Shown here one piece after another: positions 1 to 64,000 of a stretch of 64,000 nt of DNA. The translations under genes were made by a program, and so were the position numbers. The notes under the pieces were generated by a model. The model searched no databases and was not told where the DNA came from. It saw only the letters and a list, made by a program, of their open reading frames with translations. Position 1 is the stretch's first letter. Each line of letters opens with the position of its first letter. Source of the stretch: Bdellovibrionales bacterium (GTDB lineage Bacteria; Bdellovibrionota; Bdellovibrionia; Bdellovibrionales; UBA1609); assembly GCA_041690295.1 (NCBI GenBank), contig JAWLHR010000003.1:158305-222304 (forward strand), in the 5' to 3' direction.

Positions 1-231
1 ATCGTCCGCCCAACCACGGAATAATGTTTGGCAGAGATGAGTGTGGGCCTGAATCAAACCGGGTATGACAAAACCGTTTTGAGCATCGACGATCGTTTCG
101 CCGGCCCGCGGTTGCAGATGCGGCGCGATCTCCGCGATCGTCCCGTCCTTCAGGCGGATATCGCCGTGAACGATTTCCCGCTTTTTGTTCATGGTGACGA
201 TCACGCCACCTTGGATCAAAACCGAACTCAT
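1..231 (-). CDS. Metal-dependent amidohydrolase (MTA/SAH or 5'-deoxyadenosine deaminase-like), N-terminal part, runs off the window
   Basis: My translation from ATG 231 is MSSVLIQGGVIVTMN...VIPGLIQAHTHLCQTLFRGWADD, with the HxH metal motif. ATGA overlap with the PNP stop. Not in the ORF track. Confidence 0.8.
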   Translation of the reverse strand, partial: MSSVLIQGGVIVTMNKKREIVHGDIRLKDGTIAEIAPHLQPRAGETIVDAQNGFVIPGLIQAHTHLCQTLFRGWADD

Positions 232-1052
232 AAAACGGACTTCAACTTTTTAACAAAATTCACAAGTGCGCGCGCGAAAACTTTTTCAACCTTTTGCGCG
301 ACCTCTTTCACTTCCTCGTGATTTAACTTGTGGCGGGTCAATCCGGTGCCCAGATTGGTGATGCAGCTCAGACCCGCCACGCGAAGACCCGCGTGTCGCG
401 CGGCGATCACTTCCGCTACCGTGGACATGCCCACGGCCCCACCGCCGATTTTACTGTAGAATTGAATTTCGGCGGCGGTTTCATAGGTCGGACCCATCAC
501 GCCCACATAAACTCCTTCGAAGACCCGGGCTTTCTCGGAACGAAAAGAATCCTTCAGCATTTTCCGCAAATTTTTGTCATAAGGATCGGTCATGTCCACG
601 AACCGAGGACCCCGCTCCCAATTGGGCCCGCGCAACGGGTTGCATCCGGTGAGGTTGATATGGTCTTTGATCACCATGAAATCGCCCGGTTTCATCACCC
701 GCTTCAAACCGCCGGCGGCGTTGGTGACGACCAGGTTTTCGATCCCCAGCTTGGCCAAAGCTCGCACGGGATAAATCACATCACTGTAATCATGTCCTTC
801 ATAGGCATGTAAGCGGCCTTGCATGACCGCCACTTCAATTCCAGCAAGGCGACCAAGAACCAATCGCCCGGGATGACCAGACACGGACGTTTTGGCGAAA
901 TGCGGGAGGTCGTTGAATGGAATGGAAACTGGATTTTCAATTTGGTCGGCGAAGTTGGCGAGCCCCGAACCCAATATAAATCCCAGGCGCGGTGAATGGT
1001 CGGACTTCTGGCGAATGTGACGAACGGTTTCTTCGAGCTTTTGGTCGATCAT
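228..1052 (-). CDS. punA: Purine-nucleoside phosphorylase (trimeric type)
   Basis: ILGSGL, GRLHAYEG, VTNAAGG, GPTYET and VGMSTV motifs. Confidence 0.93.
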   Translation of the reverse strand: MIDQKLEETVRHIRQKSDHSPRLGFILGSGLANFADQIENPVSIPFNDLPHFAKTSVSGHPGRLVLGRLAGIEVAVMQGRLHAYEGHDYSDVIYPVRALAKLGIENLVVTNAAGGLKRVMKPGDFMVIKDHINLTGCNPLRGPNWERGPRFVDMTDPYDKNLRKMLKDSFRSEKARVFEGVYVGVMGPTYETAAEIQFYSKIGGGAVGMSTVAEVIAARHAGLRVAGLSCITNLGTGLTRHKLNHEEVKEVAQKVEKVFARALVNFVKKLKSVL

Positions 1053-2362
1053 GTGATTACCTTCGCGATGAGCGGTGCGGCGGCGCTCGGTTGATGCTCG
1101 ATCACATAACTATTTTCAATTTCGTTAAGCGCGAGATTCAATCCGTGATCCAGATTGTAATGAATATCCATGAGCCGATCACCCGTCTTCACCGGAGCTC
1201 CATTCTGGCAGTACACTTCAATTCCCGCCGCGTGATCGATGGGATCTCCCTTTAAGCGGCGACCGGCGCCCAGATGAATACAGGCGTTCCCAACTCGTTC
1301 AAGATCGGTAAAGCGGAAATAACCATCGCGCTTCGCGGTGATCGTGTGGACTTTTTTGGCCACGGGAAATGATTCTGGAAGGCGTCCGTTTTGGGCCTGA
1401 CAAAGCTCTTCGAATTTGCGCAACGCCGATCCGTTATTCACCAGATCGCGCGCCAGTAAGCGGGCTTCTTCCAAATTCTGGGATTTTCCGCCGAGGTGGA
1501 TCATGTGAGCGGACAATTCCAAACTCAGTTCCAGCGTGTCGGAGTAATCCTTGCCGGGCGCGGAACTTTTATGGCCCTTTAAGATGTCCAGACATTCGCG
1601 CACTTCCAATACGTTGCCGACAAAGCGGCCGAGCGGTTCATCCATGCGGGTCAGGAACACGGCGATTTTTTTGCCAAAGCCTTCGCCGACCTCTTTCAAG
1701 CTTCGCGCGAGCGCCTCGGCCTCGGGCAGAGTTTTCATGAAGGCGCCGGATCCGAATTTCACGTCGAGAACCAGAGCGGAGATGCCTTCCGCCAGTTTTT
1801 TAGAGAGAATGCTCCCGCAGATCAGAGGGATGGACTCCACAGTGCCGGTCACATCGCGAAGCGCGTAGAGTTTGCGGTCCGCCGGACAAATTTCTTCACT
1901 CTGTCCGATGATGGCTGTTCCCACGGTCTCCAACTGCTTAATAAATCTCTCCGTCGACAATTGAACTTGAAAACCGGGAATGCTTTCGAGTTTGTCCAAG
2001 GTGCCGCCGGTGAAAGCCAGGGCGCGACCCGCCATCATCGGCACCGGAACGCCCGCCGCCGCGACCAAAGGGGCGATGATTAAACTGGTTTTATCGCCGA
2101 TGCCCCCGGTGCTGTGTTTGTCAACCGGTGATGGAAACCGGCTCAAATCCAGCACCACGCCGGAGTCACGCATCTCCTGAGTCAGCCAGACTGTTTCTTC
2201 CATTGAAAGTCCGCGCCAGCAAACCGCCATCAACCAGGCGGCCATCTGATAATCCGGAATGCGGTTCTGCGTGAATTCACGGATCAAAAATTGAACTTCT
2301 TTTTGATCGTGGCGGCCGCCATCGCGTTTTTTGCGAATCAGCGCGGCGGGAATAAAGGTCAT
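1049..2362 (-). CDS. pdp: Pyrimidine-nucleoside/thymidine phosphorylase
   Basis: DKHSTGGIGDK, GGTLDKLESIPG, SKKLAEG and DVKFGSGAFM motifs. Confidence 0.93.
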   Translation of the reverse strand: MTFIPAALIRKKRDGGRHDQKEVQFLIREFTQNRIPDYQMAAWLMAVCWRGLSMEETVWLTQEMRDSGVVLDLSRFPSPVDKHSTGGIGDKTSLIIAPLVAAAGVPVPMMAGRALAFTGGTLDKLESIPGFQVQLSTERFIKQLETVGTAIIGQSEEICPADRKLYALRDVTGTVESIPLICGSILSKKLAEGISALVLDVKFGSGAFMKTLPEAEALARSLKEVGEGFGKKIAVFLTRMDEPLGRFVGNVLEVRECLDILKGHKSSAPGKDYSDTLELSLELSAHMIHLGGKSQNLEEARLLARDLVNNGSALRKFEELCQAQNGRLPESFPVAKKVHTITAKRDGYFRFTDLERVGNACIHLGAGRRLKGDPIDHAAGIEVYCQNGAPVKTGDRLMDIHYNLDHGLNLALNEIENSYVIEHQPSAAAPLIAKVIT

Positions 2363-3042
2363 CGATGCAAACCCTCCTGAACGGCTTGATTCATGATGTG
2401 AACACCCGAGCTGGTGCCGATGCGAGTGGCGCCGGCGTCAACCATCTTCATTAACGTGGCCAGATCGCGAACGCCTCCGCTGGCCTTCACGCCGATGCGC
2501 TCGCTGACCGATTTCCGCATCAAACTCACCCACTCCGTTGTCGCGCCATCCGGACCGAACCCCGTTGAGGTTTTAACGAAATCCGCGCCCGCGTCCTCAC
2601 AGATCTTGCAGCCTTCGATGATCTCCTGGCGGGTGAGGAAACAAGTTTCCAATATGACTTTCATTACGCGGTCGCGCGCGGCCTTACGAACATTAGTCAG
2701 TTCGTCCGCGATCAATCGCCAGTTTCCGTCGCGGGCGGCGCCGATATTAATCACCACGTCGATCTCATGCGCCCCATCGGCGAGCGCGCGGACCGTCTCA
2801 AGCGTTTTGATTTCCATTCGATTGGCGCCAAGTGGAAAGCCGATCACGGTGCCGACTTTCACCGGCGTGTCCTTGAGATGCTGAGCCGCCTGGGCCACGC
2901 GATAGGGTTCCACGCAAACCGAGGCGAAGTTAAATTGCGCGGCCTCCAGGCAGAGTTTTTCAATTTCTTCTTGTTTGGCGTCCGGTTTGAGTAAGGTGTG
3001 ATCAATCAGAGCGGCGAGCGCGCTTTGCGTTAGGCGGAGCAT
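2359..3042 (-). CDS. deoC: Deoxyribose-phosphate aldolase
   Basis: IDHTLLKP, GFPLGA, KVILET, KTSTGF, KASGGVR and RIGTSS motifs. Confidence 0.96.
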   Translation of the reverse strand: MLRLTQSALAALIDHTLLKPDAKQEEIEKLCLEAAQFNFASVCVEPYRVAQAAQHLKDTPVKVGTVIGFPLGANRMEIKTLETVRALADGAHEIDVVINIGAARDGNWRLIADELTNVRKAARDRVMKVILETCFLTRQEIIEGCKICEDAGADFVKTSTGFGPDGATTEWVSLMRKSVSERIGVKASGGVRDLATLMKMVDAGATRIGTSSGVHIMNQAVQEGLHR

Positions 3043-3084
3043 AAAGTCCTTTCCAAACTACCTTGGTCATCCTACCTTTGTAAA

Positions 3085-3384
3085 ATGGAGGATCAAACCA
3101 AACACTACTTGATTTCAGGAAGAGTGCAAGGTGTGGGATTTCGAATGTTTGTTCACTCCAGAGCACGGGAGCTTGGCCTGAAGGGGTGGGTCCGCAATTT
3201 GGCTGACGGACGAGTCGAAGCCGTCGCCCGCGGTTCCGCTGATCAATTGAAGCCATTTGAAAACGCCATCAGGACAGGTCCCTCGCGCGCCATCGTCGAA
3301 AGCGTGGTGACCGCCGATTGGAATCAATCATCCGAGTTCGCGGATTTCACCGTGGAGAGAGACGGAGCCGAACCATGTTCATAA
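3085..3384 (+). CDS. acyP: Acylphosphatase
   Basis: GRVQGVGFR and GWVRN motifs. Confidence 0.95.
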   Translation: MEDQTKHYLISGRVQGVGFRMFVHSRARELGLKGWVRNLADGRVEAVARGSADQLKPFENAIRTGPSRAIVESVVTADWNQSSEFADFTVERDGAEPCS

Positions 3385-3758
3385 GAAGTTTTTTAATTAT
3401 TCTGGCAATCACTGTGGCGATCGGTTCCGTTCCGGCGTTCGCGCAGCGGACCGACAAAGCCAACCAATCCGTCTCGCAAGGGCCCCGCCGCCACTTGGCG
3501 AATATCGTTTTCGCGGGTCTTGCCGGCGCGGTGCTGGGACTATCCACATTGAGCTTTTACGGACGTCCGCAGGATCGCTTGTCGAATATCGCGGTGGGTT
3601 TCGCCGTGGGCGTGATCGCGGGAACGCTTTATTCCACCTACAAAGCGGCGGCAGAACCGAGGGAATTTTACGGGCTCTCGCAGCTGAACATGACTCATCC
3701 GCTCTTATTCACCGATCAAAACCCGGTTCCGCAAGCGCGGTTCACATTCGAGTTCTAA
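3375..3758 (+). CDS. Hypothetical membrane protein
   Basis: ATG 3375 overlaps the acyP end. Signal peptide plus two glycine-rich hydrophobic helices. Confidence 0.7.
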   Translation: MFIRSFLIILAITVAIGSVPAFAQRTDKANQSVSQGPRRHLANIVFAGLAGAVLGLSTLSFYGRPQDRLSNIAVGFAVGVIAGTLYSTYKAAAEPREFYGLSQLNMTHPLLFTDQNPVPQARFTFEF

Positions 3759-3760
3759 GA

Positions 3761-4960
3761 TTATTTGATTTTTCTAATCAGATTGCCGGCGATGCCACCG
3801 CCCGCCGCCGGTTTGGCCGATGATTTATCATCGACGCCGTGGATGACCAAACCGCTGTCTTTAGCGATGCCCGCCACCTTCACGGTATTGGCTGGAGTCT
3901 GGTTGGCGTTGAAGGTCGCCTCTTTCTTTTGTTTTTTCCCCAGGAAAGTATCGGCGACGAGTTTGTCGATTTTGCCTTCTTGCACCAATTTGTTCAGGTG
4001 AAATTCGAAGGTCATCATTCCCATATCCATTTGCGTTTGCATGATGGACGGAATCTGGTGGGTCTTCGACTCGCGAATCAAGTTGGCGACGGCGTGGGTG
4101 TTGGTCAACACTTCATAAGCCGCGACCCGACCCGGTTTGTCGACGCGGGGAAAGAGTGATTGCGCGATCACGCCGCGCAAACTTTCCGACAGCATGGTTC
4201 GGACCTGAGCTTGTTGTGACTGCGGGAAAACGTCGATGATACGATCCACGGTTTTGGGAGCGTTGTTGGTGTGAAGAGTTCCAAACACCAAGTGTCCGGT
4301 TTCAGCGGCGGTCATCGCGAGCTGAATCGTCTCCAAGTCACGCAACTCACCCACAAGGATGATGTCGGGGTCTTCACGAAGCGCGGCTTTCAGCGCGTTC
4401 GCGAAGGATTTGGTGTGGCTGCTGACCTCACGCTGATTGATGAGCGACATTTTGTTTTCGTGAACGAACTCGATCGGATCTTCAATGGTGATGATGTGTT
4501 CTTTTCTCGAAGTATTGATCTCGTGGATCAAGGCCGCGAGTGTGGTCGATTTACCGGATCCGGTGGGGCCGGTCACCAGCACCAAGCCTCGGGGCGTGTC
4601 AATCATGTCCAGAATCATCGAGGGAAGGTTCAATTCCTTGGCGCTTTTGATGTTCTCGGGAATCACCCGAAAGACGCCGCCCATACCTCGTCGTTGCATG
4701 AACACGTTCACCCTGAAGCGTCCCAACCCTTTGACATGGTAGGAAGTATCGAGCTCCCACTGCTCCATGAACGAGCGTTTTTGTTTTTCGGTGATGATTT
4801 CAAATATCAATGCTTGGATGGCTTCGTTTTCCAGTGCCGGCATATTCAAGGCCACCATTTCGCCGTGAATACGGAAATAGGGTTGGCTTCCGGCGGAGAG
4901 GTGCATGTCAGAAGCGCTTTTCTCGATCATCAGCTTGAACAATTTATCAATCTCAGCCAT
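3761..4960 (-). CDS. pilT: Type IV pilus retraction ATPase with C-terminal extension
   Basis: ASDMHL, Walker A GPTGSGKS, EDPIE, LREDPDIILVGELRD, GTLHT and AVANLIRE motifs. Confidence 0.92.
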   Translation of the reverse strand: MAEIDKLFKLMIEKSASDMHLSAGSQPYFRIHGEMVALNMPALENEAIQALIFEIITEKQKRSFMEQWELDTSYHVKGLGRFRVNVFMQRRGMGGVFRVIPENIKSAKELNLPSMILDMIDTPRGLVLVTGPTGSGKSTTLAALIHEINTSRKEHIITIEDPIEFVHENKMSLINQREVSSHTKSFANALKAALREDPDIILVGELRDLETIQLAMTAAETGHLVFGTLHTNNAPKTVDRIIDVFPQSQQAQVRTMLSESLRGVIAQSLFPRVDKPGRVAAYEVLTNTHAVANLIRESKTHQIPSIMQTQMDMGMMTFEFHLNKLVQEGKIDKLVADTFLGKKQKKEATFNANQTPANTVKVAGIAKDSGLVIHGVDDKSSAKPAAGGGIAGNLIRKIK

Positions 4961-5039
4961 GTCAATTTATTCGGATTATTGGCCTGTGCCCTTGAACGCG
5001 GAGCTTGTGGCTGGACCTAAGTTTGGATAAACTTGGGCG

Positions 5040-6563
5040 ATGGCCGCAGAAATCTTAATCAATGCCCGCCCCAATCTCACCCGCGTGGCCTACATCCAAG
5101 ATGGCGAGCTGAACGACCTTAAAATCGAACGCAAAGGGTCTCCGACCTTGGTCGGGTCCATTTATCGAGGGCGCGTGGTTCGCGTACTGCCGGGAATGCA
5201 GGCGGCTTTCGTGGATATCGGTCTGGATCGTGCGGCGTTCCTCTATGTCGCCGACGTGCGCACCGACCTTGAGTCGGGACCACGTCTGTATCTGGATCAC
5301 GACGAAGACGAAAACTCCACCTTGAACGAAAAAGAGGAAACCCATCAGGCCCATATCCAGGATCTGCTGCATGAGGGCCAGATCATCATGGTGCAGGTCG
5401 CGAAAGACCCGTTGGGCACCAAAGGCGCCAGGATCACCACGCACATCTCGCTTGCGGGCCGTCATCTCGTTTACATGCCCACCATCGACCATCTTGGAAT
5501 TTCACGCCGGATCGAAAACGAACAGGAGCGTGAGCGATTGAAGAAACTGGTCGAGCAATTGAAGCCGAAGGGCGGTGTGATCATTCGCACGGCCTGCGAG
5601 GGCGCGAGTCTCGAGGACTTGAGCAATGACCTCGATTATCTCAACCGGATGTGGACCGAGATCGAAAAATCATTCGAAAAGAAAAAATCACCGGGTTTAA
5701 TTCACGCCGAGATCGACGTGGAGTTGCGGGCGCTCCGTGATCTTCTCAATGAGAAGGTGACCCGGGTGATCGTGGATGATCAAAAGGTTCATAAGAAAGT
5801 GCTGAACTTCATCAATCAGTTCATGCCCAAGCACAGCAAAGCCGTGATCCTGCACACCGGACCGGAGCCGCTGTTTGATCTTTATGACCTTGATTTGGAG
5901 ATTTCCCGATCACTGGACCGGAAAATCTGGCTGAAATCCGGTGGCTATATCGTGATTGATGAAGCCGAAGCGTTGGTGGTTATCGACGTCAACACGGGTC
6001 GATTCGTCGGCAAAAAGGACCTTGAGGACACCATTCTCAAGACGAATCTTGAGGCCGTGAAAGAGATCGCCCACCAGCTGAAAATCCGAAATTGCGGCGG
6101 CATCATCATCATTGATTTCATCGATATGGAAAAAGCCGTGCATCGGGAGAAGGTTTTGTCCCAGCTTCAGCAGGAGCTGGCCAACGACATCGCCAAGACC
6201 ACGGTGGTTTCGATGTCCGAGCTGGGGCTGGTGGAGATGACCCGGAAGCGGATTAGACCCAGCCTTGTTTCCTCGCTTTGCGAGCCTTGCACCTATTGTG
6301 AGGGCAAGGGTTATATCAAGCGAAGAAGTACGGTTGCGCAGGAAATATTCGTGGCCCTCGAGCGCGAAGTTTTAAGGGGTAACGGCAAGGACGGCGCGAG
6401 CGCGATCGTGCGCTGCCATAGCGCGGTCGCGGATTGGATTTACGAGGAAGAGCAGGAGTCACTGGAAGCCATCGAAGCGAAAATCCAAAGGCGCGTCGTC
6501 TTCAAAGTCGAGCCCAACTACCACATTGAACAGTTCGAAATTGATCGAACGATCTCTTCTTAG
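5040..6563 (+). CDS. rng: Ribonuclease G (Rne/Rng family)
   Basis: S1 domain PGMQAAFVDIG, DVNTG, GGIIIIDFIDM and Zn-link CTYCEGKG. Confidence 0.93.
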   Translation: MAAEILINARPNLTRVAYIQDGELNDLKIERKGSPTLVGSIYRGRVVRVLPGMQAAFVDIGLDRAAFLYVADVRTDLESGPRLYLDHDEDENSTLNEKEETHQAHIQDLLHEGQIIMVQVAKDPLGTKGARITTHISLAGRHLVYMPTIDHLGISRRIENEQERERLKKLVEQLKPKGGVIIRTACEGASLEDLSNDLDYLNRMWTEIEKSFEKKKSPGLIHAEIDVELRALRDLLNEKVTRVIVDDQKVHKKVLNFINQFMPKHSKAVILHTGPEPLFDLYDLDLEISRSLDRKIWLKSGGYIVIDEAEALVVIDVNTGRFVGKKDLEDTILKTNLEAVKEIAHQLKIRNCGGIIIIDFIDMEKAVHREKVLSQLQQELANDIAKTTVVSMSELGLVEMTRKRIRPSLVSSLCEPCTYCEGKGYIKRRSTVAQEIFVALEREVLRGNGKDGASAIVRCHSAVADWIYEEEQESLEAIEAKIQRRVVFKVEPNYHIEQFEIDRTISS

Positions 6564-7048
6564 TAAGCCCGCTCCAGCGGTTCCGGCTGTCCTTCGAGCT
6601 TCAATTGATCCTCGTGTAAACTGTATTTGAGCGCGTGAATCTCCTCACCTAACGAAGCCTCGCATTCGACTTGATTTTGCTCATTGGTGATGGATTGGGG
6701 TTCAAGAAACGAAATCTTGCCGGAGGTCACCTCAACCTTGGTTTCGACGAAGGCGGAAGCCCGGCGCTGACCGTCCTTGGAGGTGCACTCGGTTAAGAGC
6801 CCGGCCTTATCTTTGCCGAAAAAGAAGGTGTAGCGGACGCTTTCTTCTCCGGACACCTGAACCGGGACACGCCAGGCTCCAAAGACCGATTTGGCCGATT
6901 TGGGGTAGGCATTTTTATAGTCGTCGACGGTCGCGACGGGCTCTGGGGGCGGCGTCGGGGCGGCTTTGGCGGAATCCCCTGATTTTTTGCACCCCGCCAG
7001 CAGGCCTACGGCTAAGGTCAAACCAACGATCAAAATGCGATTTGTCAT
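6560..7048 (-). CDS. Hypothetical lipoprotein
   Basis: Lipobox LLAGC followed by a Pro-rich linker. Confidence 0.75.
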   Translation of the reverse strand: MTNRILIVGLTLAVGLLAGCKKSGDSAKAAPTPPPEPVATVDDYKNAYPKSAKSVFGAWRVPVQVSGEESVRYTFFFGKDKAGLLTECTSKDGQRRASAFVETKVEVTSGKISFLEPQSITNEQNQVECEASLGEEIHALKYSLHEDQLKLEGQPEPLERAY

Positions 7049-7279
7049 ATATCTATCCCCCTTCGGGCATACCCCTAACCAGCGAAAATCATTCCATACC
7101 GCTCTCAGCTTAAAATGGCCTAAAATGGGGGTTCAGCGGCTTAATTTGTCACCTTGTCAGTGGGCGTTGCCGTTTTACGTAAGCCGCTAAAGCCAAGGGT
7201 TTAGAGGCTTGACACCCTAAGGCGTAGCATGGCAATCAGGTCTATTCCATTTTACGACAAGGCTCTGGAGGTATCCCAA

Positions 7280-7852
7280 ATGTACGCCATCATCAAAACG
7301 GGCGGTAAACAATACACCGTCAAACCCGGCGATATCGTTCGCGTTGAGAAATTAGATGCCGAGTTGGGGGCGGAATTAAACCTCAAGGACGTCTTGTTGG
7401 TCGGCGGTGAAAAAACTTATGTCGGCGAGAACATGGGAAATGCGGTGGTCACGGTGGTCGTCACCAATCAAGCCCGCGGACCCAAGGTTGTGATCTTCAA
7501 AAAGAAGCGCCGTCAAGGGTATCGCCGCACGGGTGGACATCGCCAGCCGTACACTGAGCTTTTCGTGAAGTCGATCACGACCCCGGAAGGTCAGACGGAA
7601 AAAGCGGACTCCACGCCGGTGGTTTTCGATCCGGAAAAGAAAGCCGCGAAGAAAGCCAAGGCACAAGAAGTTCGCATGGCGAAAAAGGAGCGAAAGAACA
7701 AAGGTGAAACGGTGGAAGCCGCCGAACCCAAGGCGAAAAAAGCTTCCCCCAAAGCCAAAAAAGCGGCTGGCAAAAAAGCGGCGAGCGCCAAGCGCAAGAC
7801 CGCGAAGAAGCCGGCGGCGAAAAAGGCCGGAGCCAAGAAGGCCAAAAAGTAA
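7280..7852 (+). CDS. rplU: 50S ribosomal protein L21 with long Lys/Ala-rich tail
   Basis: MYAIIKTGGKQY and KKKRRQGYRRTGGHRQPYT. SD GGAGG upstream of ATG 7280. Confidence 0.96.
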   Translation: MYAIIKTGGKQYTVKPGDIVRVEKLDAELGAELNLKDVLLVGGEKTYVGENMGNAVVTVVVTNQARGPKVVIFKKKRRQGYRRTGGHRQPYTELFVKSITTPEGQTEKADSTPVVFDPEKKAAKKAKAQEVRMAKKERKNKGETVEAAEPKAKKASPKAKKAAGKKAASAKRKTAKKPAAKKAGAKKAKK

Positions 7853-7869
7853 TCGGTAAGAGGTGAAGA

Positions 7870-8130
7870 ATGGCATCAAAAAAAGCAGCAGGTAGTACAA
7901 AGAACGGACGGGACTCACAGAGTAAACGCCTCGGCGTTAAGCGATTCGGCGGACAGTTGGTTCGTCCCGGCACGATTTTGGTTCGCCAGCGCGGCACCAA
8001 ATTTTATGTCGGCCGCAATGTTCGCATGGGACGGGATCACACGATTTATTCGGTGATTGAAGGTCAGGTTAAATTCGAGCGCCTTAACAAAAGTAAGTTT
8101 AAGGTAAGTGTTTATCCGAAAGCCTCGTAA
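7870..8130 (+). CDS. rpmA: 50S ribosomal protein L27
   Basis: [24 protein letters not shown] and VRQRGTK. Confidence 0.98.
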
Positions 8131-8163
8131 TTTTGAATTCTTCAGCAGGTTCAGGTTTCGCGC

Positions 8164-8196
8164 AAAGCCCAGTCCGTCCGATTGGGCTTTTCTTTT
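8164..8196 (+). terminator. Intrinsic terminator/attenuator between rpmA and obgE
   Basis: Stem AAAGCCCAGTC / GATTGGGCTTT followed by TCTTTT. Confidence 0.7.
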
Positions 8197-8205
8197 ATTA
8201 AGCCT

Positions 8206-9231
8206 ATGAAGTTCATAGATGAAGTCACCATCACAGTGAGTTCGGGAAAAGGTGGGCCGGGAGCGGTGAGCTTTCGTCGCGAGGCACTCGTTCCGCGTGG
8301 CGGACCCGATGGTGGCGACGGCGGTAAAGGCGGCGATGTCATAGTCAAAGTGGATCCGCGACTTCATTCCCTGCTTGATCTTCGATTCAAAAAGGAATAT
8401 CGCGCCGGCGATGGTGAGCCCGGGCAGGGTCGTAACCGATCGGGCAAGGATGGCGATGATCTTGTGCTGAATGTGCCGCCGGGAACCGTCATCAAAACCA
8501 AAGACGGTCAGATCTTGCATGATCTGGCTGAAGGCCAAACTGTCGTTCTTTTGGAAGGGGGATTGGGCGGCAAGGGAAACACCTTTTATAAGTCAAGTGT
8601 GAATCAGGCGCCGACCATCGCGCAAAAGGGCCTGCCCGGCAAGGAAATGGAAATCCGCCTTGAACTCAAGCTTCTAGCGGATGTGGGACTCATCGGACTG
8701 CCCAATGCCGGCAAGAGCACCCTTATTTCGCGCATGTCATCGGCCCGACCCAAAATCGCTGACTATCCGTTCACCACGCTTGTGCCGAATCTCGGGGTGG
8801 TTCGATTCGCCGATAATCTTTCCTTTGTGGTGGCCGATATTCCCGGATTGATTGAAGGTGCGCACGCGGGCGCCGGACTGGGCATACAATTTCTTAAGCA
8901 CGTCGAGCGTTGTCGGGTGCTGGTCCACCTGGTTGACGCCAGTTCGATGGCGACCAAAGATCCGATCGAGGCTTATCACGAGATCCGCCGCGAATTGGAA
9001 CTCTATGATGAATCCAAAAAGGACGAAGAAGGATATCAACCGTTATCCACACGGCCCGAAATTATCGTCTTGAACAAGATTGACGCGAACTCCGAAGAGA
9101 ACCTCACTGTCATTCGAAAGCAGTTTAAATCCAAGGGACTTCAGTTTTTTGAAATATCAGCCGCCACTGGCAAGAATGTTAAACAATTAATCGATGAGCT
9201 CGGTCGGAGAATATTCAATGAAAAAGCTTAA
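8206..9231 (+). CDS. obgE: GTPase ObgE
   Basis: MKFIDEV, GGPDGGDGGKGG, GLPNAGKS, YPFTT, DIPG and NKID motifs. Confidence 0.97.
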   Translation: MKFIDEVTITVSSGKGGPGAVSFRREALVPRGGPDGGDGGKGGDVIVKVDPRLHSLLDLRFKKEYRAGDGEPGQGRNRSGKDGDDLVLNVPPGTVIKTKDGQILHDLAEGQTVVLLEGGLGGKGNTFYKSSVNQAPTIAQKGLPGKEMEIRLELKLLADVGLIGLPNAGKSTLISRMSSARPKIADYPFTTLVPNLGVVRFADNLSFVVADIPGLIEGAHAGAGLGIQFLKHVERCRVLVHLVDASSMATKDPIEAYHEIRRELELYDESKKDEEGYQPLSTRPEIIVLNKIDANSEENLTVIRKQFKSKGLQFFEISAATGKNVKQLIDELGRRIFNEKA

Positions 9232-10216
9232 GCTCGGTTTGTTCGGAGGGACCTTCGATCCGTTGCATTTCGGACATTTGAACAGCATGCTCACTGTGGC
9301 CGAAAAATTCCGCCTCGATAAAGTCATGGCGATTCCGGCCAATATCAGTCCGCTGAGAGTGCAAACCCAGGGTTCCACTCCTGAACAGCGGCTCAAGATG
9401 CTGGAACTCGGGATCAAAGGGCACGAAGACTTGATCACCATCGACACCCAGGAAATGGAGCGCGGTGGGATCAGTTTCACCATCGACACCGTTCGCAACT
9501 ACTTATCCCGTGATGACATCGCCGAATTGTATCTGATTATCGGAATGGATCAGTTTCTTAAGTTCGACCAGTGGAAGGAGTTCGACCAGATACTGGCCAA
9601 TGTCGATCTCGTCGTCACTTCGCGACCGGGTCTTGAATTACCGCAAACTATGGATGACTGGCCGGTCGCGGTTCGCGCCCTGGTGGCGGATGTGGATCGC
9701 AACCAAGCCATGCTGAAGAATGGGAAGAGCATTCACTTTGTCCAACTTAATGATGTCGATGTCTCAGCCAGTGAAGTGCGAAGAAAGGTGCGGCTCGGAC
9801 AAAGTATCCAAACGGATGTTCCTCCGGCGGTGGCCGAATACATCCGCGAACAAAAACTTTATGAGTCCGTGCAACAAAGTATCGGCGACTTTGAAAAGTT
9901 CACGCAGTATTGCGCTCAGCTTTTGACTGAAAAAGGCGGCGTGAACGTCCAGTCTTTTGATTTGCGTGACCGCTCGGCACCGTCCGAATTCACCCTTATC
10001 GCTTCGGGCACCAGTACCCGTCATGCCACCGCTTTGGCCGAACATGTGATTAAGGAAGTTAAGAAAGACTACGGCGTGTGGCCTGAAAGTTTGGAAGGGC
10101 AAAACGAAGGCCGCTGGGTGGTGATTGATTACGGCGCTCTGATCATTCATGTGTTTTACGATTATGTTCGCAGTGAGTACCGCCTTGAGGAACTTTGGAG
10201 TTACCGGAGGCAATGA
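9218..10216 (+). CDS. nadD: Fusion of nicotinate-nucleotide adenylyltransferase NadD and ribosome silencing factor RsfS
   Basis: N-terminal GGTFDPLHFGH, FTIDTV and VSASEVR. C-terminal IASGTSTRH...WVVIDYGALIIHVF...YRLEELW. One continuous frame. Confidence 0.9.
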   Translation: MKKLKLGLFGGTFDPLHFGHLNSMLTVAEKFRLDKVMAIPANISPLRVQTQGSTPEQRLKMLELGIKGHEDLITIDTQEMERGGISFTIDTVRNYLSRDDIAELYLIIGMDQFLKFDQWKEFDQILANVDLVVTSRPGLELPQTMDDWPVAVRALVADVDRNQAMLKNGKSIHFVQLNDVDVSASEVRRKVRLGQSIQTDVPPAVAEYIREQKLYESVQQSIGDFEKFTQYCAQLLTEKGGVNVQSFDLRDRSAPSEFTLIASGTSTRHATALAEHVIKEVKKDYGVWPESLEGQNEGRWVVIDYGALIIHVFYDYVRSEYRLEELWSYRRQ

Positions 10217-10686
10217 AGTTCAAATTCGTTTTCCTTGAAACCAAGGCGCCCTCCTGGGTGAATGAAGCGCGTTCCGAATACCAAAAGAAAATTTCTCCTT
10301 TTGTGCCTCTTGAACTGCGAACCCTTAAAAGCCCATCCGCCGAGCGTGATGAGCGAGCCATCAAACGGACGAAAGAGGGGCGCCTCTTATTGAAGGAATT
10401 CGAACCGAAAGATCTGGTCATTTTGTTCGATGAAAAGGGAAAGCTGGCCCGCTCTTCAGAGGAATTTTCCGAAAAGTTAAACCGGGTCATCCAATCCGCG
10501 AAAAGCCAGGCCGTTTTTTGTATCGGTGGCGCCTACGGATTTTCGGACGAAGTCCTGGCCCGCGCCGATGAGCGTTGGTCGCTTTCGCCGTTGACGCTCA
10601 ATCATTGGCTCGCGCAATTGGCGGCACTGGAGCAGATCTACCGGGGGCTCACCATTCTGCGCGGAATTCCCTATCATAATCGCTGA
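10213..10686 (+). CDS. rlmH: 23S rRNA pseudouridine-1915 N3-methyltransferase
   Basis: FCIGGAYG, SLSPLTLNH, EQIYRG and GIPYH. Usual position after rsfS. Confidence 0.92.
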   Translation: MKFKFVFLETKAPSWVNEARSEYQKKISPFVPLELRTLKSPSAERDERAIKRTKEGRLLLKEFEPKDLVILFDEKGKLARSSEEFSEKLNRVIQSAKSQAVFCIGGAYGFSDEVLARADERWSLSPLTLNHWLAQLAALEQIYRGLTILRGIPYHNR

Positions 10687-10725
10687 TTCCGTTTACCGGA
10701 TGTCGCGGACGTCCTGGGTTAACGA

Positions 10726-11382
10726 ATGAGTTCTTGGACGGGATTGAGTCTTGCCTTGTCTTTCCGCGTGGCTTTTTCCTTCTTGATTTGTCCCATTTGT
10801 AAGCTTCCGGGTTTTCGTGAGTTCCAACTTTGCCGGTTCTGCGCCGTCGAGCTGATGGCGAAACGAAGTCCAATCGTGCGTGGAGGTGATTTTCCCATCC
10901 GGAGTCTCTTTCGTTGGCGTCCAGGGGACATAAGCTTAATCCCCCGGCTCGCCTACGCGTATAAAGCCTGTGAGTCGACCGGGCCATGGCTGGAGTTCGC
11001 GACGTGGATGGTTGAATCTCATCCCTCTCCGCCTCCCAAGTCCGCCGTATTGATTCCGATCCCAGGACCGCGCCCGAATCACGCCCTTGGCTTTGCCCGC
11101 GCCCTCAGCCGCATTCTCGGGTGTCCCGTTGAGGATGTTCTGCTTCCGGTGCTCGGCCGCTCACAAAAGAATTTGAACCGGGAGAAGCGCTTGGCCATTC
11201 GCTTTCAGCTCCGCTCATCTGATTTGTGCATGAAATACAGGAGTGTCGTGGTGATTGACGATATCGTGACCACGGGCGCGACCGCGAGGGCGGCTTATGA
11301 GGCATTGGACAGGCCTGCTTTTTGCGAGCATTGGTGTTTAATCGACCGGCGACCTTGCGGTGACTTCCGGCCGCTGCTATAA
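10726..11382 (+). CDS. comF: ComF family protein (Zn ribbon plus phosphoribosyltransferase domain)
   Basis: CPIC...CRFC and VVIDDIVTTGAT. Start uncertain. Confidence 0.8.
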   Translation: MSSWTGLSLALSFRVAFSFLICPICKLPGFREFQLCRFCAVELMAKRSPIVRGGDFPIRSLFRWRPGDISLIPRLAYAYKACESTGPWLEFATWMVESHPSPPPKSAVLIPIPGPRPNHALGFARALSRILGCPVEDVLLPVLGRSQKNLNREKRLAIRFQLRSSDLCMKYRSVVVIDDIVTTGATARAAYEALDRPAFCEHWCLIDRRPCGDFRPLL

Positions 11383-11389
11383 AAACCGA

Positions 11390-12025
11390 ATGTTTAAATC
11401 TATCCTCCTTTGTTTATTTATCTTTTCGCCCTTTTCTTTCGCCGACGCGAAGTCGTCCGTGCGCGAAGTGAACGCTGTATTAACCAAATACCGCTCGGCC
11501 GAGGCCTTTCGCGCGAAAGTCAAAAAAACGGTTGTTCAGGAAGTCATGGAGACGGAAACGGTCGCGGAAGGCCGGTTTTATTTCTCAAAAGGCAAGCTTC
11601 GCATGGAAATGGGTGAGCCGGATTTCACCACCCTGGTCTATGACGGGCGCGTGATTTGGATGGAGTCGAAGATCGACGACGAACGGATCCAGGTTATCAA
11701 AGTCGTCTCTCGCAGCTTGAAACGCAGTGATTCGGTTTTGGCTTCGCTTTTCGGACGTGCCAGTGTTCTTGAGTCGTTCGATTTGATCAAAGAAGAGAAA
11801 TCCGGCGATATGAAGGTCTATTCGTTTAAACCGCGCCGAAGCACGAAAACCGAAGTTCGCTATTTGGAAATCGCGCTCCGGGATAAAGAGTTGCAACGGG
11901 TGACTTATAAAGATGATCGCGACAACCGGATCAGCATTGAGTTCGATGATGTCGTGCGCGAGCGGATCGATGCCGCGAAATTCGCTTACAAACCTCCAAA
12001 AGGCTCCGAGCTTACGGAATTGTGA
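11390..12025 (+). CDS. lolA: Outer-membrane lipoprotein carrier, LolA family
   Basis: Signal peptide, GRFYFSKGKLRME, LVYDGRVIW and C-terminal FAYKPPKG. Confidence 0.8.
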   Translation: MFKSILLCLFIFSPFSFADAKSSVREVNAVLTKYRSAEAFRAKVKKTVVQEVMETETVAEGRFYFSKGKLRMEMGEPDFTTLVYDGRVIWMESKIDDERIQVIKVVSRSLKRSDSVLASLFGRASVLESFDLIKEEKSGDMKVYSFKPRRSTKTEVRYLEIALRDKELQRVTYKDDRDNRISIEFDDVVRERIDAAKFAYKPPKGSELTEL

Positions 12026-13389
12026 TGGAAGAAACAGAGGTTTCAAAGAAAGTTCATTTCGTCAGTCTGGGTTGCCCCAAGAACCTGGTGGACACCGAAA
12101 TCATGCTGGGCTCGCTGATGCGCGATGGATATCAGGTCGTGGAAAATCCCGAGCAAGCGGATACGGTGGTGGTTAACACCTGCGGCTTCATCGAAGCTTC
12201 CAAACAGGAATCAATCGATAAGATTCTGGAGATGGCCGAGCTTAAAAAATCCGCGGGCGTTAAAAAAGTGGTGGTCGCGGGATGTCTGACCCAAAGGTAC
12301 AAAGATGAGTTGGTCGAGGGGTTGCCGGAAGCGGATTTGTTCATCGGTTCAGGTCAGTTTCAAAATATCGCAAAAATTTTAAAGGACTCCCGCGCCGGCG
12401 TTAAAGAGAAGAGATATTTTAATCTTCCGACCTATCTGCAAGAGGACCATTCGCCCCGGGTGAACTCCCAACCCCGCCATCGCGCTTATTTAAAGATTTC
12501 CGAAGGGTGCAAGAAACGTTGTTCGTTTTGCGCCATTCCTTTGATTCGTGGCAATTTGCAGTCGCGCAAGCTGAGTTCGATTTTAAGTGAAGCGAAGCTG
12601 CTGGTCGCGGGCGGAGTGAAGGAACTCATCATTGTCAGTCACGATTTCACGGACTTCGGCTGGGACTTACGTAAGCAAAATTCGCAATCGCGCGAAACGC
12701 CGGATGAACTCTTGCGTGTTTTGGCCGACGAGTCCGGCGCGGAATGGATACGGGTTCTTTACCTTTATCCCGACGGCGTATCGGACACCACGCTGGAGTT
12801 GATGCGTGCCCGGCCGAACTTGGTCAAATATTTCGATATGCCCCTGCAGCACATCAACAACGAGATGTTGAAGAGCATGAACCGGCGGATGACTCGGGAA
12901 AAGATCGAGCGCACGATCCATGACATTCGCGAACGTATTCCCGAAGCCGTGATTCGCACGCAGTTCATCGTGGGCTTTCCGGGAGAGACGGAAGCGCATT
13001 TTGAAGAGCTGCTTCGGTTCGTCGAAGATATGCGCTTTGATCGAGTCGGCTGCTTTACTTACTCCGCGGAAGAAAACACCAAGGCCGCTGGATTGCCGAA
13101 CCAAGTGGACCAGAAGACTAAACAAAAAAGACATGATCTTTTGATGGAGTTGCAGCAAGGCATCTCACGGCAAAAACATCAGGAATGGATCGGCCGAACG
13201 ATCGATGTTTTGGTGGAAGGCTATAGCGAAGAAACCGATTTACTTTTGGTCGGCCGTCATGCCCAACAAGCGCCGGAGATCGACGGTGTCACATACATTA
13301 ATGAGGGCCAAGCCAACGTGGGGGATATGGTGAAGGTGCGGGTCACGGACGCGATGGATTACGATCTCGTCGGTGGCATCTTGAGTTAA
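12025..13389 (+). CDS. rimO: Ribosomal protein S12 methylthiotransferase
   Basis: SLGCPKNLVD, NTCGFIE, radical SAM CxxxCxxC (GCKKRCSFC) and TRAM domain with APEIDG. Confidence 0.96.
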   Translation: MEETEVSKKVHFVSLGCPKNLVDTEIMLGSLMRDGYQVVENPEQADTVVVNTCGFIEASKQESIDKILEMAELKKSAGVKKVVVAGCLTQRYKDELVEGLPEADLFIGSGQFQNIAKILKDSRAGVKEKRYFNLPTYLQEDHSPRVNSQPRHRAYLKISEGCKKRCSFCAIPLIRGNLQSRKLSSILSEAKLLVAGGVKELIIVSHDFTDFGWDLRKQNSQSRETPDELLRVLADESGAEWIRVLYLYPDGVSDTTLELMRARPNLVKYFDMPLQHINNEMLKSMNRRMTREKIERTIHDIRERIPEAVIRTQFIVGFPGETEAHFEELLRFVEDMRFDRVGCFTYSAEENTKAAGLPNQVDQKTKQKRHDLLMELQQGISRQKHQEWIGRTIDVLVEGYSEETDLLLVGRHAQQAPEIDGVTYINEGQANVGDMVKVRVTDAMDYDLVGGILS

Positions 13390-13415
13390 GATTTGGAAAT
13401 TCCACAAGTATATTA

Positions 13416-13444
13416 TTGACATTGCGCCTCAAAGGACGTGCAAT
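13416..13444 (+). promoter_or_regulatory. Sigma70-like promoter upstream of small ORF
   Basis: TTGACA-17 nt-TGCAAT. Confidence 0.5.
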
Positions 13445-13489
13445 AGAAATATAGCTGCGGGGGCTGCAGCCGGAAATGGGGAGGGTAAC

Positions 13490-13567
13490 GTGATCACCGG
13501 TCAATTTGTCATGATGATCGTCTATTCCGTTGTGATCTTTTTCGTCGTGAATATGCTGGTCAGCTGA
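13490..13567 (+). CDS. Putative 25-aa single-pass membrane peptide
   Basis: GTG start after GGGGAGGG. Translates to MITGQFVMMIVYSVVIFFVVNMLVS. Promoter-like element upstream. Confidence 0.5.
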   Translation: MITGQFVMMIVYSVVIFFVVNMLVS

Positions 13568-13670
13568 GTTCCTAAAAAAACCCCAATCCCCCCTTGACCA
13601 TTTTTATTCAATGCGTTAAATAGCCATTTTAATTAAACTTTTAGTGCTAATCGGCGTGTTGGAGTAGTCC

Positions 13671-14903
13671 GTGATCGGTGGCCGGCTCTTCCAGAGAGTT
13701 TTTTGGATAGGTGTCTTGTTCGCCTGTCCTTTTGTCAAGGCCGAGGTGCAGTTTCAGGACATTCGAATTTGGACACGGGCTCGCAACATTGAGCCGGGTC
13801 AGCAGATTTGGTCATTTCAAACGTCCTATCAAAAGATCACTGATCGTTTTTCCAACCAAGGTGAATTACAGCCTCTGGGCCAGGCCTATAACCGGGCGGT
13901 GACCTGGCGAGAGATCCTCGAAAGTGAATCCAGTGTTCGCGCCGAGATGGAAGAATACATGCGTGAGCACGGCGCGGTTGAAACCGATTTGGCGGCTCTC
14001 GCCGAGTACGAAGTCGAGCGGGAAGAAATTGGCTTTCGATTGGCGTGGGCCTACGGACTCTTGCGGCGCTGGATGATCGGATTTGAAGTGCCGCTCACTC
14101 GCCGTGAAACCTTTGTTCGTTCGAAAGTTTCTCTTTCGCCACAGCTCAACGATTTCTCGCGACGGATCCAAGCCAGCGGCGGTGATGTTAAGCAAAAGAT
14201 CAAAGAGATCTCCGAACGGCAATTGGCCAACTCCGGTTACGACGAAATCCCGGACCGCCGATCCAGCTGGGATTGGGGCGACATCACTTTGCTCTCACAA
14301 TTCGGCGTGGTTCAAACCTATTCGTGGCACTGGTCCTTGCAGCAGATGTTACGGTTTCCCACCGCCCGCAATCAGGATATTGATGAATACATCCAAACTT
14401 CGGACGACACCGGGCAAGTCGATATCGGATTGGTTTCCTTATTGGATTATCAGGGCCGGGCTTGGACGACGGGATTTCGCACGGGCTATATCGCGCAACT
14501 TCCGGATACGACTCGTTGGCGGATATCCGACGCGGACGAAAACCGGAGAATTGATCCCCAAATGAAACGTGATCTTGGTGATTGGTGGTTCGCCTCTCTC
14601 GATTTCGATTATCGCTATTCTTCGCGCTTGCACTTGAACTTGGAATCTTCGTACCTGATGAAGGCATCGGACCGCTTCAGCAGCACCGAAATCAGTCCCG
14701 GCGAAAGCACCCGGTTCGAACGCAACACCGAGCAAGAGATCGTGCAGACCCGCTTCGGCGCCCAATACGAAATTCATTCGGGCGGAACCCGCGCGGGCAT
14801 CTCCAAAAAATGGATCGCGAGCGTGGGATACAATTATCCATGGATCGGACGTAACAGCCTGAACGCCAGTCGCGCCAGTATCGACCTGATCACCTATTAC
14901 TGA
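13671..14903 (+). CDS. Hypothetical exported protein, probable outer-membrane beta-barrel
   Basis: Signal peptide, alternating aromatic beta-strand pattern, WGDITL motif and aromatic C-terminus. Confidence 0.6.
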   Translation: MIGGRLFQRVFWIGVLFACPFVKAEVQFQDIRIWTRARNIEPGQQIWSFQTSYQKITDRFSNQGELQPLGQAYNRAVTWREILESESSVRAEMEEYMREHGAVETDLAALAEYEVEREEIGFRLAWAYGLLRRWMIGFEVPLTRRETFVRSKVSLSPQLNDFSRRIQASGGDVKQKIKEISERQLANSGYDEIPDRRSSWDWGDITLLSQFGVVQTYSWHWSLQQMLRFPTARNQDIDEYIQTSDDTGQVDIGLVSLLDYQGRAWTTGFRTGYIAQLPDTTRWRISDADENRRIDPQMKRDLGDWWFASLDFDYRYSSRLHLNLESSYLMKASDRFSSTEISPGESTRFERNTEQEIVQTRFGAQYEIHSGGTRAGISKKWIASVGYNYPWIGRNSLNASRASIDLITYY

Positions 14904-15409
14904 GCGAAATTGTAAATATCGTTATAGTTTCGGCCGATCTCTTCGGAATCCATTCCGTAACCGATGACAAAGCGGTCCTCGATCGTGCGTCCGACATAAT
15001 CGGGCGTGATGGGAAGCTCACGCAACGCGGGTTTATCGAGGAGGGCCACCACTTTGAGAGAGGCCGGATGCGAGGCGAGCAGGCGCGCTTTCAAGAAGCT
15101 CAGGGTGCGGCCGGCGTCGATGATTTCCTCGACGATGATCACGTGTTTGCCTTGAATATCTACCGTGATGTCTTTGATGATGCGACAACTTTGGCCTTTG
15201 GGTGAAGTCACGTAAACAAAATCGATGATCTGGGGCAGTTTGATTTTTCGCGCCAGATCCGCCACGAAAAGCACTGATCCTTTTAGCGGGCAAATCAGAA
15301 CGATTTCCTTGTTTTCATAATCGCGCTCGATCTCGCGGGCGATTTCAGATACCATCTCGTCGATTTCAGCTTTGGTGATGGATGGCACCATTCCTTCACG
15401 CATCTGCAT
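14897..15409 (-). CDS. hpt: Hypoxanthine phosphoribosyltransferase family protein
   Basis: LKGSVLFVADL, IIVEEIIDAGRTL, ALLDK and FVIGYGMD motifs. Confidence 0.85.
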   Translation of the reverse strand: MQMREGMVPSITKAEIDEMVSEIAREIERDYENKEIVLICPLKGSVLFVADLARKIKLPQIIDFVYVTSPKGQSCRIIKDITVDIQGKHVIIVEEIIDAGRTLSFLKARLLASHPASLKVVALLDKPALRELPITPDYVGRTIEDRFVIGYGMDSEEIGRNYNDIYNFAQ

Positions 15410-16127
15410 GTGGACCTCTTTGTGTCAGAGCCTGCGCTTGCCGCAAAAGGCGATGGGCTTCACTGTGATTGGGATCGCGTTGGACCGTGGCTTCCCATTG
15501 TTCGACGGCGCCGGGAATATCTCCGGTTTCGTACAGAATTCGACCTAAACGAACCCGCGCACTCAGGAATCCCGGATATTCCCGGATCAGGTTTCGCAAT
15601 TCGCGCAAGGCCTTGTCGGTTTCTTGCAGGCGAAGATAACACTCCACCACTTTCATGGTCAGTTCCGGCTTACGGTTCGAAAGAGTCAGCGCCTTGTAAT
15701 ACTGATCAAGCGCGTCCTTGAACCGGCTGTGATGAAAATACATCTCGCCGAGTTCATCGTGTTTGATGCTGAACTTTTCGTTGATGTACGGATCGTCCTG
15801 CGAGTTTTGCCGGGCGAGCAGCTCACGAGCTTCTTCAAAAACCTTGCGGCCTTCTTCGTATTTGCCGATGTCATTGAGAATGATGCTCAGACCGACGCTG
15901 GCGTCCGTGAAGGTGGGCTCAAGTTCCAAAGCCCTGCGAAACGCCCTGATGGCTTTATTGAATTTGCCCTGGTCGTAATAAATCGTGCCCAGCATGTGAA
16001 AGACTTCGGGCGATTTGGCGTTTTTCAAAATCAACTGGTTCAAAATCGGCTCAGCCAAAGCGTACTTGTTTTCGCGAAAATAATCGCGAGCGCTGGTTAA
16101 CATGTCGTCGTTAGATGCGGTCTCCAA
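15396..16127 (-). CDS. Tetratricopeptide repeat protein
   Basis: Multiple TPR motifs, e.g. LGTIYYDQGKFNKAIRAFRRALELEP. Confidence 0.85.
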   Translation of the reverse strand: METASNDDMLTSARDYFRENKYALAEPILNQLILKNAKSPEVFHMLGTIYYDQGKFNKAIRAFRRALELEPTFTDASVGLSIILNDIGKYEEGRKVFEEARELLARQNSQDDPYINEKFSIKHDELGEMYFHHSRFKDALDQYYKALTLSNRKPELTMKVVECYLRLQETDKALRELRNLIREYPGFLSARVRLGRILYETGDIPGAVEQWEATVQRDPNHSEAHRLLRQAQALTQRGPHADA

Positions 16128-16845
16128 TTTCGCGCCTCGCTTTCTCGGCCTCAGCGGTGTTTTTATGGTTTGCCATCAGCCGCTGATAATAGATTTTGGC
16201 CTTGCCCATTTCTTTGATTTTAAACGCGCTCACAGCCGCGCCGTAAAGCGCGCGCGCGTCGAACCCCAGTTTGGGATACTTCTGCAAAAGACCTTCAAAC
16301 CGGGCCAGAGCGCTCTCGTAATGATCGCGAATGAAATAAAAGTGACCGACATAGTATTCTTTTTCGGCCAGCATCTTCAGAGCTTTTAATTTATGTTCTT
16401 TCGCCTCTTTGGCGTAGGTGCTGTTCGGATAGGACTGAATGACCTCGTCAAAATACAAAATCGCGCGCTCCGCGCCGGCCAGGTCGCGATCGATAGTGGA
16501 AGGAAGTTGTTTAAAGAAACTGAGCCCCAACCGCCAGGTGACGTAGTCGATTTTCGGGTGAGAGGGGTGCATTTCCTTGAACACTTGATAAGCGTTTTGA
16601 GCTTCAATGTATTCTTCGCGCTTAAAGTGAATATCGGCGATTCGCAGTTCAGCTTCCGTCGCCAGTTTTGAGTACGGATGTTTGTTTTTTACCGTCGAGA
16701 ACTGCTGGATCGCTTCCTCATAACGTTCGTCTTTTTCGTACTTTTCCCCGAGTTTGAATCCACCCTCGGCCGTGCTCGTGTCGATCTCGGGAGTGGAGGA
16801 ACAGCCGAATAAAATGAGGGCTAACAAAATAGCTAAGGCGCGCAT
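16111..16845 (-). CDS. bamD: Outer membrane assembly lipoprotein BamD
   Basis: Lipobox LFGC, HPYSKLA, HPSHPKIDYV, DRD and LAEKEYYVGHFY motifs. Confidence 0.9.
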   Translation of the reverse strand: MRALAILLALILFGCSSTPEIDTSTAEGGFKLGEKYEKDERYEEAIQQFSTVKNKHPYSKLATEAELRIADIHFKREEYIEAQNAYQVFKEMHPSHPKIDYVTWRLGLSFFKQLPSTIDRDLAGAERAILYFDEVIQSYPNSTYAKEAKEHKLKALKMLAEKEYYVGHFYFIRDHYESALARFEGLLQKYPKLGFDARALYGAAVSAFKIKEMGKAKIYYQRLMANHKNTAEAEKARREIGDRI

Positions 16846-16900
16846 CTGGGAGCCATAGTACAGAAGCCCGTCGCGCAAAGTCAATTGAGCACTGGGACGC

Positions 16901-17956
16901 TCAGGATCGGGTGTCGATCAGCTGACGATAAATCGTGCTGACGGTGACCTTTAGCGTGCTGGCGACCGGAATGGAGATGATCATGCCAAGAATTCCGAGC
17001 ACCTGCGCGCCGGCGATCATAACCACGATCACCGTGACCGGGTGCAGGTCCACGATTTTGGCGACCATCCAAGGAATCAGAAGTCCCGCGTCGATCAATT
17101 GCGCGATAATATAAACCGTCGCAAGGAGAGCGATATCCAGGGAACTGTACCCGTTGACCGTGGCGATCACGAAAGCCGGGACAGCGCCCAAAATCGGTCC
17201 AAGATAGGGAATGATGTTCATCAGACCGGCGACAAACCCCAAAAGTATCGCGTAGGGGAAGGAAATAATTAAAAGCCCCAGGGAAGTGACCAGCCCCACG
17301 ATAAAGCTTTCGAGCAACCGGGCACGCACGAACTGACCGATCTGCAGGTTGATTTGGTGGAGCAGGCTCAGCGCGGTTTCAAAAAGATGATTGGGCACGA
17401 GTCCCAAAGCGCCGCGCAGGACGACCCGGCCGTCTTTAACCATGAAAAAGGCCAAGAACGGGCCAAGAAGCATGACGGTGATGAAAGTCCGCAAAAATTT
17501 TGGGACGGATTCGAAAAACTGGTGAGTTCCGGCGGTGAGAAAGGTCTCCACTCTGGAGGTCAGGTCGAAGGTGGCCAGCGGCCCCGCCAGTGAGTGCACC
17601 CGGGCTTCGAGTTCGGCGATGAAATGACTCACACCCAAAATAAAGCGCGGAGCATCTTCTTTGAGTCGGGCCAAGGTTTCGCCCAGATAAGGGGCCACCC
17701 AAACTCCGGTGAGAATCAAAGCGCAGCCGATAACCAGAAAAACGAACGTGGTCGCGAACGCGCGCGAAATCCCCTGGCGTTCCATGAAATTGACCGCCGG
17801 GCCGAGTGTGTAGGAGACGACAAACGCGATCAACGCCGAAACCAGAAGATTCTCCACCCATAGCAAGGCGAGAAATCCGCCCACCAGCACGACCAGTAGA
17901 CTCAGCAGCTTCCAGCGATTGATACGCCTGAGCGTTTGTTGTGAAACCGATCTCAT
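16901..17956 (-). CDS. AI-2E family transporter
   Basis: Multi-TM protein with NIIPYLGP and LHPVTVIV...GILGMIISIP motifs. Confidence 0.88.
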   Translation of the reverse strand: MRSVSQQTLRRINRWKLLSLLVVLVGGFLALLWVENLLVSALIAFVVSYTLGPAVNFMERQGISRAFATTFVFLVIGCALILTGVWVAPYLGETLARLKEDAPRFILGVSHFIAELEARVHSLAGPLATFDLTSRVETFLTAGTHQFFESVPKFLRTFITVMLLGPFLAFFMVKDGRVVLRGALGLVPNHLFETALSLLHQINLQIGQFVRARLLESFIVGLVTSLGLLIISFPYAILLGFVAGLMNIIPYLGPILGAVPAFVIATVNGYSSLDIALLATVYIIAQLIDAGLLIPWMVAKIVDLHPVTVIVVMIAGAQVLGILGMIISIPVASTLKVTVSTIYRQLIDTRS

Positions 17957-18492
17957 ACCTTTTCACTCATCCGTCGAATGTCTTCTTTGAGTTCGGTGAC
18001 CTTCATTGTGGTTTCTTTGAGGCGCCGGCCGAGAACTTCACTCAGCCGTATAAGAATCTTCACTCCCGTGGCGGGCTGTCTTTCGAGAATTTCGAGAAGG
18101 TCCGGTTTGAAGAATCCGATCAACACACTTTCCTCGGCGGCGATGGCCGTCGCCGTCCGGCGCGAGTTGCTTTCGACCAATGAAAGTTCACCCAGAAAGT
18201 CACCGCCTTTCAGGCGCGTGACCATATGGCTGCGGGGTGGAAGGTCATCTTCAATGGAATGATCCACGTAGATGTCGAGTGATCCGCGCAGAATGATATA
18301 CATTCCGACACCGATTTCACCCTGCCTGAAAACGGCTTCTCCGGCTTTGAACGTTCGCACGTGAACCGTGTCCTGAACGAAGCGCAGCTCCTTCTTGGAA
18401 AGGGACTGAAACACGTACGCCTGGCGCAAGGCTTCGAAAACGTCCTGATCCTGATCACTTTTTCGAAATAAGTTTTCCCAGATGAAGCTCAC
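17953..18492 (-). CDS. Cyclic nucleotide-binding domain protein (no HTH)
   Basis: FRQGE, GDFLGELSL and RTATA motifs. Confidence 0.88.
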   Translation of the reverse strand: MSFIWENLFRKSDQDQDVFEALRQAYVFQSLSKKELRFVQDTVHVRTFKAGEAVFRQGEIGVGMYIILRGSLDIYVDHSIEDDLPPRSHMVTRLKGGDFLGELSLVESNSRRTATAIAAEESVLIGFFKPDLLEILERQPATGVKILIRLSEVLGRRLKETTMKVTELKEDIRRMSEKV

Positions 18493-19259
18493 AACTTTTT
18501 CCCCTCGTTGGTGATCAAAACCTCGTCCTTCTTAACCCAACCCCTCGCGCCGTCCGAGTTTTGCACTTGCAGCCACTCATCTTGATCGCGGCGGATTAAA
18601 ACTTCATTCCCACCGCGCAATTCAAACAGGCTGACGCCTTCTTCGGCGGGCAAGCTTCGCGCGGCGACGTTGGCTTTCACCACGGTCGCCCGAACTGTTC
18701 CGAGAAATTGCATTTTAACCGTGAACACGCTCAAAACGCCTAACAAAATCAGGCTCAGTACGGCGGCGGTGAAGGGAAACGGGGGCTTGGGTTGTTCCAG
18801 CTCCAGAGCGGTCTTGCGTGCGGCGATGTATCGGATCCAAATCCAACCCGTGATGGCTAGGACCAGGGCCAACAGCCACGCGATTTCATGAATCGAGATC
18901 GATTCCAGTGTGCGTCGAATACCCAAACTGAGAGAGTCGCGCTCGAACGGAGTCATGGCGAACTTGGATTCCATGAAAGTTCGGCCCGCCAGAGCTGGAC
19001 GAAAGCGCGGATCGACTGCTAATGCCTTGCGCCAAAAAGCCATCGCGTAGGCTTTTTCATCGAGTTGAAAATAGGTGAGGGCCAAATTGTGAAATAAAGC
19101 GGGACTTGTGCGCCCCTGTGACACCAGGTTTTGAAAATGATCACGCGCTTCCTCGAACTGCTTGTTCTGGTAGGCAGCCAATCCCTTTTGGAATAAATCA
19201 TCAGCAAAGAGTGCAGGGGAAGCCGTAAGCGTTACCCAAAGGCAAAGCCATCGCCACAT
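18489..19259 (-). CDS. BatE-like TPR, TM and SH3 protein
   Basis: Real start probably MWRWLCLW at 19259. Signal peptide, TPR, two TMs and SH3-like WLQV...GWVK. Confidence 0.75.
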   Translation of the reverse strand: MWRWLCLWVTLTASPALFADDLFQKGLAAYQNKQFEEARDHFQNLVSQGRTSPALFHNLALTYFQLDEKAYAMAFWRKALAVDPRFRPALAGRTFMESKFAMTPFERDSLSLGIRRTLESISIHEIAWLLALVLAITGWIWIRYIAARKTALELEQPKPPFPFTAAVLSLILLGVLSVFTVKMQFLGTVRATVVKANVAARSLPAEEGVSLFELRGGNEVLIRRDQDEWLQVQNSDGARGWVKKDEVLITNEGKKL

Positions 19260-19319
19260 TTGTAGAAGTTTACGGACTCTCTTCGCAGGAGTAAACTGAA
19301 AATCCCGAAAGGAATTCAC

Positions 19320-20690
19320 ATGGCAAAAACACTTGGGCAGGAATTGAAAGACGCGAACGAAGTCCGTTCGTTGCTGGATCAATTGGTTGAGCAGGCTCTG
19401 GTGTATAGCCAGCGCATTAAAGGGGTTAAGCCGGCGGATCCCGAATTGTCGGCGGGCTATCAAGACACCGTGCGTGCGATTGGAGAGGTTCGCAGCCGCC
19501 CCCTTTATTACGATTACGTCGGATCGGGCGTCGGGCGCGGTCCCTACGTTGAACTCGCCGACGGCAGCGTGAAACTGGATCTCATTAACGGAATCGGAAT
19601 TCACCTTTTTGGGCATTCTCATCCGCGGTTGATAAGAGCGACTTTGAAAGGCGCGCTCGCCGACATTGTTTACCAGGGAAATCTCCAACCCAATCAGGAA
19701 TATCTTGAATATAGCCGCAAGCTCAAAGAACTGGCATCGCGCAACAGCCGCCTGAAGTACGTTTGGCTTTCCACCTGCGGCACGATGTCCAATGAAAACG
19801 CCTTGAAAATGTCCCGTCAAAAAACCAAGGGGCGGATGATCCTTACCTTCCGGAACGCGTTCGCCGGCCGATCCACGATGATGACGGAGATCACCGACAA
19901 CCCCGCGTTCAAAGTGGACATGCCGGATTACAACGAGGTGTTGCGGTTGCCGTTTTATGATCCCAAAGCGCCGGCCGACCACACCTTGAACGCCTTGAAG
20001 GAACATGTGGCCAAACACGGAAAAAACATTTGCTGCTTTGTTTTTGAACCGATGTTGGGAGAAGGCGGTTACCGCGCGGCGAACCGGGAGTTTTTCATTC
20101 CCCTTTTGGAATTTTGCCGCGAACACAAAATCCCCGTGTGGGCGGATGAAATTCAGACCTTCACGCGAACCGGACAATTCTTCGCCTTTGAAACTTACGG
20201 CATCGGTGAATACATCGATCTTTGCACGATCGCGAAAGTTGGGCAGAACGGCGCGACCCTTTTCACTGAGGAAATGAAACCGGACCCCGGTCTTCTCGGT
20301 GGAACTTTCTCTGGATCCACTCCGGCGCTGAGCGCGGGTCTCGAAATTTTCAAGATGCTCGAAGAAGACGGATACATGGGCCCCAATGGAAAGATCATGG
20401 GCATCCATCGCGAATTCGTGGGCATGCTCAACGAGCTGAACGAAACGACTTGTAAAGGTCTGTTGCGAGAAGCCGGGGGGCTCGGGCTCATGGTGGCGGT
20501 GACCCCCCTTGATGGTTCCAAAGAAAAGCAGGGCGCGCTGCTGAAAACCTTGTTTAAAAACGGTCTGATTTGCTTCGGCTGCGGCAGTAATCCCTGGCGC
20601 ATCCGGTTCTTGCTTCCGGCGGTGATGACTTCCGCTGATATCGCGGTCGCCCGCGGGATCATCGAGAAGTCGGTTTTGGAGCTGGCTTGA
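19320..20690 (+). CDS. Class III aminotransferase (succinylornithine/acetylornithine transaminase-like)
   Basis: GHSHP, ENALK, EPMLGEGG, ADEIQT, PLP lysine in IAK and GGTF. Adjacent to astA/astD. Confidence 0.85.
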   Translation: MAKTLGQELKDANEVRSLLDQLVEQALVYSQRIKGVKPADPELSAGYQDTVRAIGEVRSRPLYYDYVGSGVGRGPYVELADGSVKLDLINGIGIHLFGHSHPRLIRATLKGALADIVYQGNLQPNQEYLEYSRKLKELASRNSRLKYVWLSTCGTMSNENALKMSRQKTKGRMILTFRNAFAGRSTMMTEITDNPAFKVDMPDYNEVLRLPFYDPKAPADHTLNALKEHVAKHGKNICCFVFEPMLGEGGYRAANREFFIPLLEFCREHKIPVWADEIQTFTRTGQFFAFETYGIGEYIDLCTIAKVGQNGATLFTEEMKPDPGLLGGTFSGSTPALSAGLEIFKMLEEDGYMGPNGKIMGIHREFVGMLNELNETTCKGLLREAGGLGLMVAVTPLDGSKEKQGALLKTLFKNGLICFGCGSNPWRIRFLLPAVMTSADIAVARGIIEKSVLELA

Positions 20691-22033
20691 AGTTTCTCGA
20701 CCATTGCCGCCAGTTTGTCGGGCTGGATTCGACGCCCGGCCATGGGAATTTGGCGGTGGCCGAATTCGCGGCGGATCTCTGTCGCGAAGCCGGTCTGCAT
20801 GTGGAGCTGCAACAGGAAGCGGTCGCGGGGATTGATGAATGTAATCTCATCGCCCGTCCCGCGCCCGCGCGTCCCGAGAGGGAATTGCTTTTGCAAACCC
20901 ATCTCGACACTGTGGACGCCGGCCATTTCAGTCAATGGACGAAAACCCAATTCAATCCTTTCAACGCCAGCATTTACAACGACGTGATTTACGGTTTGGG
21001 AACCGCGGACGTTAAGCTGGACTTTCTCTGCAAGCTGGAAGCGGTTAAAGCCCTCGCTGGTAAGAATTTGAAACTTCCGTTTGTTCTCGTGGGGACGTTC
21101 GGCGGCTCCCAGAGCGCGATGAGCGGCGCCATTAAACTCATTCGCAAAAAGAAGATCAGCGCGGTTTACGCTATGATCGGAGAGCCGACCGCGATGCGAA
21201 TGGCGACGGCGGGCACCGGTTTGGCCGTCGTGGAAATTTCCATTCCGTTTTCGCCCGAAGAACAAGCTTACCGGCGCGATCACGATCTTCTTGAGTCCAC
21301 CACCACACAAAGCCGGATATTCCGCGGAAAAGCGGCGCACTCGTCGAACCCCGTAATGGGTGAAAACGCGATCATGAAAATGCTCGAGTATTTGGCGCAA
21401 TTGCCCGAAGGCATCGCGGTCATGGATTTAAACGGCGGCGTCAGTTTGAACTCGGTTCCTTCGGACGCGGTTTTGGAAATCGATTTGGTGGCGGGCTTCA
21501 GGGATCCGATCTTGCCTAAAATCTCGCGCATCTACTCCGCGCTTCTTGAATTGCAGCGCGATCTGCAAGAGGTGAAAGAGGAAGGGTTTTCACCGCCTTA
21601 CTCCACGATCAACATCGGTCGTATTCGCACCGATCAGGATGGAGTGGTGTTAAGCGGAAGTTGTCGGCTGTTGCCTCGGGTGACCGATGAAATCTACGAG
21701 GAATGGATTCAGAAGCTGGCCCGTGCGATTCAAAACGAAGGCGCAACATTTCGCGTCAAAGATTATCGCCGTGGCTTCAGCGCGGCCGTTGACACACAGT
21801 TCGTGAAAACCACACAGGCGGTATTGGCGGAGATGGGTTTGAACCCAGAGCCGTGTAAATTGGCGCAATCGACGGAAGCGAACGTTTTCAGCCGTTTGGG
21901 CATTGAATGTTTGGTCTGGGGCCCGGGGCAAAGTGTCGGCAATTCACACGCACCCAATGAATGTATAAAATTATCTGATTTACGAATGGCGATCGATTTC
22001 TATACGCGATTGCTTGAAAGGCTTTGCTTGTGA
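20687..22033 (+). CDS. M20 family metallo-hydrolase (ArgE/DapE-like)
   Basis: HLDTV, GTADVK, GEPT, GKAAHSS and SHAPNE motifs. The EE pair is missing. Confidence 0.85.
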   Translation: MKFLDHCRQFVGLDSTPGHGNLAVAEFAADLCREAGLHVELQQEAVAGIDECNLIARPAPARPERELLLQTHLDTVDAGHFSQWTKTQFNPFNASIYNDVIYGLGTADVKLDFLCKLEAVKALAGKNLKLPFVLVGTFGGSQSAMSGAIKLIRKKKISAVYAMIGEPTAMRMATAGTGLAVVEISIPFSPEEQAYRRDHDLLESTTTQSRIFRGKAAHSSNPVMGENAIMKMLEYLAQLPEGIAVMDLNGGVSLNSVPSDAVLEIDLVAGFRDPILPKISRIYSALLELQRDLQEVKEEGFSPPYSTINIGRIRTDQDGVVLSGSCRLLPRVTDEIYEEWIQKLARAIQNEGATFRVKDYRRGFSAAVDTQFVKTTQAVLAEMGLNPEPCKLAQSTEANVFSRLGIECLVWGPGQSVGNSHAPNECIKLSDLRMAIDFYTRLLERLCL

Positions 22034-23061
22034 GTTTCATAGTTCGCGCGGTTCAGCGTGAAGATGCCCAGCAGCTTCTTGAGTTAGCCCGGCAGTTCAC
22101 GCTGCTCAATCTGCCCGCCGAAAAAAGAGTGATCGAGAACAAGATCGAAAAGAGCCTTGCGGCCTTCGCCGGTGAGCTGAGCAAAGCGGACGCCGAATAC
22201 ATGTTCGTGGTGGAAGACGTCGAAGCCAACATGGTGGTCGGCAGCTCCCTGATTCTGGCGAAGAACGGCAGCCCGAATTCTCCCAATTTCAGTTACAAGA
22301 TTTTGAAAAAAGAACGATTCAGCCGCGAATTGGGAATCGGCTTCATTCATCAGGTGTTAAGACTGAACGCCAATATCGACGGTCCGACGGAAGTGGGCGG
22401 ACTCGTCGTGGATCGCGCCTATCGCCGGCGGCCCGAAAAAATCGGCCGCCTCATCAGTTTAAGCCGATTCCTTTACATCGGCATGGAACCCGAGCGCTTC
22501 GAAGATGAGTTGCACGCGGAAATGGCGCCGCCTCTGACGGAAGAAGGTCGCAGTGAATTTTGGGAGGCGCTCGGCCGGCGCTTCACGGGCATGCCTTACA
22601 CCGAGGCCGATCAAATCAGCAGTCAGAACAACGGCTTCATCCAAAGTTTATTTCCCGAAGAAGACATTTATCTCACATTATTGGATTCGCGCGCCCGGCT
22701 TGTCCTGGGACGAGTGGCGGACGAAACCCAACCCGCGCTGCATCTGTTGAACCGGATCGGCTTTCGCTACAAAGACGAGGTGGATCCGTTCGACGGTGGT
22801 CCGCATTTGGGCTGCGCCACCAAAGATTGTCTTTTGATTAAAAATTTAAAGAAGTACGTTTTGAAGCCGCATAGCTCAGGCCAATTCACGCATACAGGTT
22901 TGATCGGACTCTTGCGCGATGGCAGCTATTTAGGCGCGTCCAGTTCGTATCGGCTTGAAGATGACGGCGTCGTTTTACCTGAAAAAACGTGGGCGCTGTT
23001 GAATTTAAGTGCCGGCGAAGAAATCTACATTTCACCGATCATGGGAGCGAATGACCTATGA
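22030..23061 (+). CDS. astA: Arginine N-succinyltransferase
   Basis: LLNLP, SLSRFLYI, SEFWEALGRRFTGMPY and VDPFDGGP motifs. GTGA coupling with the upstream gene. Confidence 0.9.
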   Translation: MSFIVRAVQREDAQQLLELARQFTLLNLPAEKRVIENKIEKSLAAFAGELSKADAEYMFVVEDVEANMVVGSSLILAKNGSPNSPNFSYKILKKERFSRELGIGFIHQVLRLNANIDGPTEVGGLVVDRAYRRRPEKIGRLISLSRFLYIGMEPERFEDELHAEMAPPLTEEGRSEFWEALGRRFTGMPYTEADQISSQNNGFIQSLFPEEDIYLTLLDSRARLVLGRVADETQPALHLLNRIGFRYKDEVDPFDGGPHLGCATKDCLLIKNLKKYVLKPHSSGQFTHTGLIGLLRDGSYLGASSSYRLEDDGVVLPEKTWALLNLSAGEEIYISPIMGANDL

Positions 23062-24575
23062 GCAAAGAAAAACAGTTACAGTATGCCGGCGATTTTATTG
23101 GGGGCAAATTCGTCGTGCCGGAGAGCCCGGACGAATCCTGGGAAATCGCTTCGCCCGCCAATTTGAAGGACATCGTGTTTCGGGCCCAGGGAAAATATGA
23201 TCACGTAGACCGCGCGGTGCAAGCGGCGCGCGCGGCCTATTTGCCGTGGGCGCACTTGGGATTGGAAAAGCGAAAAGAACATTTGCTGCGGCTCAAGGAA
23301 GTTTTCCTGGCCGGTGCCGCGGAAGTCACGGAAATCATCGCTCGCGAAACCGGAAAACCGTTGTGGGAAGCGAAAACCGAGGCGGCGGCACTGGCGAGCA
23401 AAATCGACATAACACTCAACTTCTCAATGAAACTCGTCGACGAAGAGGTGGTTCCCAACGCGCTCCCCGGGGTGAACGGATATATCCGTTACAAGCCCCG
23501 AGGCGTGATGAGCGTGATCGGCCCATTCAACTTTCCCGCTCATTTGCCGAACGGACACATCATTCCGGCGCTGGCCACTGGGAATACGGTCGTCTTCAAG
23601 CCTTCGGATAAAACACCCGCGACCGGCCAGTGGATGGCGGAAGCCTTCGCCAAGGCCCAGTTCCCGCCTGGAGTGTTCAATTTGGTGCAGGGTCAGGCCG
23701 AAGTGGGTAAACGATTGGTCAACCATGAGTCCGTGGATGCCGTGTTATTCACGGGTTCTTATGAAGTCGGACTGAAAATCAAGCAGGACACGGTTTCCCA
23801 ATACTGGAAACTTTTGGCGCTGGAAATGGGCGGCAAGAACGCCACTGTTGTGTGGGAAGATGCCGACATCAAGAAAGCCGTGTACGAAACACTGATCGGT
23901 GCGTTCATGACCGCCGGCCAGCGATGCTCCTGCACCAGCCGGGTTATTTTACATCGCAAAATCCGCGATCAATTCGTTGATGAATTTTACGCCAACGCGA
24001 AGAAAATCAAAATTGGGCACTTTCGCGACGACGTGTTCATGGGGCCGCTGATCAGCTCGGATTCACTTGAGAAATTTCTGCGTTATCAGGAAATCGCCAA
24101 ACGTGAAGGCGCCGAAAGCCTCATGCGAGGAAAAGCTCTGAGTCTTGATTATGACGGCTACTACGTCACCCCGAGCATTAACTTGGTCCACAAATTCGAT
24201 CCCACGTCGGTTTATCAAAAAAGTGAAATCTTCGGGCCCAACGTGGCGATCTTCACGGTGGATGACTTTGACGAGGCTTTGACCATCAATAACGCTTCGA
24301 ACTTTGGTCTGGTTATGTCGCTCTTCACGAAGAATCGCGCGCTGTACGAAAAAGCGTTGATCGAAGCCCAGGTGGGAGTGTTGAATTTAAATCGGACCAC
24401 CAACGGCGCCAGTTCGAAACTGCCGTTCGGCGGAATGAACAAGTCGGGTAATGATCGCCCGTCAGGTCATTTCGCGGTGAAGTACACGACGGTGCCGGTG
24501 GCCAGCCTGGAAGATGAACCCACGTTCCAGAACGTGCAGATGCCTCCGGGCTTGAACTTCGAATATAAGGGTTGA
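23058..24575 (+). CDS. astD: Succinylglutamate-semialdehyde dehydrogenase
   Basis: ETGKPLWEAKTE, GPFNFPAHLPNGH, LALEMGGKN, AGQRCSC and NGASSKLPFGG...SGNDRP motifs. Confidence 0.88.
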   Translation: MSKEKQLQYAGDFIGGKFVVPESPDESWEIASPANLKDIVFRAQGKYDHVDRAVQAARAAYLPWAHLGLEKRKEHLLRLKEVFLAGAAEVTEIIARETGKPLWEAKTEAAALASKIDITLNFSMKLVDEEVVPNALPGVNGYIRYKPRGVMSVIGPFNFPAHLPNGHIIPALATGNTVVFKPSDKTPATGQWMAEAFAKAQFPPGVFNLVQGQAEVGKRLVNHESVDAVLFTGSYEVGLKIKQDTVSQYWKLLALEMGGKNATVVWEDADIKKAVYETLIGAFMTAGQRCSCTSRVILHRKIRDQFVDEFYANAKKIKIGHFRDDVFMGPLISSDSLEKFLRYQEIAKREGAESLMRGKALSLDYDGYYVTPSINLVHKFDPTSVYQKSEIFGPNVAIFTVDDFDEALTINNASNFGLVMSLFTKNRALYEKALIEAQVGVLNLNRTTNGASSKLPFGGMNKSGNDRPSGHFAVKYTTVPVASLEDEPTFQNVQMPPGLNFEYKG

Positions 24576-24578
24576 GAT

Positions 24579-25646
24579 TTGACTCGTATCATTACCCTTC
24601 TTTTGGCGCTCTTGGTTGGCTACCTGGGTTTTGAAGTTTTTCGATTCACTTCGGCGGGTCCCGGTAGCGCTGAAGAAAAAATCGTATTTGAGATTCCCGC
24701 GGGACGCTCATTTCGCCAGGTGGCTGAGGACCTTCAGAACAAAGGCGTTATCTTAAGCGCCTTCAAAATGCGAGTGATCGCGCGGTTGACCGGATTGGAT
24801 GCCAAAGTCAAACGGGGCGAATACGCTTTACACCGAGCCATGACACCGCAAGAGGTGTTGAGCGTGCTGATTTCCGGAAAAAGCATTCAGTATCCGATCA
24901 CTTTTCCCGAGGGCAGCAACATTTTTGAAATGGCCGCATTGCTAGAGTCCAAGGGCTTCTTCAAGGCGGACGACTTTATCAAAGCTTGCAAAAACAAAGA
25001 GATCATCCGTGAGCTTTTGGGCGTGGAGGTTTCATCGCTTGAAGGTTACCTCTTTCCCGAAACCTACCAACTCACCAAGTTCACGACCATCAAGGAGTTG
25101 CTCACCAGTATGGTGAACAATTTTAAAACCGTTTATTCCATGGTGGAGAATCAGTTTCCGCCCCAAGGTCAAAACCGGTTGGCCCGTCATGAACTTGTTA
25201 CCCTGGCGAGCATTGTTGAAAAAGAAACGGGCGCGCCTGAAGAGCGCTCAATGATCGCTTCGGTGTTCTACAATCGCCTGCAAAAGAACATGCGTTTGCA
25301 AAGTGATCCCACGATTATCTACGGCATCTGGGACGAGACCGGCAGATATATAAAGAACATCACCAAAGAGGATATCGAGCGGCCGACCCGCTATAATACC
25401 TATACGGTTCCCAGGCTCCCGTTTGGACCAATCGCGAACCCCGGGCGAGAGGCGTTTGAAGCGGTCATGAACCCCGCCCAGACGGATTACCTCTATTTTG
25501 TCAGTCGCAATGACGGAACCCATGTCTTTTCGCGGACTTATGAAGACCATCTAAAAGCGGTCAGGACCTTTCAGCTGGACCCTCGCGCCCGCGCCGGCAA
25601 AAGTTGGCGGGATCTTCACCAGCGCAAGGAAGCCTCTCAGCGATAA
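24579..25646 (+). CDS. mltG: Endolytic transglycosylase MltG
   Basis: LEGYLFPETY, LASIVEKET, LQSDPT, YNTY and YLYFV motifs. Confidence 0.95.
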   Translation: MTRIITLLLALLVGYLGFEVFRFTSAGPGSAEEKIVFEIPAGRSFRQVAEDLQNKGVILSAFKMRVIARLTGLDAKVKRGEYALHRAMTPQEVLSVLISGKSIQYPITFPEGSNIFEMAALLESKGFFKADDFIKACKNKEIIRELLGVEVSSLEGYLFPETYQLTKFTTIKELLTSMVNNFKTVYSMVENQFPPQGQNRLARHELVTLASIVEKETGAPEERSMIASVFYNRLQKNMRLQSDPTIIYGIWDETGRYIKNITKEDIERPTRYNTYTVPRLPFGPIANPGREAFEAVMNPAQTDYLYFVSRNDGTHVFSRTYEDHLKAVRTFQLDPRARAGKSWRDLHQRKEASQR

Positions 25647-25759
25647 CTCAGTGCATTAATTCGCTAAATTACACGGTGCATAAAATTCTTATGGAATAAA
25701 CAAAAGAAATATGATCTTTTGCGGCTTTCGTTCACTGCGGTAAAGAGGCGGAGGCTGGG

Positions 25760-26908
25760 TTGATTTTTTTCTGGTTAGCACTCTCATTAAATCTATTTGC
25801 TTCTCAGAGTCACGTCTCGGTTCAACCCCAAACCTGCGAACAATTCCTCGAGCTTAATGAATGGGTTCTCAATCGCCGGAAGATTATCAACGGCTTTGAT
25901 AATTTTCAGATCCTGCCTGAAGTCGGGGCTCGGGGTGTGAGGTTGTATCGAGGAGGCAAGGAATCCGCCTGGCGGTATTCGTGGCGGCGAATCCCACTCC
26001 GGGACAACTTCCGCGCCAAAGCCGGTGTCGAGGTTTGGTATGCGAACGGGCAATCCTTTCAGTTCATTGATGTCGGTTTTAAAAATTTTGAGCCCGACTG
26101 GTTCGTGCAAAATGCGATCGTCGCCGATCACATGATCCTCAATCCTAACGAAAATCTGTACATAAAATATGGGCCTCATCGGCGAGATGCCGAGTTGACT
26201 TTTCGCCATTATCGATGGGCTTTTCACGGTCATGTGGTCGAAAGATACGCCAACGTCAAAAAATATCTGACACCTCAAGATCTTTATATGCTCCAGTTCA
26301 GCAACATCGGATCAACCAACATCGATGTCTTTGGTTTGATTGCCCACGATGAAACTCTGCCGCCGGGCACGTTGCTAACAAAGGACGAAATCCGGGACCG
26401 ACTGAAGGTCACCATCCAGATCAGCTATTACGGGGAGTTCAATTTTTTTCATCCGACAATGATTGGAGCCTTGATCGCGAAAGGAATTAAAGTTCGGCAG
26501 CGCGTGTTTCGATTGCCGTTTGAAAAGCGCCTGGATCCCGATGTGGCGCTGGCCTACCGCCGCCGTTTTTACCAGAGTTTCAAGCCTGAAACGACATGTG
26601 AGTTCACCCGACTCGCAAAATTCGCGAATGACGTGCCTCGGCCGGTATTCGATCGTTTTATCTTGCGGGCAATGACCACCGCTGATCGTCGCGGCATGAA
26701 AACGATTGTCGCCTCGGGTGATGAGTACACGACCCGGTTGTTTCATCGTTACGGGTTTAAAACTTACGCGCCCCTGCCAACGAACTCAGGTGTGAATGAG
26801 TATTTGAGTTATCTGGAAATCGGCAGTCCTGAGTACTGGGAAGTTTATGAACGACTGTTGGATTCCGCATTGAAAGTGATCGTGAGGACGAATTGGAAGA
26901 GAAAATGA
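25760..26908 (+). CDS. Hypothetical exported protein with possible C-terminal GNAT-like segment
   Basis: Signal-like N-terminus and CEFTRLA...RLFHRYGFK. ATGA-coupled to the downstream kinase. Confidence 0.6.
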   Translation: MIFFWLALSLNLFASQSHVSVQPQTCEQFLELNEWVLNRRKIINGFDNFQILPEVGARGVRLYRGGKESAWRYSWRRIPLRDNFRAKAGVEVWYANGQSFQFIDVGFKNFEPDWFVQNAIVADHMILNPNENLYIKYGPHRRDAELTFRHYRWAFHGHVVERYANVKKYLTPQDLYMLQFSNIGSTNIDVFGLIAHDETLPPGTLLTKDEIRDRLKVTIQISYYGEFNFFHPTMIGALIAKGIKVRQRVFRLPFEKRLDPDVALAYRRRFYQSFKPETTCEFTRLAKFANDVPRPVFDRFILRAMTTADRRGMKTIVASGDEYTTRLFHRYGFKTYAPLPTNSGVNEYLSYLEIGSPEYWEVYERLLDSALKVIVRTNWKRK

Positions 26909-28644
26909 AGTGGTTAAGCCGTTTACGGGAATATTTTTGTGGTTCAGTTCACAATGAGCTCATCCGCTATCAACATCGGGCTGAACAATTGCAGCGGATC
27001 GCCCGGGCGCTCGCCGAATCAGTCTCCTTGGAGAAAATGGCTGAAATCGTGGCCAATGAATGTAAACTCGCGCTCAATGCGGACGCCGTTTGCGTTTACA
27101 TGCTTCGCAAGGACGGCGTTTACGAGATGATCTCCGAATTGAACTGCACCGATGAGTTCAAGACCAAGTGGCGCCTTGTTCCCAAATCCATGGTTCCGCT
27201 GCCGAATCCCACGCAAGATCCGGAGTCTTACTTTTATGGCTCGACCGAGCAATTCAAGTCTGAAATTCCCAATGTGGGCGAGGTTGTGGAAAAGTCCAAG
27301 CGACAGACCGTCGGCTATGCGCCTTTGATCGTCAGCCGGGAAGTTTTGGGCCTTATTGGGTATTCGTACAATTCCGTTCCCAAGGAATCGACCGACAAAA
27401 CATTTTTAATCACGCTGGTGAATCTTTGCGCCCAGGCCCTTGAACGGGCCCGTTTGAGTGAGCAGGAGAAGCGCGCGCAGGAAGCCGCTGATAACGCGAA
27501 TCAGGCCAAGTCGAAGTTTCTCGCCTCCATTTCCCATGAAATCCGAACGCCGTTGGCGGTGATTCAGGGGTTCGCCGATCTGCTCGCGGACTCCTACGGC
27601 CTCACTTCACAACAGCGTAGTTGGGCGAGCATCATACGCAAAAACTCGGCGCAGTTGGGTGGGATCGTCGGCAATGTTCTCGACATTTCACGGATTGAGG
27701 CGGGAAAGGTCGACGTCGAGAAAATCGCCTTTTCGCCCCGGGATCTTTTTGAAGATGTGAAAGCCACGGCCGAGTTCAAAGTGAAGACGAAGAAACAATC
27801 CCTTGCCGTTGAGTTCACTTGGCGGAACTTGCCCGAAATGATTGAATCCGATCCCACGCGACTGAAACAAATCCTGAATAATTTGGTTGGTAACGCGATC
27901 AAATTCACGCAATACGGTATGGTCAAGGTGGAGGCTGAATTCCGGGAACCGGACTTATTGGAATGCACTGTGACCGATACGGGGCTCGGCATCCCGCCAG
28001 AGAACCGCGAGCGGATATTTGATCCCTTCGAGCAGGGAGAAAGTTCCGGACATCGACGGTTCGGCGGCGCGGGATTGGGATTGGCGATTTCAAAACGTTT
28101 GGCCCAGGCTCTCGGTGGTGATCTGGTTCTTGTGGAGTCCGAACTGGGACGAGGATCGAAATTTCGCTTCTCCGTCAAATGCCAGCCTGTGACGGCTCGT
28201 GAGTTGATGCCCAACGTGCATTCCATTTTTCCCAAGAATGTGGCGACATCCCGGGAGCTAAGCGGTTTTAACGTGTTGGTGGTCGAGGACAATCCCGATA
28301 ACCAACAGCTCGTTTACCATCTTTTGGATCGGGCCGGAGCCCGCGTGGATCTGGCTTCGGACGGAGCCGAAGGCGTTAAAATGGCGCTCGCGGGGGATTA
28401 CGATGTCATCCTGATGGATATTCAAATGCCCGAAGTCGACGGCTTTCAAGCCGTGTCTTTCCTGCGGACGCAAGGCTATCGCAAAGCCATCGCCGCGTTG
28501 ACGGCGCATGCGCTTCAAAGCGAGAGGGATCAGGCCATGATTTTCGGCTTTGACGAGTATCTTACGAAACCCATCGACCGATTAACCTTGATTGATGTGA
28601 TTCAAAGGCTAAGAAACCAGAAAGAGCTAAAACTGCCCCACTAG
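26905..28644 (+). CDS. Hybrid histidine kinase (GAF-HisKA-HATPase-REC), cytoplasmic
   Basis: FLASISHEIRTPL, NLVGNAIKFT, DTGLGI, GAGLGL and receiver LMDIQMP...KP. Confidence 0.95.
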   Translation: MKWLSRLREYFCGSVHNELIRYQHRAEQLQRIARALAESVSLEKMAEIVANECKLALNADAVCVYMLRKDGVYEMISELNCTDEFKTKWRLVPKSMVPLPNPTQDPESYFYGSTEQFKSEIPNVGEVVEKSKRQTVGYAPLIVSREVLGLIGYSYNSVPKESTDKTFLITLVNLCAQALERARLSEQEKRAQEAADNANQAKSKFLASISHEIRTPLAVIQGFADLLADSYGLTSQQRSWASIIRKNSAQLGGIVGNVLDISRIEAGKVDVEKIAFSPRDLFEDVKATAEFKVKTKKQSLAVEFTWRNLPEMIESDPTRLKQILNNLVGNAIKFTQYGMVKVEAEFREPDLLECTVTDTGLGIPPENRERIFDPFEQGESSGHRRFGGAGLGLAISKRLAQALGGDLVLVESELGRGSKFRFSVKCQPVTARELMPNVHSIFPKNVATSRELSGFNVLVVEDNPDNQQLVYHLLDRAGARVDLASDGAEGVKMALAGDYDVILMDIQMPEVDGFQAVSFLRTQGYRKAIAALTAHALQSERDQAMIFGFDEYLTKPIDRLTLIDVIQRLRNQKELKLPH

Positions 28645-29595
28645 CCTGCAGCCAATGGTCCCGCGCGAATCATATTGTTGTGATAAACCGCATAGATGGC
28701 GAGATGAAGGCGCAATCTATGAGGAATTTTCGTTGTGCACCAGGTCTTCCTCACTAGCCTATTGATATTGGCTCGAAGCATCGCACACGTGTGATTCAAG
28801 CTAAAAAGTGGATCAAATCGGATCTTCTTCAATTCCCCCTGTCCGACAATCGAACCCCTTTGCCCCTTAAACCGCTCATGCGAATTTAAAGGAAAGTGAC
28901 GTCTTAAGATTTCCGGATACATTGGATTCTGATCGGATTTGAATTGCACATCAGGTGTGGTGAGTGACTTTAAACTTTCACAAAGTTCACTCAATGCTTT
29001 CGGCCTGAAGTCTGGTCTTGGGCCATATTTTTTACGTGAGATACGGGCGAGCTTTCCTTTGGCCGGCATCTGGGCCACTTGAAAACTTAAAATCCTTCTG
29101 GTCTTTGATTCAACGGCTAGTGGAACGGAGAGCGGTTTACATTTCGTATGTTCAAATGTCTCTAGTTCGTCGAATTCAACGACGGTAGCCGGCGGACAAC
29201 TATGATTTTGATGTTCAAGCTCATGTACGGCTTTTTGGCCAAGGAAAAGAAATTTTCGTTCAACCGTGGTTCGGGAAATGTGAAGCAGTTTTGCGATTCG
29301 CCGCTGGGAGACGCTTGAAGCTAAAAGTTTGTTGATGCGGTGATTGAGGTGACGCTTTTTTTGCCTAAAGCAGGGGTGAAAGGTGGCATAAGAAAAGTAT
29401 CTAGAGCAGCTAACGCAATAAAATCTTCGCACTCTTTTTCCGTCGGAGGTTCGGCGAAAAAATCCGGCTTTTTGAATACGCATCTGGCGATCGGACAATT
29501 CTTGTGATGAATGACAATAGGGGCAACTTGGTCGCATGCCCTGTGGTTAAGGGCAAAATTCTCGCCAGGATTTTCTGCAGGCTAGTGGGGCAGTT
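28631..29595. mobile_element. IS1-like element bounded by perfect 21-bp inverted repeats
   Basis: AACTGCCCCACTAGCCTGCAG (28631-28651) is the exact reverse complement of 29575-29595. The repeats enclose a single transposase-like ORF. Confidence 0.75.
28641..29537 (-). CDS. IS1-family-like transposase (InsA-like Zn ribbon and HTH fused to InsB-like catalytic domain)
   Basis: CPYC...CVSC, HTH SQRRIAKLLHISRTTV, FDELET, KSDQ and LRANINRLVRK. Confidence 0.75.
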   Translation of the reverse strand: MRPSCPYCHSSQELSDRQMRIQKAGFFRRTSDGKRVRRFYCVSCSRYFSYATFHPCFRQKKRHLNHRINKLLASSVSQRRIAKLLHISRTTVERKFLFLGQKAVHELEHQNHSCPPATVVEFDELETFEHTKCKPLSVPLAVESKTRRILSFQVAQMPAKGKLARISRKKYGPRPDFRPKALSELCESLKSLTTPDVQFKSDQNPMYPEILRRHFPLNSHERFKGQRGSIVGQGELKKIRFDPLFSLNHTCAMLRANINRLVRKTWCTTKIPHRLRLHLAIYAVYHNNMIRAGPLAAG

Positions 29596-29597
29596 CT

Positions 29598-30269
29598 TTA
29601 ATTTTTAGTTGCGGGATCCTTCCATCGGAGCCGAATGGAAAGAAAGTATTTCTCCGCATCGTTTTCGTCGATCGAGCGGATTTCGTAATCGTTCGCGTTC
29701 TTTTTTATGAAAAGAATCTGAAATTTTTCCGAGACATCCTGGTACACATCTTTGGGCGATTCAAATTTCTTGTCCGTGGCTGAAACCACAGGCTCGATTT
29801 TCCCATGGCGAACCACGAACCCGAACCGTCGCACATCCGAGATCGATTGGTCTTTGAGCGAATTGGACATCTCAAACAACTCGAGCGGGTTGACTTTTTG
29901 AACAACCAAGCGGCCGATGCCTTCCACGGAAAAATCAATATCCAGTCCGCCATTGGCGTTTCGCACGCAGCTTGTCTTGGCGACCAACTTTCCCGTGCGC
30001 TTGTCTGGCGCGTCCGTCACTTCGACCCGAAAATTAGTGGATTTATTTACGTAATAAAGCGTGGAGCTTTGGTATTCGTATTCACCACCGGCCAGTTCGC
30101 TGGCGAGGTTTTCAAGCGGCACGCTGGCTTCATTGGCCGCCAAATTCATGGTGAATGGAACGTAATTAGCCGGACATTGTTTTCCCGCCACTCGCCGGGA
30201 ACCGCCACCCCCGCATGAGGCTATAAAAGCGACGCAAGCAACTCCGCTAACTATTTGAAATAATTTCAT
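29598..30269 (-). CDS. Hypothetical lipoprotein
   Basis: Lipobox IASC followed by GGGG. Confidence 0.7.
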   Translation of the reverse strand: MKLFQIVSGVACVAFIASCGGGGSRRVAGKQCPANYVPFTMNLAANEASVPLENLASELAGGEYEYQSSTLYYVNKSTNFRVEVTDAPDKRTGKLVAKTSCVRNANGGLDIDFSVEGIGRLVVQKVNPLELFEMSNSLKDQSISDVRRFGFVVRHGKIEPVVSATDKKFESPKDVYQDVSEKFQILFIKKNANDYEIRSIDENDAEKYFLSIRLRWKDPATKN

Positions 30270-30324
30270 AATGACCCCACCTCGGATTCAAACCGGTTGG
30301 TTATAACACAAAGCGTCAAGAAGC

Positions 30325-30789
30325 TCAATTGGAATTGTTAGGCTGATAGGGCTCAAGCTTCTTTATATGCGGGTTATAGCGAAAAACGTTCAGGTGGGGA
30401 ACCAAATGCTGGTCGAAAGTGGGCGCTAGAAGTTCCATGGTGCCATCATCATCAATATCCGCGATGGCCAGGCGGGTGACATGACCCTGATAGTTGAACA
30501 GACCGTCGTGTTTATCAGGCAACAGGGCTCGATCAATGACCTCGCTTTTGCCGTCCGGGGTGAGTTTCACAACTTCAACCCAAATGCCTTCATTGTCGCG
30601 GTACTTGATAACTTTGGCTTTGCTGGAGTCGTTCAACACATCGCCCTCAGCGGTGGCGAGAATTTCCCTCCCCACTCCGCTCACGTAATCTTGCGCCGCT
30701 TGACGTACTGAAGGTGTGAGAACCGCGGCGACAAGGGCCGCGGCCATGAGCATGAAGATGCTGAATAAAAGCCATCGTTGTGCCGACAT
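30325..30789 (-). CDS. Hypothetical membrane-anchored protein
   Basis: N-terminal TM and FG-GAP/VCBS-like DIDDDGTMELL. Confidence 0.65.
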   Translation of the reverse strand: MSAQRWLLFSIFMLMAAALVAAVLTPSVRQAAQDYVSGVGREILATAEGDVLNDSSKAKVIKYRDNEGIWVEVVKLTPDGKSEVIDRALLPDKHDGLFNYQGHVTRLAIADIDDDGTMELLAPTFDQHLVPHLNVFRYNPHIKKLEPYQPNNSN

Positions 30790-30810
30790 TCGATTTATTC
30801 AAACAAATTT

Positions 30811-31485
30811 TTACCGCTTCAGCACCACAAAACTGTATTGCCGTCCGGCTTGGTCCTTATCACGCCTATGCGAGTGAAAATGGGGATTAGTTATCGTGTC
30901 CGCATCAATATCGACGATTTGTATACCTGGATAATGATGCAGCAATTGGTATTTGATCAGCTGGGCCAAATCGAAGAAGCATTTGTCCGGTGTTTGGTGC
31001 GGTCGGACGAGAGCGCCACTGTCATAACCTTTGGGAGTCGCGGCAAGAAGCTGATCACGCACATCCAATCCGATTTCAAAATTATCGAAGCGGATATGGG
31101 GACCGATGACGGCGAGATGAGGCGTTTGCCTGAAAAGTTCGCGTGATCGTCCCACGATATTGGCGGCCACTCCTCGCCAACCCGCGTGCAGGGCGCCCAC
31201 TTGATCTTGCGAGGCCAACAAAACAGGTGCGCAATCCGCGGTTTTAATCGCCAAGGCTCGGTGTTTCTGGTCTGTCACATGACCATCCGCCCGGTCGCCT
31301 TCTCCAGGTGTGCCTTCGACGATGTCGCGGCCATGGACCTGATGAAGGAAACAAAACTGATATGGGGAAAAACTTTGCTGAAGCCTTTCGCGGTCCAGAA
31401 GTTTTCCGCCGCAAACAAAGAGAACGTGATCACTCTCAACCTTATATCCAAGCCACTGGCCGTCGACTTCCAAATCTTCAATCAT
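30811..31485 (-). CDS. pgeF: Peptidoglycan editing factor / YfiH-family protein
   Basis: QVHG, ADGH, TADCAPV, HAGWRG and SHRR motifs. ATGA overlap with rluD. Confidence 0.9.
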   Translation of the reverse strand: MIEDLEVDGQWLGYKVESDHVLFVCGGKLLDRERLQQSFSPYQFCFLHQVHGRDIVEGTPGEGDRADGHVTDQKHRALAIKTADCAPVLLASQDQVGALHAGWRGVAANIVGRSRELFRQTPHLAVIGPHIRFDNFEIGLDVRDQLLAATPKGYDSGALVRPHQTPDKCFFDLAQLIKYQLLHHYPGIQIVDIDADTITNPHFHSHRRDKDQAGRQYSFVVLKR

Positions 31486-32414
31486 ATTTTGAATCCTAAT
31501 TTCTTTATGAACGATTCCAGGTCTGGTGGCCATGGGGTTTGAAAATGTAATTCCGTATGAGTTCGGGGATGCGTGAATCCCAGCTCCGTTGCGTGAAGCA
31601 TCAGCCGGGGAGCGGACTTTTTGAATCGTCCGCCGTAAATCGGATCACCGAGAATGGGATGTCCGGACTCCGACATGTGCACTCGGATTTGATGCGTGCG
31701 GCCGGTTTCAAGCCGACATTCGATCCACGAATAATCACGGGTGCGCTGAAGAGTCTTATAGTGAGTGATGGCCAGTTTGCCGCCCGCACTCTTGGCGGAG
31801 GCGAAGCGCTTGCGATCCGTGGGATGCCGGGCGAGGTGACTGTGAAAAGTGCCTGATGGTTGGGCAAAGGCTCCCGCCACGATCGCCCAATACACGCGCT
31901 TGGCCGTTTTGCTTTTAAACTGGGCCGCGAGGGCGTGATGAGCGGAATCGTTTTTGGCGACAACGAGTAATCCGCTGGTGTCGCGATCCAGTCGATGGAC
32001 AATGCCCGGTCTTCTTTCGGCGAATCCCATCGAAAGATTCGGAATATGATGAAGCAGAATATTGACGAGAGTGTCTTGGGCATGACCGGCCGCCGGGTGA
32101 ACCACAAGTCCCGCGGGTTTATTGATCACCACCACATCCTCATCCTGGTAAACGATTTCAAGCGGGGCGGCCAAGGGCTCAAGCGGTCCTTCCGCCGGCG
32201 TTCGCGGTATTTCGATTTGGATTTTCTCGCCGGGCGAAACACGAAACGAGGCCTTCAGTTTTCGGCCGTCAATGGTGACTAATCCTTCGCTGATCAACCA
32301 ACTCGCGCGCGAACGGGAGGAAATGTACTCCAGCTTGGCCAGCCATCGATCAAGCCTTTCACCGGCGGAATTTTCGTCAACCTCGGCGATGAAGGTTTCG
32401 CGATCAGGGCGCAC
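31482..32414 (-). CDS. rluD: RluA-family pseudouridine synthase (RluD-like)
   Basis: S4 domain, NKPAGLVVHP, HRLDRDTSG and TGRTHQIRVH motifs. Confidence 0.92.
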   Translation of the reverse strand: MRPDRETFIAEVDENSAGERLDRWLAKLEYISSRSRASWLISEGLVTIDGRKLKASFRVSPGEKIQIEIPRTPAEGPLEPLAAPLEIVYQDEDVVVINKPAGLVVHPAAGHAQDTLVNILLHHIPNLSMGFAERRPGIVHRLDRDTSGLLVVAKNDSAHHALAAQFKSKTAKRVYWAIVAGAFAQPSGTFHSHLARHPTDRKRFASAKSAGGKLAITHYKTLQRTRDYSWIECRLETGRTHQIRVHMSESGHPILGDPIYGGRFKKSAPRLMLHATELGFTHPRTHTELHFQTPWPPDLESFIKKLGFKI

Positions 32415-33114
32415 GTTTCTTAGGTTTGAAATATTTCATGTAGGCGTCGGCGATTTTCTTTTCATCAAGCCCCAGCGTTTTCGCCACGCCGACCACGAAT
32501 CCACGGGTGAAAACGGGAACGGGTAAAGAATCAATGTCGTTTGATTCCAAAGCCACTAAAGTGGATTTGCTAACGCGAATTTCATCGGCCATTTGTTCGA
32601 TTGAAACACCTTTGTAAAGGCGAATCTTCTGAAGGAACTCGCCATCACATTCCTGGACATTGGCGATTTCAGCTTCGATTTCAGGATTGATTTCATAAAC
32701 ACTGAACCTCGTGCGCGCGAAACCATTCGGCAGGTCTTCGCTCTTCGCCACGGATCGAACCACCTTCACCGGGCCAACCCAGTTTTCGTCGACCTTTTTC
32801 TTGGCTTCTTCGGCCGAGTATTTTGTGACGGGTTGGTCTTTCGTGCTTCGTAAGGGCGCTTGGGGTTGAACCAATCCCAGCTTGACGTCATATTCGCGGC
32901 GTCGCGCTTGATGGGAAAGTGTTTGATACGCTTCCTCGATCAGCTGCAAGAGCTGTTGCGCTTCCTCGGGCGAAAACATGCTGTAGAGGGCCGGGCTCGA
33001 CGGAGAATAAGTGTTTCTCGCCCTCTGATAAGCATTATAGATTTCCGTCGGTCCCGCCGTCGGCGGAACTTCCAGAATTTCGTAATAAGTTTGATGGTTC
33101 TGTCGATCACTCAT
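32404..33114 (-). CDS. Degenerate J-domain plus RodZ-like HTH protein
   Basis: TYYEILEV...AYQTLS...RREYD and C-terminal GEFLQKIR...LPVPVFTRGFV. Confidence 0.8.
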   Translation of the reverse strand: MSDRQNHQTYYEILEVPPTAGPTEIYNAYQRARNTYSPSSPALYSMFSPEEAQQLLQLIEEAYQTLSHQARRREYDVKLGLVQPQAPLRSTKDQPVTKYSAEEAKKKVDENWVGPVKVVRSVAKSEDLPNGFARTRFSVYEINPEIEAEIANVQECDGEFLQKIRLYKGVSIEQMADEIRVSKSTLVALESNDIDSLPVPVFTRGFVVGVAKTLGLDEKKIADAYMKYFKPKKRAP

Positions 33115-33124
33115 GGATGTAAAA

Positions 33125-34096
33125 TTATACCACAGCTTTCAGCTGATGGGATTTGACTAGCTTGCGCGCCAAGCCCATCAATTGAGCGTACAAGTGACTC
33201 TGTCGGTTCGCCATCAAAAGATGATTTCTTTGGCGGAGTGACTGCCATACCGCATTATCATATTCAAGTCCGACCAGGAAATCACAGGGGAAGCCGAAAT
33301 ACTTGTTACAAACCGATTGCAGTGAGTAACCCATTTCAATTTCCTGTCGTGTGCGGGCCTGATTCAGAACGATTTCGAAATTCAGATCATTAAGTATATT
33401 TTTAAGCTTTACTCCCAAAACCGGTTCGCGCTCGACGATGACGCGCATAAAGTCCGCCGGATTTTTGATATTGTGCTTTGCTTTGTTGTTCAGCAACTCA
33501 TCAATCTGGTTTTTCAACTGAAGCTGGTGTTCGTAACGGCGAAGTTTGCGGAAAAAGCTGGCTTTCAAAAATCTATAGGCGTTCTCAATGCTCGAGGGAT
33601 CCGGCGTGATCACGACGATTTTGTGTTTGGCCATTAAAAAGAAATCCAGTGTCGAATGGTGGGTTCCGGCACTCAAATCCAAAACGGTGAAATCGGTTTT
33701 GTAGCGGAAAATCGCGGACATGACTCGCGATCGTTGCAACTCATCCACGTTGGCCACATCGAGCACGTCACTAGAACCACTGATCAATTTGAGCTTGGGC
33801 CAGTTGGTATTCTGAATCAATTCTTTGAACTCCAGCTCGGGATTCACAATGAATTCGTTGATCCCGCGGTTTGATAAAGGCGCGCCCAAATTGGTGTGAA
33901 GGTTCGCGCCTCCCAAATCAAGATCGATGGCTAGAGTGTCATAACCCAACTGAGCTAGAAAGATCGCGATGCTTGAACTGACAAAGGATTTTCCGACGCC
34001 GCCCTTGCCCCCGCCGACGGCAATAATCGTGGAGCCGGGCTCGACGCGGCCACGCAGTGGTGCGAATTCTGCGGTGTGATGTTTCTTCGAACTCAC
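33125..34096 (-). CDS. MinD/ParA/FlhG-family ATPase
   Basis: Deviant Walker A GGKGGVGKS, DLDLGGANLH and TPDPSSIENAY. Confidence 0.9.
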   Translation of the reverse strand: MSSKKHHTAEFAPLRGRVEPGSTIIAVGGGKGGVGKSFVSSSIAIFLAQLGYDTLAIDLDLGGANLHTNLGAPLSNRGINEFIVNPELEFKELIQNTNWPKLKLISGSSDVLDVANVDELQRSRVMSAIFRYKTDFTVLDLSAGTHHSTLDFFLMAKHKIVVITPDPSSIENAYRFLKASFFRKLRRYEHQLQLKNQIDELLNNKAKHNIKNPADFMRVIVEREPVLGVKLKNILNDLNFEIVLNQARTRQEIEMGYSLQSVCNKYFGFPCDFLVGLEYDNAVWQSLRQRNHLLMANRQSHLYAQLMGLARKLVKSHQLKAVV

Positions 34097-34752
34097 TTTT
34101 TCAACAGACCTTTCAACAACTTCTCTTCGGCCTCGGAGCGTCGAATATAAACAGGATTGATCTCATTCCAGGTCCGGAAAATTGTCGCGTCAGGACGTTG
34201 ATCCAGGAAGTACAGTAAATCGACGGCGTTTAAATCGGGTGAAAAATCAGCGGTCTTTCTCTCAATCAGGATCTTGGTATAGGCGTTGGCCATCGTCACA
34301 AGCTCGGTGTCCGCGACCGAGCTCGGAGCCAACATCTCGCTCAGACCCTTGGCGGTCAGTTTAAATCCCGCGGCATAATAAAAGTTTTGAATGGCGCGAA
34401 TCGCGACAAACACCGACTCTTCGTCGCGACCATACTTGTTCGCCAAAAGGGCCAGAGTGCCGAGGGAAGCGATCGGGCGATCAAACGAATAGGCGAGTGT
34501 CCGGGTGAGGTTCACGCCCACGCGAAGACCGGTGAAGGAACCGGGGCCGGTGTTCACCAGGTAGCGGTCAATGGCTTCCAGCTTGATTTTCGCCTTATCG
34601 AGCAGTTCGGACAGTTGAACCGTGGCGATTTCCGAGTGGATCGCCTTTTTCTGCCATTGATTCTGCCAAAATGTATCCAGCCGGCCATCGATGAAGCGGC
34701 CAAGCGCCAGCGAGCCGGTCGGCCCGCTGGTTTCTACTGCAAGAACTAGCAT
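34093..34752 (-). CDS. tsaB: tRNA t6A biosynthesis protein TsaB
   Basis: LAVETS, GPGSFTGLRVG and PVYIRRSEAE motifs. Confidence 0.93.
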   Translation of the reverse strand: MLVLAVETSGPTGSLALGRFIDGRLDTFWQNQWQKKAIHSEIATVQLSELLDKAKIKLEAIDRYLVNTGPGSFTGLRVGVNLTRTLAYSFDRPIASLGTLALLANKYGRDEESVFVAIRAIQNFYYAAGFKLTAKGLSEMLAPSSVADTELVTMANAYTKILIERKTADFSPDLNAVDLLYFLDQRPDATIFRTWNEINPVYIRRSEAEEKLLKGLLKK

Positions 34753-34758
34753 TCGCGC

Positions 34759-36444
34759 CTACCAGCGGTTGAGCCAATTGGTAATATCATTGAAAAACGC
34801 AAATGCCATCAGGAACATCAGCAACATGAGACCGATTTGCTGGGCCAGTTCCATCTTTCTCAATGACAGCGGCGTGCCTTTAACGATTTCAATGGCGTAG
34901 AAAAGAAGGTGTCCGCCATCCAATACCGGAACCGGCAGAAGATTGATCAGGAAAAGGTTGATCGAAATGATGGCCATGGTTTGAAGAAAGATAGAAAGTC
35001 CCGCTTCAAATGAATGCGAGGCCACCCGGCCGATCGTGATCACGCCGCCGATGTTTTTGGCGGAAACTTCCCCTTGCACCAGCCGCACCACACTCATCAC
35101 GATGAATTCCGTCCATCTCACCGTGTCGCTCAAGCCCTGGGACATCATCTGGCCGAGACCGGAAACCCGGTAAAAAACAGGGTCGCTCATGGCTGGAATA
35201 AATCCGGGAGTGATGCCGATGGTGAACCGGCGTTCCTCTTGGCCTTTCATCGTCATCAACTCCGTCATTTCGGGCTTGATGAGAAAGGTCTTTTCTTCGC
35301 CGTCGCGAAGAACTGTGAACTGAATCCCTTCCGTATTGGGATCATAAGATTTCACGAGATTCAAAACATCGGTCCATGCATGGACTTCTTCATTATTGAT
35401 TCTAAGGACGCGATCGCCGCTGCGCACGCCGGCCAGATCCGCGGGGGCCCCTTTCTTGATTTGAAAGATGTAAAGCTCCGCCGGCTCAAGACCCAGTTTT
35501 GCGACGAGATCCGAACCGGTTTCACGCGGAAGTTCCAAGGACACTTCACGGATGTTCTCCGGTTTGTCGGGAGCCGTGAGATCGCGTGCCTGAACCGTCA
35601 CCGAGGTCTTTCCGCTTTCAATCGCTTTTTCGAACAGTGGATTCAAGTCGCGCCAAAAGCTGACCTTTTGCCCGTCAATGGAAAGGATCAAGTCAAGAGG
35701 CTTTAAGCCCGCCACACCCGCGGCGCTCTTGGGATCACGCACGCCCACGACCGCTGAGCGGGATTCAGGAGTGAAGCCCTCGATCTGACCCACGATCGGC
35801 TGCGTGCTGAATATATTCTCGTTTTCCGCCAACTGCGGTGAGGCTTCTATTTTAAGCGGTTGAGGTTCGCCATTTCTCTCCACCGTGAATTCGAGAACTC
35901 GTCCGCCCGAAGCTTCAATCGTCCTGCGGATGTGATTCCAGGTGGGCATGGGCTTGCCGTTAATGGCGCTGATTTTATCGCCGGAGCGAAATCCGGCGGC
36001 GAAGGCTTTCGTGTTTTCCGCCACATCGCCGATGTAGGGACCCGTCACCTCGGAACCGATACCGGCGATCGCCGTGAACACGAAAACAGCGAAAAATAAA
36101 TTCATCAGAGGACCGGCGAGAACAATGGCCACTCTCTGCATAACCGGCTTCGCCAAGAAAGCATGGGGCTTTTGATCTTCGGGAATTTCGCGGCTCGGAT
36201 CATCGCCAAACATTTTGACGTATCCGCCGAGCGGAATGGCGCTGATACAATAAACCGTGTCGCCGTACTTATAACTCAGGATTTTTTTTCCGAATCCCAA
36301 GCTGAACGTTTCCACGCGCACGCCGAAGAATTTAGCCACCAAAAAGTGACCCAATTCATGCACGAAGATCAATAACCCAAGGAGAATGAAGAAAGGAGCC
36401 ACATTGGACAAGACAAGACCGAAGCCGTCGATAATCGCAGACAT
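34759..36444 (-). CDS. rseP: RIP metalloprotease RseP with multiple PDZ domains
   Basis: HELGH, GGYVKM, AGPLMN and NLLPVPVLDGG motifs. Confidence 0.96.
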   Translation of the reverse strand: MSAIIDGFGLVLSNVAPFFILLGLLIFVHELGHFLVAKFFGVRVETFSLGFGKKILSYKYGDTVYCISAIPLGGYVKMFGDDPSREIPEDQKPHAFLAKPVMQRVAIVLAGPLMNLFFAVFVFTAIAGIGSEVTGPYIGDVAENTKAFAAGFRSGDKISAINGKPMPTWNHIRRTIEASGGRVLEFTVERNGEPQPLKIEASPQLAENENIFSTQPIVGQIEGFTPESRSAVVGVRDPKSAAGVAGLKPLDLILSIDGQKVSFWRDLNPLFEKAIESGKTSVTVQARDLTAPDKPENIREVSLELPRETGSDLVAKLGLEPAELYIFQIKKGAPADLAGVRSGDRVLRINNEEVHAWTDVLNLVKSYDPNTEGIQFTVLRDGEEKTFLIKPEMTELMTMKGQEERRFTIGITPGFIPAMSDPVFYRVSGLGQMMSQGLSDTVRWTEFIVMSVVRLVQGEVSAKNIGGVITIGRVASHSFEAGLSIFLQTMAIISINLFLINLLPVPVLDGGHLLFYAIEIVKGTPLSLRKMELAQQIGLMLLMFLMAFAFFNDITNWLNRW

Positions 36445-36485
36445 AAATCAGATTGTAAGAAGGAATCGGCGTCACCGCCAGTTTT

Positions 36486-37319
36486 TTAGGTGGGCGTGAC
36501 GTAAAGCGCGAAGGTGTATACCAACGGACAGGCGATAAATATTCCATCAAGACGGTCCAGAATGCCTCCATGACCTGGCATGATATGACCCGAATCTTTC
36601 ACTCGCGCCACACGTTTTACCAGCGACATGATCAAATCACCCGACTGCGCGGCCAATCCGCAAAGGATGCAGAACAAAACAAATTGATACCAAGGAACGA
36701 AGGGAAACACGATTGCCGCATGAACCGTCCCGCCCAAAGCCGAGCCGATCAATCCGCTCACGGCCCCTTCGATGGTTTTTTTGGGGGAAACTTCCGGCAT
36801 CAAACGGTGTTTACCGAAAAACCGGCCTCCGAAATAAGCGAAGGTGTCGCCGAAAAACACCACAATCATTAGGAATAAAAACCACTGTTCACCATTTTCG
36901 GTTTTTATTGTTTGAACGGCGAAGTTCGGCAAAAGCACGCAATACGCCATGCCGAATGTACCAAAGGCCAGTGCGGGTAAGAGCGCGTCATTGCTCACCT
37001 TCGATCGGCAAAGCCAAAGGGTGCCCGATAAAAAAAGTACATTCGCCAAGGCGAACCACAAGAGACCGAGTTCGTACCAATCGGTCATGGCGATATAAAA
37101 AAGAATGGACGTAAACCAAAATAGATAAGTCACGCTCGCGGGAATCACGTCTTTCTTAAACGCAAGACGCGAAAACTCACGAATACCCAGTATGATCGCC
37201 ACGGAACACACCACATACAGGCCGAACTTTCCTCCGAACCACCCCAACGCCAAAACCAATGATGCCGCGAGAACCGCGGAAATCACTCGTTTTAAAAAGG
37301 TGGTTTTCGTGTCCGCCAT
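36486..37319 (-). CDS. cdsA: Phosphatidate cytidylyltransferase
   Basis: DTFAYFGG, SPKKTIEG and KDSGHIMPGHGGILDRLD motifs. Confidence 0.96.
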   Translation of the reverse strand: MADTKTTFLKRVISAVLAASLVLALGWFGGKFGLYVVCSVAIILGIREFSRLAFKKDVIPASVTYLFWFTSILFYIAMTDWYELGLLWFALANVLFLSGTLWLCRSKVSNDALLPALAFGTFGMAYCVLLPNFAVQTIKTENGEQWFLFLMIVVFFGDTFAYFGGRFFGKHRLMPEVSPKKTIEGAVSGLIGSALGGTVHAAIVFPFVPWYQFVLFCILCGLAAQSGDLIMSLVKRVARVKDSGHIMPGHGGILDRLDGIFIACPLVYTFALYVTPT

Positions 37320-37322
37320 TAT

Positions 37323-38042
37323 TTAAGAAGGCTGAAGTTGTTCGCTGATGCGCCCAAAGCGGCGTTCAGCCGAACCAAACTGGTTGAGTATGCGATGAAG
37401 GTCATGAATTTTGAAGTCCGGCCACGCCGCGGGTTCGAATTCGATTTCACTGTAGGCCGCTTGCCACAGGAAAAAATTGGAAATCCGTTTCTCTCCGCTG
37501 GTGCGGATGATCAAGTCGGGATCCGGAAGAAAAGAGGTCGGCATCAGATTGGCCACCAGGGCTTCGTCCACGTCCTCTTCCGACAATGTTCCTTCGGCCG
37601 CCTGTCGCGCGATCTCGCGGGCCATTTGCGCGATTTCCTGGCGTCCGCCATAGGAAAGCGCGAAGGTGAGAATCATTCCTGTGTTGCGTGAAGTGATCTC
37701 GAGCGTCTCCATCACCACCGCCTGAACGGGTTCGGGCAGGCGGCGGACGTCGCCGGCGACCTGAAAGCGAATATTATTTCGCATCAGAGCCTCGCGCTCC
37801 CGGATCAATTGGCGCTGGAGCAGGTGCATGAGAAAAGAAACTTCTTCAAGCGGTCGATACCAGTTCTCGGTGCTGAAGGCGAACAGCGTCAGATGCGGAA
37901 TTTTCAATCGCGCACATTCTTCAATGACGGCTTTGGCCACTTTGGCTCCGCGAATGTGGCCAAAAACGCGATTGTGGCGGCGCGCTTTCGCCCACCGCCC
38001 GTTACCGTCCATAATGATGGCTAAATGGCGCGGAAGTTTCAT
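37323..38042 (-). CDS. uppS: Undecaprenyl diphosphate synthase
   Basis: HLAIIMDGNGRWA, FSTENW and RTSGEKRISNF motifs. Confidence 0.97.
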   Translation of the reverse strand: MKLPRHLAIIMDGNGRWAKARRHNRVFGHIRGAKVAKAVIEECARLKIPHLTLFAFSTENWYRPLEEVSFLMHLLQRQLIREREALMRNNIRFQVAGDVRRLPEPVQAVVMETLEITSRNTGMILTFALSYGGRQEIAQMAREIARQAAEGTLSEEDVDEALVANLMPTSFLPDPDLIIRTSGEKRISNFFLWQAAYSEIEFEPAAWPDFKIHDLHRILNQFGSAERRFGRISEQLQPS

Positions 38043-38599
38043 TAGACGGTCATCAATTCCTTTTCTTTGTCAGCGGCCATCTGATCGACTTTCTTGATAT
38101 ACTCATCGGTCAGCTTCTGCACTTCGTCCTGCAAACGCTTATTCTCGTCTTCACTGATGGCTTTGTCCTTGAGCGCCTTTTTAAGTTCGTCATTGGCATC
38201 CCGGCGAACCATGCGTATGGCGACGCGGGCGTCTTCACAGATCTTTTTGATGTTTTTCACCAATTCACGGCGGCGCTCTTCGGTGAGTTCGGGCACCTTC
38301 AACCGGATCACCTTGCCATCGTTCATCGGGCTCATGCCCAAATCGCTTTTCACGATGGCGGCTTCGATTTCTTTTAAAATCGAAGTCTCCCAGGGCGCGA
38401 TCAAAAAGGAGCGCGCGTCCGGCGTCGAAAGGGCCGCCACCTGATTCAGCGGCGTGGGCGTTCCGTAATAGTTCACCTTGATGCCATCGAGCATGGAGAC
38501 GGCGGCGCGCCCCGTGCGTACCCGCTTCAATTCTCCGGCAAGTGCCTGAACGGCTTTTTCCATCTTTTCTTTCGAAGATTTTGCGATCTCTGATGTCAT
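38042..38599 (-). CDS. frr: Ribosome recycling factor
   Basis: RTGRA, YYGTPTPL and PELTEERR motifs. Confidence 0.97.
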   Translation of the reverse strand: MTSEIAKSSKEKMEKAVQALAGELKRVRTGRAAVSMLDGIKVNYYGTPTPLNQVAALSTPDARSFLIAPWETSILKEIEAAIVKSDLGMSPMNDGKVIRLKVPELTEERRRELVKNIKKICEDARVAIRMVRRDANDELKKALKDKAISEDENKRLQDEVQKLTDEYIKKVDQMAADKEKELMTV

Positions 38600-38613
38600 G
38601 GCTAACTCCCGGT

Positions 38614-39333
38614 TTAGCGAACTATCGTGCCGATCTTTTCACCGCGCACGACGCGAGCGATATTGCCCGGCTTGTTGAGATTAAATGTGATTATTGGCAA
38701 CTTGTTATCCATACACAAGCTGATCGCGGTCGAATCCATGACCTGAAGCCCGTCTTTCAAAACATCCATATACTTCAGCTCCGAGTAGAGCTTGGCGCCT
38801 TTAAACTTTTTCGGGTCCTTGTCGTAGATTCCGTCCACATTCGTGGCTTTCATGATGACATCGGCATTGATCTCCATGGCCCGCAAGGACGCGGCCGTAT
38901 CCGTGGTGAAATAAGGATTGCCGGTTCCCGCGGCGAAGATCACCAGCCGTCTTTTTTCGAGGTGGCGGATCGCCCGGCGCCGAATATACGGCTCGGCGAT
39001 CGCCGCCATACCAATGGCTGATTGCACCCGAGTGGGCAGTCCGCGCTTTTCCAAGGCGTCTTGCATGGCCATGCTGTTGATCACTGTCGCGAGCATTCCC
39101 ATGTAATCGGAACTGGCGCGATCCATCCCTTGAGCGGCCTGCGCCACACCCCGGATGAAGTTGCCGCCGCCGATGACCAATCCGATCTGCACGCCCAGCT
39201 CATAGGCCTCTTTGATGTCATCGGCGATCTGATTGATGGTTTGCGAGTGAATTCCGAAAGTCTGGCCGCCAGCCAAGGCTTCGCCACTAATTTTCAATAA
39301 AATGCGACGGTATTTGCTCTTTTTTGGCGGCAA
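38614..39333 (-). CDS. pyrH: Uridylate kinase
   Basis: [16 protein letters not shown] and [11 protein letters not shown] motifs. Confidence 0.97.
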
Positions 39334-39354
39334 GGGAATTCCTTTGTAGAAAAA

Positions 39355-40005
39355 CTAAGCCTTGGTCATTGAAGCGACCTCGGAAGCGAAATCATCTTTC
39401 CGCTTTTCGAGACCTTCACCCAACTCGAACCGGACAAATCGGCGGATAACGATGTTTTCACCGATCTTCGCGATCAATTCATTCAACATCTGACCCACGG
39501 TTTTATCCGGATTCTTCACGAACTTCTGATCTAAAAGGCAAATTTCCGAGGCCCACTTCTTCATCTGGCCGTCGAGAATCTTGTCCAGGAACTCCGGCTT
39601 TTTGCCTTCTTCGATGGCTTTCGCCTTCAGCACGTTGTATTCGCGCGTGCGGGTTTCTTCGTCGATATCGGTTTGCTGCACGAACTGCGGAGCCATGGCG
39701 GCGATGTGCATGGCCACGTCACGCACGAAAGCTTGGAATTCTTCATTGCGCGCGACGAAGTCGGTTTCGGAGTTCACTTCCAAGAGAACGCCGATACGAC
39801 CGCCGGCATGGATATAGGACGTCACCAAACCTTCAGTGGCGGCCCGGCCGGCTTTTTTCGCGGCTTTGCTCAGTCCTTTGGCTCGCAGCCAATCGATGGC
39901 TTTTTCAAAATTGCCCTGGGTTTCCTCCAAGGCCTTTTTGCAATCCATCATTCCGGCGCCGGTTTTTTCGCGTAACTCTCTAACTTCAGTGGCACTGATC
40001 GACAT
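39355..40005 (-). CDS. tsf: Elongation factor Ts (short form)
   Basis: [16 protein letters not shown] and ETDFVA motifs. Confidence 0.97.
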
Positions 40006-40022
40006 AATTCATTACCCTTCGC

Positions 40023-40946
40023 TTATTCTTTGTCCGTGCTTTCCAAATCCTCGGTCACGTCCGTGGGATCAGAAACACCCTGTTCAACTTCCATCTGAAT
40101 CTCGACATCCTCGGCGGTACCAGCGGCCACGAGCTTACGGCCTTTGCTGACTTTAACCACGGCCGGTCCGCCCGTTTGAGCTTCTTGCGCGCGAGTGCGT
40201 TCTTCAGCGGCTTCGGCTTTTCCTTCTTTGGCTTTGTCGCCGCTGGCGCGGATTTTCTCCTGGTATTTCTTAGCGCCTTCGAGATAGGCGTCCGCGATCA
40301 AATTGGCGAACAATTTGATGGAGCGAATGGCGTCGTCATTACCGGGAATCGGGTAGTCAATGATTTCAGGATCAACATTGGTGTCGGCGATACCCACGAC
40401 CGGTATACCGATCCGCTTGGCTTCGGCCACGGCAATGTGTTCCTTGTTCAGATCAACAACGAACATGCAGGCCGGAGCCTCTTTCATTTCGCGGATACCA
40501 TCCAGGTACTCATTCAATCGGACGTATTCTTTTTCGATACTGGCGCGTTCTTTTTTAGAAAAGAAATCGAGTTCGCCCTTTTCGCGCATCTGATCGATCT
40601 TTTTCAAACGATCAATGCTGGATTTAATGGTTTGGAAATTGGTGAGCATTCCGCCCAGCCAGCGCTTGGTCACATAGTACTGGCCGCACTTGGTGGCGGC
40701 TTCTTTAATCGGCTCGACCGCTTGTTTTTTGGTGCCGACAAAAATCATGCGTCCGCCTTCGCTGGCCACTTTGGTCACGAAGTCGGCGGCGTTTTTCGCG
40801 CTCACGACGGATTTTTGCAGGTCGATAATGTGAATGCCCCCACGATCCGTATAAACATACGGCTTCATTTTGGGGTTCCAACGCTGGGTTTGGTGACCGA
40901 AGTGCACTCCCGCGTCGAGCATGTCTTTCATGGTGATTTGTGGCAT
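40023..40946 (-). CDS. rpsB: 30S ribosomal protein S2 with acidic C-terminal extension
   Basis: [24 protein letters not shown] and [10 protein letters not shown] motifs. Confidence 0.98.
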
Positions 40947-41040
40947 AGATTTTCCTCCTGGTTAAGCCACCTTTCCGCGTCGCGTTAACCGCTGTTGAGC
41001 CGCCTAAGGCAGCACCAGAAGTCCGCGGAAAGTGAGTTAT
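40947..41040 (-). promoter_or_regulatory. Structured rpsB 5' leader (probable S2 autoregulatory RNA)
   Basis: On the minus strand CACTTTCCGCG pairs with CGCGGAAAGGTG (40968-41034), closing just before GCTTAACC and SD AGGAGG. rpsB leaders are known S2 operators. Confidence 0.6.
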
Positions 41041-41089
41041 TATGCGGCATGAGTTAGCACGACCGATTTCCGGTCGGCAACAGATATCT

Positions 41090-42151
41090 TCAGGTGAGGG
41101 AATCGGGGGATTCGGTCTTGGATTCGTCCTGGGTCGCGGGGGCGAGAAGCTTCTCGATCTCGCGAATGGCCTCTAGCTTGCCCAGGAACCCGGGTTGCGT
41201 CGCCAGGGTTTGATCCGCGAGATAGAGGTTAGAGATCTCCTGAAGTTGCCAGGGCACTTTGCTTTTAAGGGAATTTTGCCCAAAAGCCCCCGGGATGACA
41301 TAGATTTTCTCGCTCAGCTCGTTATTAAAGCGATCTGGCCACGCCCGTTTGATCTGGCGCTTGATGTGACGAATACACTGTCCGGTGAACTCATGTTCGT
41401 CGGCCTGTTCCGAATGGACCAGCGTGAACCATTGCGAGCCCGTGGGAGTCATACGCCCGAACACCGGTTCAAATTCTTTGCTGTTGTGCTGGATGACCAT
41501 GATGCCGTCGAAGTCCCCGTCCATGGCTGGATGGGTGAGGTCTAAGACCACGGCTGTCCAAGTGTGAAATTTAGCGATGCGGGAGCGGTTTTTATCGGAG
41601 ATCCCAGGCCCGGTGATCAAATGATTCAAGGCGGGCAGCGGTCCGGTGTAAATCACCTGATCGACCGGTATCGCTTTATCGCCGTTAACGACGATCTGAG
41701 TGGCTTTTCCCTCGTTCACCCGGATTTCGGTCACTTCGGATTTACAGGAAACCGTGATCGGCAATTGTTCGGTCAAGGCGCGGACGAGTTGGTCCACGCC
41801 CGGCTCAAGGCGAATCTCCGAGGTGAAACTCAAAAATCCAAGTTCGCCGACGCTTCGGAAATCCGTTTCACCGAAGCCGGCGAAGCTCCGCCAGCGGGCT
41901 TCATTGTAGGTTTGGGGATTATGGTCTTGGACCTGAAAATGCAAAGGCAAAGGCGAATGGGCGCGGGCCCACTCCAAAAGTTCCAGATTCTCATTGGTGG
42001 CCGGCAAAAGTGAGATGAGCGACCGGCGAAGCGCTCCACCGGTCACATCACGGGCTTCGAACAAGCTGACTTTAAAACCCGCTTCATACAAACGATGGCT
42101 GAGAAAGAGGCCGGTCAAACCGGCGCCGATGATTGCGATGTTCATGGCCAT
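41090..42151 (-). CDS. FAD/NAD(P)-binding oxidoreductase-like protein
   Basis: Rossmann motif IAIIGAGLTGL...FEARDVTGG. Confidence 0.75.
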   Translation of the reverse strand: MAMNIAIIGAGLTGLFLSHRLYEAGFKVSLFEARDVTGGALRRSLISLLPATNENLELLEWARAHSPLPLHFQVQDHNPQTYNEARWRSFAGFGETDFRSVGELGFLSFTSEIRLEPGVDQLVRALTEQLPITVSCKSEVTEIRVNEGKATQIVVNGDKAIPVDQVIYTGPLPALNHLITGPGISDKNRSRIAKFHTWTAVVLDLTHPAMDGDFDGIMVIQHNSKEFEPVFGRMTPTGSQWFTLVHSEQADEHEFTGQCIRHIKRQIKRAWPDRFNNELSEKIYVIPGAFGQNSLKSKVPWQLQEISNLYLADQTLATQPGFLGKLEAIREIEKLLAPATQDESKTESPDSLT

Positions 42152-42166
42152 AAACTCCCTCGAATT

Positions 42167-43036
42167 TTAAGGTGAATTCAAGCTCTTCTTCAATTGCTCG
42201 GTGATTTTTGTAAGGAGCCAGCGGGTCGTGCGTGTTTTGAGTTGACTACGTTGGATCCAGCGCGCGACGGCGGGTGAATATTTGTAGTAATAAAAAATAA
42301 AACCTCGACCCAGGCGGGACGAACGCAACTTCTGATCGCGAAATGCCCGCAAGATGTGCAATTCGACGGCATCGGGCGTGTCATTAAAAACGGCCGTGGC
42401 GATGAAACAAGGTCCGCGGCGCGATTTGGTGGCCTTTAAGAACGAGCGAACGATGTTTGGATTTTTGCAAGAGCGGGAGAACTGTTCGGCTTTCTTGATG
42501 ATGTCCGGGTAAAGCGGACTGAACGGCAAAAATTGCGAAAGTTTATTCGCGGCGGTTTGCATGCGATCGATGTATCGAGGGCTGGTGTCGTAAATGCGGA
42601 CGAGGTCCCAGTACACCGAAGCGATCACGGTGAGTTCCTTGGAACGGGAAGAATTATTGAAAACCGCCGGAGAGAGTTCGCCCTTTTTCAGGTTGTAGAC
42701 CATTTCCAACAGACGGAGATATTTTTCATATTGGACGGCCGCTTCGGCGTAAGCCTTTTGCGCCATGAGCCCGCGTGCGTTTTTGATCAAGTGCACCCGG
42801 TTCTTCCACATCATCATTTTGTTTTTTTCACGCTGGTCACGCTCCAGACGGAGCTTCATCCCTTGCGAGACGGAACCCGTGATCTGGTCATAACAAGACG
42901 GACAAAGTTTTTCGGGAATTTCTCCGGTGACGCCCGCGGCCTGCAGCGCTGAACGAATCTTGGCGTCGATCGTAAACATATTGTCGTTCAGCATTTTGCA
43001 CTTGGGGCAGGTTTGGGTCTTTAACTTTTCCGCCAT
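42167..43036 (-). CDS. Zn-ribbon/TPR-like protein with C-terminal CFI-box-CTERM domain
   Basis: CPKC...CPSC and GPCFIATAVF...LRAFRD...GRGFIFYYYKYSP. Confidence 0.75.
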   Translation of the reverse strand: MAEKLKTQTCPKCKMLNDNMFTIDAKIRSALQAAGVTGEIPEKLCPSCYDQITGSVSQGMKLRLERDQREKNKMMMWKNRVHLIKNARGLMAQKAYAEAAVQYEKYLRLLEMVYNLKKGELSPAVFNNSSRSKELTVIASVYWDLVRIYDTSPRYIDRMQTAANKLSQFLPFSPLYPDIIKKAEQFSRSCKNPNIVRSFLKATKSRRGPCFIATAVFNDTPDAVELHILRAFRDQKLRSSRLGRGFIFYYYKYSPAVARWIQRSQLKTRTTRWLLTKITEQLKKSLNSP

Positions 43037-43043
43037 TAATTGA

Positions 43044-45065
43044 TTACATCATTTGGAATGGGTCGATGTCGACCTGGACCTTGGTCGCTTTTGGAATCCA
43101 ATCGGTCGTGCTGAGGATTTGACGGCAAAGAGCATTTAGTTTTTGGGCGGAATCGCACTTAATGATGATCTGATAGCGGAACTTTCCACGCAGTTTCGCC
43201 AGTGGCGCCGGCGCGGGGCCGAGCACTTGGATGCCTTCTTTAAAGACCTCAAAGCGGTTCTGGAGGATTTTCGCCCGATGAACCAGACGTTTCCCCGCTA
43301 AATTCCCGGACTCCGCTTGCGCGGACTGAATACGAAACAACGCCATTCGCCCGAACGGCGGATAAAGCAGTTCACGGCGCTCGTTCAGTTCTTGTTCGGC
43401 GAAACCCAGGTAGTCGCCGGCCAAAGTGTACGAAATGCTCGGGTGATTCGGATTGTACGTTTGAATCAGCACGCGACCCGATGTTTGGCGGCCGGCCCGC
43501 CCGCTCACCTGAGTGAGTAATTGAAAGCTTCGTTCACTGGCGCGGAAATCGGGAAAATGAAAACCTAAGTCGGCCAAAATCAATCCCACGAAGTTCAACT
43601 TGGGAAAATCCAAACCTTTGGCGATCATTTGCGTGCCGATCAAAAGATTGGTGCGCTCACTTTCAAAATCGGCGATCAGTTTTTCCAGATCGTCGCGACT
43701 TTGGATTTCATCCCGATCCGCGCGGGCGAGCCTTGCGTTCGGAAACAGGCGCGCCATTTCGGCTTCGATTTTCTCCGTGCCCAAGCCTATGGCGGAGATC
43801 GGTGCTTCCTTGCATTCGGGGCAAAGTTCGCTCGCCCTCTCGCTGTAATCACAATAGTGGCAGACAAGGTAAGAGCTGGCATGCAGGGTGAGCGCGACCG
43901 AACAATTCGGGCATTCCGCTTTATATCCGCAAGCTTGGCATTGGGCCGTTTGCGCCATCCCCCGGCGATTCAAAAACAAAGCCGCCTGATCGCCGCGACT
44001 CAGAGTTTGCTCCAACGCCTCAAACATCGTGTCGGACAGCCAATGGGGAAGATCGGACGGGGTTTCTTTGCGTTGGCGATAAACTTCCCTCAGGTCGATC
44101 ACTTCCACATCCGGTAAGCTCTTGGCTTGGGCCCGCTCGCGCATGGTGTGGAGTTGGTATTTTCCGGATTGAGCGTTGCTCCAGGATTCCAGCGACGGCG
44201 TGGCCGAACCCAGCACGATGGGAATGTTCAGGTTTCGCGCGAGAATGATGGCGGCATCGCGCGCATGGTATTTGAGTTTTTCATCTTGTTTGTAACTGGG
44301 TTCGTGTTCTTCATCGAGAATAATGATTCCCGGATTCATCAGCGGGCAGAACAACGCCGAGCGGGCGCCGATAAGGATTTTCTTTTTCTGTTCGACAACA
44401 CTCCACCACTGATCTGTTTTTTCCCGCTCGGTCAGATGAGAATGCAAGACTGCGATAGAGCCGGGAAACCGGCGGGAGAATCGATCGATCAGCTGTGGTG
44501 TGAGCGCGATCTCCGGCACTAAGACCAAACCCTGTTTTCCGCTTTTCACCACCGAATCCAAAAGCCTCAGATAAACTTCGGTTTTGCCCGAGCCGGTCAC
44601 GCCATGAATCAGGTGAACCGCGAAACCTTCGGTTTTTTGAATGGCCTCGACGGTGCGGGATTGCTCAACCGTGAGATGGGGCGCGGGCGCGGGAGTGACG
44701 TCGTCATTCACCACTTTCGACTTACGGGAACCACGGCCCTCTTTCGGCAACGGCGGAAAAACGGTTTCAACGATTTGTCCGAGCGGGTGGACGTAATAGT
44801 TCGCCAGCCATTCCAACCAATCCATGTAGGCGGGCGGAAGCAAAGGACGCGTGTGATCCGCGCCCAGCATGGGTTTAAGAGCCAAGCCGGGGTCTATTTT
44901 GTCGGTGGGTTTCAGTACGATCCCGCGGGCGGTTCGCTTTCCCAGCGGCACCGTGACCGATGCGCCTCGCTCTAACGAACTCACGCCCTCGGGCGGCAAG
45001 TAAGTTAAAGCCTCTTTCAGAGGGGCGTCGACGGCGACCAGGTAACCTTTTTCGGTCATGCTCAT
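43044..45065 (-). CDS. priA: Primosomal protein N'
   Basis: GVTGSGKTEVY, PEIALTPQ, DEEH, four CxxC pairs and QVSGRAGR. Confidence 0.96.
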   Translation of the reverse strand: MSMTEKGYLVAVDAPLKEALTYLPPEGVSSLERGASVTVPLGKRTARGIVLKPTDKIDPGLALKPMLGADHTRPLLPPAYMDWLEWLANYYVHPLGQIVETVFPPLPKEGRGSRKSKVVNDDVTPAPAPHLTVEQSRTVEAIQKTEGFAVHLIHGVTGSGKTEVYLRLLDSVVKSGKQGLVLVPEIALTPQLIDRFSRRFPGSIAVLHSHLTEREKTDQWWSVVEQKKKILIGARSALFCPLMNPGIIILDEEHEPSYKQDEKLKYHARDAAIILARNLNIPIVLGSATPSLESWSNAQSGKYQLHTMRERAQAKSLPDVEVIDLREVYRQRKETPSDLPHWLSDTMFEALEQTLSRGDQAALFLNRRGMAQTAQCQACGYKAECPNCSVALTLHASSYLVCHYCDYSERASELCPECKEAPISAIGLGTEKIEAEMARLFPNARLARADRDEIQSRDDLEKLIADFESERTNLLIGTQMIAKGLDFPKLNFVGLILADLGFHFPDFRASERSFQLLTQVSGRAGRQTSGRVLIQTYNPNHPSISYTLAGDYLGFAEQELNERRELLYPPFGRMALFRIQSAQAESGNLAGKRLVHRAKILQNRFEVFKEGIQVLGPAPAPLAKLRGKFRYQIIIKCDSAQKLNALCRQILSTTDWIPKATKVQVDIDPFQMM

Positions 45066-45889
45066 CTGTATCTCAGGTAGAAATCCTTAAGGCCTTCCAC
45101 ATCGGGAAGTTTAACTTCTTCTTTGGCCGTCAAAGATTTGACTTGAAAGATTTTGTCTTTCACTGAACCGCCGTAAGGCTCGACTTTCACGGTGTTCACC
45201 TGAACTTTGTAACCGCCGAACTCATAGGTGCGCTCGCCCGGGTACCAGAATCTTTCGTTGTATTTGTTGTAATTATCCGCGCGAAGAATTAATTGGCCGG
45301 GGAATTTCAACTTGCGTAGGACAAAGAGGTCTTGCTCAAGCCAAACGGTAGGTGATTCGCCTTCCGCCGGATTCTTGCCGATGGCCCACGCGATGGCTCC
45401 ACCGGTCCGAGAGAGGCGGATGAAAGACGGCGGCGTGTATTTCGTGCTGGGATCACTGTCTATAGGAAGCGGGGGCCGGTCGCGCAGGGATTCTTTCGGT
45501 GCCACGTCCAATGCGACGAGGCGGCTGCGGAAATATTTGCTGCTGCGAAAATGGAACAGGGGCTCCAGCCATTCGTCCCCCAGCTTTTGTGAGCGAAGCG
45601 CGGATCCGTCATGAAAGCGCTTTGTCGAGTTAAGAAAGAGAAAATGTCCGGAAACCAAGCCCTTCAATGGTCCGCGTCCTTCCAGGACAAGACGCATGGC
45701 CGATTCTCCAGTTACATACCAGGTTTCACGGACCGTGAAGGATTCGGTTTCTTTACGAATCGTCACGTCTTGGACGATTTTATAACTGCCCCGGCCGTGT
45801 TGAATGGCGGCACGCGAGGCAATCATGTCGTATTCCGGAATATAGGCCGAGACTTGCATCGTCCATAGCAGCAACAGAACTCGTATCAT
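45062..45889 (-). CDS. Hypothetical exported protein
   Basis: Signal peptide (VSA-YIP), coupled between galU and priA. Confidence 0.7.
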   Translation of the reverse strand: MIRVLLLLWTMQVSAYIPEYDMIASRAAIQHGRGSYKIVQDVTIRKETESFTVRETWYVTGESAMRLVLEGRGPLKGLVSGHFLFLNSTKRFHDGSALRSQKLGDEWLEPLFHFRSSKYFRSRLVALDVAPKESLRDRPPLPIDSDPSTKYTPPSFIRLSRTGGAIAWAIGKNPAEGESPTVWLEQDLFVLRKLKFPGQLILRADNYNKYNERFWYPGERTYEFGGYKVQVNTVKVEPYGGSVKDKIFQVKSLTAKEEVKLPDVEGLKDFYLRYR

Positions 45890-46773
45890 GGCTTATCCCC
45901 CAATTTTTTAATTAGATACTCGCGAAAGGCCGTTCCGATTTCGGGATGCCGCATTCCGAGCTCAACATTGGCTTGCAAATAACCAAGCTTATCGCCCGCA
46001 TCAAAGCGCACGGTATCAAGCACGGTGGCCGTCATTCCTTTATCCGGATCCTTCGCGAGTTGCGCCATCGCGTCCGTGAGTTGGATCTCGCCGTTTTTGC
46101 CCGGCTTCGTTTCCTTCAAATAGGTGAAGATCTTGGAGTCAAAAACATAGCGTCCCGGAAGAGCCAGGCGGCTCGGCGCCTGATTGAGCGCCGGCTTCTC
46201 CACGACATCCGTGACTTTCCAAAGGTTTCGGCCGGTTTCCTCAACCGCGACGATTCCGTATTTGCTGACTTCACTGGGCGCGACTTCCATCACGGCCACG
46301 GCGGATTGGGAATTCTTTTGCGCCACTTCAATCAATTGGCCGATGCCGTGGGGTCGCCAGGTATCGCGACGGAACATGATTTCATCCCCAAGAAGGACCG
46401 CGAACGGTTGGTCGCCGATGGCCGGTTGCGCGCAAAGCACGGCGTGGCCGAGACCCAGAGCTTCTTTTTGCCGGATACTGATCAGGTTTACTTTTTCGCG
46501 AATATCCTGAATCTGGCGGAAAAGGTCTTCGCGTTTGTCTTTAAGCGTGTATTCCAGCTCGAAGGATTTATCGAAAAAGTCCTCAATAACGGTTTTATTG
46601 CGGCCTTGGATCAAAACGATATCGGTGATTCCCGCCGCCACGATTTCTTCGACGATGTATAGAAGTATCGGTTTATCAACGATGGGGAGCATTTCTTTGG
46701 GGATGGTTTTCGTGGCGGGGAGAAAACGCGTCCCGAGTCCGGCGGCTGGAATGACGGCTTTTTGAATCTTCAT
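45886..46773 (-). CDS. galU: UTP--glucose-1-phosphate uridylyltransferase
   Basis: KAVIPAAGLGTRFLPATK, LGLGHAV, VEKP and GEIQLTDA motifs. Confidence 0.96.
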   Translation of the reverse strand: MKIQKAVIPAAGLGTRFLPATKTIPKEMLPIVDKPILLYIVEEIVAAGITDIVLIQGRNKTVIEDFFDKSFELEYTLKDKREDLFRQIQDIREKVNLISIRQKEALGLGHAVLCAQPAIGDQPFAVLLGDEIMFRRDTWRPHGIGQLIEVAQKNSQSAVAVMEVAPSEVSKYGIVAVEETGRNLWKVTDVVEKPALNQAPSRLALPGRYVFDSKIFTYLKETKPGKNGEIQLTDAMAQLAKDPDKGMTATVLDTVRFDAGDKLGYLQANVELGMRHPEIGTAFREYLIKKLGDKP

Positions 46774-46876
46774 GCGCTTCTTAAAATGAGACACTGGGGC
46801 GAAATCGTCAATTTATGCTCATACTTTGGTGCAGTATTCCGATACAGTTTCATAAAGATCCCAGAGGTGATCGGTT

Positions 46877-48037
46877 ATGCCCTCTAGTCTCAAACTGAGA
46901 CACGGTTTAATGGTCGTTACGGTGGCCAGCCTATTGATTTTCCAAAACTGCGCCCAGCCGCCGGAAGAAAACTTTACCGCGACGGCGCAGAGCTTTCAAT
47001 CCAAGCTCCCATTGGCCGTATCCGCCACATTGGACACGATCGCCCACATGTCCTGTTCCGAAATCAAAGACGCGGTTGAACCTCGCGCTTATTTCACCTT
47101 TCGCGCCGGAGCTTACGTTCCCAATATGAGCGGAATGGAATTAACCAAGGAATTCCGGGACGCGACCAAATTTTATTCCACTACGCAAAGGGCCCGCGCT
47201 TTCGCCAGCAGCGAAGTGAACGGTAACACTTTGTTTAATCTCTCGATTCGAGCGGCGGCCGATTATCAATCGCCGTGGATCTCGGAAGAGTTACGGGTCG
47301 GCGAGGAAATCGAAGCCTTCTTGCCCCCTCTGGATTCGGACGTCATTTCAGGTCCGCTCGCCGGTCTTCCCTTGGGGAAAATGATCAACTATTTTCCGGG
47401 TCCCCATCCGAAACGGCTGATCGAAGCGAGTCTTCGCTTTTACAAGTTCGAAAACGTCGTGAAGGATACCCGTAACAACTTGTCCTCACGGACGTCATTA
47501 TTGGTGGCCGGCTATTCCGGTAGCAGTGATGAGTTGGACACCACCTTGCGTTCACCGCCGGACGCGGCGGCCTCACCGGGCGGCGCCCATCCGATTTACG
47601 GACGCGGTTACTTCTTAAGCTTCAGGTTGCCCCAGGGTTACACTTCAGGTGAAACCCGCGCCTTGGCGTCGGTGGAAGAAGTCGATTTACAGACCTCCTT
47701 TCCAACGCAAATCAATGCCACTTGGGATTGCAATTCGGATTATCAGTTCGTGATTGTGCGGCCTGAGGACGTGTGGGCCGGCCGAGTGATCTGTAATCCG
47801 ACCGTGGACCGGTACAACGACACCAATCAGCAACAAATGCTCAGTGCGATCCGGCGGGTTCTCAGGGTTGAGGACTGGTTCGTGGATTTGAATAACCGTT
47901 GTGTGATGCCAAAGCGGACCGGGGACTATTGTTATGGGGAGCTCAATAATCGCACCATTCAATACGGATCGGCCACTTGCGTGAACAACACTTCATTCAT
48001 GTGTCCGCACTTCGTCAGTGTTTGCATTCGCCGCTAA
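46877..48037 (+). CDS. Hypothetical Cys-containing lipoprotein
   Basis: Hydrophobic signal ending in FQNC and a Cys-rich C-terminus. Confidence 0.75.
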   Translation: MPSSLKLRHGLMVVTVASLLIFQNCAQPPEENFTATAQSFQSKLPLAVSATLDTIAHMSCSEIKDAVEPRAYFTFRAGAYVPNMSGMELTKEFRDATKFYSTTQRARAFASSEVNGNTLFNLSIRAAADYQSPWISEELRVGEEIEAFLPPLDSDVISGPLAGLPLGKMINYFPGPHPKRLIEASLRFYKFENVVKDTRNNLSSRTSLLVAGYSGSSDELDTTLRSPPDAAASPGGAHPIYGRGYFLSFRLPQGYTSGETRALASVEEVDLQTSFPTQINATWDCNSDYQFVIVRPEDVWAGRVICNPTVDRYNDTNQQQMLSAIRRVLRVEDWFVDLNNRCVMPKRTGDYCYGELNNRTIQYGSATCVNNTSFMCPHFVSVCIRR

Positions 48038-48059
48038 GCTCTCATAGTCTTTCCAGACT

Positions 48060-48920
48060 ATGAAGCGAGTTACCTTTTTAATGTTAAGCTTGGTTGTTTC
48101 ATATTCCGCCCGGGCGGAGTTTTTTAAAGGTCCGCTCGCCACTTCCTTGGGCGGCTCGGGCCGGGCCGGACTGGAAGGTATTGAAGGGGTATTCTTAAAT
48201 CCGGCGCTGGTGTCGCTCATTCAAAAACCGGAAATGATCGCTTATTACCACGACGGTTACGCGGCGGCGAACCAGCACCGAAACGCCTGGGGTTTGGGCG
48301 CGGTTGATGCCGGCAAAGATGTTTATTTTCCAGGGGCGCTCAATTACATCCGCCTTCGTGATACGGGTCGGTCCGCATCCGCCGCGAACGGAGAAGCTTG
48401 GCATTTATCGATCGGCAAAAATATTTCGGACCGCTTTGCGATCGGGCTTTCGGGCTACCGGTTGATTTATGACCTTGAGGACGGGCGTGACTTCACTCAA
48501 TGGAACGCCTCTTTGGGTTTTCTGCTTTTGGCCACCGAAGACATTGGCGTGGCTTATGTTCTGAACAATATCGCCAAACCGGGATCCGACGTACCGATGG
48601 GCCTACGTGAAGACATGAACCAGGCACTGGGGGTTTTCGCGACGGTGTTTGACATGGCCCGGCTTCGCTTTGATGTGGCTCGGATGGAAAGGCATAACCC
48701 CGATAAAAAGCTCGCTTATATGTTGGGATCTGAAACCATGATCAGCGATTACTTCCTGTTTCGGGCGGGATACCGGCGGGATGAACTGGCGGATCAAGTC
48801 ATATGGACCGCGGGCCTTGGTTTTAACGGTCCCCGGCTTAAAATTGACTACGCTTTCGAAAAGAACGCGGAAGGGACCGGGGGAGCGGTGCATAGCGTTG
48901 ACATGAGGGTACCCTTTTGA
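48060..48920 (+). CDS. Hypothetical outer-membrane beta-barrel protein (FadL/PorV-like architecture)
   Basis: Signal peptide, N-terminal SLGG...FLNPA, beta-strand pattern and terminal Phe. Confidence 0.65.
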   Translation: MKRVTFLMLSLVVSYSARAEFFKGPLATSLGGSGRAGLEGIEGVFLNPALVSLIQKPEMIAYYHDGYAAANQHRNAWGLGAVDAGKDVYFPGALNYIRLRDTGRSASAANGEAWHLSIGKNISDRFAIGLSGYRLIYDLEDGRDFTQWNASLGFLLLATEDIGVAYVLNNIAKPGSDVPMGLREDMNQALGVFATVFDMARLRFDVARMERHNPDKKLAYMLGSETMISDYFLFRAGYRRDELADQVIWTAGLGFNGPRLKIDYAFEKNAEGTGGAVHSVDMRVPF

Positions 48921-48977
48921 TAGCGTGCCCGACCTCTAGGCATTTTTGCAGGTACTTCGATTTTTAGGAGAATTGAT

Positions 48978-49106
48978 ATGGCATCGGCCACCAAAATCAC
49001 CAGATTCCGCCGTAAGCGCAAAAAGTCCAAAGCCGGCCGTAAGCGCAAAGCCCAAAACCGCAACAAGGGCACCACTCGTTCGGCTAAAGAACTCTTCGGC
49101 GATTAA
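48978..49106 (+). CDS. 42-aa highly basic protein
   Basis: SD AGGAG 7 nt before ATG. Translates to MASATKITRFRRKRKKSKAGRKRKAQNRNKGTTRSAKELFGD. Confidence 0.75.
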   Translation: MASATKITRFRRKRKKSKAGRKRKAQNRNKGTTRSAKELFGD

Positions 49107-49182
49107 TTTTCGCTTTCCTGATAGCTAGGTTTTTCGCGGCGTGACTTCCGTTTTGGAAGTCAATTATGGGAAAAGTACGTCC

Positions 49183-50379
49183 ATGCTTAGAATAATATTC
49201 TTATTACTTCCCATTGTTCTGTCCGGACACGCGGTCTCCACCCACAAAGACTTCAGGTTCATTGAGCTACCTGAATCGATCAACAAAGACTCTGACAAAA
49301 TACTTTCCGACGGTGAAATCAAATACGATCTCGCGCAAGCCTTATACGCGCTCAACACCGCCTACAGCGGAAAGAAGTTTCTTCCCAAAGGTGAATTTGA
49401 AACATTGGTTAACAACATCGAGGGCTTGAGCGGCTCCATGACGGCGGCGGATTTATGCGCCCGGATTGATCATTTCATGAGTGCGGTCTCTGACAACCAC
49501 CTGAGCGCTGAATTAAAAGGTGAGCGATGCGATAAGAGCCGCAACATGAGACGAGGACAGGTGGGTAAGAATTTTTACGCCAAAAGTGAAGTTCCCTGGA
49601 AAACCGAAATTGCAAAAAGAAAAAACAAAACGGCTCTTTTGATTTCGATCACATATTTCCCAAGTTCCACCAACCCTGTTTGGAATGGCTTTTTGGAAGG
49701 GGTCCAGCAAAAATTGCCGGCCGCCGATCTGGTCATTTTGGATATGCGCGGAAACGGTGGTGGAGATGATTCCAAAGGGTATGAGCTTTCAACCTTACTT
49801 GCGGGAAGTAAACTTAAAGATCCCTACGCCAAACAATGGACGAATTCCACCCCTGAATCGATGCAGTTATTCGTGAACTTGTTCGGGTATTTCGCCCGAG
49901 CGAGAAAGGCTCAGGGCAAGGAAGTCCCAAATTATATATTGGAACTCAGAGATCAATTTGTTGAGAAACGAAATAAGGCATTGAACGGTGAAGAAATTGA
50001 AGAACCTTCCGAGGAAGACCGGGGCGGCGAATTTGATTGGGAGAAAAGTATAAAAAAACCGATTTACATTTTGATCGACGCCGAGTGTGCCTCAAGTTGC
50101 GAAAGCACCACGGATTTCTTCGAATACAATCCGCTGGTCAAAACTGTCGGTGAAAACACGGCCGGTTGTATTCATTTTGGAAACAATGGCATCGTCGTCT
50201 TGAAGAATTCAGGCATTTTTCTTCACATGGCCATTTCGTACAACAGCTATGTCGATGGCCGATTCATCGAGAAGACGGGCATCAAACCGAAAATTCCCGT
50301 TCCAGCGGGAAAAGATGCCTTGGACTATGCTTGGGACGATTTCTTTCGGTTATTGGCGCCGCCCCGAGGGGGCGGCTAA
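49183..50379 (+). CDS. S41 family peptidase, exported
   Basis: DNHL, LDMRGNGGG, CASSCE, VGENTAG and GIKPKI motifs. Confidence 0.85.
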   Translation: MLRIIFLLLPIVLSGHAVSTHKDFRFIELPESINKDSDKILSDGEIKYDLAQALYALNTAYSGKKFLPKGEFETLVNNIEGLSGSMTAADLCARIDHFMSAVSDNHLSAELKGERCDKSRNMRRGQVGKNFYAKSEVPWKTEIAKRKNKTALLISITYFPSSTNPVWNGFLEGVQQKLPAADLVILDMRGNGGGDDSKGYELSTLLAGSKLKDPYAKQWTNSTPESMQLFVNLFGYFARARKAQGKEVPNYILELRDQFVEKRNKALNGEEIEEPSEEDRGGEFDWEKSIKKPIYILIDAECASSCESTTDFFEYNPLVKTVGENTAGCIHFGNNGIVVLKNSGIFLHMAISYNSYVDGRFIEKTGIKPKIPVPAGKDALDYAWDDFFRLLAPPRGGG

Positions 50380-50398
50380 CCGTTCGCCATTGCCCTGA

Positions 50399-52033
50399 TC
50401 ACGGCATTGGCGAGGCTTCGAAGGTTTTCGGCTTTGATGAAAGCGGGTAAGGGCCGTGCTGCCGCGATCCGGGGCCGACCCAGCCGCTCCGCTGAACTCC
50501 ATTTATGGTATTCACGCCAATCCATTCCGTGTTGTCATAACCGCCGTCTTCACTAAATGGATTGCGGCAGTTCGTAATCACATTGGATTCGACCACGATG
50601 CCGGGAGAGTGGGAAAGACTAAATGCCCACTCACTATTGGTGACGACATTATCCCGGCTGGTCACAGCGAATATGGATCGTGAACCATTACCGAATTCAA
50701 GCGCCCAATGAACACCATCGATTCGATTCCCGCTGCAGGTTCCTGAATCCACTCGTCCGACGAAAGACAGCATGGGTTCCGTACTTGAGGAATTGGTAAG
50801 GACATTCCGGTCAATATGGACATCATAGGTCGGCGAGAAGAAGCCGGTTTCGATTCCCATGCGGGAAATTCCGTCAATAATATTGTCGCTGACGACGAGC
50901 ATTCTCATCGTCGGTGAGGAGCCATTCTCTTCATTTCGCCAGGTGACCGCTTGGTAATTGTTTCGGAACGTATTCTTTTGGATGTACGTGTACTGAGTGT
51001 GCCAGAGCCAGAGAGCGTTGGACCGGGTCCAATTGTTAAATGAGTTGTTTATAATACGAATGTTCTGGCTTAAGCGTGATCCGTCGCGATCCAGGTAAAT
51101 GGCGCCAGACACGTCGCCCGGGCCACCTCGAGTTCCACCGTCGAAGGTGAAACCTGAAATGACGATATCGGATACGCCTTGTCCGGAAATGATGCCGTTC
51201 GCGCCCGAAGCGCGGAGAATCGCGCCGGGTTCACCATAAAGGGAGACACCGGATTTCAGTCTAAGAGGCGACGAAATGGAGTAGGTTCCAGGTTTAAAGA
51301 CGATCACCGATCCGGCCTTCGCATTGTTAATCACGCTTTGTAAGTTGGACTCGGGCCCCACGCGAATGTCACTTGAAGACGGCGGTGGAACGGGTGCCGG
51401 CGCCGGAGCTGGAGTGGGTGCAGGTGCGGGTGCGGGAGTTGGAGCAGGTTGAGGTGTAGGTGAAGGTGCGGGCGCGGGTGCCGGAGCCGAACTTCCCGGT
51501 AGTGGCGTTCCGTCCAAGCTCACCATTTTGAAATTCTGATTAGGACCGTCGTTGCAGGTATATTGAATAAGCCGCTTACCTGATCGCCGCGACAATCCAG
51601 GTACATCCAAGCATTTCCCGCTATTGATGTTCTGAATGGAAAATACGCCATTTCCCCGCGCAATAAACTTGAATTGCTGATTCAAACCATCCTCATTGCA
51701 CTGCCATTGCTGAACGCGGCCAAAATTTTCAGTGGACCAATTATGTATGTCTACACACTTTGAGAGCGCGGATCGGGGACTCAAAAAGTAAGCTCCATTG
51801 GGCGCGATTCTTAACGAAAAAACCTGGCTCGTTGAATTTTGACATCGAGTTTGAATGAGAGCCGCGCCATTGCCTTTGGAACCGCTAGCAATAGCCAAGC
51901 ATTGATCAGAGTGTTGCGCGATTAATCGAAATTGGCCTGTTTGTGCAGAACTTGTGAATCCGAAAAAGATTCCCGAAATAAGACCCGCGAGCGTGAAAAA
52001 CCCCATGAACACCCCCCAATACCATCTTCCCAA
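50399..52033 (-). CDS. Secreted ricin-B lectin, Pro/Ala linker and right-handed beta-helix protein
   Basis: QxW/QxF repeats with SGKCLDV, APAPAP linker, FKPGTY and repeated Asn-ladder NxF/I strands. Start uncertain. Confidence 0.8.
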   Translation of the reverse strand: MGRWYWGVFMGFFTLAGLISGIFFGFTSSAQTGQFRLIAQHSDQCLAIASGSKGNGAALIQTRCQNSTSQVFSLRIAPNGAYFLSPRSALSKCVDIHNWSTENFGRVQQWQCNEDGLNQQFKFIARGNGVFSIQNINSGKCLDVPGLSRRSGKRLIQYTCNDGPNQNFKMVSLDGTPLPGSSAPAPAPAPSPTPQPAPTPAPAPAPTPAPAPAPVPPPSSSDIRVGPESNLQSVINNAKAGSVIVFKPGTYSISSPLRLKSGVSLYGEPGAILRASGANGIISGQGVSDIVISGFTFDGGTRGGPGDVSGAIYLDRDGSRLSQNIRIINNSFNNWTRSNALWLWHTQYTYIQKNTFRNNYQAVTWRNEENGSSPTMRMLVVSDNIIDGISRMGIETGFFSPTYDVHIDRNVLTNSSSTEPMLSFVGRVDSGTCSGNRIDGVHWALEFGNGSRSIFAVTSRDNVVTNSEWAFSLSHSPGIVVESNVITNCRNPFSEDGGYDNTEWIGVNTINGVQRSGWVGPGSRQHGPYPLSSKPKTFEASPMP

Positions 52034-52128
52034 GGGTCAGGAAAGCAAGGGCAATGCCAGGCGCTTTCTAATTTAGCCGATTAGACATAGAGAATATCTG
52101 ACGGTGACTGAAACTTTAACAGTCGATT

Positions 52129-53112
52129 TTATTCCACCGAAGCGCTGTTGCCGCCCTGGCGTAAGCGGGACGGCAAGGCCGTGGCTTCGCCTTTGATCGC
52201 GAAGATCACCGGATGGCGAGCCCAGCCTTCTTGGCCGGGAACAAAGCGATATTTAACGACAGCCTTCAAAGCCGCTTCGTCCAGGTCGGCATGACCCGAG
52301 CTCTTGGCGATTTGAAGATCAGCCACGCGACCTTCCTTGGTCACGCGATAGAGTAATTCCACTTGCCCTTGGCGCTGTTCCATGCGCGCGCGAAGCGGAT
52401 AAACAGGCGCGGGGTTACCGCTAAACTGTTTCAAAGTTAAATAAGAGACGGCGGTTGATTTTGTGGTTCCGCCCTTGCCGAGTCCGGCGGCGGCCGTTTG
52501 TTCGGCGGCCGCGGCTTCCGCTTCAACCGCTGCCGCGGCGGAAACGTCTTCACTGACGGCTTCGGTGACATCTTCGTCGGTCGCGGCCATCACGCCGGGG
52601 GGCGGCGTTTCCTTAATCGGACGCAAATCCAATTTGTCGATCGGTTCTTGTGAAATGGGTTGCTCTTGCGCCACTGGCTCAACTACGGGCTCGGGAATAG
52701 CCACGGCTTCGTCGATATCTGGGCTGAGCGGTTCAGTGGTTTCCGCCACTTTTTCCTTGGGCGGGAGAACAGTCGCAACTTTGGGCTCAGCTTTTTTCAC
52801 CGGTTTTTTCTTGGCGGCAACAGCGGGTTTTGGTTCCTCTTTCTTTGCCACAGCGGGAGCGGGCTTCACTTCTTCGACTTTGATTTCTTCGGCCTTAACG
52901 TCTTCGGTTGCGGCGACTTCCTTGATCTCACCTGTCGCGGTTTCAGCGGCATTGCCGTTATCGCCGGTCGCCGGCAGGGAATTTTCGCCCATGATCACTT
53001 CAACGGGGCTGCCTGATGGGGCCTCAAGGTTTTTAAACTGGCTGATCGCCAAGGCCGTAATACACACGGCGTGGACAATCAGAGATAAAGTCAGAAATAA
53101 AGTCGAACGCAT
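52129..53112 (-). CDS. TonB family energy transducer
   Basis: TM with SLIVH, Pro/Lys/Glu-rich spacer and PVYPLRAR...GQVEL...SSGHADLDEAA. Confidence 0.88.
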   Translation of the reverse strand: MRSTLFLTLSLIVHAVCITALAISQFKNLEAPSGSPVEVIMGENSLPATGDNGNAAETATGEIKEVAATEDVKAEEIKVEEVKPAPAVAKKEEPKPAVAAKKKPVKKAEPKVATVLPPKEKVAETTEPLSPDIDEAVAIPEPVVEPVAQEQPISQEPIDKLDLRPIKETPPPGVMAATDEDVTEAVSEDVSAAAAVEAEAAAAEQTAAAGLGKGGTTKSTAVSYLTLKQFSGNPAPVYPLRARMEQRQGQVELLYRVTKEGRVADLQIAKSSGHADLDEAALKAVVKYRFVPGQEGWARHPVIFAIKGEATALPSRLRQGGNSASVE

Positions 53113-53287
53113 ACAACCTATCCTTGTCGTTCAGAGGCCGCGCCTAACCCTCCTTGGTTTGGACGGCGAGCCGGATTTCAAGGTTTACAACCTATATGCC
53201 AGTCTCTAAATGGGGTTCTCCGCCCGCTCGAACGGCGGGTCGGGTAATTCGTTCAGGCCGAGGCCGCAAATTGTCAGCTGCCGATTA

Positions 53288-54394
53288 TTAGGTTGTGAGG
53301 AGGTCGGCGGGCACGCTGCCCGCTTTGATGGCTTGGGCCAGGCGTTCATGATCGGGGTGGCCGATCAGGGTGGAGGCCTTGCTGAATTCCACCGGATCCG
53401 GCTGGGCCAAAGCTTCTTTCTTTAACGCCACAACACGATTATAGCTTTCATCGATTTGTTTCGCGCTCAGCTTGTGATCTTTGCTGGCTTTGTTCAAAGC
53501 TTCGAGCGCCACCTTCGGATGATCAAAGTCATTGCAGTACAACAGGAGATCGCATCCCGCAGCGAGTGCGCGAACCGGGATTTCTTCGACCGGATAATGA
53601 CTGGCCAATGCCTTCATGTCCAAATCGTCGGAGATCACCAAATTCCTGTAGCGCAAATCGTTGCGCAAAATGTCTTTGAGAAATTTCTCAGACAATGTGA
53701 CCGGCCAATCCGGATCGATCTTGGGGAACTTAATATGCGCGGTCATCACCATATCCAGCCGCGCGCGAAAAACTTTTTTGAAAGGTACAAGTTCCACCGA
53801 GCGCAGCCGTTCAATGTCCGCGTCTTCGATCGGAAGGTCAAAATGCGAATCCAGCAGCGTGTTGCCGTGTCCGGGGAAATGCTTCGCGCAAGGGATGATT
53901 CCGCTTTTGATGTATCCGCGCACCAAGGCGGAGGTGATTTTCGCCACCTGCTCAGGATTGCTTCCCACCGAGCGATCGCCGATCACTTCATTTTTCGGAT
54001 TCGTCAGGATGTCCACGCAGGGAGCGAAATCAAGGTTGATTCCCACGGCGCGCAATTCCGTTCCCATATCGAGCGCGAACTTGAACGCCACTGACGTTGA
54101 ATCCAACTTGCCGAGATAGCTGAGCGGCGGCCACTGCGTAAACGGCGGCTTCATGCGAGCCACTCGGCCGCCTTCCTGGTCGACTCCGATCAGCAACGGG
54201 AGTTTATCCCTGGTTCTATGCCTGAGCGCCTGAATGGAAGTGCACAACTCGTGCACCTGCTCGGGGCTTTCGATATTGCGAGCGAAAAGGATCACGCCAC
54301 CGATATTATTGGCCACGATGAAATCGGCTTCATCGGCGGTGAGCGAGGGTCCTCGAATTCCAATTATGAGTAATTGACCTAATTTTTCCGTCAC
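53288..54394 (-). CDS. nagZ: Beta-N-acetylhexosaminidase (GH3)
   Basis: DQEGGRVAR, KHFPGHG...DSH and SDDLDM motifs. Confidence 0.93.
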   Translation of the reverse strand: MTEKLGQLLIIGIRGPSLTADEADFIVANNIGGVILFARNIESPEQVHELCTSIQALRHRTRDKLPLLIGVDQEGGRVARMKPPFTQWPPLSYLGKLDSTSVAFKFALDMGTELRAVGINLDFAPCVDILTNPKNEVIGDRSVGSNPEQVAKITSALVRGYIKSGIIPCAKHFPGHGNTLLDSHFDLPIEDADIERLRSVELVPFKKVFRARLDMVMTAHIKFPKIDPDWPVTLSEKFLKDILRNDLRYRNLVISDDLDMKALASHYPVEEIPVRALAAGCDLLLYCNDFDHPKVALEALNKASKDHKLSAKQIDESYNRVVALKKEALAQPDPVEFSKASTLIGHPDHERLAQAIKAGSVPADLLTT

Positions 54395-54429
54395 AACTAA
54401 ATTTATTCTCCTGGTTTAATTGGCGAAAA

Positions 54430-55239
54430 TCAAACCTTGTTGCGATCTCGACGTGGGTCGAGGTGCTCTCTCAATCCATCGCCAAGTAAATTGAAACCCA
54501 TAACCAAAACTATGATCGCGATGCCGGGAGCCAAAGCGATCATCGGGGCTTCCGTCATCACTCTACGTCCGGAGTTGAGCAGTGATCCCCAGGTCGGGAT
54601 GTTACTCGGGACCCCGAGACCGAGAAAACTTAAACCCGATTCCGAAATGATGGTTCCGGCCATGGCGAAAGTGGCTTGAATCAAAACCAATCCGAGTAAA
54701 TTCGGCCAGATGTGAATAATAATAATGCGTAAATTTCCAGCGCCCACCGCACGGGCGCTTTGCACGTGTTCACGTTGCTTTAAATGAAGAACCTCGCCGC
54801 GCACGAGGCGCGCGAAACTTGTCCAAGAAGTTACGCTCATCGCCAGAATCAGATTAGATACCGACGGACCAAGCACCGCCACCAGCGCCAGCGCGATCAA
54901 AAAACCGGGGAACGCATAAAAGATATCAGTGATACGCATAAAAATTTGTTCCCACCACCCGCCGAAATAGCCCGCCCAAGAACCAATAATGAGTCCGATC
55001 AGCGCGCTCACCGAGACCACACTGATCGCCACAACCAGGCTCACCCGCGAGCCGTAAATGAGTTTGGACAAAATATCACTGCCGTTTTCATCAAGACCCA
55101 GCCAGTGACGCGCGGAAGGTGGCTCAAGGCGATCAGGAAGCGACATCACCGAAGGATCATGCGGACTGATATATGGCGCGGCCACCGCCACCAGCGCGAT
55201 GGCAAGAACGATCACGGTGCCCGAGATGATCTTGATCAT
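54430..55239 (-). CDS. Peptide/nickel ABC permease (DppC/OppC-like)
   Basis: HWLGLDENG, EAA-type loop and ESGLSFLGLG...GDGLRE. Confidence 0.92.
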   Translation of the reverse strand: MIKIISGTVIVLAIALVAVAAPYISPHDPSVMSLPDRLEPPSARHWLGLDENGSDILSKLIYGSRVSLVVAISVVSVSALIGLIIGSWAGYFGGWWEQIFMRITDIFYAFPGFLIALALVAVLGPSVSNLILAMSVTSWTSFARLVRGEVLHLKQREHVQSARAVGAGNLRIIIIHIWPNLLGLVLIQATFAMAGTIISESGLSFLGLGVPSNIPTWGSLLNSGRRVMTEAPMIALAPGIAIIVLVMGFNLLGDGLREHLDPRRDRNKV

Positions 55240-56162
55240 GCCTCACCACCGGTGCGCACACGCGGATTCACCACGCCATACATCAGGTCGGTGGCAAGGT
55301 TGACCAAAACATAAATGGTGGCGACCAGCAAAACACAACCTTGCACTAAAGGATAATCCCGGCGTTGAATCGCGCTGTACATCAAAGATCCAATTCCCGG
55401 CCAGTCGAAGATCGTTTCGGTCACGACAGTGCCGGTGAGAAGCGCGCTCAACTGCAAGCCCACAACGGTGACGATTGGGATCAAAGCGTTGCGAAGCGCG
55501 TGTTTGAAGTGGATCACATGTTCAGCGGCCCCTTTGGCGCGGGCGGTGCGAATATAATCTTCCTGGAGCACTTCCAATAAGGAGGCGCGTGACATGCGCG
55601 CGATGACCGCGCCCAATGGGAACGCCAGGCTGCAGGCGGGCAGAACCAAATGCGCCCATCCGTCGCGATCACTGACGGGGAACCAATTCAGTTGAATGGC
55701 GAAAATGTAGATTAATATGGGCCCAAGGAACACGCCGGGGATGCTCATGCCCATCAGGGTGTAGATGTGGCAAACGCGATCACGCCAGCCGCCATGAACC
55801 GCGGAAGTGACTCCAAGAGGTAAACCGATAAAAAGAGCCAACGCGAGCGCGGCTATGCTCAGTTCAACAGTGGCCGGGAAGTGTTTGATGATTTCGTCTT
55901 TCACCGGGGTTCGAAGTGAAAGTGATCGGCCCAAATCCATGGCGGTGAGGTCGCTTAAGTAATTCAGATATTGGGTGATGAATGGTTGATCGAGACCGAG
56001 TTCTCTGCGGAGATTGGCTTTATCCTGGGCCGACGCTTGCTCGCCGAGCATCATTTCGACCGGATCGCCGGGAACAAAATGGAGCAGCATAAAGGTTAGC
56101 GTAATGACGCCCATCAAGGAGATGATCATCATCACCAGTCGCCTCATCGCGAAGCGAAGCAT
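55236..56162 (-). CDS. Peptide/nickel ABC permease (DppB/OppB-like)
   Basis: PGDP, GLDQP, YIRTARAKG and ETIFDWPGIG...RDYP motifs. Confidence 0.92.
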   Translation of the reverse strand: MLRFAMRRLVMMIISLMGVITLTFMLLHFVPGDPVEMMLGEQASAQDKANLRRELGLDQPFITQYLNYLSDLTAMDLGRSLSLRTPVKDEIIKHFPATVELSIAALALALFIGLPLGVTSAVHGGWRDRVCHIYTLMGMSIPGVFLGPILIYIFAIQLNWFPVSDRDGWAHLVLPACSLAFPLGAVIARMSRASLLEVLQEDYIRTARAKGAAEHVIHFKHALRNALIPIVTVVGLQLSALLTGTVVTETIFDWPGIGSLMYSAIQRRDYPLVQGCVLLVATIYVLVNLATDLMYGVVNPRVRTGGEA

Positions 56163-56165
56163 GCC

Positions 56166-56978
56166 TTATTCCTTATCAACCGGCGTGGCCACGAGATTCA
56201 CTTTTCCGGCGGGAATCCCGCTGAACAACATCGTTAGAGTTTTATTGGGAAGCACCTGACCTTCGGTGGCGAGGTTGGGCGAGGCCACAAGTTCGGTTGT
56301 GATTTTGTTTTTCGGAAACTCTGTGCTGAGAACCTCGCCTTTCACGTACTTGTCTTTTTCATTGGGATCGGGATGGGGAACGGCCGCGAGCTGTGATTTG
56401 AACTCATCACCCTTGAACGAATTCAGAACGGTGAAAACCGTCAACTTGCCCTTGGTTTCTTTGGACTTGAGCCAGGCCTTCCCCCAATAGGAAGCGCCCT
56501 CTTCCTCAGCCACGCCGCTGTACTTGAAAGCCTGATTGAGCGGCAGTTTTTTCTGTAACATCACGTAAACCAAAAAACTGCTGAGAAAGGTGTCTTTAGG
56601 GATTTTATGTGTCTCTTCTCGAACTTTTTTCCCATCCGAGATTTTGAGTTTCATGATTTGTCCGCTGAAGGACGCATCGATTGCCTTTAACTGATCGTCG
56701 ATTTGTGAGGTGTATTGGTAGGAAATGGGCTGAAGCTTGTTATTGGCTTTAGCTTTGAGGCTTTCTTGTATGACCTTTTCGCCCATTTTCAAACGCATGA
56801 AAGTGGTGTTCAGAAAAGTTTTGCTCTTGTTGTCGAATTCGTACCTCTGAATGGAATAGCCGATCGGCGCGCCGTCCGCTTTGATGCTGTAGTAACCCTC
56901 GAACATGATTTGTGACGATTGGGCCGCGTTTACTGGACTAAAGAATAGGGCGCTGAGGCCGATCAGTACATAAAGCAT
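56166..56978 (-). CDS. Hypothetical exported protein
   Basis: Likely start MLYVLIGL with signal peptide. The upstream ORF extension is antisense to the Tad gene. Confidence 0.7.
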   Translation of the reverse strand: MLYVLIGLSALFFSPVNAAQSSQIMFEGYYSIKADGAPIGYSIQRYEFDNKSKTFLNTTFMRLKMGEKVIQESLKAKANNKLQPISYQYTSQIDDQLKAIDASFSGQIMKLKISDGKKVREETHKIPKDTFLSSFLVYVMLQKKLPLNQAFKYSGVAEEEGASYWGKAWLKSKETKGKLTVFTVLNSFKGDEFKSQLAAVPHPDPNEKDKYVKGEVLSTEFPKNKITTELVASPNLATEGQVLPNKTLTMLFSGIPAGKVNLVATPVDKE

Positions 56979-57006
56979 GGGACTAGTTTCCAAGTGATCG
57001 AAAACA

Positions 57007-59004
57007 GTGTCAAAATTTTTTACGATGCTTCTTAACGAGCGTGGCCAAGCCGCGATCTTCGTGGCGCTTCTCTTCAACGTGCTTTTTGTCTTTTTCGCCA
57101 TGGCGATCAATGTGGCTCTGGTGGTGCACGATAAAATCAATTTGCAGAACGCCGCTGATATGGCGGCTTACTATCTGGCCTCCAAACAGGCGGAGATGCT
57201 CAACGTGATCGCGCACGAAAACTACGCCATTCGCCAATCTTATAAGCTTCTGGCTTGGCGTTACCGTACGCTCGGCACGATGGGTCTTTATCAAGACGCC
57301 GCCAATGTTCACCCGGTATGGACGGGGGAGATGTCGGACACGCCATATGCGCCCGCCGTCCGGCCCACTCTTTGTGTGACTTACAAACCGACTTGGGTGG
57401 AAGTTCCCGAGGGCGAAAACCTTTGCAACCGCGAAAATCTTCGCATTCCACCTTTGCCCGAGGTTCAGGTGATCGCGGGATTTTTGGGGATAAACCTGGG
57501 GATTGCGGCCTTATCCCGGCAACTTCGCCAGCAGTTCGATATTCAATGTCAGCGTCACGGAGCTTATAACTGGTGGTTCGCGATGAGCATTTTGCATGCG
57601 TTCCGGATCGACCAACGCAACCGCAAGCAGGTGATTTACGCTCTCGCGCGAAATCTGACCAATCGAAACTTCATCGACTTGGATGGAAACCCGGTCGAAG
57701 AAGGCGCGCGCGAGACGTTTTTGCGAAATCTGACTTACGCCAACCGCCAGTCGTTTCAAAACGGCGGCGGGACGTTTGAGATATTCAATTCCCTTGAAAA
57801 CGTGAACCCGCAACAATGGTTGGTGGAAGTCAAAATCATTCCCACTTTGATTTACACCGATGTCGACAATCAACCCGGCTGTAACGCTTCACCACAACCG
57901 ATCGCCAATCTTCCCCAGCGACCGGGCGCCCGCGATCTTTTAATGGCGCCGTTTCCCCAAGGATTGCAGGCGGGCAATCTGATCGAGTGGCGCCAAGAGC
58001 GATTTTTGGCCGATTCGGATTATCAGTTCTCCATCGGTGTGGAGAAAAATCCTTGGTACATGGCCTATATGGGCGTGAAGGTGGAGACCAATCCGCGCCA
58101 AATCTTTTTCCCGTTTGGTTCCGGTCTCAAGATGGTGGCTCGGGCGTTCGCCAAACCGTTCGGTGGACGGATCGGTCCTTGGTATCAGGCCAACTGGAAC
58201 CGGGGCGCGCCCAACTCCGACGGCCCGTTGGTGGACGGCTTGATGGCGCCTCGAGTGGCGGCGGGCGGTCTTATGAACTCGCCCGATGATCCTCGGCGGT
58301 TACCGAATTATTCACGCTTTCCGGGGGACACGCTCGGCATGTCCAGCAAGATGGCGCTCAATGCGCTGAACGGACTTGGCGCGCTCACGATCAGTTTCGA
58401 TTTTTACAAGAACATCAAAGAAGATATGGGCGGGGGTTCACCGAATGATATTCTGGCGTGGGATGGAGCGGGAAGCGCGCCCGCGATTCGAAACTTTGAG
58501 TTGGCGGCGATCGCACCGGATCTTTTCGACATCACTTACTACTCGATCGAGCCATCGTTCACGCGAAACTACTACGACAAATTGACCGCCAACCGGGTGG
58601 CGTTGGGTATTCCCGGCGATGTTCCGCTTCGAACGGATCTTGGACATAATGGTAATGCCGTTCCAACCTTTAGTGTGCAGGAACAAATGACCGTTGGGGC
58701 GCAAAGGCAAAAGCCGGACGCGTTTTACTTTGTCCGCAGCAAGGCCCATCTTTTGACCTCTTGGTTACCCGGCCCCGGAGCGTTTAATTACCAGGCCAGC
58801 GAGGCCATGGGGAACTTCGGTCGCTGCGCTTTACCCGATGACGATTTAAGATTTCCCAATCCCGGAAGCTGCGCCGCCGGTGGTGGTCGCACTGGTTACT
58901 CAGTTAAACTGATCAGTCGCGATGCTCTTTTTTCCAATCAGCATCGTATCGGCGGTGGCGCTCCGCCTGGCGCCATTCTCAATCCACCGCCGGCCGGTTG
59001 GTGA
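57007..59004 (+). CDS. Tad domain (TadG-like pseudopilin) protein
   Basis: NERGQAAIFVALL prepilin-like motif followed by INLQNAADMAA. Confidence 0.8.
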   Translation: MSKFFTMLLNERGQAAIFVALLFNVLFVFFAMAINVALVVHDKINLQNAADMAAYYLASKQAEMLNVIAHENYAIRQSYKLLAWRYRTLGTMGLYQDAANVHPVWTGEMSDTPYAPAVRPTLCVTYKPTWVEVPEGENLCNRENLRIPPLPEVQVIAGFLGINLGIAALSRQLRQQFDIQCQRHGAYNWWFAMSILHAFRIDQRNRKQVIYALARNLTNRNFIDLDGNPVEEGARETFLRNLTYANRQSFQNGGGTFEIFNSLENVNPQQWLVEVKIIPTLIYTDVDNQPGCNASPQPIANLPQRPGARDLLMAPFPQGLQAGNLIEWRQERFLADSDYQFSIGVEKNPWYMAYMGVKVETNPRQIFFPFGSGLKMVARAFAKPFGGRIGPWYQANWNRGAPNSDGPLVDGLMAPRVAAGGLMNSPDDPRRLPNYSRFPGDTLGMSSKMALNALNGLGALTISFDFYKNIKEDMGGGSPNDILAWDGAGSAPAIRNFELAAIAPDLFDITYYSIEPSFTRNYYDKLTANRVALGIPGDVPLRTDLGHNGNAVPTFSVQEQMTVGAQRQKPDAFYFVRSKAHLLTSWLPGPGAFNYQASEAMGNFGRCALPDDDLRFPNPGSCAAGGGRTGYSVKLISRDALFSNQHRIGGGAPPGAILNPPPAGW

Positions 59005-59049
59005 AGGCTTATCTGGCGCGCAAAGTGCTAATCGTACTTCTCAACAAGT

Positions 59050-59949
59050 ATGAATCGATATGGATTTCGGGGGCTTGTGCTGTGTGTTTCTCTATTTGGC
59101 TCGTTGCCATCCGGGGCGACTTTTCCTCTGTCACGTCCAAAATTGTCCTCAAGTCCCATGGAAAAAGCGTTTATCATCGGCACGCGTGACGATCGTGTGC
59201 CGATGGCGAGTCTCGCTAAAGGTCCGCGGCCGGTCATAAATCAATTTGAACTTGAGAAAATTCGCCATTCAACGGGAATGGTGCGATGCCCGGGACGTAA
59301 ACACAACAATCCGGGAAAATGTTCCGCCGCCTTGGTGGAAAGTGATCAAACCATCGTGACGGCCGTGCATTGCTTTTTCGATGAATTCCAGCGGTGGCGG
59401 GAACCATTGAGCGAATGCACTTTTAGCAATTTCGCGAATCCGCAGAACAAAATTCCGCTGGATTTCAAAAGCTCTCATTTTTTCACTACGAATCCAAACC
59501 TTGAACCGAATAATGACCGCGTGGTGGTACGACTCAGTCGAAAGATCGAAGGCGCACGGCCGTTTCACATCGACTTCCAGCCCGTTAGGGAAGGTGAGTT
59601 TTTGCTGGTGGCCTCCATTTTCCAGCAGGGCATGGTGAATCCAGTTCCGGAGAGTGAGCCGGTGGGGCAGGTCTGCTTCAACCGGATGACCCACCCGGCG
59701 AGCGAGAAGGAGGGATCACTTCTGATCGCCGATTGCGACAGTAGTTTTGGCGGATCCGGAGCCCTTGTGCTGACCCGCCGTTTCGGCGTCTTGGTGGCGG
59801 TGGGAACACTGGTGGCCGTTTCGGGGGATTCGATGAACTATCATCCGTTTGACCCCGTCTTGAATCGGTCCCGGATTCTGGGTTTTGATTCCCACCATTG
59901 GGCCCGGATTCTCTCTTTCGTGGCGTCTAGCGAGCAAGCCGCCGATTGA
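59050..59949 (+). CDS. Trypsin-like (V8-type) serine protease, exported
   Basis: IIGTRDDR, VTAVHC (His), NDRVVV (Asp) and DCDSSFGGSGA (Ser). Confidence 0.8.
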   Translation: MNRYGFRGLVLCVSLFGSLPSGATFPLSRPKLSSSPMEKAFIIGTRDDRVPMASLAKGPRPVINQFELEKIRHSTGMVRCPGRKHNNPGKCSAALVESDQTIVTAVHCFFDEFQRWREPLSECTFSNFANPQNKIPLDFKSSHFFTTNPNLEPNNDRVVVRLSRKIEGARPFHIDFQPVREGEFLLVASIFQQGMVNPVPESEPVGQVCFNRMTHPASEKEGSLLIADCDSSFGGSGALVLTRRFGVLVAVGTLVAVSGDSMNYHPFDPVLNRSRILGFDSHHWARILSFVASSEQAAD

Positions 59950-60027
59950 ATGGCAAATTCTACAATTGAGCTCAACTCGGCTGGTTGATACATAAGCACT
60001 TCTTCAACACAATTCTAGGAAGTGACC

Positions 60028-60561
60028 ATGGATCTCAGACGGCTTGGCTTAGCTTTGGCTTTTGGCCTTTACTTTCCCGCGGCGATCGCGTTTCCCGCCT
60101 CCCAGGAGCCTTGGTACCTTACGGAGTACGAGCGCGTCCGAACCGTGATTCATATGATCAACGGCGTGCCTAAAGAGTCCATCCATGGGGAATTGTACAT
60201 TTCGTTTGATGGTAAGTTAGAGGATTTCGTCAGGCATGTGAACCAGACGTTTTTTAAGGCCGGCTTTCCGCGCTTTAAAACCGTGCTTGCGATGGCCGAG
60301 TTTGAACGCGAGGAAACCTGCTGGCAAGAGGCCGGCTATTATCTTCGATACAGACATTTTGCCCTCACCACCAATTGTCTCACCGGCGTTATCATAAAAG
60401 CCCGCTATGTTTCAGCCGTGGAGCGAACCAAGGCCGCTGAAGCCGAAGCCAAGGCCAGGGCGAAAGCCAAAGCCAAAGCTGAAGCCGCGCGAGCTAAGAA
60501 CCGCCAGAAAGCCGCACCACCGCCGCAAAATAACAGTTGGTGGCCGGTGTTTCAGCAGTGA
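60028..60561 (+). CDS. Hypothetical exported protein with Ala/Lys-rich tail
   Basis: Signal peptide ending AIA and a tail AEAEAKARAKAKAKAEAARAK. Confidence 0.6.
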   Translation: MDLRRLGLALAFGLYFPAAIAFPASQEPWYLTEYERVRTVIHMINGVPKESIHGELYISFDGKLEDFVRHVNQTFFKAGFPRFKTVLAMAEFEREETCWQEAGYYLRYRHFALTTNCLTGVIIKARYVSAVERTKAAEAEAKARAKAKAKAEAARAKNRQKAAPPPQNNSWWPVFQQ

Positions 60562-60673
60562 CTGGCTGATCTTGTATACCCATAGCTACTTAGCGCCAGT
60601 TGTTTGAAATCAATTCTATTGTTATTTAGTCATGTATAAGTATAAACTTCCGCGGAATTCAGGGAGATTTACG

Positions 60674-60889
60674 ATGTCAAAAGCTACAAAAATCGTAATT
60701 GCAGTTCTTAGTTTTTTTGGTCTGATGGGAATCGAATCAAAAGTAACGGTCAATAACGAGCTATCTCCTTCAACTGAATCGTTAGATACCGCAAGCCAGA
60801 AGGCGCAGATTCATGATGAAGGGCTGGACCTCGAAGTTTATCGGGGTCAGGTTTTTTATGAAGCAAGAGTTGACTGGCAAATCGAATAA
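60674..60889 (+). CDS. Putative precursor/signal peptide (71 aa)
   Basis: SD AGGGAG before ATG 60674. Basic then hydrophobic N-terminus, aromatic-rich C-terminus. Directly precedes and overlaps the HExxH gene. Confidence 0.65.
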   Translation: MSKATKIVIAVLSFFGLMGIESKVTVNNELSPSTESLDTASQKAQIHDEGLDLEVYRGQVFYEARVDWQIE

Positions 60890-61688
60890 GGAATTCATTC
60901 TAACGTCCATTCTAAAAGGGAGCTGGTTCGCAAATGAGCTGGCTCCCCGATACAAGGACCGTCTTTCCGGCGCGGTCGTCGGTCAAAATTCCGCGATTGA
61001 TCTGACTTCCCTGGCTTTAATCTACTACGGACATGTCCATAATCCTCGTGAGATCGACGGCCTGAGCGAACAGCGATTTTTCAATCCAAATCAAGCAAGC
61101 CGGGAATCCGTGTCACTCTTATCAAGACTCGAGAAAATGGTGTTCTCGGATAAAGAAGGCGCGTTGGTTGAGTTCTCGGAAGAGGAGTCGGGAAAATTGA
61201 CCGCAGCCGGAGACCAGTTATTGAAATGTTGGCCTGACATCGCCCGCTCTTTTCCGCTTTTGTCGATTTTTGTGCGGGTCACGAATGCACCCGTACTGGG
61301 CGCTTCTTTTCCTCATAGTTTTGGCGCGGTTTTTTATGGTGATAATCTTTCCCGTATATCCGTGGATGAACTCAGTGTTTCTCTCGCGCACGAACTGGCT
61401 CATCACGAGCTATTCCTGATTAATTTATACGACAGGCTGGTTGTTCCCGAATATGATCACAACCTAAAGTACGCGCCTCTTCAGAAAAAGGAGCGTCCAC
61501 CGATCGGGCGACTTCACGCCTTCTATGCGCTTTTTCGCATGATACAGGCGAGGAAAAAACTCGGACTCTCAATTCGCAACGAAATGGACTTGTTAGATGA
61601 AGCCCAAAATTCACTGGACGAAAAAGAATTTACGGAATATGCGTCGCAGATTAAGAACTCCGTTATGGAAGCGGTTACTCGTCTGTAG
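60858..61688 (+). CDS. aKG-HExxH-type peptide-modifying enzyme (putative beta-hydroxylase)
   Basis: GASFPHSFGAVF, LAHELAHHELF and YAPLQKKERPPIGRLHAFYA, which is the motif order typical of RiPP-associated HExxH domains. Confidence 0.82.
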   Translation: MKQELTGKSNKEFILTSILKGSWFANELAPRYKDRLSGAVVGQNSAIDLTSLALIYYGHVHNPREIDGLSEQRFFNPNQASRESVSLLSRLEKMVFSDKEGALVEFSEEESGKLTAAGDQLLKCWPDIARSFPLLSIFVRVTNAPVLGASFPHSFGAVFYGDNLSRISVDELSVSLAHELAHHELFLINLYDRLVVPEYDHNLKYAPLQKKERPPIGRLHAFYALFRMIQARKKLGLSIRNEMDLLDEAQNSLDEKEFTEYASQIKNSVMEAVTRL

Positions 61689-63120
61689 TTGCCTATTGAT
61701 ATTTCCTTATAAGGGAGAATCATTGAAAGAGTCGGCGCCCAAATCCTATTCGATCGGATATGTTCCACGGACTTTTCCAAGAGATCCTGTGGAAATAAAC
61801 CAATTTCTTGAACACATGTTTTTGGGACAAGTTTTAGAACCGATCGTGGATTCCGACCGCTACGGACAGGTGGTCGGGGGTGTTGCGAAAGCCTGGACAT
61901 TTGATGAATCCGGCAAACGGATGACGTTCACTCTCAACAAAGGAAAGGTTTTCTCAAACGGTGTTCCAGTCAGGCCCGCGGACGTGGTTTATAGCATCAA
62001 ACGCCATTTAGGGACTAAGTCGCAGTCGGCCCAGTTTTTGGCGGATATAGAAAGTATTTCGGAATCGGGCGACGACAAGGTTCTGGTCAAACTGAAAAAA
62101 TTCAATGTCGCGCTTATCAAAGCGCTTTCCCGGGATCAGCTCGGTGTTTTGCCGAAAAACTGGAAGTTCGATCTGAAATCAGTCGAGCCCTATATCGGGA
62201 CTGGGCCGTATCGGCTGATTCGGCAAGAGGGCGAGTGGTTCCTGGTTGCGAATCCGCATTATGAAAACAAAAACCAGCTGACCATTCCCAAGTGGAAAAT
62301 AAAATTCTTAAATAATTCGTTGAACTCAATCCCCGATGATTCGCTTCCCGATTATATTCCAGCCATCACCGGACTTTCTTTGGAAAAGGTTAAGAAGAAT
62401 AAGGATTTTAATCCAAAGGACTTCAAGGTTGAGCGAAATGTGAACTACTCACAGACGAGCTTTTGGATTTTTCCGACTTCGGATTATTTTAAAAACGAGG
62501 AGAACAGGTTTAAATTCGCGCGAATGTTTGATTCGGTGGTGGACAAATACAGTGCGGAGCAAGATCTAAAGCGCGCGACCGGTTTGATTCCGCTCGGGAT
62601 TTCCGGCCACAACACAACCAAAACGAGCCCGCCCGAAGGACAAGGGAAGCTGTCCCGCAAATTGATCGTGGCCAATCTCAAAGGCGTTTTTGAGCCCTTC
62701 TTTTCGTCGGAGGCCTTCAAAGAGTTCTTGAAAGCCAATGAAATCGAAGTGGAATATGTGCCCTTTGATCCGCCTACGCTTTATCAGCTTAAAGGAAAGA
62801 AAATCGATATCATCACCGGCAGTTGGGCCGGCGGGTTTTCCGATCCCACCGGTTTTTTGGGATTATTATCCCCCTTTTTGGGAATGGGTTTCGATGAATA
62901 TCTAGGTTCCATTTCGGCCGATCTTCAATCCGCCATAAGTGAGTCAAATTGGAGTTCACGGGCTGAGAAGTTCAAGCGGTTCGATGCAAATCTGGTCAAA
63001 AGCGGATTGTTAATTCCCGGCTGGAAAGTTCCTACTTATACGGTGATCAAATCACCGCTCAAATACAAGGAAGTGCAGAACCGCTACACCGAGCGATTCA
63101 TCAATGTTACCGCACAATAG
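61639..63120 (+). CDS. ABC-type substrate-binding protein, family 5 (peptide-binding fold), orphan
   Basis: GVAKAWTFDESGKRMTFTL...FSNGVPVRPADVVYSI and IGTGPY. Start uncertain (61597, 61639 or later). Confidence 0.85.
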   Translation: MRRRLRTPLWKRLLVCSCLLIFPYKGESLKESAPKSYSIGYVPRTFPRDPVEINQFLEHMFLGQVLEPIVDSDRYGQVVGGVAKAWTFDESGKRMTFTLNKGKVFSNGVPVRPADVVYSIKRHLGTKSQSAQFLADIESISESGDDKVLVKLKKFNVALIKALSRDQLGVLPKNWKFDLKSVEPYIGTGPYRLIRQEGEWFLVANPHYENKNQLTIPKWKIKFLNNSLNSIPDDSLPDYIPAITGLSLEKVKKNKDFNPKDFKVERNVNYSQTSFWIFPTSDYFKNEENRFKFARMFDSVVDKYSAEQDLKRATGLIPLGISGHNTTKTSPPEGQGKLSRKLIVANLKGVFEPFFSSEAFKEFLKANEIEVEYVPFDPPTLYQLKGKKIDIITGSWAGGFSDPTGFLGLLSPFLGMGFDEYLGSISADLQSAISESNWSSRAEKFKRFDANLVKSGLLIPGWKVPTYTVIKSPLKYKEVQNRYTERFINVTAQ

Positions 63121-63902
63121 AAAGTTCCGATTTCGGACCGTTTTGATGTTTGTTGGCGCGGTGGTGTCCAGCATCTACTTTTTGTTCTCATTTTCCATTC
63201 AAATCTATTCGGCATACAAAAGCATCGTAAGTGAACGTCAAAATTACCGGCTTATAATTTCCAAATCCCTGCTGGACTCCATCCGGCAGCCTTTAATCCA
63301 AGGGTCTTTTTTTGAAGTGAAGGCACGCCTTCAGCACAGCCTGGACAGGCAGGAATTGAGCTGTGTCGAAATGACTTTGGATTCATTCGAGTTTAAGGAC
63401 TGCCGGACTCCGAATCGGCGTAATCTCGTCTGGGAAGATTTAGATATTTCTTCGTTCGAAGAGATTGAGGGCTATCAAAGATCAAGCATCAGGATTGGAT
63501 TTGACGAGTCAAATTTAAAGGCCATAGTCGCCCGGCAGGCTTTAATTGTAATTTCGATTTCGTTAATCGGAACCTTACTTCTTTTGTTCGGGATAAATTT
63601 AGTTTTCCGGTTGATTGGCCGGGAAATGAACCAACTCATGGGCACTATCGCAAAGAGCGGTGGTACCCCATATGTCTTTAAGACGCTGGAATTCGACGTT
63701 CTTCGTAAGAGATTAGAGGAATTGTTTTCCGTCCGCCTGAAACTCACGCAGGCCGAGGCCTTTTCGAATTTGGCAAAGCAAGTTGCTCATGACATTCGAT
63801 CTCCTTTATCGACTTTAAAAATTTTGTCGGCAAAGGACGTCGTGTCCGCCGAAGAGAATGACCTGCTCAGACTCGCGTGTGAACGGCTTGAGTCGATTGC
63901 CA
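63104..63902 (+). CDS. Membrane sensor histidine kinase, N-terminal part (probably interrupted)
   Basis: My translation from ATG 63104 gives two TMs flanking a periplasmic loop, then H-box LAKQVAHDIRSPLSTL. The frame stays open to the window end but loses kinase character after ERLESIA. Confidence 0.8.
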
Positions 63903-64000
63903 GGCCGCGTCCCGTTCTTGGTGGAGATTGGCGAGGGTTCGCCAGGACAGGTAAATCTCCCATAATTCTTACGCCGCCACCTCGTCAAGTTCGAGTTGGA
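63903..64000 (-). mobile_element. Probable terminus of an IS256-like insertion sequence
   Basis: GGCCGCGTCCCGTTCTTGGTGGAGATT resembles IS256-family termini as I recall them. A minus-strand frame ends QLELDEVAA* at 63969. Confidence 0.45.

Follow-up and report, generated by a model that had tools for sequence, protein, structure and literature searches.

A conserved cassette predicted to make, export and sense an oxidatively modified peptide, and its probably inactive copy in a Bdellovibrionales bacterium

Four linked genes, all on the plus strand of the window (the whole stretch of 64,000 nucleotides that was analysed), encode a small peptide, an aKG-HExxH enzyme, a family-5 solute-binding protein and a sensor kinase. 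The cassette is conserved in relatives. It probably serves to produce a peptide with an oxidative modification, to export it and to sense it, and the window copy is likely dead because its kinase is cut at codon 266; a probability of about 0.6 is given to this reading as a whole. Sensing of the peptide through the binding protein and the kinase is judged likely from sequence comparison. Signalling by modified peptides via kinases is a theme of Gram-positive bacteria. If the cassette operates as proposed, it would be a diderm counterpart assembled from RiPP enzymes plus a periplasmic binding protein, would assign a biological role to the aKG-HExxH enzymes and would give access to communication among cells and mobile elements in Bdellovibrionota. 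These enzymes have been found recently, and the literature on them, in its available portions, assigns their products no role.

Gene content and conservation of the cassette

The cassette has a GC content of 0.462, compared with 0.525 ± 0.019 over 881 windows of the genome, and falls within the lowest 1% of these, in keeping with an initial annotation that had described mutually overlapping genes in an AT-rich stretch. Each gene does overlap with the next, but there is no further overlap, and that between the enzyme and binding-protein genes requires an upstream start codon (ATG 61639). The annotation had also reported a 71-aa open reading frame, a HExxH gene, a family-5 binding-protein gene lacking a neighbouring permease and the absence of a radical SAM gene, all of which were recovered, and it knew of no described system with such a layout; a literature search likewise found no description of such a cassette. 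A radical SAM domain, fused or adjacent as in radical SAM cyclophane (triceptide) clusters, was not found in the window cassette, and the 51 clusters of relatives contain one radical SAM match, which is not adjacent (L096). None of the four proteins matches the enzyme, peptide or kinase families of ComQXPA or agr in Pfam or NCBIfam.

Relatives were collected as 69 loci in 51 clusters, and those with a name belong mostly to Bdellovibrionota. A conserved small precursor beside the enzyme, as expected of a RiPP cluster, is present in 46 of the 51 clusters (two of these by eye); of the remaining five, one (L037) is a fragment and four run into contig ends. The binding-protein gene directly follows the enzyme gene in 38 of the 45 clusters with enough sequence, and a kinase gene follows the binding protein in 28/28, whereas DppB and DppC have no match in any of the 69 loci, so that the neighbourhood which the annotation had proposed to look for in homologues was found. 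This fixed linkage joins the binding protein to a kinase with a periplasmic domain and two membrane segments, as would be expected of a co-receptor. The binding protein is absent from six clusters, two with an MFS-kinase (L097, L099) and four in which no kinase was seen (L045, L051, L116, L128), and the enzyme and precursor therefore also occur without the sensor. Sigma-54 activators adjoin many of the relative loci. Three paralogous binding-protein/kinase loci in the genome are accompanied by other enzymes, of the YcaO-like, radical SAM/SPASM and TIGR03975 kinds.

The four genes have diverged in step with one another (Mantel r 0.83-0.91, 20 loci), which agrees with the expected co-divergence of peptide, binding protein and kinase, although shared descent alone would give the same result. 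In close pairs the core is unchanged or similar, and enzyme and peptide diverge at the same pace. Fast pherotype or kin-specific diversification was considered and left no sign, close relatives sharing their core.

The precursor peptide

The precursor (60674-60889, plus strand) has 71 residues, with a signal-like N-terminus (as called by a charge and hydropathy rule), a short spacer and a conserved C-terminal unit, and its gene is preceded by a strong Shine-Dalgarno sequence. The open reading frame ranked first of 27,262 small ORFs with a profile built without it (E 0.044) and first of 45,813 ORFs with a profile made from the precursors, 20-24 aa in length, of eight other loci (E 0.006); given the first rank in both blind searches, the small ORF is beyond chance. 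A regular-expression motif was written once the peptides were known and is not a blind test. The 71-aa precursor matches no Pfam or NCBIfam family above cut-off, precursors of all types gave no NCBIfam family and one match below cut-off (E 0.002), and a search of the ESM Atlas with one long precursor gave a best score of 0.78 and no family.

The conserved unit comprises the last ~21 residues of the long precursor (residues 51-71, 60824-60886, plus strand), includes A64-R65-V66-D67, and corresponds to the entire 19-24-aa precursor of the MFS-kinase loci. D67 is present in 23/23 rows of the long-precursor alignment and F61 in 21/23. The two layouts have complementary export routes: the signal-bearing long precursor is found without an MFS match in all 42 such loci, and the signal-less 19-24-aa precursor lies beside an MFS-kinase fusion in 10/10 clusters. 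No protease that could release the core is encoded.

The unit is repeated in 7-8 copies in the signal-bearing precursors of L095 and L096 and in two copies in those of L051 and L098. Bacteriocin clusters typically contain RiPP enzymes and exporters, and these multi-core precursors, together with sensor-less versions such as L051, would suit an antimicrobial or competition factor, with the binding protein and kinase serving autoregulation or protection by a nisin-like logic. This is very improbable, given that the cassette has a single small tailoring enzyme and a short acidic core and that immunity and ABC exporter genes are absent from the long-precursor loci.

The aKG-HExxH enzyme and its predicted chemistry

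The second gene (60858-61688, plus strand) encodes a stand-alone aKG-HExxH peptide oxygenase of 276 aa with the motifs HELAHH and RPPIGRLHA, which scores 50.2 bits on TIGR04267 against a curated cut-off of 40. H178, E179, H182 and H220 are invariant in a 24-row alignment and align to ChlH (PDB 8s5f), which the enzyme profile matches at E 1.4e-6. A structure model (pLDDT 93) retrieved ChlH (8s5f, E 2.7e-8, TM 0.61) and SjiH (3e-5) as the sole Foldseek matches below 1e-3. A plain zincin protease was rejected as an identity, given the ChlH-like fold and the far weaker match of the best Zn peptidase (6e-3, TM 0.24). On a quick version of the enzyme tree, the window sequence sits on a long branch.

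According to the available portions of the respective reports, PosC and PflC oxidise the Ala of ARMD, PosC does not require R, M or D (PMC12636437), PesO oxidises Pro18 before R(V/T)DN (PMC13060819), and BpmH is an aKG-HExxH RiPP oxygenase (PMC12257519). As far as these partial sources extend, the present enzyme resembles ChlH, PflC/PosC, PesO and BpmH in its TIGR04267 domain, HExxH motif with a distal His and ChlH-like fold, and its precursor ends in X-R-hydrophobic-D, like ARMD (Pfl/Pos) and P-R(V/T)-DN (Pes). Unlike in those clusters, as covered there, the HExxH enzyme is the sole tailoring enzyme, the precursor is signal-like or a bare 20-mer and has no nitrile-hydratase-type leader, and a binding protein and kinase, which the same portions do not report, are linked.

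In intact copies, the cytoplasmic Fe/2-oxoglutarate enzyme would oxidise the precursor near its C-terminus. By analogy, there is about an even chance that the target is the residue before R-x-D (Ala64 in the window peptide), the oxidation of which would, on the precedent of PosC, give a Glu63-amide and a released pyruvoyl fragment. Beta-hydroxylated Asp67 is a somewhat less probable product, and a different reaction is unlikely. PosC and PesO oxidise a site that A-R-V-D resembles, which makes cleavage with amide formation (about -998 Da) as plausible as +16 Da; the hydroxylated product first proposed thus survives as an option at Asp67 but is not obligatory, since PosC/PflC cleave Ala before R-x-D oxidatively. 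The chemistry is not fixed, given that position 64 is Ala in only 11/23 and Arg65 is present in only 15/23 long precursors, and that PosC acts without a need for R, M or D.

The binding protein

The binding-protein gene (61639-63120, plus strand) matches PF00496 (SBP_bac_5) at E 1.2e-25 and can start at ATG 61639 or at the in-frame TTG 61723. ATG 61639 gives a signal-like N-terminus and has a weak Shine-Dalgarno sequence; TTG 61723 has the strongest Shine-Dalgarno sequence and omits the signal-like stretch. A second Shine-Dalgarno sequence and ATG lie inside the signal-coding stretch of 13/14 binding-protein genes, a pattern seen in 0/14 kinases, 0/14 enzymes and 5/14 precursors of the same loci and in 8/476 signal-like genes of the genome. 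A periplasmic location is therefore not certain, given that the internal start is conserved and, in the window, is the better one, and a form lacking the signal peptide may also be made, or may predominate here. This raises the possibility that some or all of the circuit is intracellular, with the signal-less protein holding the peptide as chaperone, buffer or enzyme co-factor, and the internal start does precede the first strand of the domain. Such an arrangement is distinctly unlikely, as the upstream start with its basic and hydrophobic residues is also conserved and overlaps the enzyme stop codon, the kinase has a periplasmic domain, and the precursors always come with an export route where one is visible.

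The binding protein could instead feed a transporter encoded elsewhere, with the kinase a mere neighbour. The closest dppBC-like pair, on contig C3, is separated from the cassette by 5.4 kb, is encoded on the opposite strand and has no adjacent family-5 binding protein, and PrgZ, a pheromone-binding family-5 protein that uses the Opp permease, is a distant relative (E 2e-8). Set against this are the constant kinase linkage and the lack of permeases among relatives, and also the position of the protein in a clade shared with the binding proteins of other HExxH cassettes and separate from the permease-linked ones (FastTree, support 100), whereas other unlinked binding proteins of the genome fall inside the permease-linked group; this alternative has very little probability. 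The single HExxH clade is common to both layouts, and the binding proteins of five YcaO cassettes share another clade. A co-fold of the binding protein with precursor residues 38-71 scored 0.00, with controls not folded, and counts neither for nor against binding.

The proposed circuit and comparison with known systems

After modification, the peptide would leave the cytoplasm via Sec (signal-bearing) or the MFS exporter (bare) and would probably then be trimmed. In the periplasm, the binding protein would bind it and switch the kinase, much as CBP controls the kinase ChiS in Vibrio cholerae (PMC12704726), and the kinase would phosphorylate a regulator, which in many relatives would be a sigma-54 activator encoded alongside. 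Some conjugative elements may use the circuit to control DNA transfer; queries with TrwB, VirB4 and TrbC found no conjugation genes in this genome, so this idea is inapplicable to the window copy.

In LuxP-LuxQ-LuxO, too, a binding protein is the receptor of a kinase, and LuxO is a sigma-54 activator, paralleling the output in many relatives; CBP is presumably a family-5 binding protein. The cassette is like CBP-ChiS and LuxPQ in having a binding protein, putatively periplasmic in its long form, as the proposed receptor for a membrane kinase, but the ligand would be a self-made ribosomal peptide of the same operon and not a sugar or AI-2, and the kinase is simple and short. It resembles ComQXPA, agr and NisRK, the Gram-positive modified-peptide quorum systems, in that a single operon brings together an enzyme, its precursor, a kinase and a regulator, with a modified secreted peptide as the proposed signal, and differs in its diderm host, separate binding protein, oxidative chemistry and exchangeable enzyme slot, with no homologous parts found.

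Bufferins are Sec-exported RiPP chelators (PMC12452194), and the cassette is like them in having a RiPP precursor with a putative Sec signal that is predicted to be modified in the cytoplasm before export. The modified peptide might likewise chelate a metal, in which case the binding protein and kinase would respond to the loaded form and report metal status instead of cell density. The unit is acidic and contains an invariant Asp, nickel and staphylopine binders are among the top NCBIfam families for the binding protein (all far below cut-off), and metal-efflux-like genes were seen by eye beside L021, L023 and L105. A chelator is nonetheless unlikely, given that the import permease is found in none of the relatives, that unrelated enzymes and peptides occur with the same sensor layout, and that the unit has no conserved Cys or His. 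In bufferins an MNIO enzyme acts on Cys for copper chelation; here the unit has no Cys, and a sensor pair is attached.

Beyond the peptide-sensing circuit preferred here, a wider picture can be offered tentatively and with some doubt. Bdellovibrionota may possess plug-in peptide languages, in which one receptor design (family-5 binding protein, short kinase and often a sigma-54 activator) is combined with exchangeable RiPP enzymes (aKG-HExxH, YcaO-like, radical SAM, LanM-like, MNIO). The HExxH branch would produce an amidated or hydroxylated signal of ~20 residues that leaves by Sec or a kinase-fused MFS exporter and gates DNA transfer on conjugative elements, with the signal-less binding protein tuning the response from inside. 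The peptide-sensing circuit itself is open to direct testing, as its shortest versions have a precursor of 20 residues, a single enzyme and a single soluble receptor.

Interruption of the kinase in the window

The kinase gene (63104-63901, plus strand) encodes only the N-terminal 266 codons of a sensor histidine kinase, as judged by hydropathy and by alignment with whole relatives of 426-575 aa. The two membrane segments and the H-box of the initial annotation stand, at residues about 12-32 and 140-172 and at H229, and the periplasmic domain carries a conserved Cys pair; the break at codon 266 had been missed. The ATPase half was not found in the assembly, at contig ends or genome-wide, where only intact paralogues were seen, and the window copy has no adjacent regulator, while relatives possess HATPase_c and sigma-54 activators. 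With its kinase cut and the ATPase half absent, the window copy is likely dead and, being broken, is a poor test object.

The kinase stops where the end of a repeated element begins (63903-64000), and the window contig ends at 64000, inside the repeat. The repeat had no match in plasmids. All 98 of its 98 bases are identical to the end of contig C26, and its 12-base terminus also occurs near the ends of C1, C13 and C16. The interrupting repeat is likely a mobile element, probably an insertion sequence. In runs X2 and X5 it meets other flanking sequence at the 63902/63903 junction, and a single contig from run X1 reads across that junction with no mismatch.

Gene content and conservation of the cassette

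The cassette is real and conserved, is apparently undescribed so far, and most likely constitutes a modified-peptide signalling module (probability of roughly 0.6). Its logic combines Gram-positive peptide pheromone systems with binding-protein/kinase receptors: ComQXPA, agr and NisRK are Gram-positive modified-peptide quorum systems, LuxPQ-LuxO is a binding-protein/kinase receptor system, and PrgZ is a pheromone-binding family-5 protein. The new points are a conserved precursor unit, a Sec/MFS exchange, a likely oxidation site, a second start in the binding-protein gene and a broken copy in the window.

The window forms the end of contig C3 of its genome, G000, and contains all four plus-strand reading frames proposed by the initial annotation: a precursor (60674-60889), an aKG-HExxH enzyme (60858-61688), a binding protein (61639-63120) and a histidine kinase (63104-63901). 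The four-gene stretch is AT-rich, as had been noted, with a GC content of 0.462 versus 0.525 ± 0.019. The enzyme, correctly described as a stand-alone aKG-HExxH protein, scores over the TIGR04267 cut-off, is the only TIGR04267 match in G000 and has a profile match to the RiPP oxygenase ChlH; its model has a pLDDT of 93, and ChlH and SjiH were the sole structure matches at E <1e-3 in a fold search. A family search confirmed the family-5 identity of the binding protein, which is remote from every solved structure (best E 4e-23). A dppBC-like permease pair lies at 54430-56162 without an adjoining binding protein. A terminator-like hairpin and T run is located at 60827-60848, within the 3' portion of the coding sequence of the precursor and just 5' of the enzyme start; two terminator-like sites were observed, compared with 0.5 ± 0.6 expected from shuffles.

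Searches with an enzyme alignment recovered 33 loci from genomes, mostly titled Bdellovibrionota, and 32 from metagenomes, and enzyme matches were present in 31/401 genomes of the phylum. The counts rest on the window, the 65 loci just mentioned and a further four regions that were fetched (L095, L096, L097 and L099), which together form 51 clusters at 90% identity; more distant enzymes from the 401-genome search were excluded from the counts. Among the 45 clusters with 300 or more bases of downstream sequence, 38 have the binding protein directly 3' of the enzyme (of the other seven, L039 has a split gene and six have none), and the kinase lies 3' of the binding protein in 28/28 clusters with at least 2.5 kb. 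DppB/DppC matches were found in no relative, consistent with the proposed lack of a permease. No description of this layout was found in a search of paper listings and abstract openings, drawn largely from outside the subscription literature.

Conjugation genes occur inside the fetched flanks of 10/51 clusters. At L082 (6502-19901), a sigma-54 activator, precursor, enzyme, binding protein, kinase and sigma-70 region-4 protein are followed by TrbC, a VirB4-like ATPase and then a weak TrbL match, and the cassettes of L031, L041, L044, L092 and L111 are likewise close to or directly 5' of conjugation genes (TrbC, VirB4-like, coupling protein). L092, where the cassette adjoins the coupling protein, belongs to a more distant HExxH group, in which an activator is followed by a 155-163-aa secreted protein, the binding protein, the enzyme and the kinase.

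Precursor and proposed export

The small upstream peptide is indeed conserved, with a precursor present in 46/51 clusters, including L045 and L128, which were read by eye. Long precursors of the window type (70-108 aa) occur in 29 clusters, and a basic start and hydrophobic stretch are present in 20/20 of those checked, in one case after a longer N-terminus. Conservation is focused on the last ~21 residues, hereafter the unit (51-71 in the window peptide): L51, D/N52, L53, I/V55, F/Y56, F61 and D67. In 10/10 clusters with a fusion of the kinase to a long membrane domain, the unit by itself makes up the whole gene (19-24 codons, without a signal), usually behind a clear Shine-Dalgarno. The fused domains gave no Pfam MFS match and are called MFS-like because a stand-alone counterpart in L090 matches MFS_1. 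Such fusions, with kinases of 870-1170 aa, include L040:8946-11954, L049:6841-10212, L050:8947-11571 and L097:5459-8074, each beside a 19-24-codon precursor gene of a size that gene callers would miss. Five MFS queries gave no match in 42 long-precursor loci, several with short flanks. Sec signal and exporter thus substitute for one another while the unit is constant, and this exchange is the strongest indication that the unit would have to exit the cytoplasm. Behind a signal-like start, the unit is repeated 7-8 times in L095 (10429-11316) and L096 (10269-11057), where the next genes encode an NAD-dependent epimerase/dehydratase, the enzyme, the binding protein and the kinase; L051 and L098 contain two repeats and an MFS gene and lack a sensor.

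Putative oxidation site

According to excerpts of PMC12636437, the aKG-HExxH oxygenases PosC and PflC oxidize the alpha-carbon of Ala in ARMD, which cuts the chain and leaves an amide; at the Ala position, Gly gives partial cleavage, Val beta-hydroxylation and Ser an aldehyde, and none of R, M and D is indispensable on its own. PesO hydroxylates Pro18, which precedes R(V/T)DN (PMC13060819, in part), and the hydroxylation targets of ChlH, as these two papers cite, are Asp and His. The window precursor carries A64-R65-V66-D67, and position 64 is A, S or P in tiny precursors. Since these features match the PosC/PflC and PesO precedents, the residue before R-x-D is the leading candidate for the oxidation site by analogy, with the invariant Asp second. 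A screen for +16 Da only could overlook an active enzyme.

The binding protein as a candidate receptor

In FastTree phylogenies with long branches, binding proteins from both layouts, signal-bearing precursor and bare unit, form one clade (support 100), those of five YcaO cassettes share a second, and permease-linked binding proteins of G000 group apart from both. Across 20 loci, distances correlate among the enzyme, the binding protein, the N-terminus of the kinase and the precursor (r 0.83-0.91), as the suggested co-divergence requires, although co-inheritance predicts the same. The Vibrio cholerae pair CBP-ChiS shows that direct control of a kinase by a binding protein is possible (PMC12704726, in part).

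A second Shine-Dalgarno and start codon lies within the signal-coding stretch of the binding-protein gene in the window (starts at 61639 and 61723), L019, L024, L031 and others. An internal Shine-Dalgarno and ATG was found there in 13/14 binding-protein genes, compared with 0/14 kinases, 0/14 enzymes, 5/14 precursors and 8/476 signal-like genes of G000, counts that are not independent because the loci are kin. Both starts look conserved, suggesting two forms, of which the second would be cytoplasmic; the internal starts count against a purely periplasmic role.

The broken kinase of the window

The histidine kinase of the initial annotation is present and aligns with whole relatives, but the alignment stops at Ala266 and the ATPase half, absent from the G000 assembly, may be deleted or unassembled. 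From 63903 onward, the DNA matches the end of contig C26 at every base, and C1, C13 and C16 also carry the 12-base terminus of this repeat close to their ends. The repeat end has different neighbouring sequence in runs X2 and X5, and one contig of run X1, which is not necessarily independent of the G000 assembly, crosses the junction without mismatch. We read the interrupting repeat as a putative insertion sequence; the databases searched gave it no name. Because the kinase is cut after Ala266 with no ATPase half assembled, the window copy is likely unable to signal. Repeated elements of several kinds terminate most of the 30 G000 contigs, a pattern suggestive of a recent spread of insertion sequences.

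A wider class of binding-protein/kinase loci

G000 carries three further binding-protein/kinase loci with other enzymes. On C4 (133462-137293; L133), a paralogous cassette comprises a 54-aa signal-bearing ORF, family-5 binding protein, YcaO-like gene (under cut-off) and intact kinase; on C19 (21762-25920; L134), a radical SAM/SPASM gene, a 101-aa signal-bearing ORF, an apparently split binding protein (406 + 123 aa) and a kinase; and on C2 (28440-35206; L136), a methyltransferase, binding protein, MFS-like gene, kinase and divergent TIGR03975 RiPP C-methyltransferase (over cut-off), with no precursor identified. In addition, C14:72669-75572 (L135) encodes a binding protein and then a kinase in two pieces of 194 and 292 aa, and at C4:30576-33041 (L137) an 86-aa signal-bearing ORF and a hydrolase are divergent from a same-family kinase.

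The kinase family is present in 33/41 genomes of the order. From 99 matches outside G000, 40 regions with the best E-values were fetched, with short contigs and two matches of the same type as the window passed over. A same-strand family-5 binding protein lies upstream of the kinase in 16/40 and this layout is absent in 24/40; 12/40 have, besides the family-5 binding protein, a small protein whose start looked signal-like by eye, and 9/12 of these a recognisable enzyme (six YcaO-like, one of them weak, one radical SAM, one DUF4135 and one HExxH). In L147, L148, L149, L154 and L161, the kinase family also lies 3' of other synthesis-like genes, among them those for FeeM, a haem-oxygenase-like protein, MNIO, a radical SAM/binding-protein fusion and a fatty acid desaturase.
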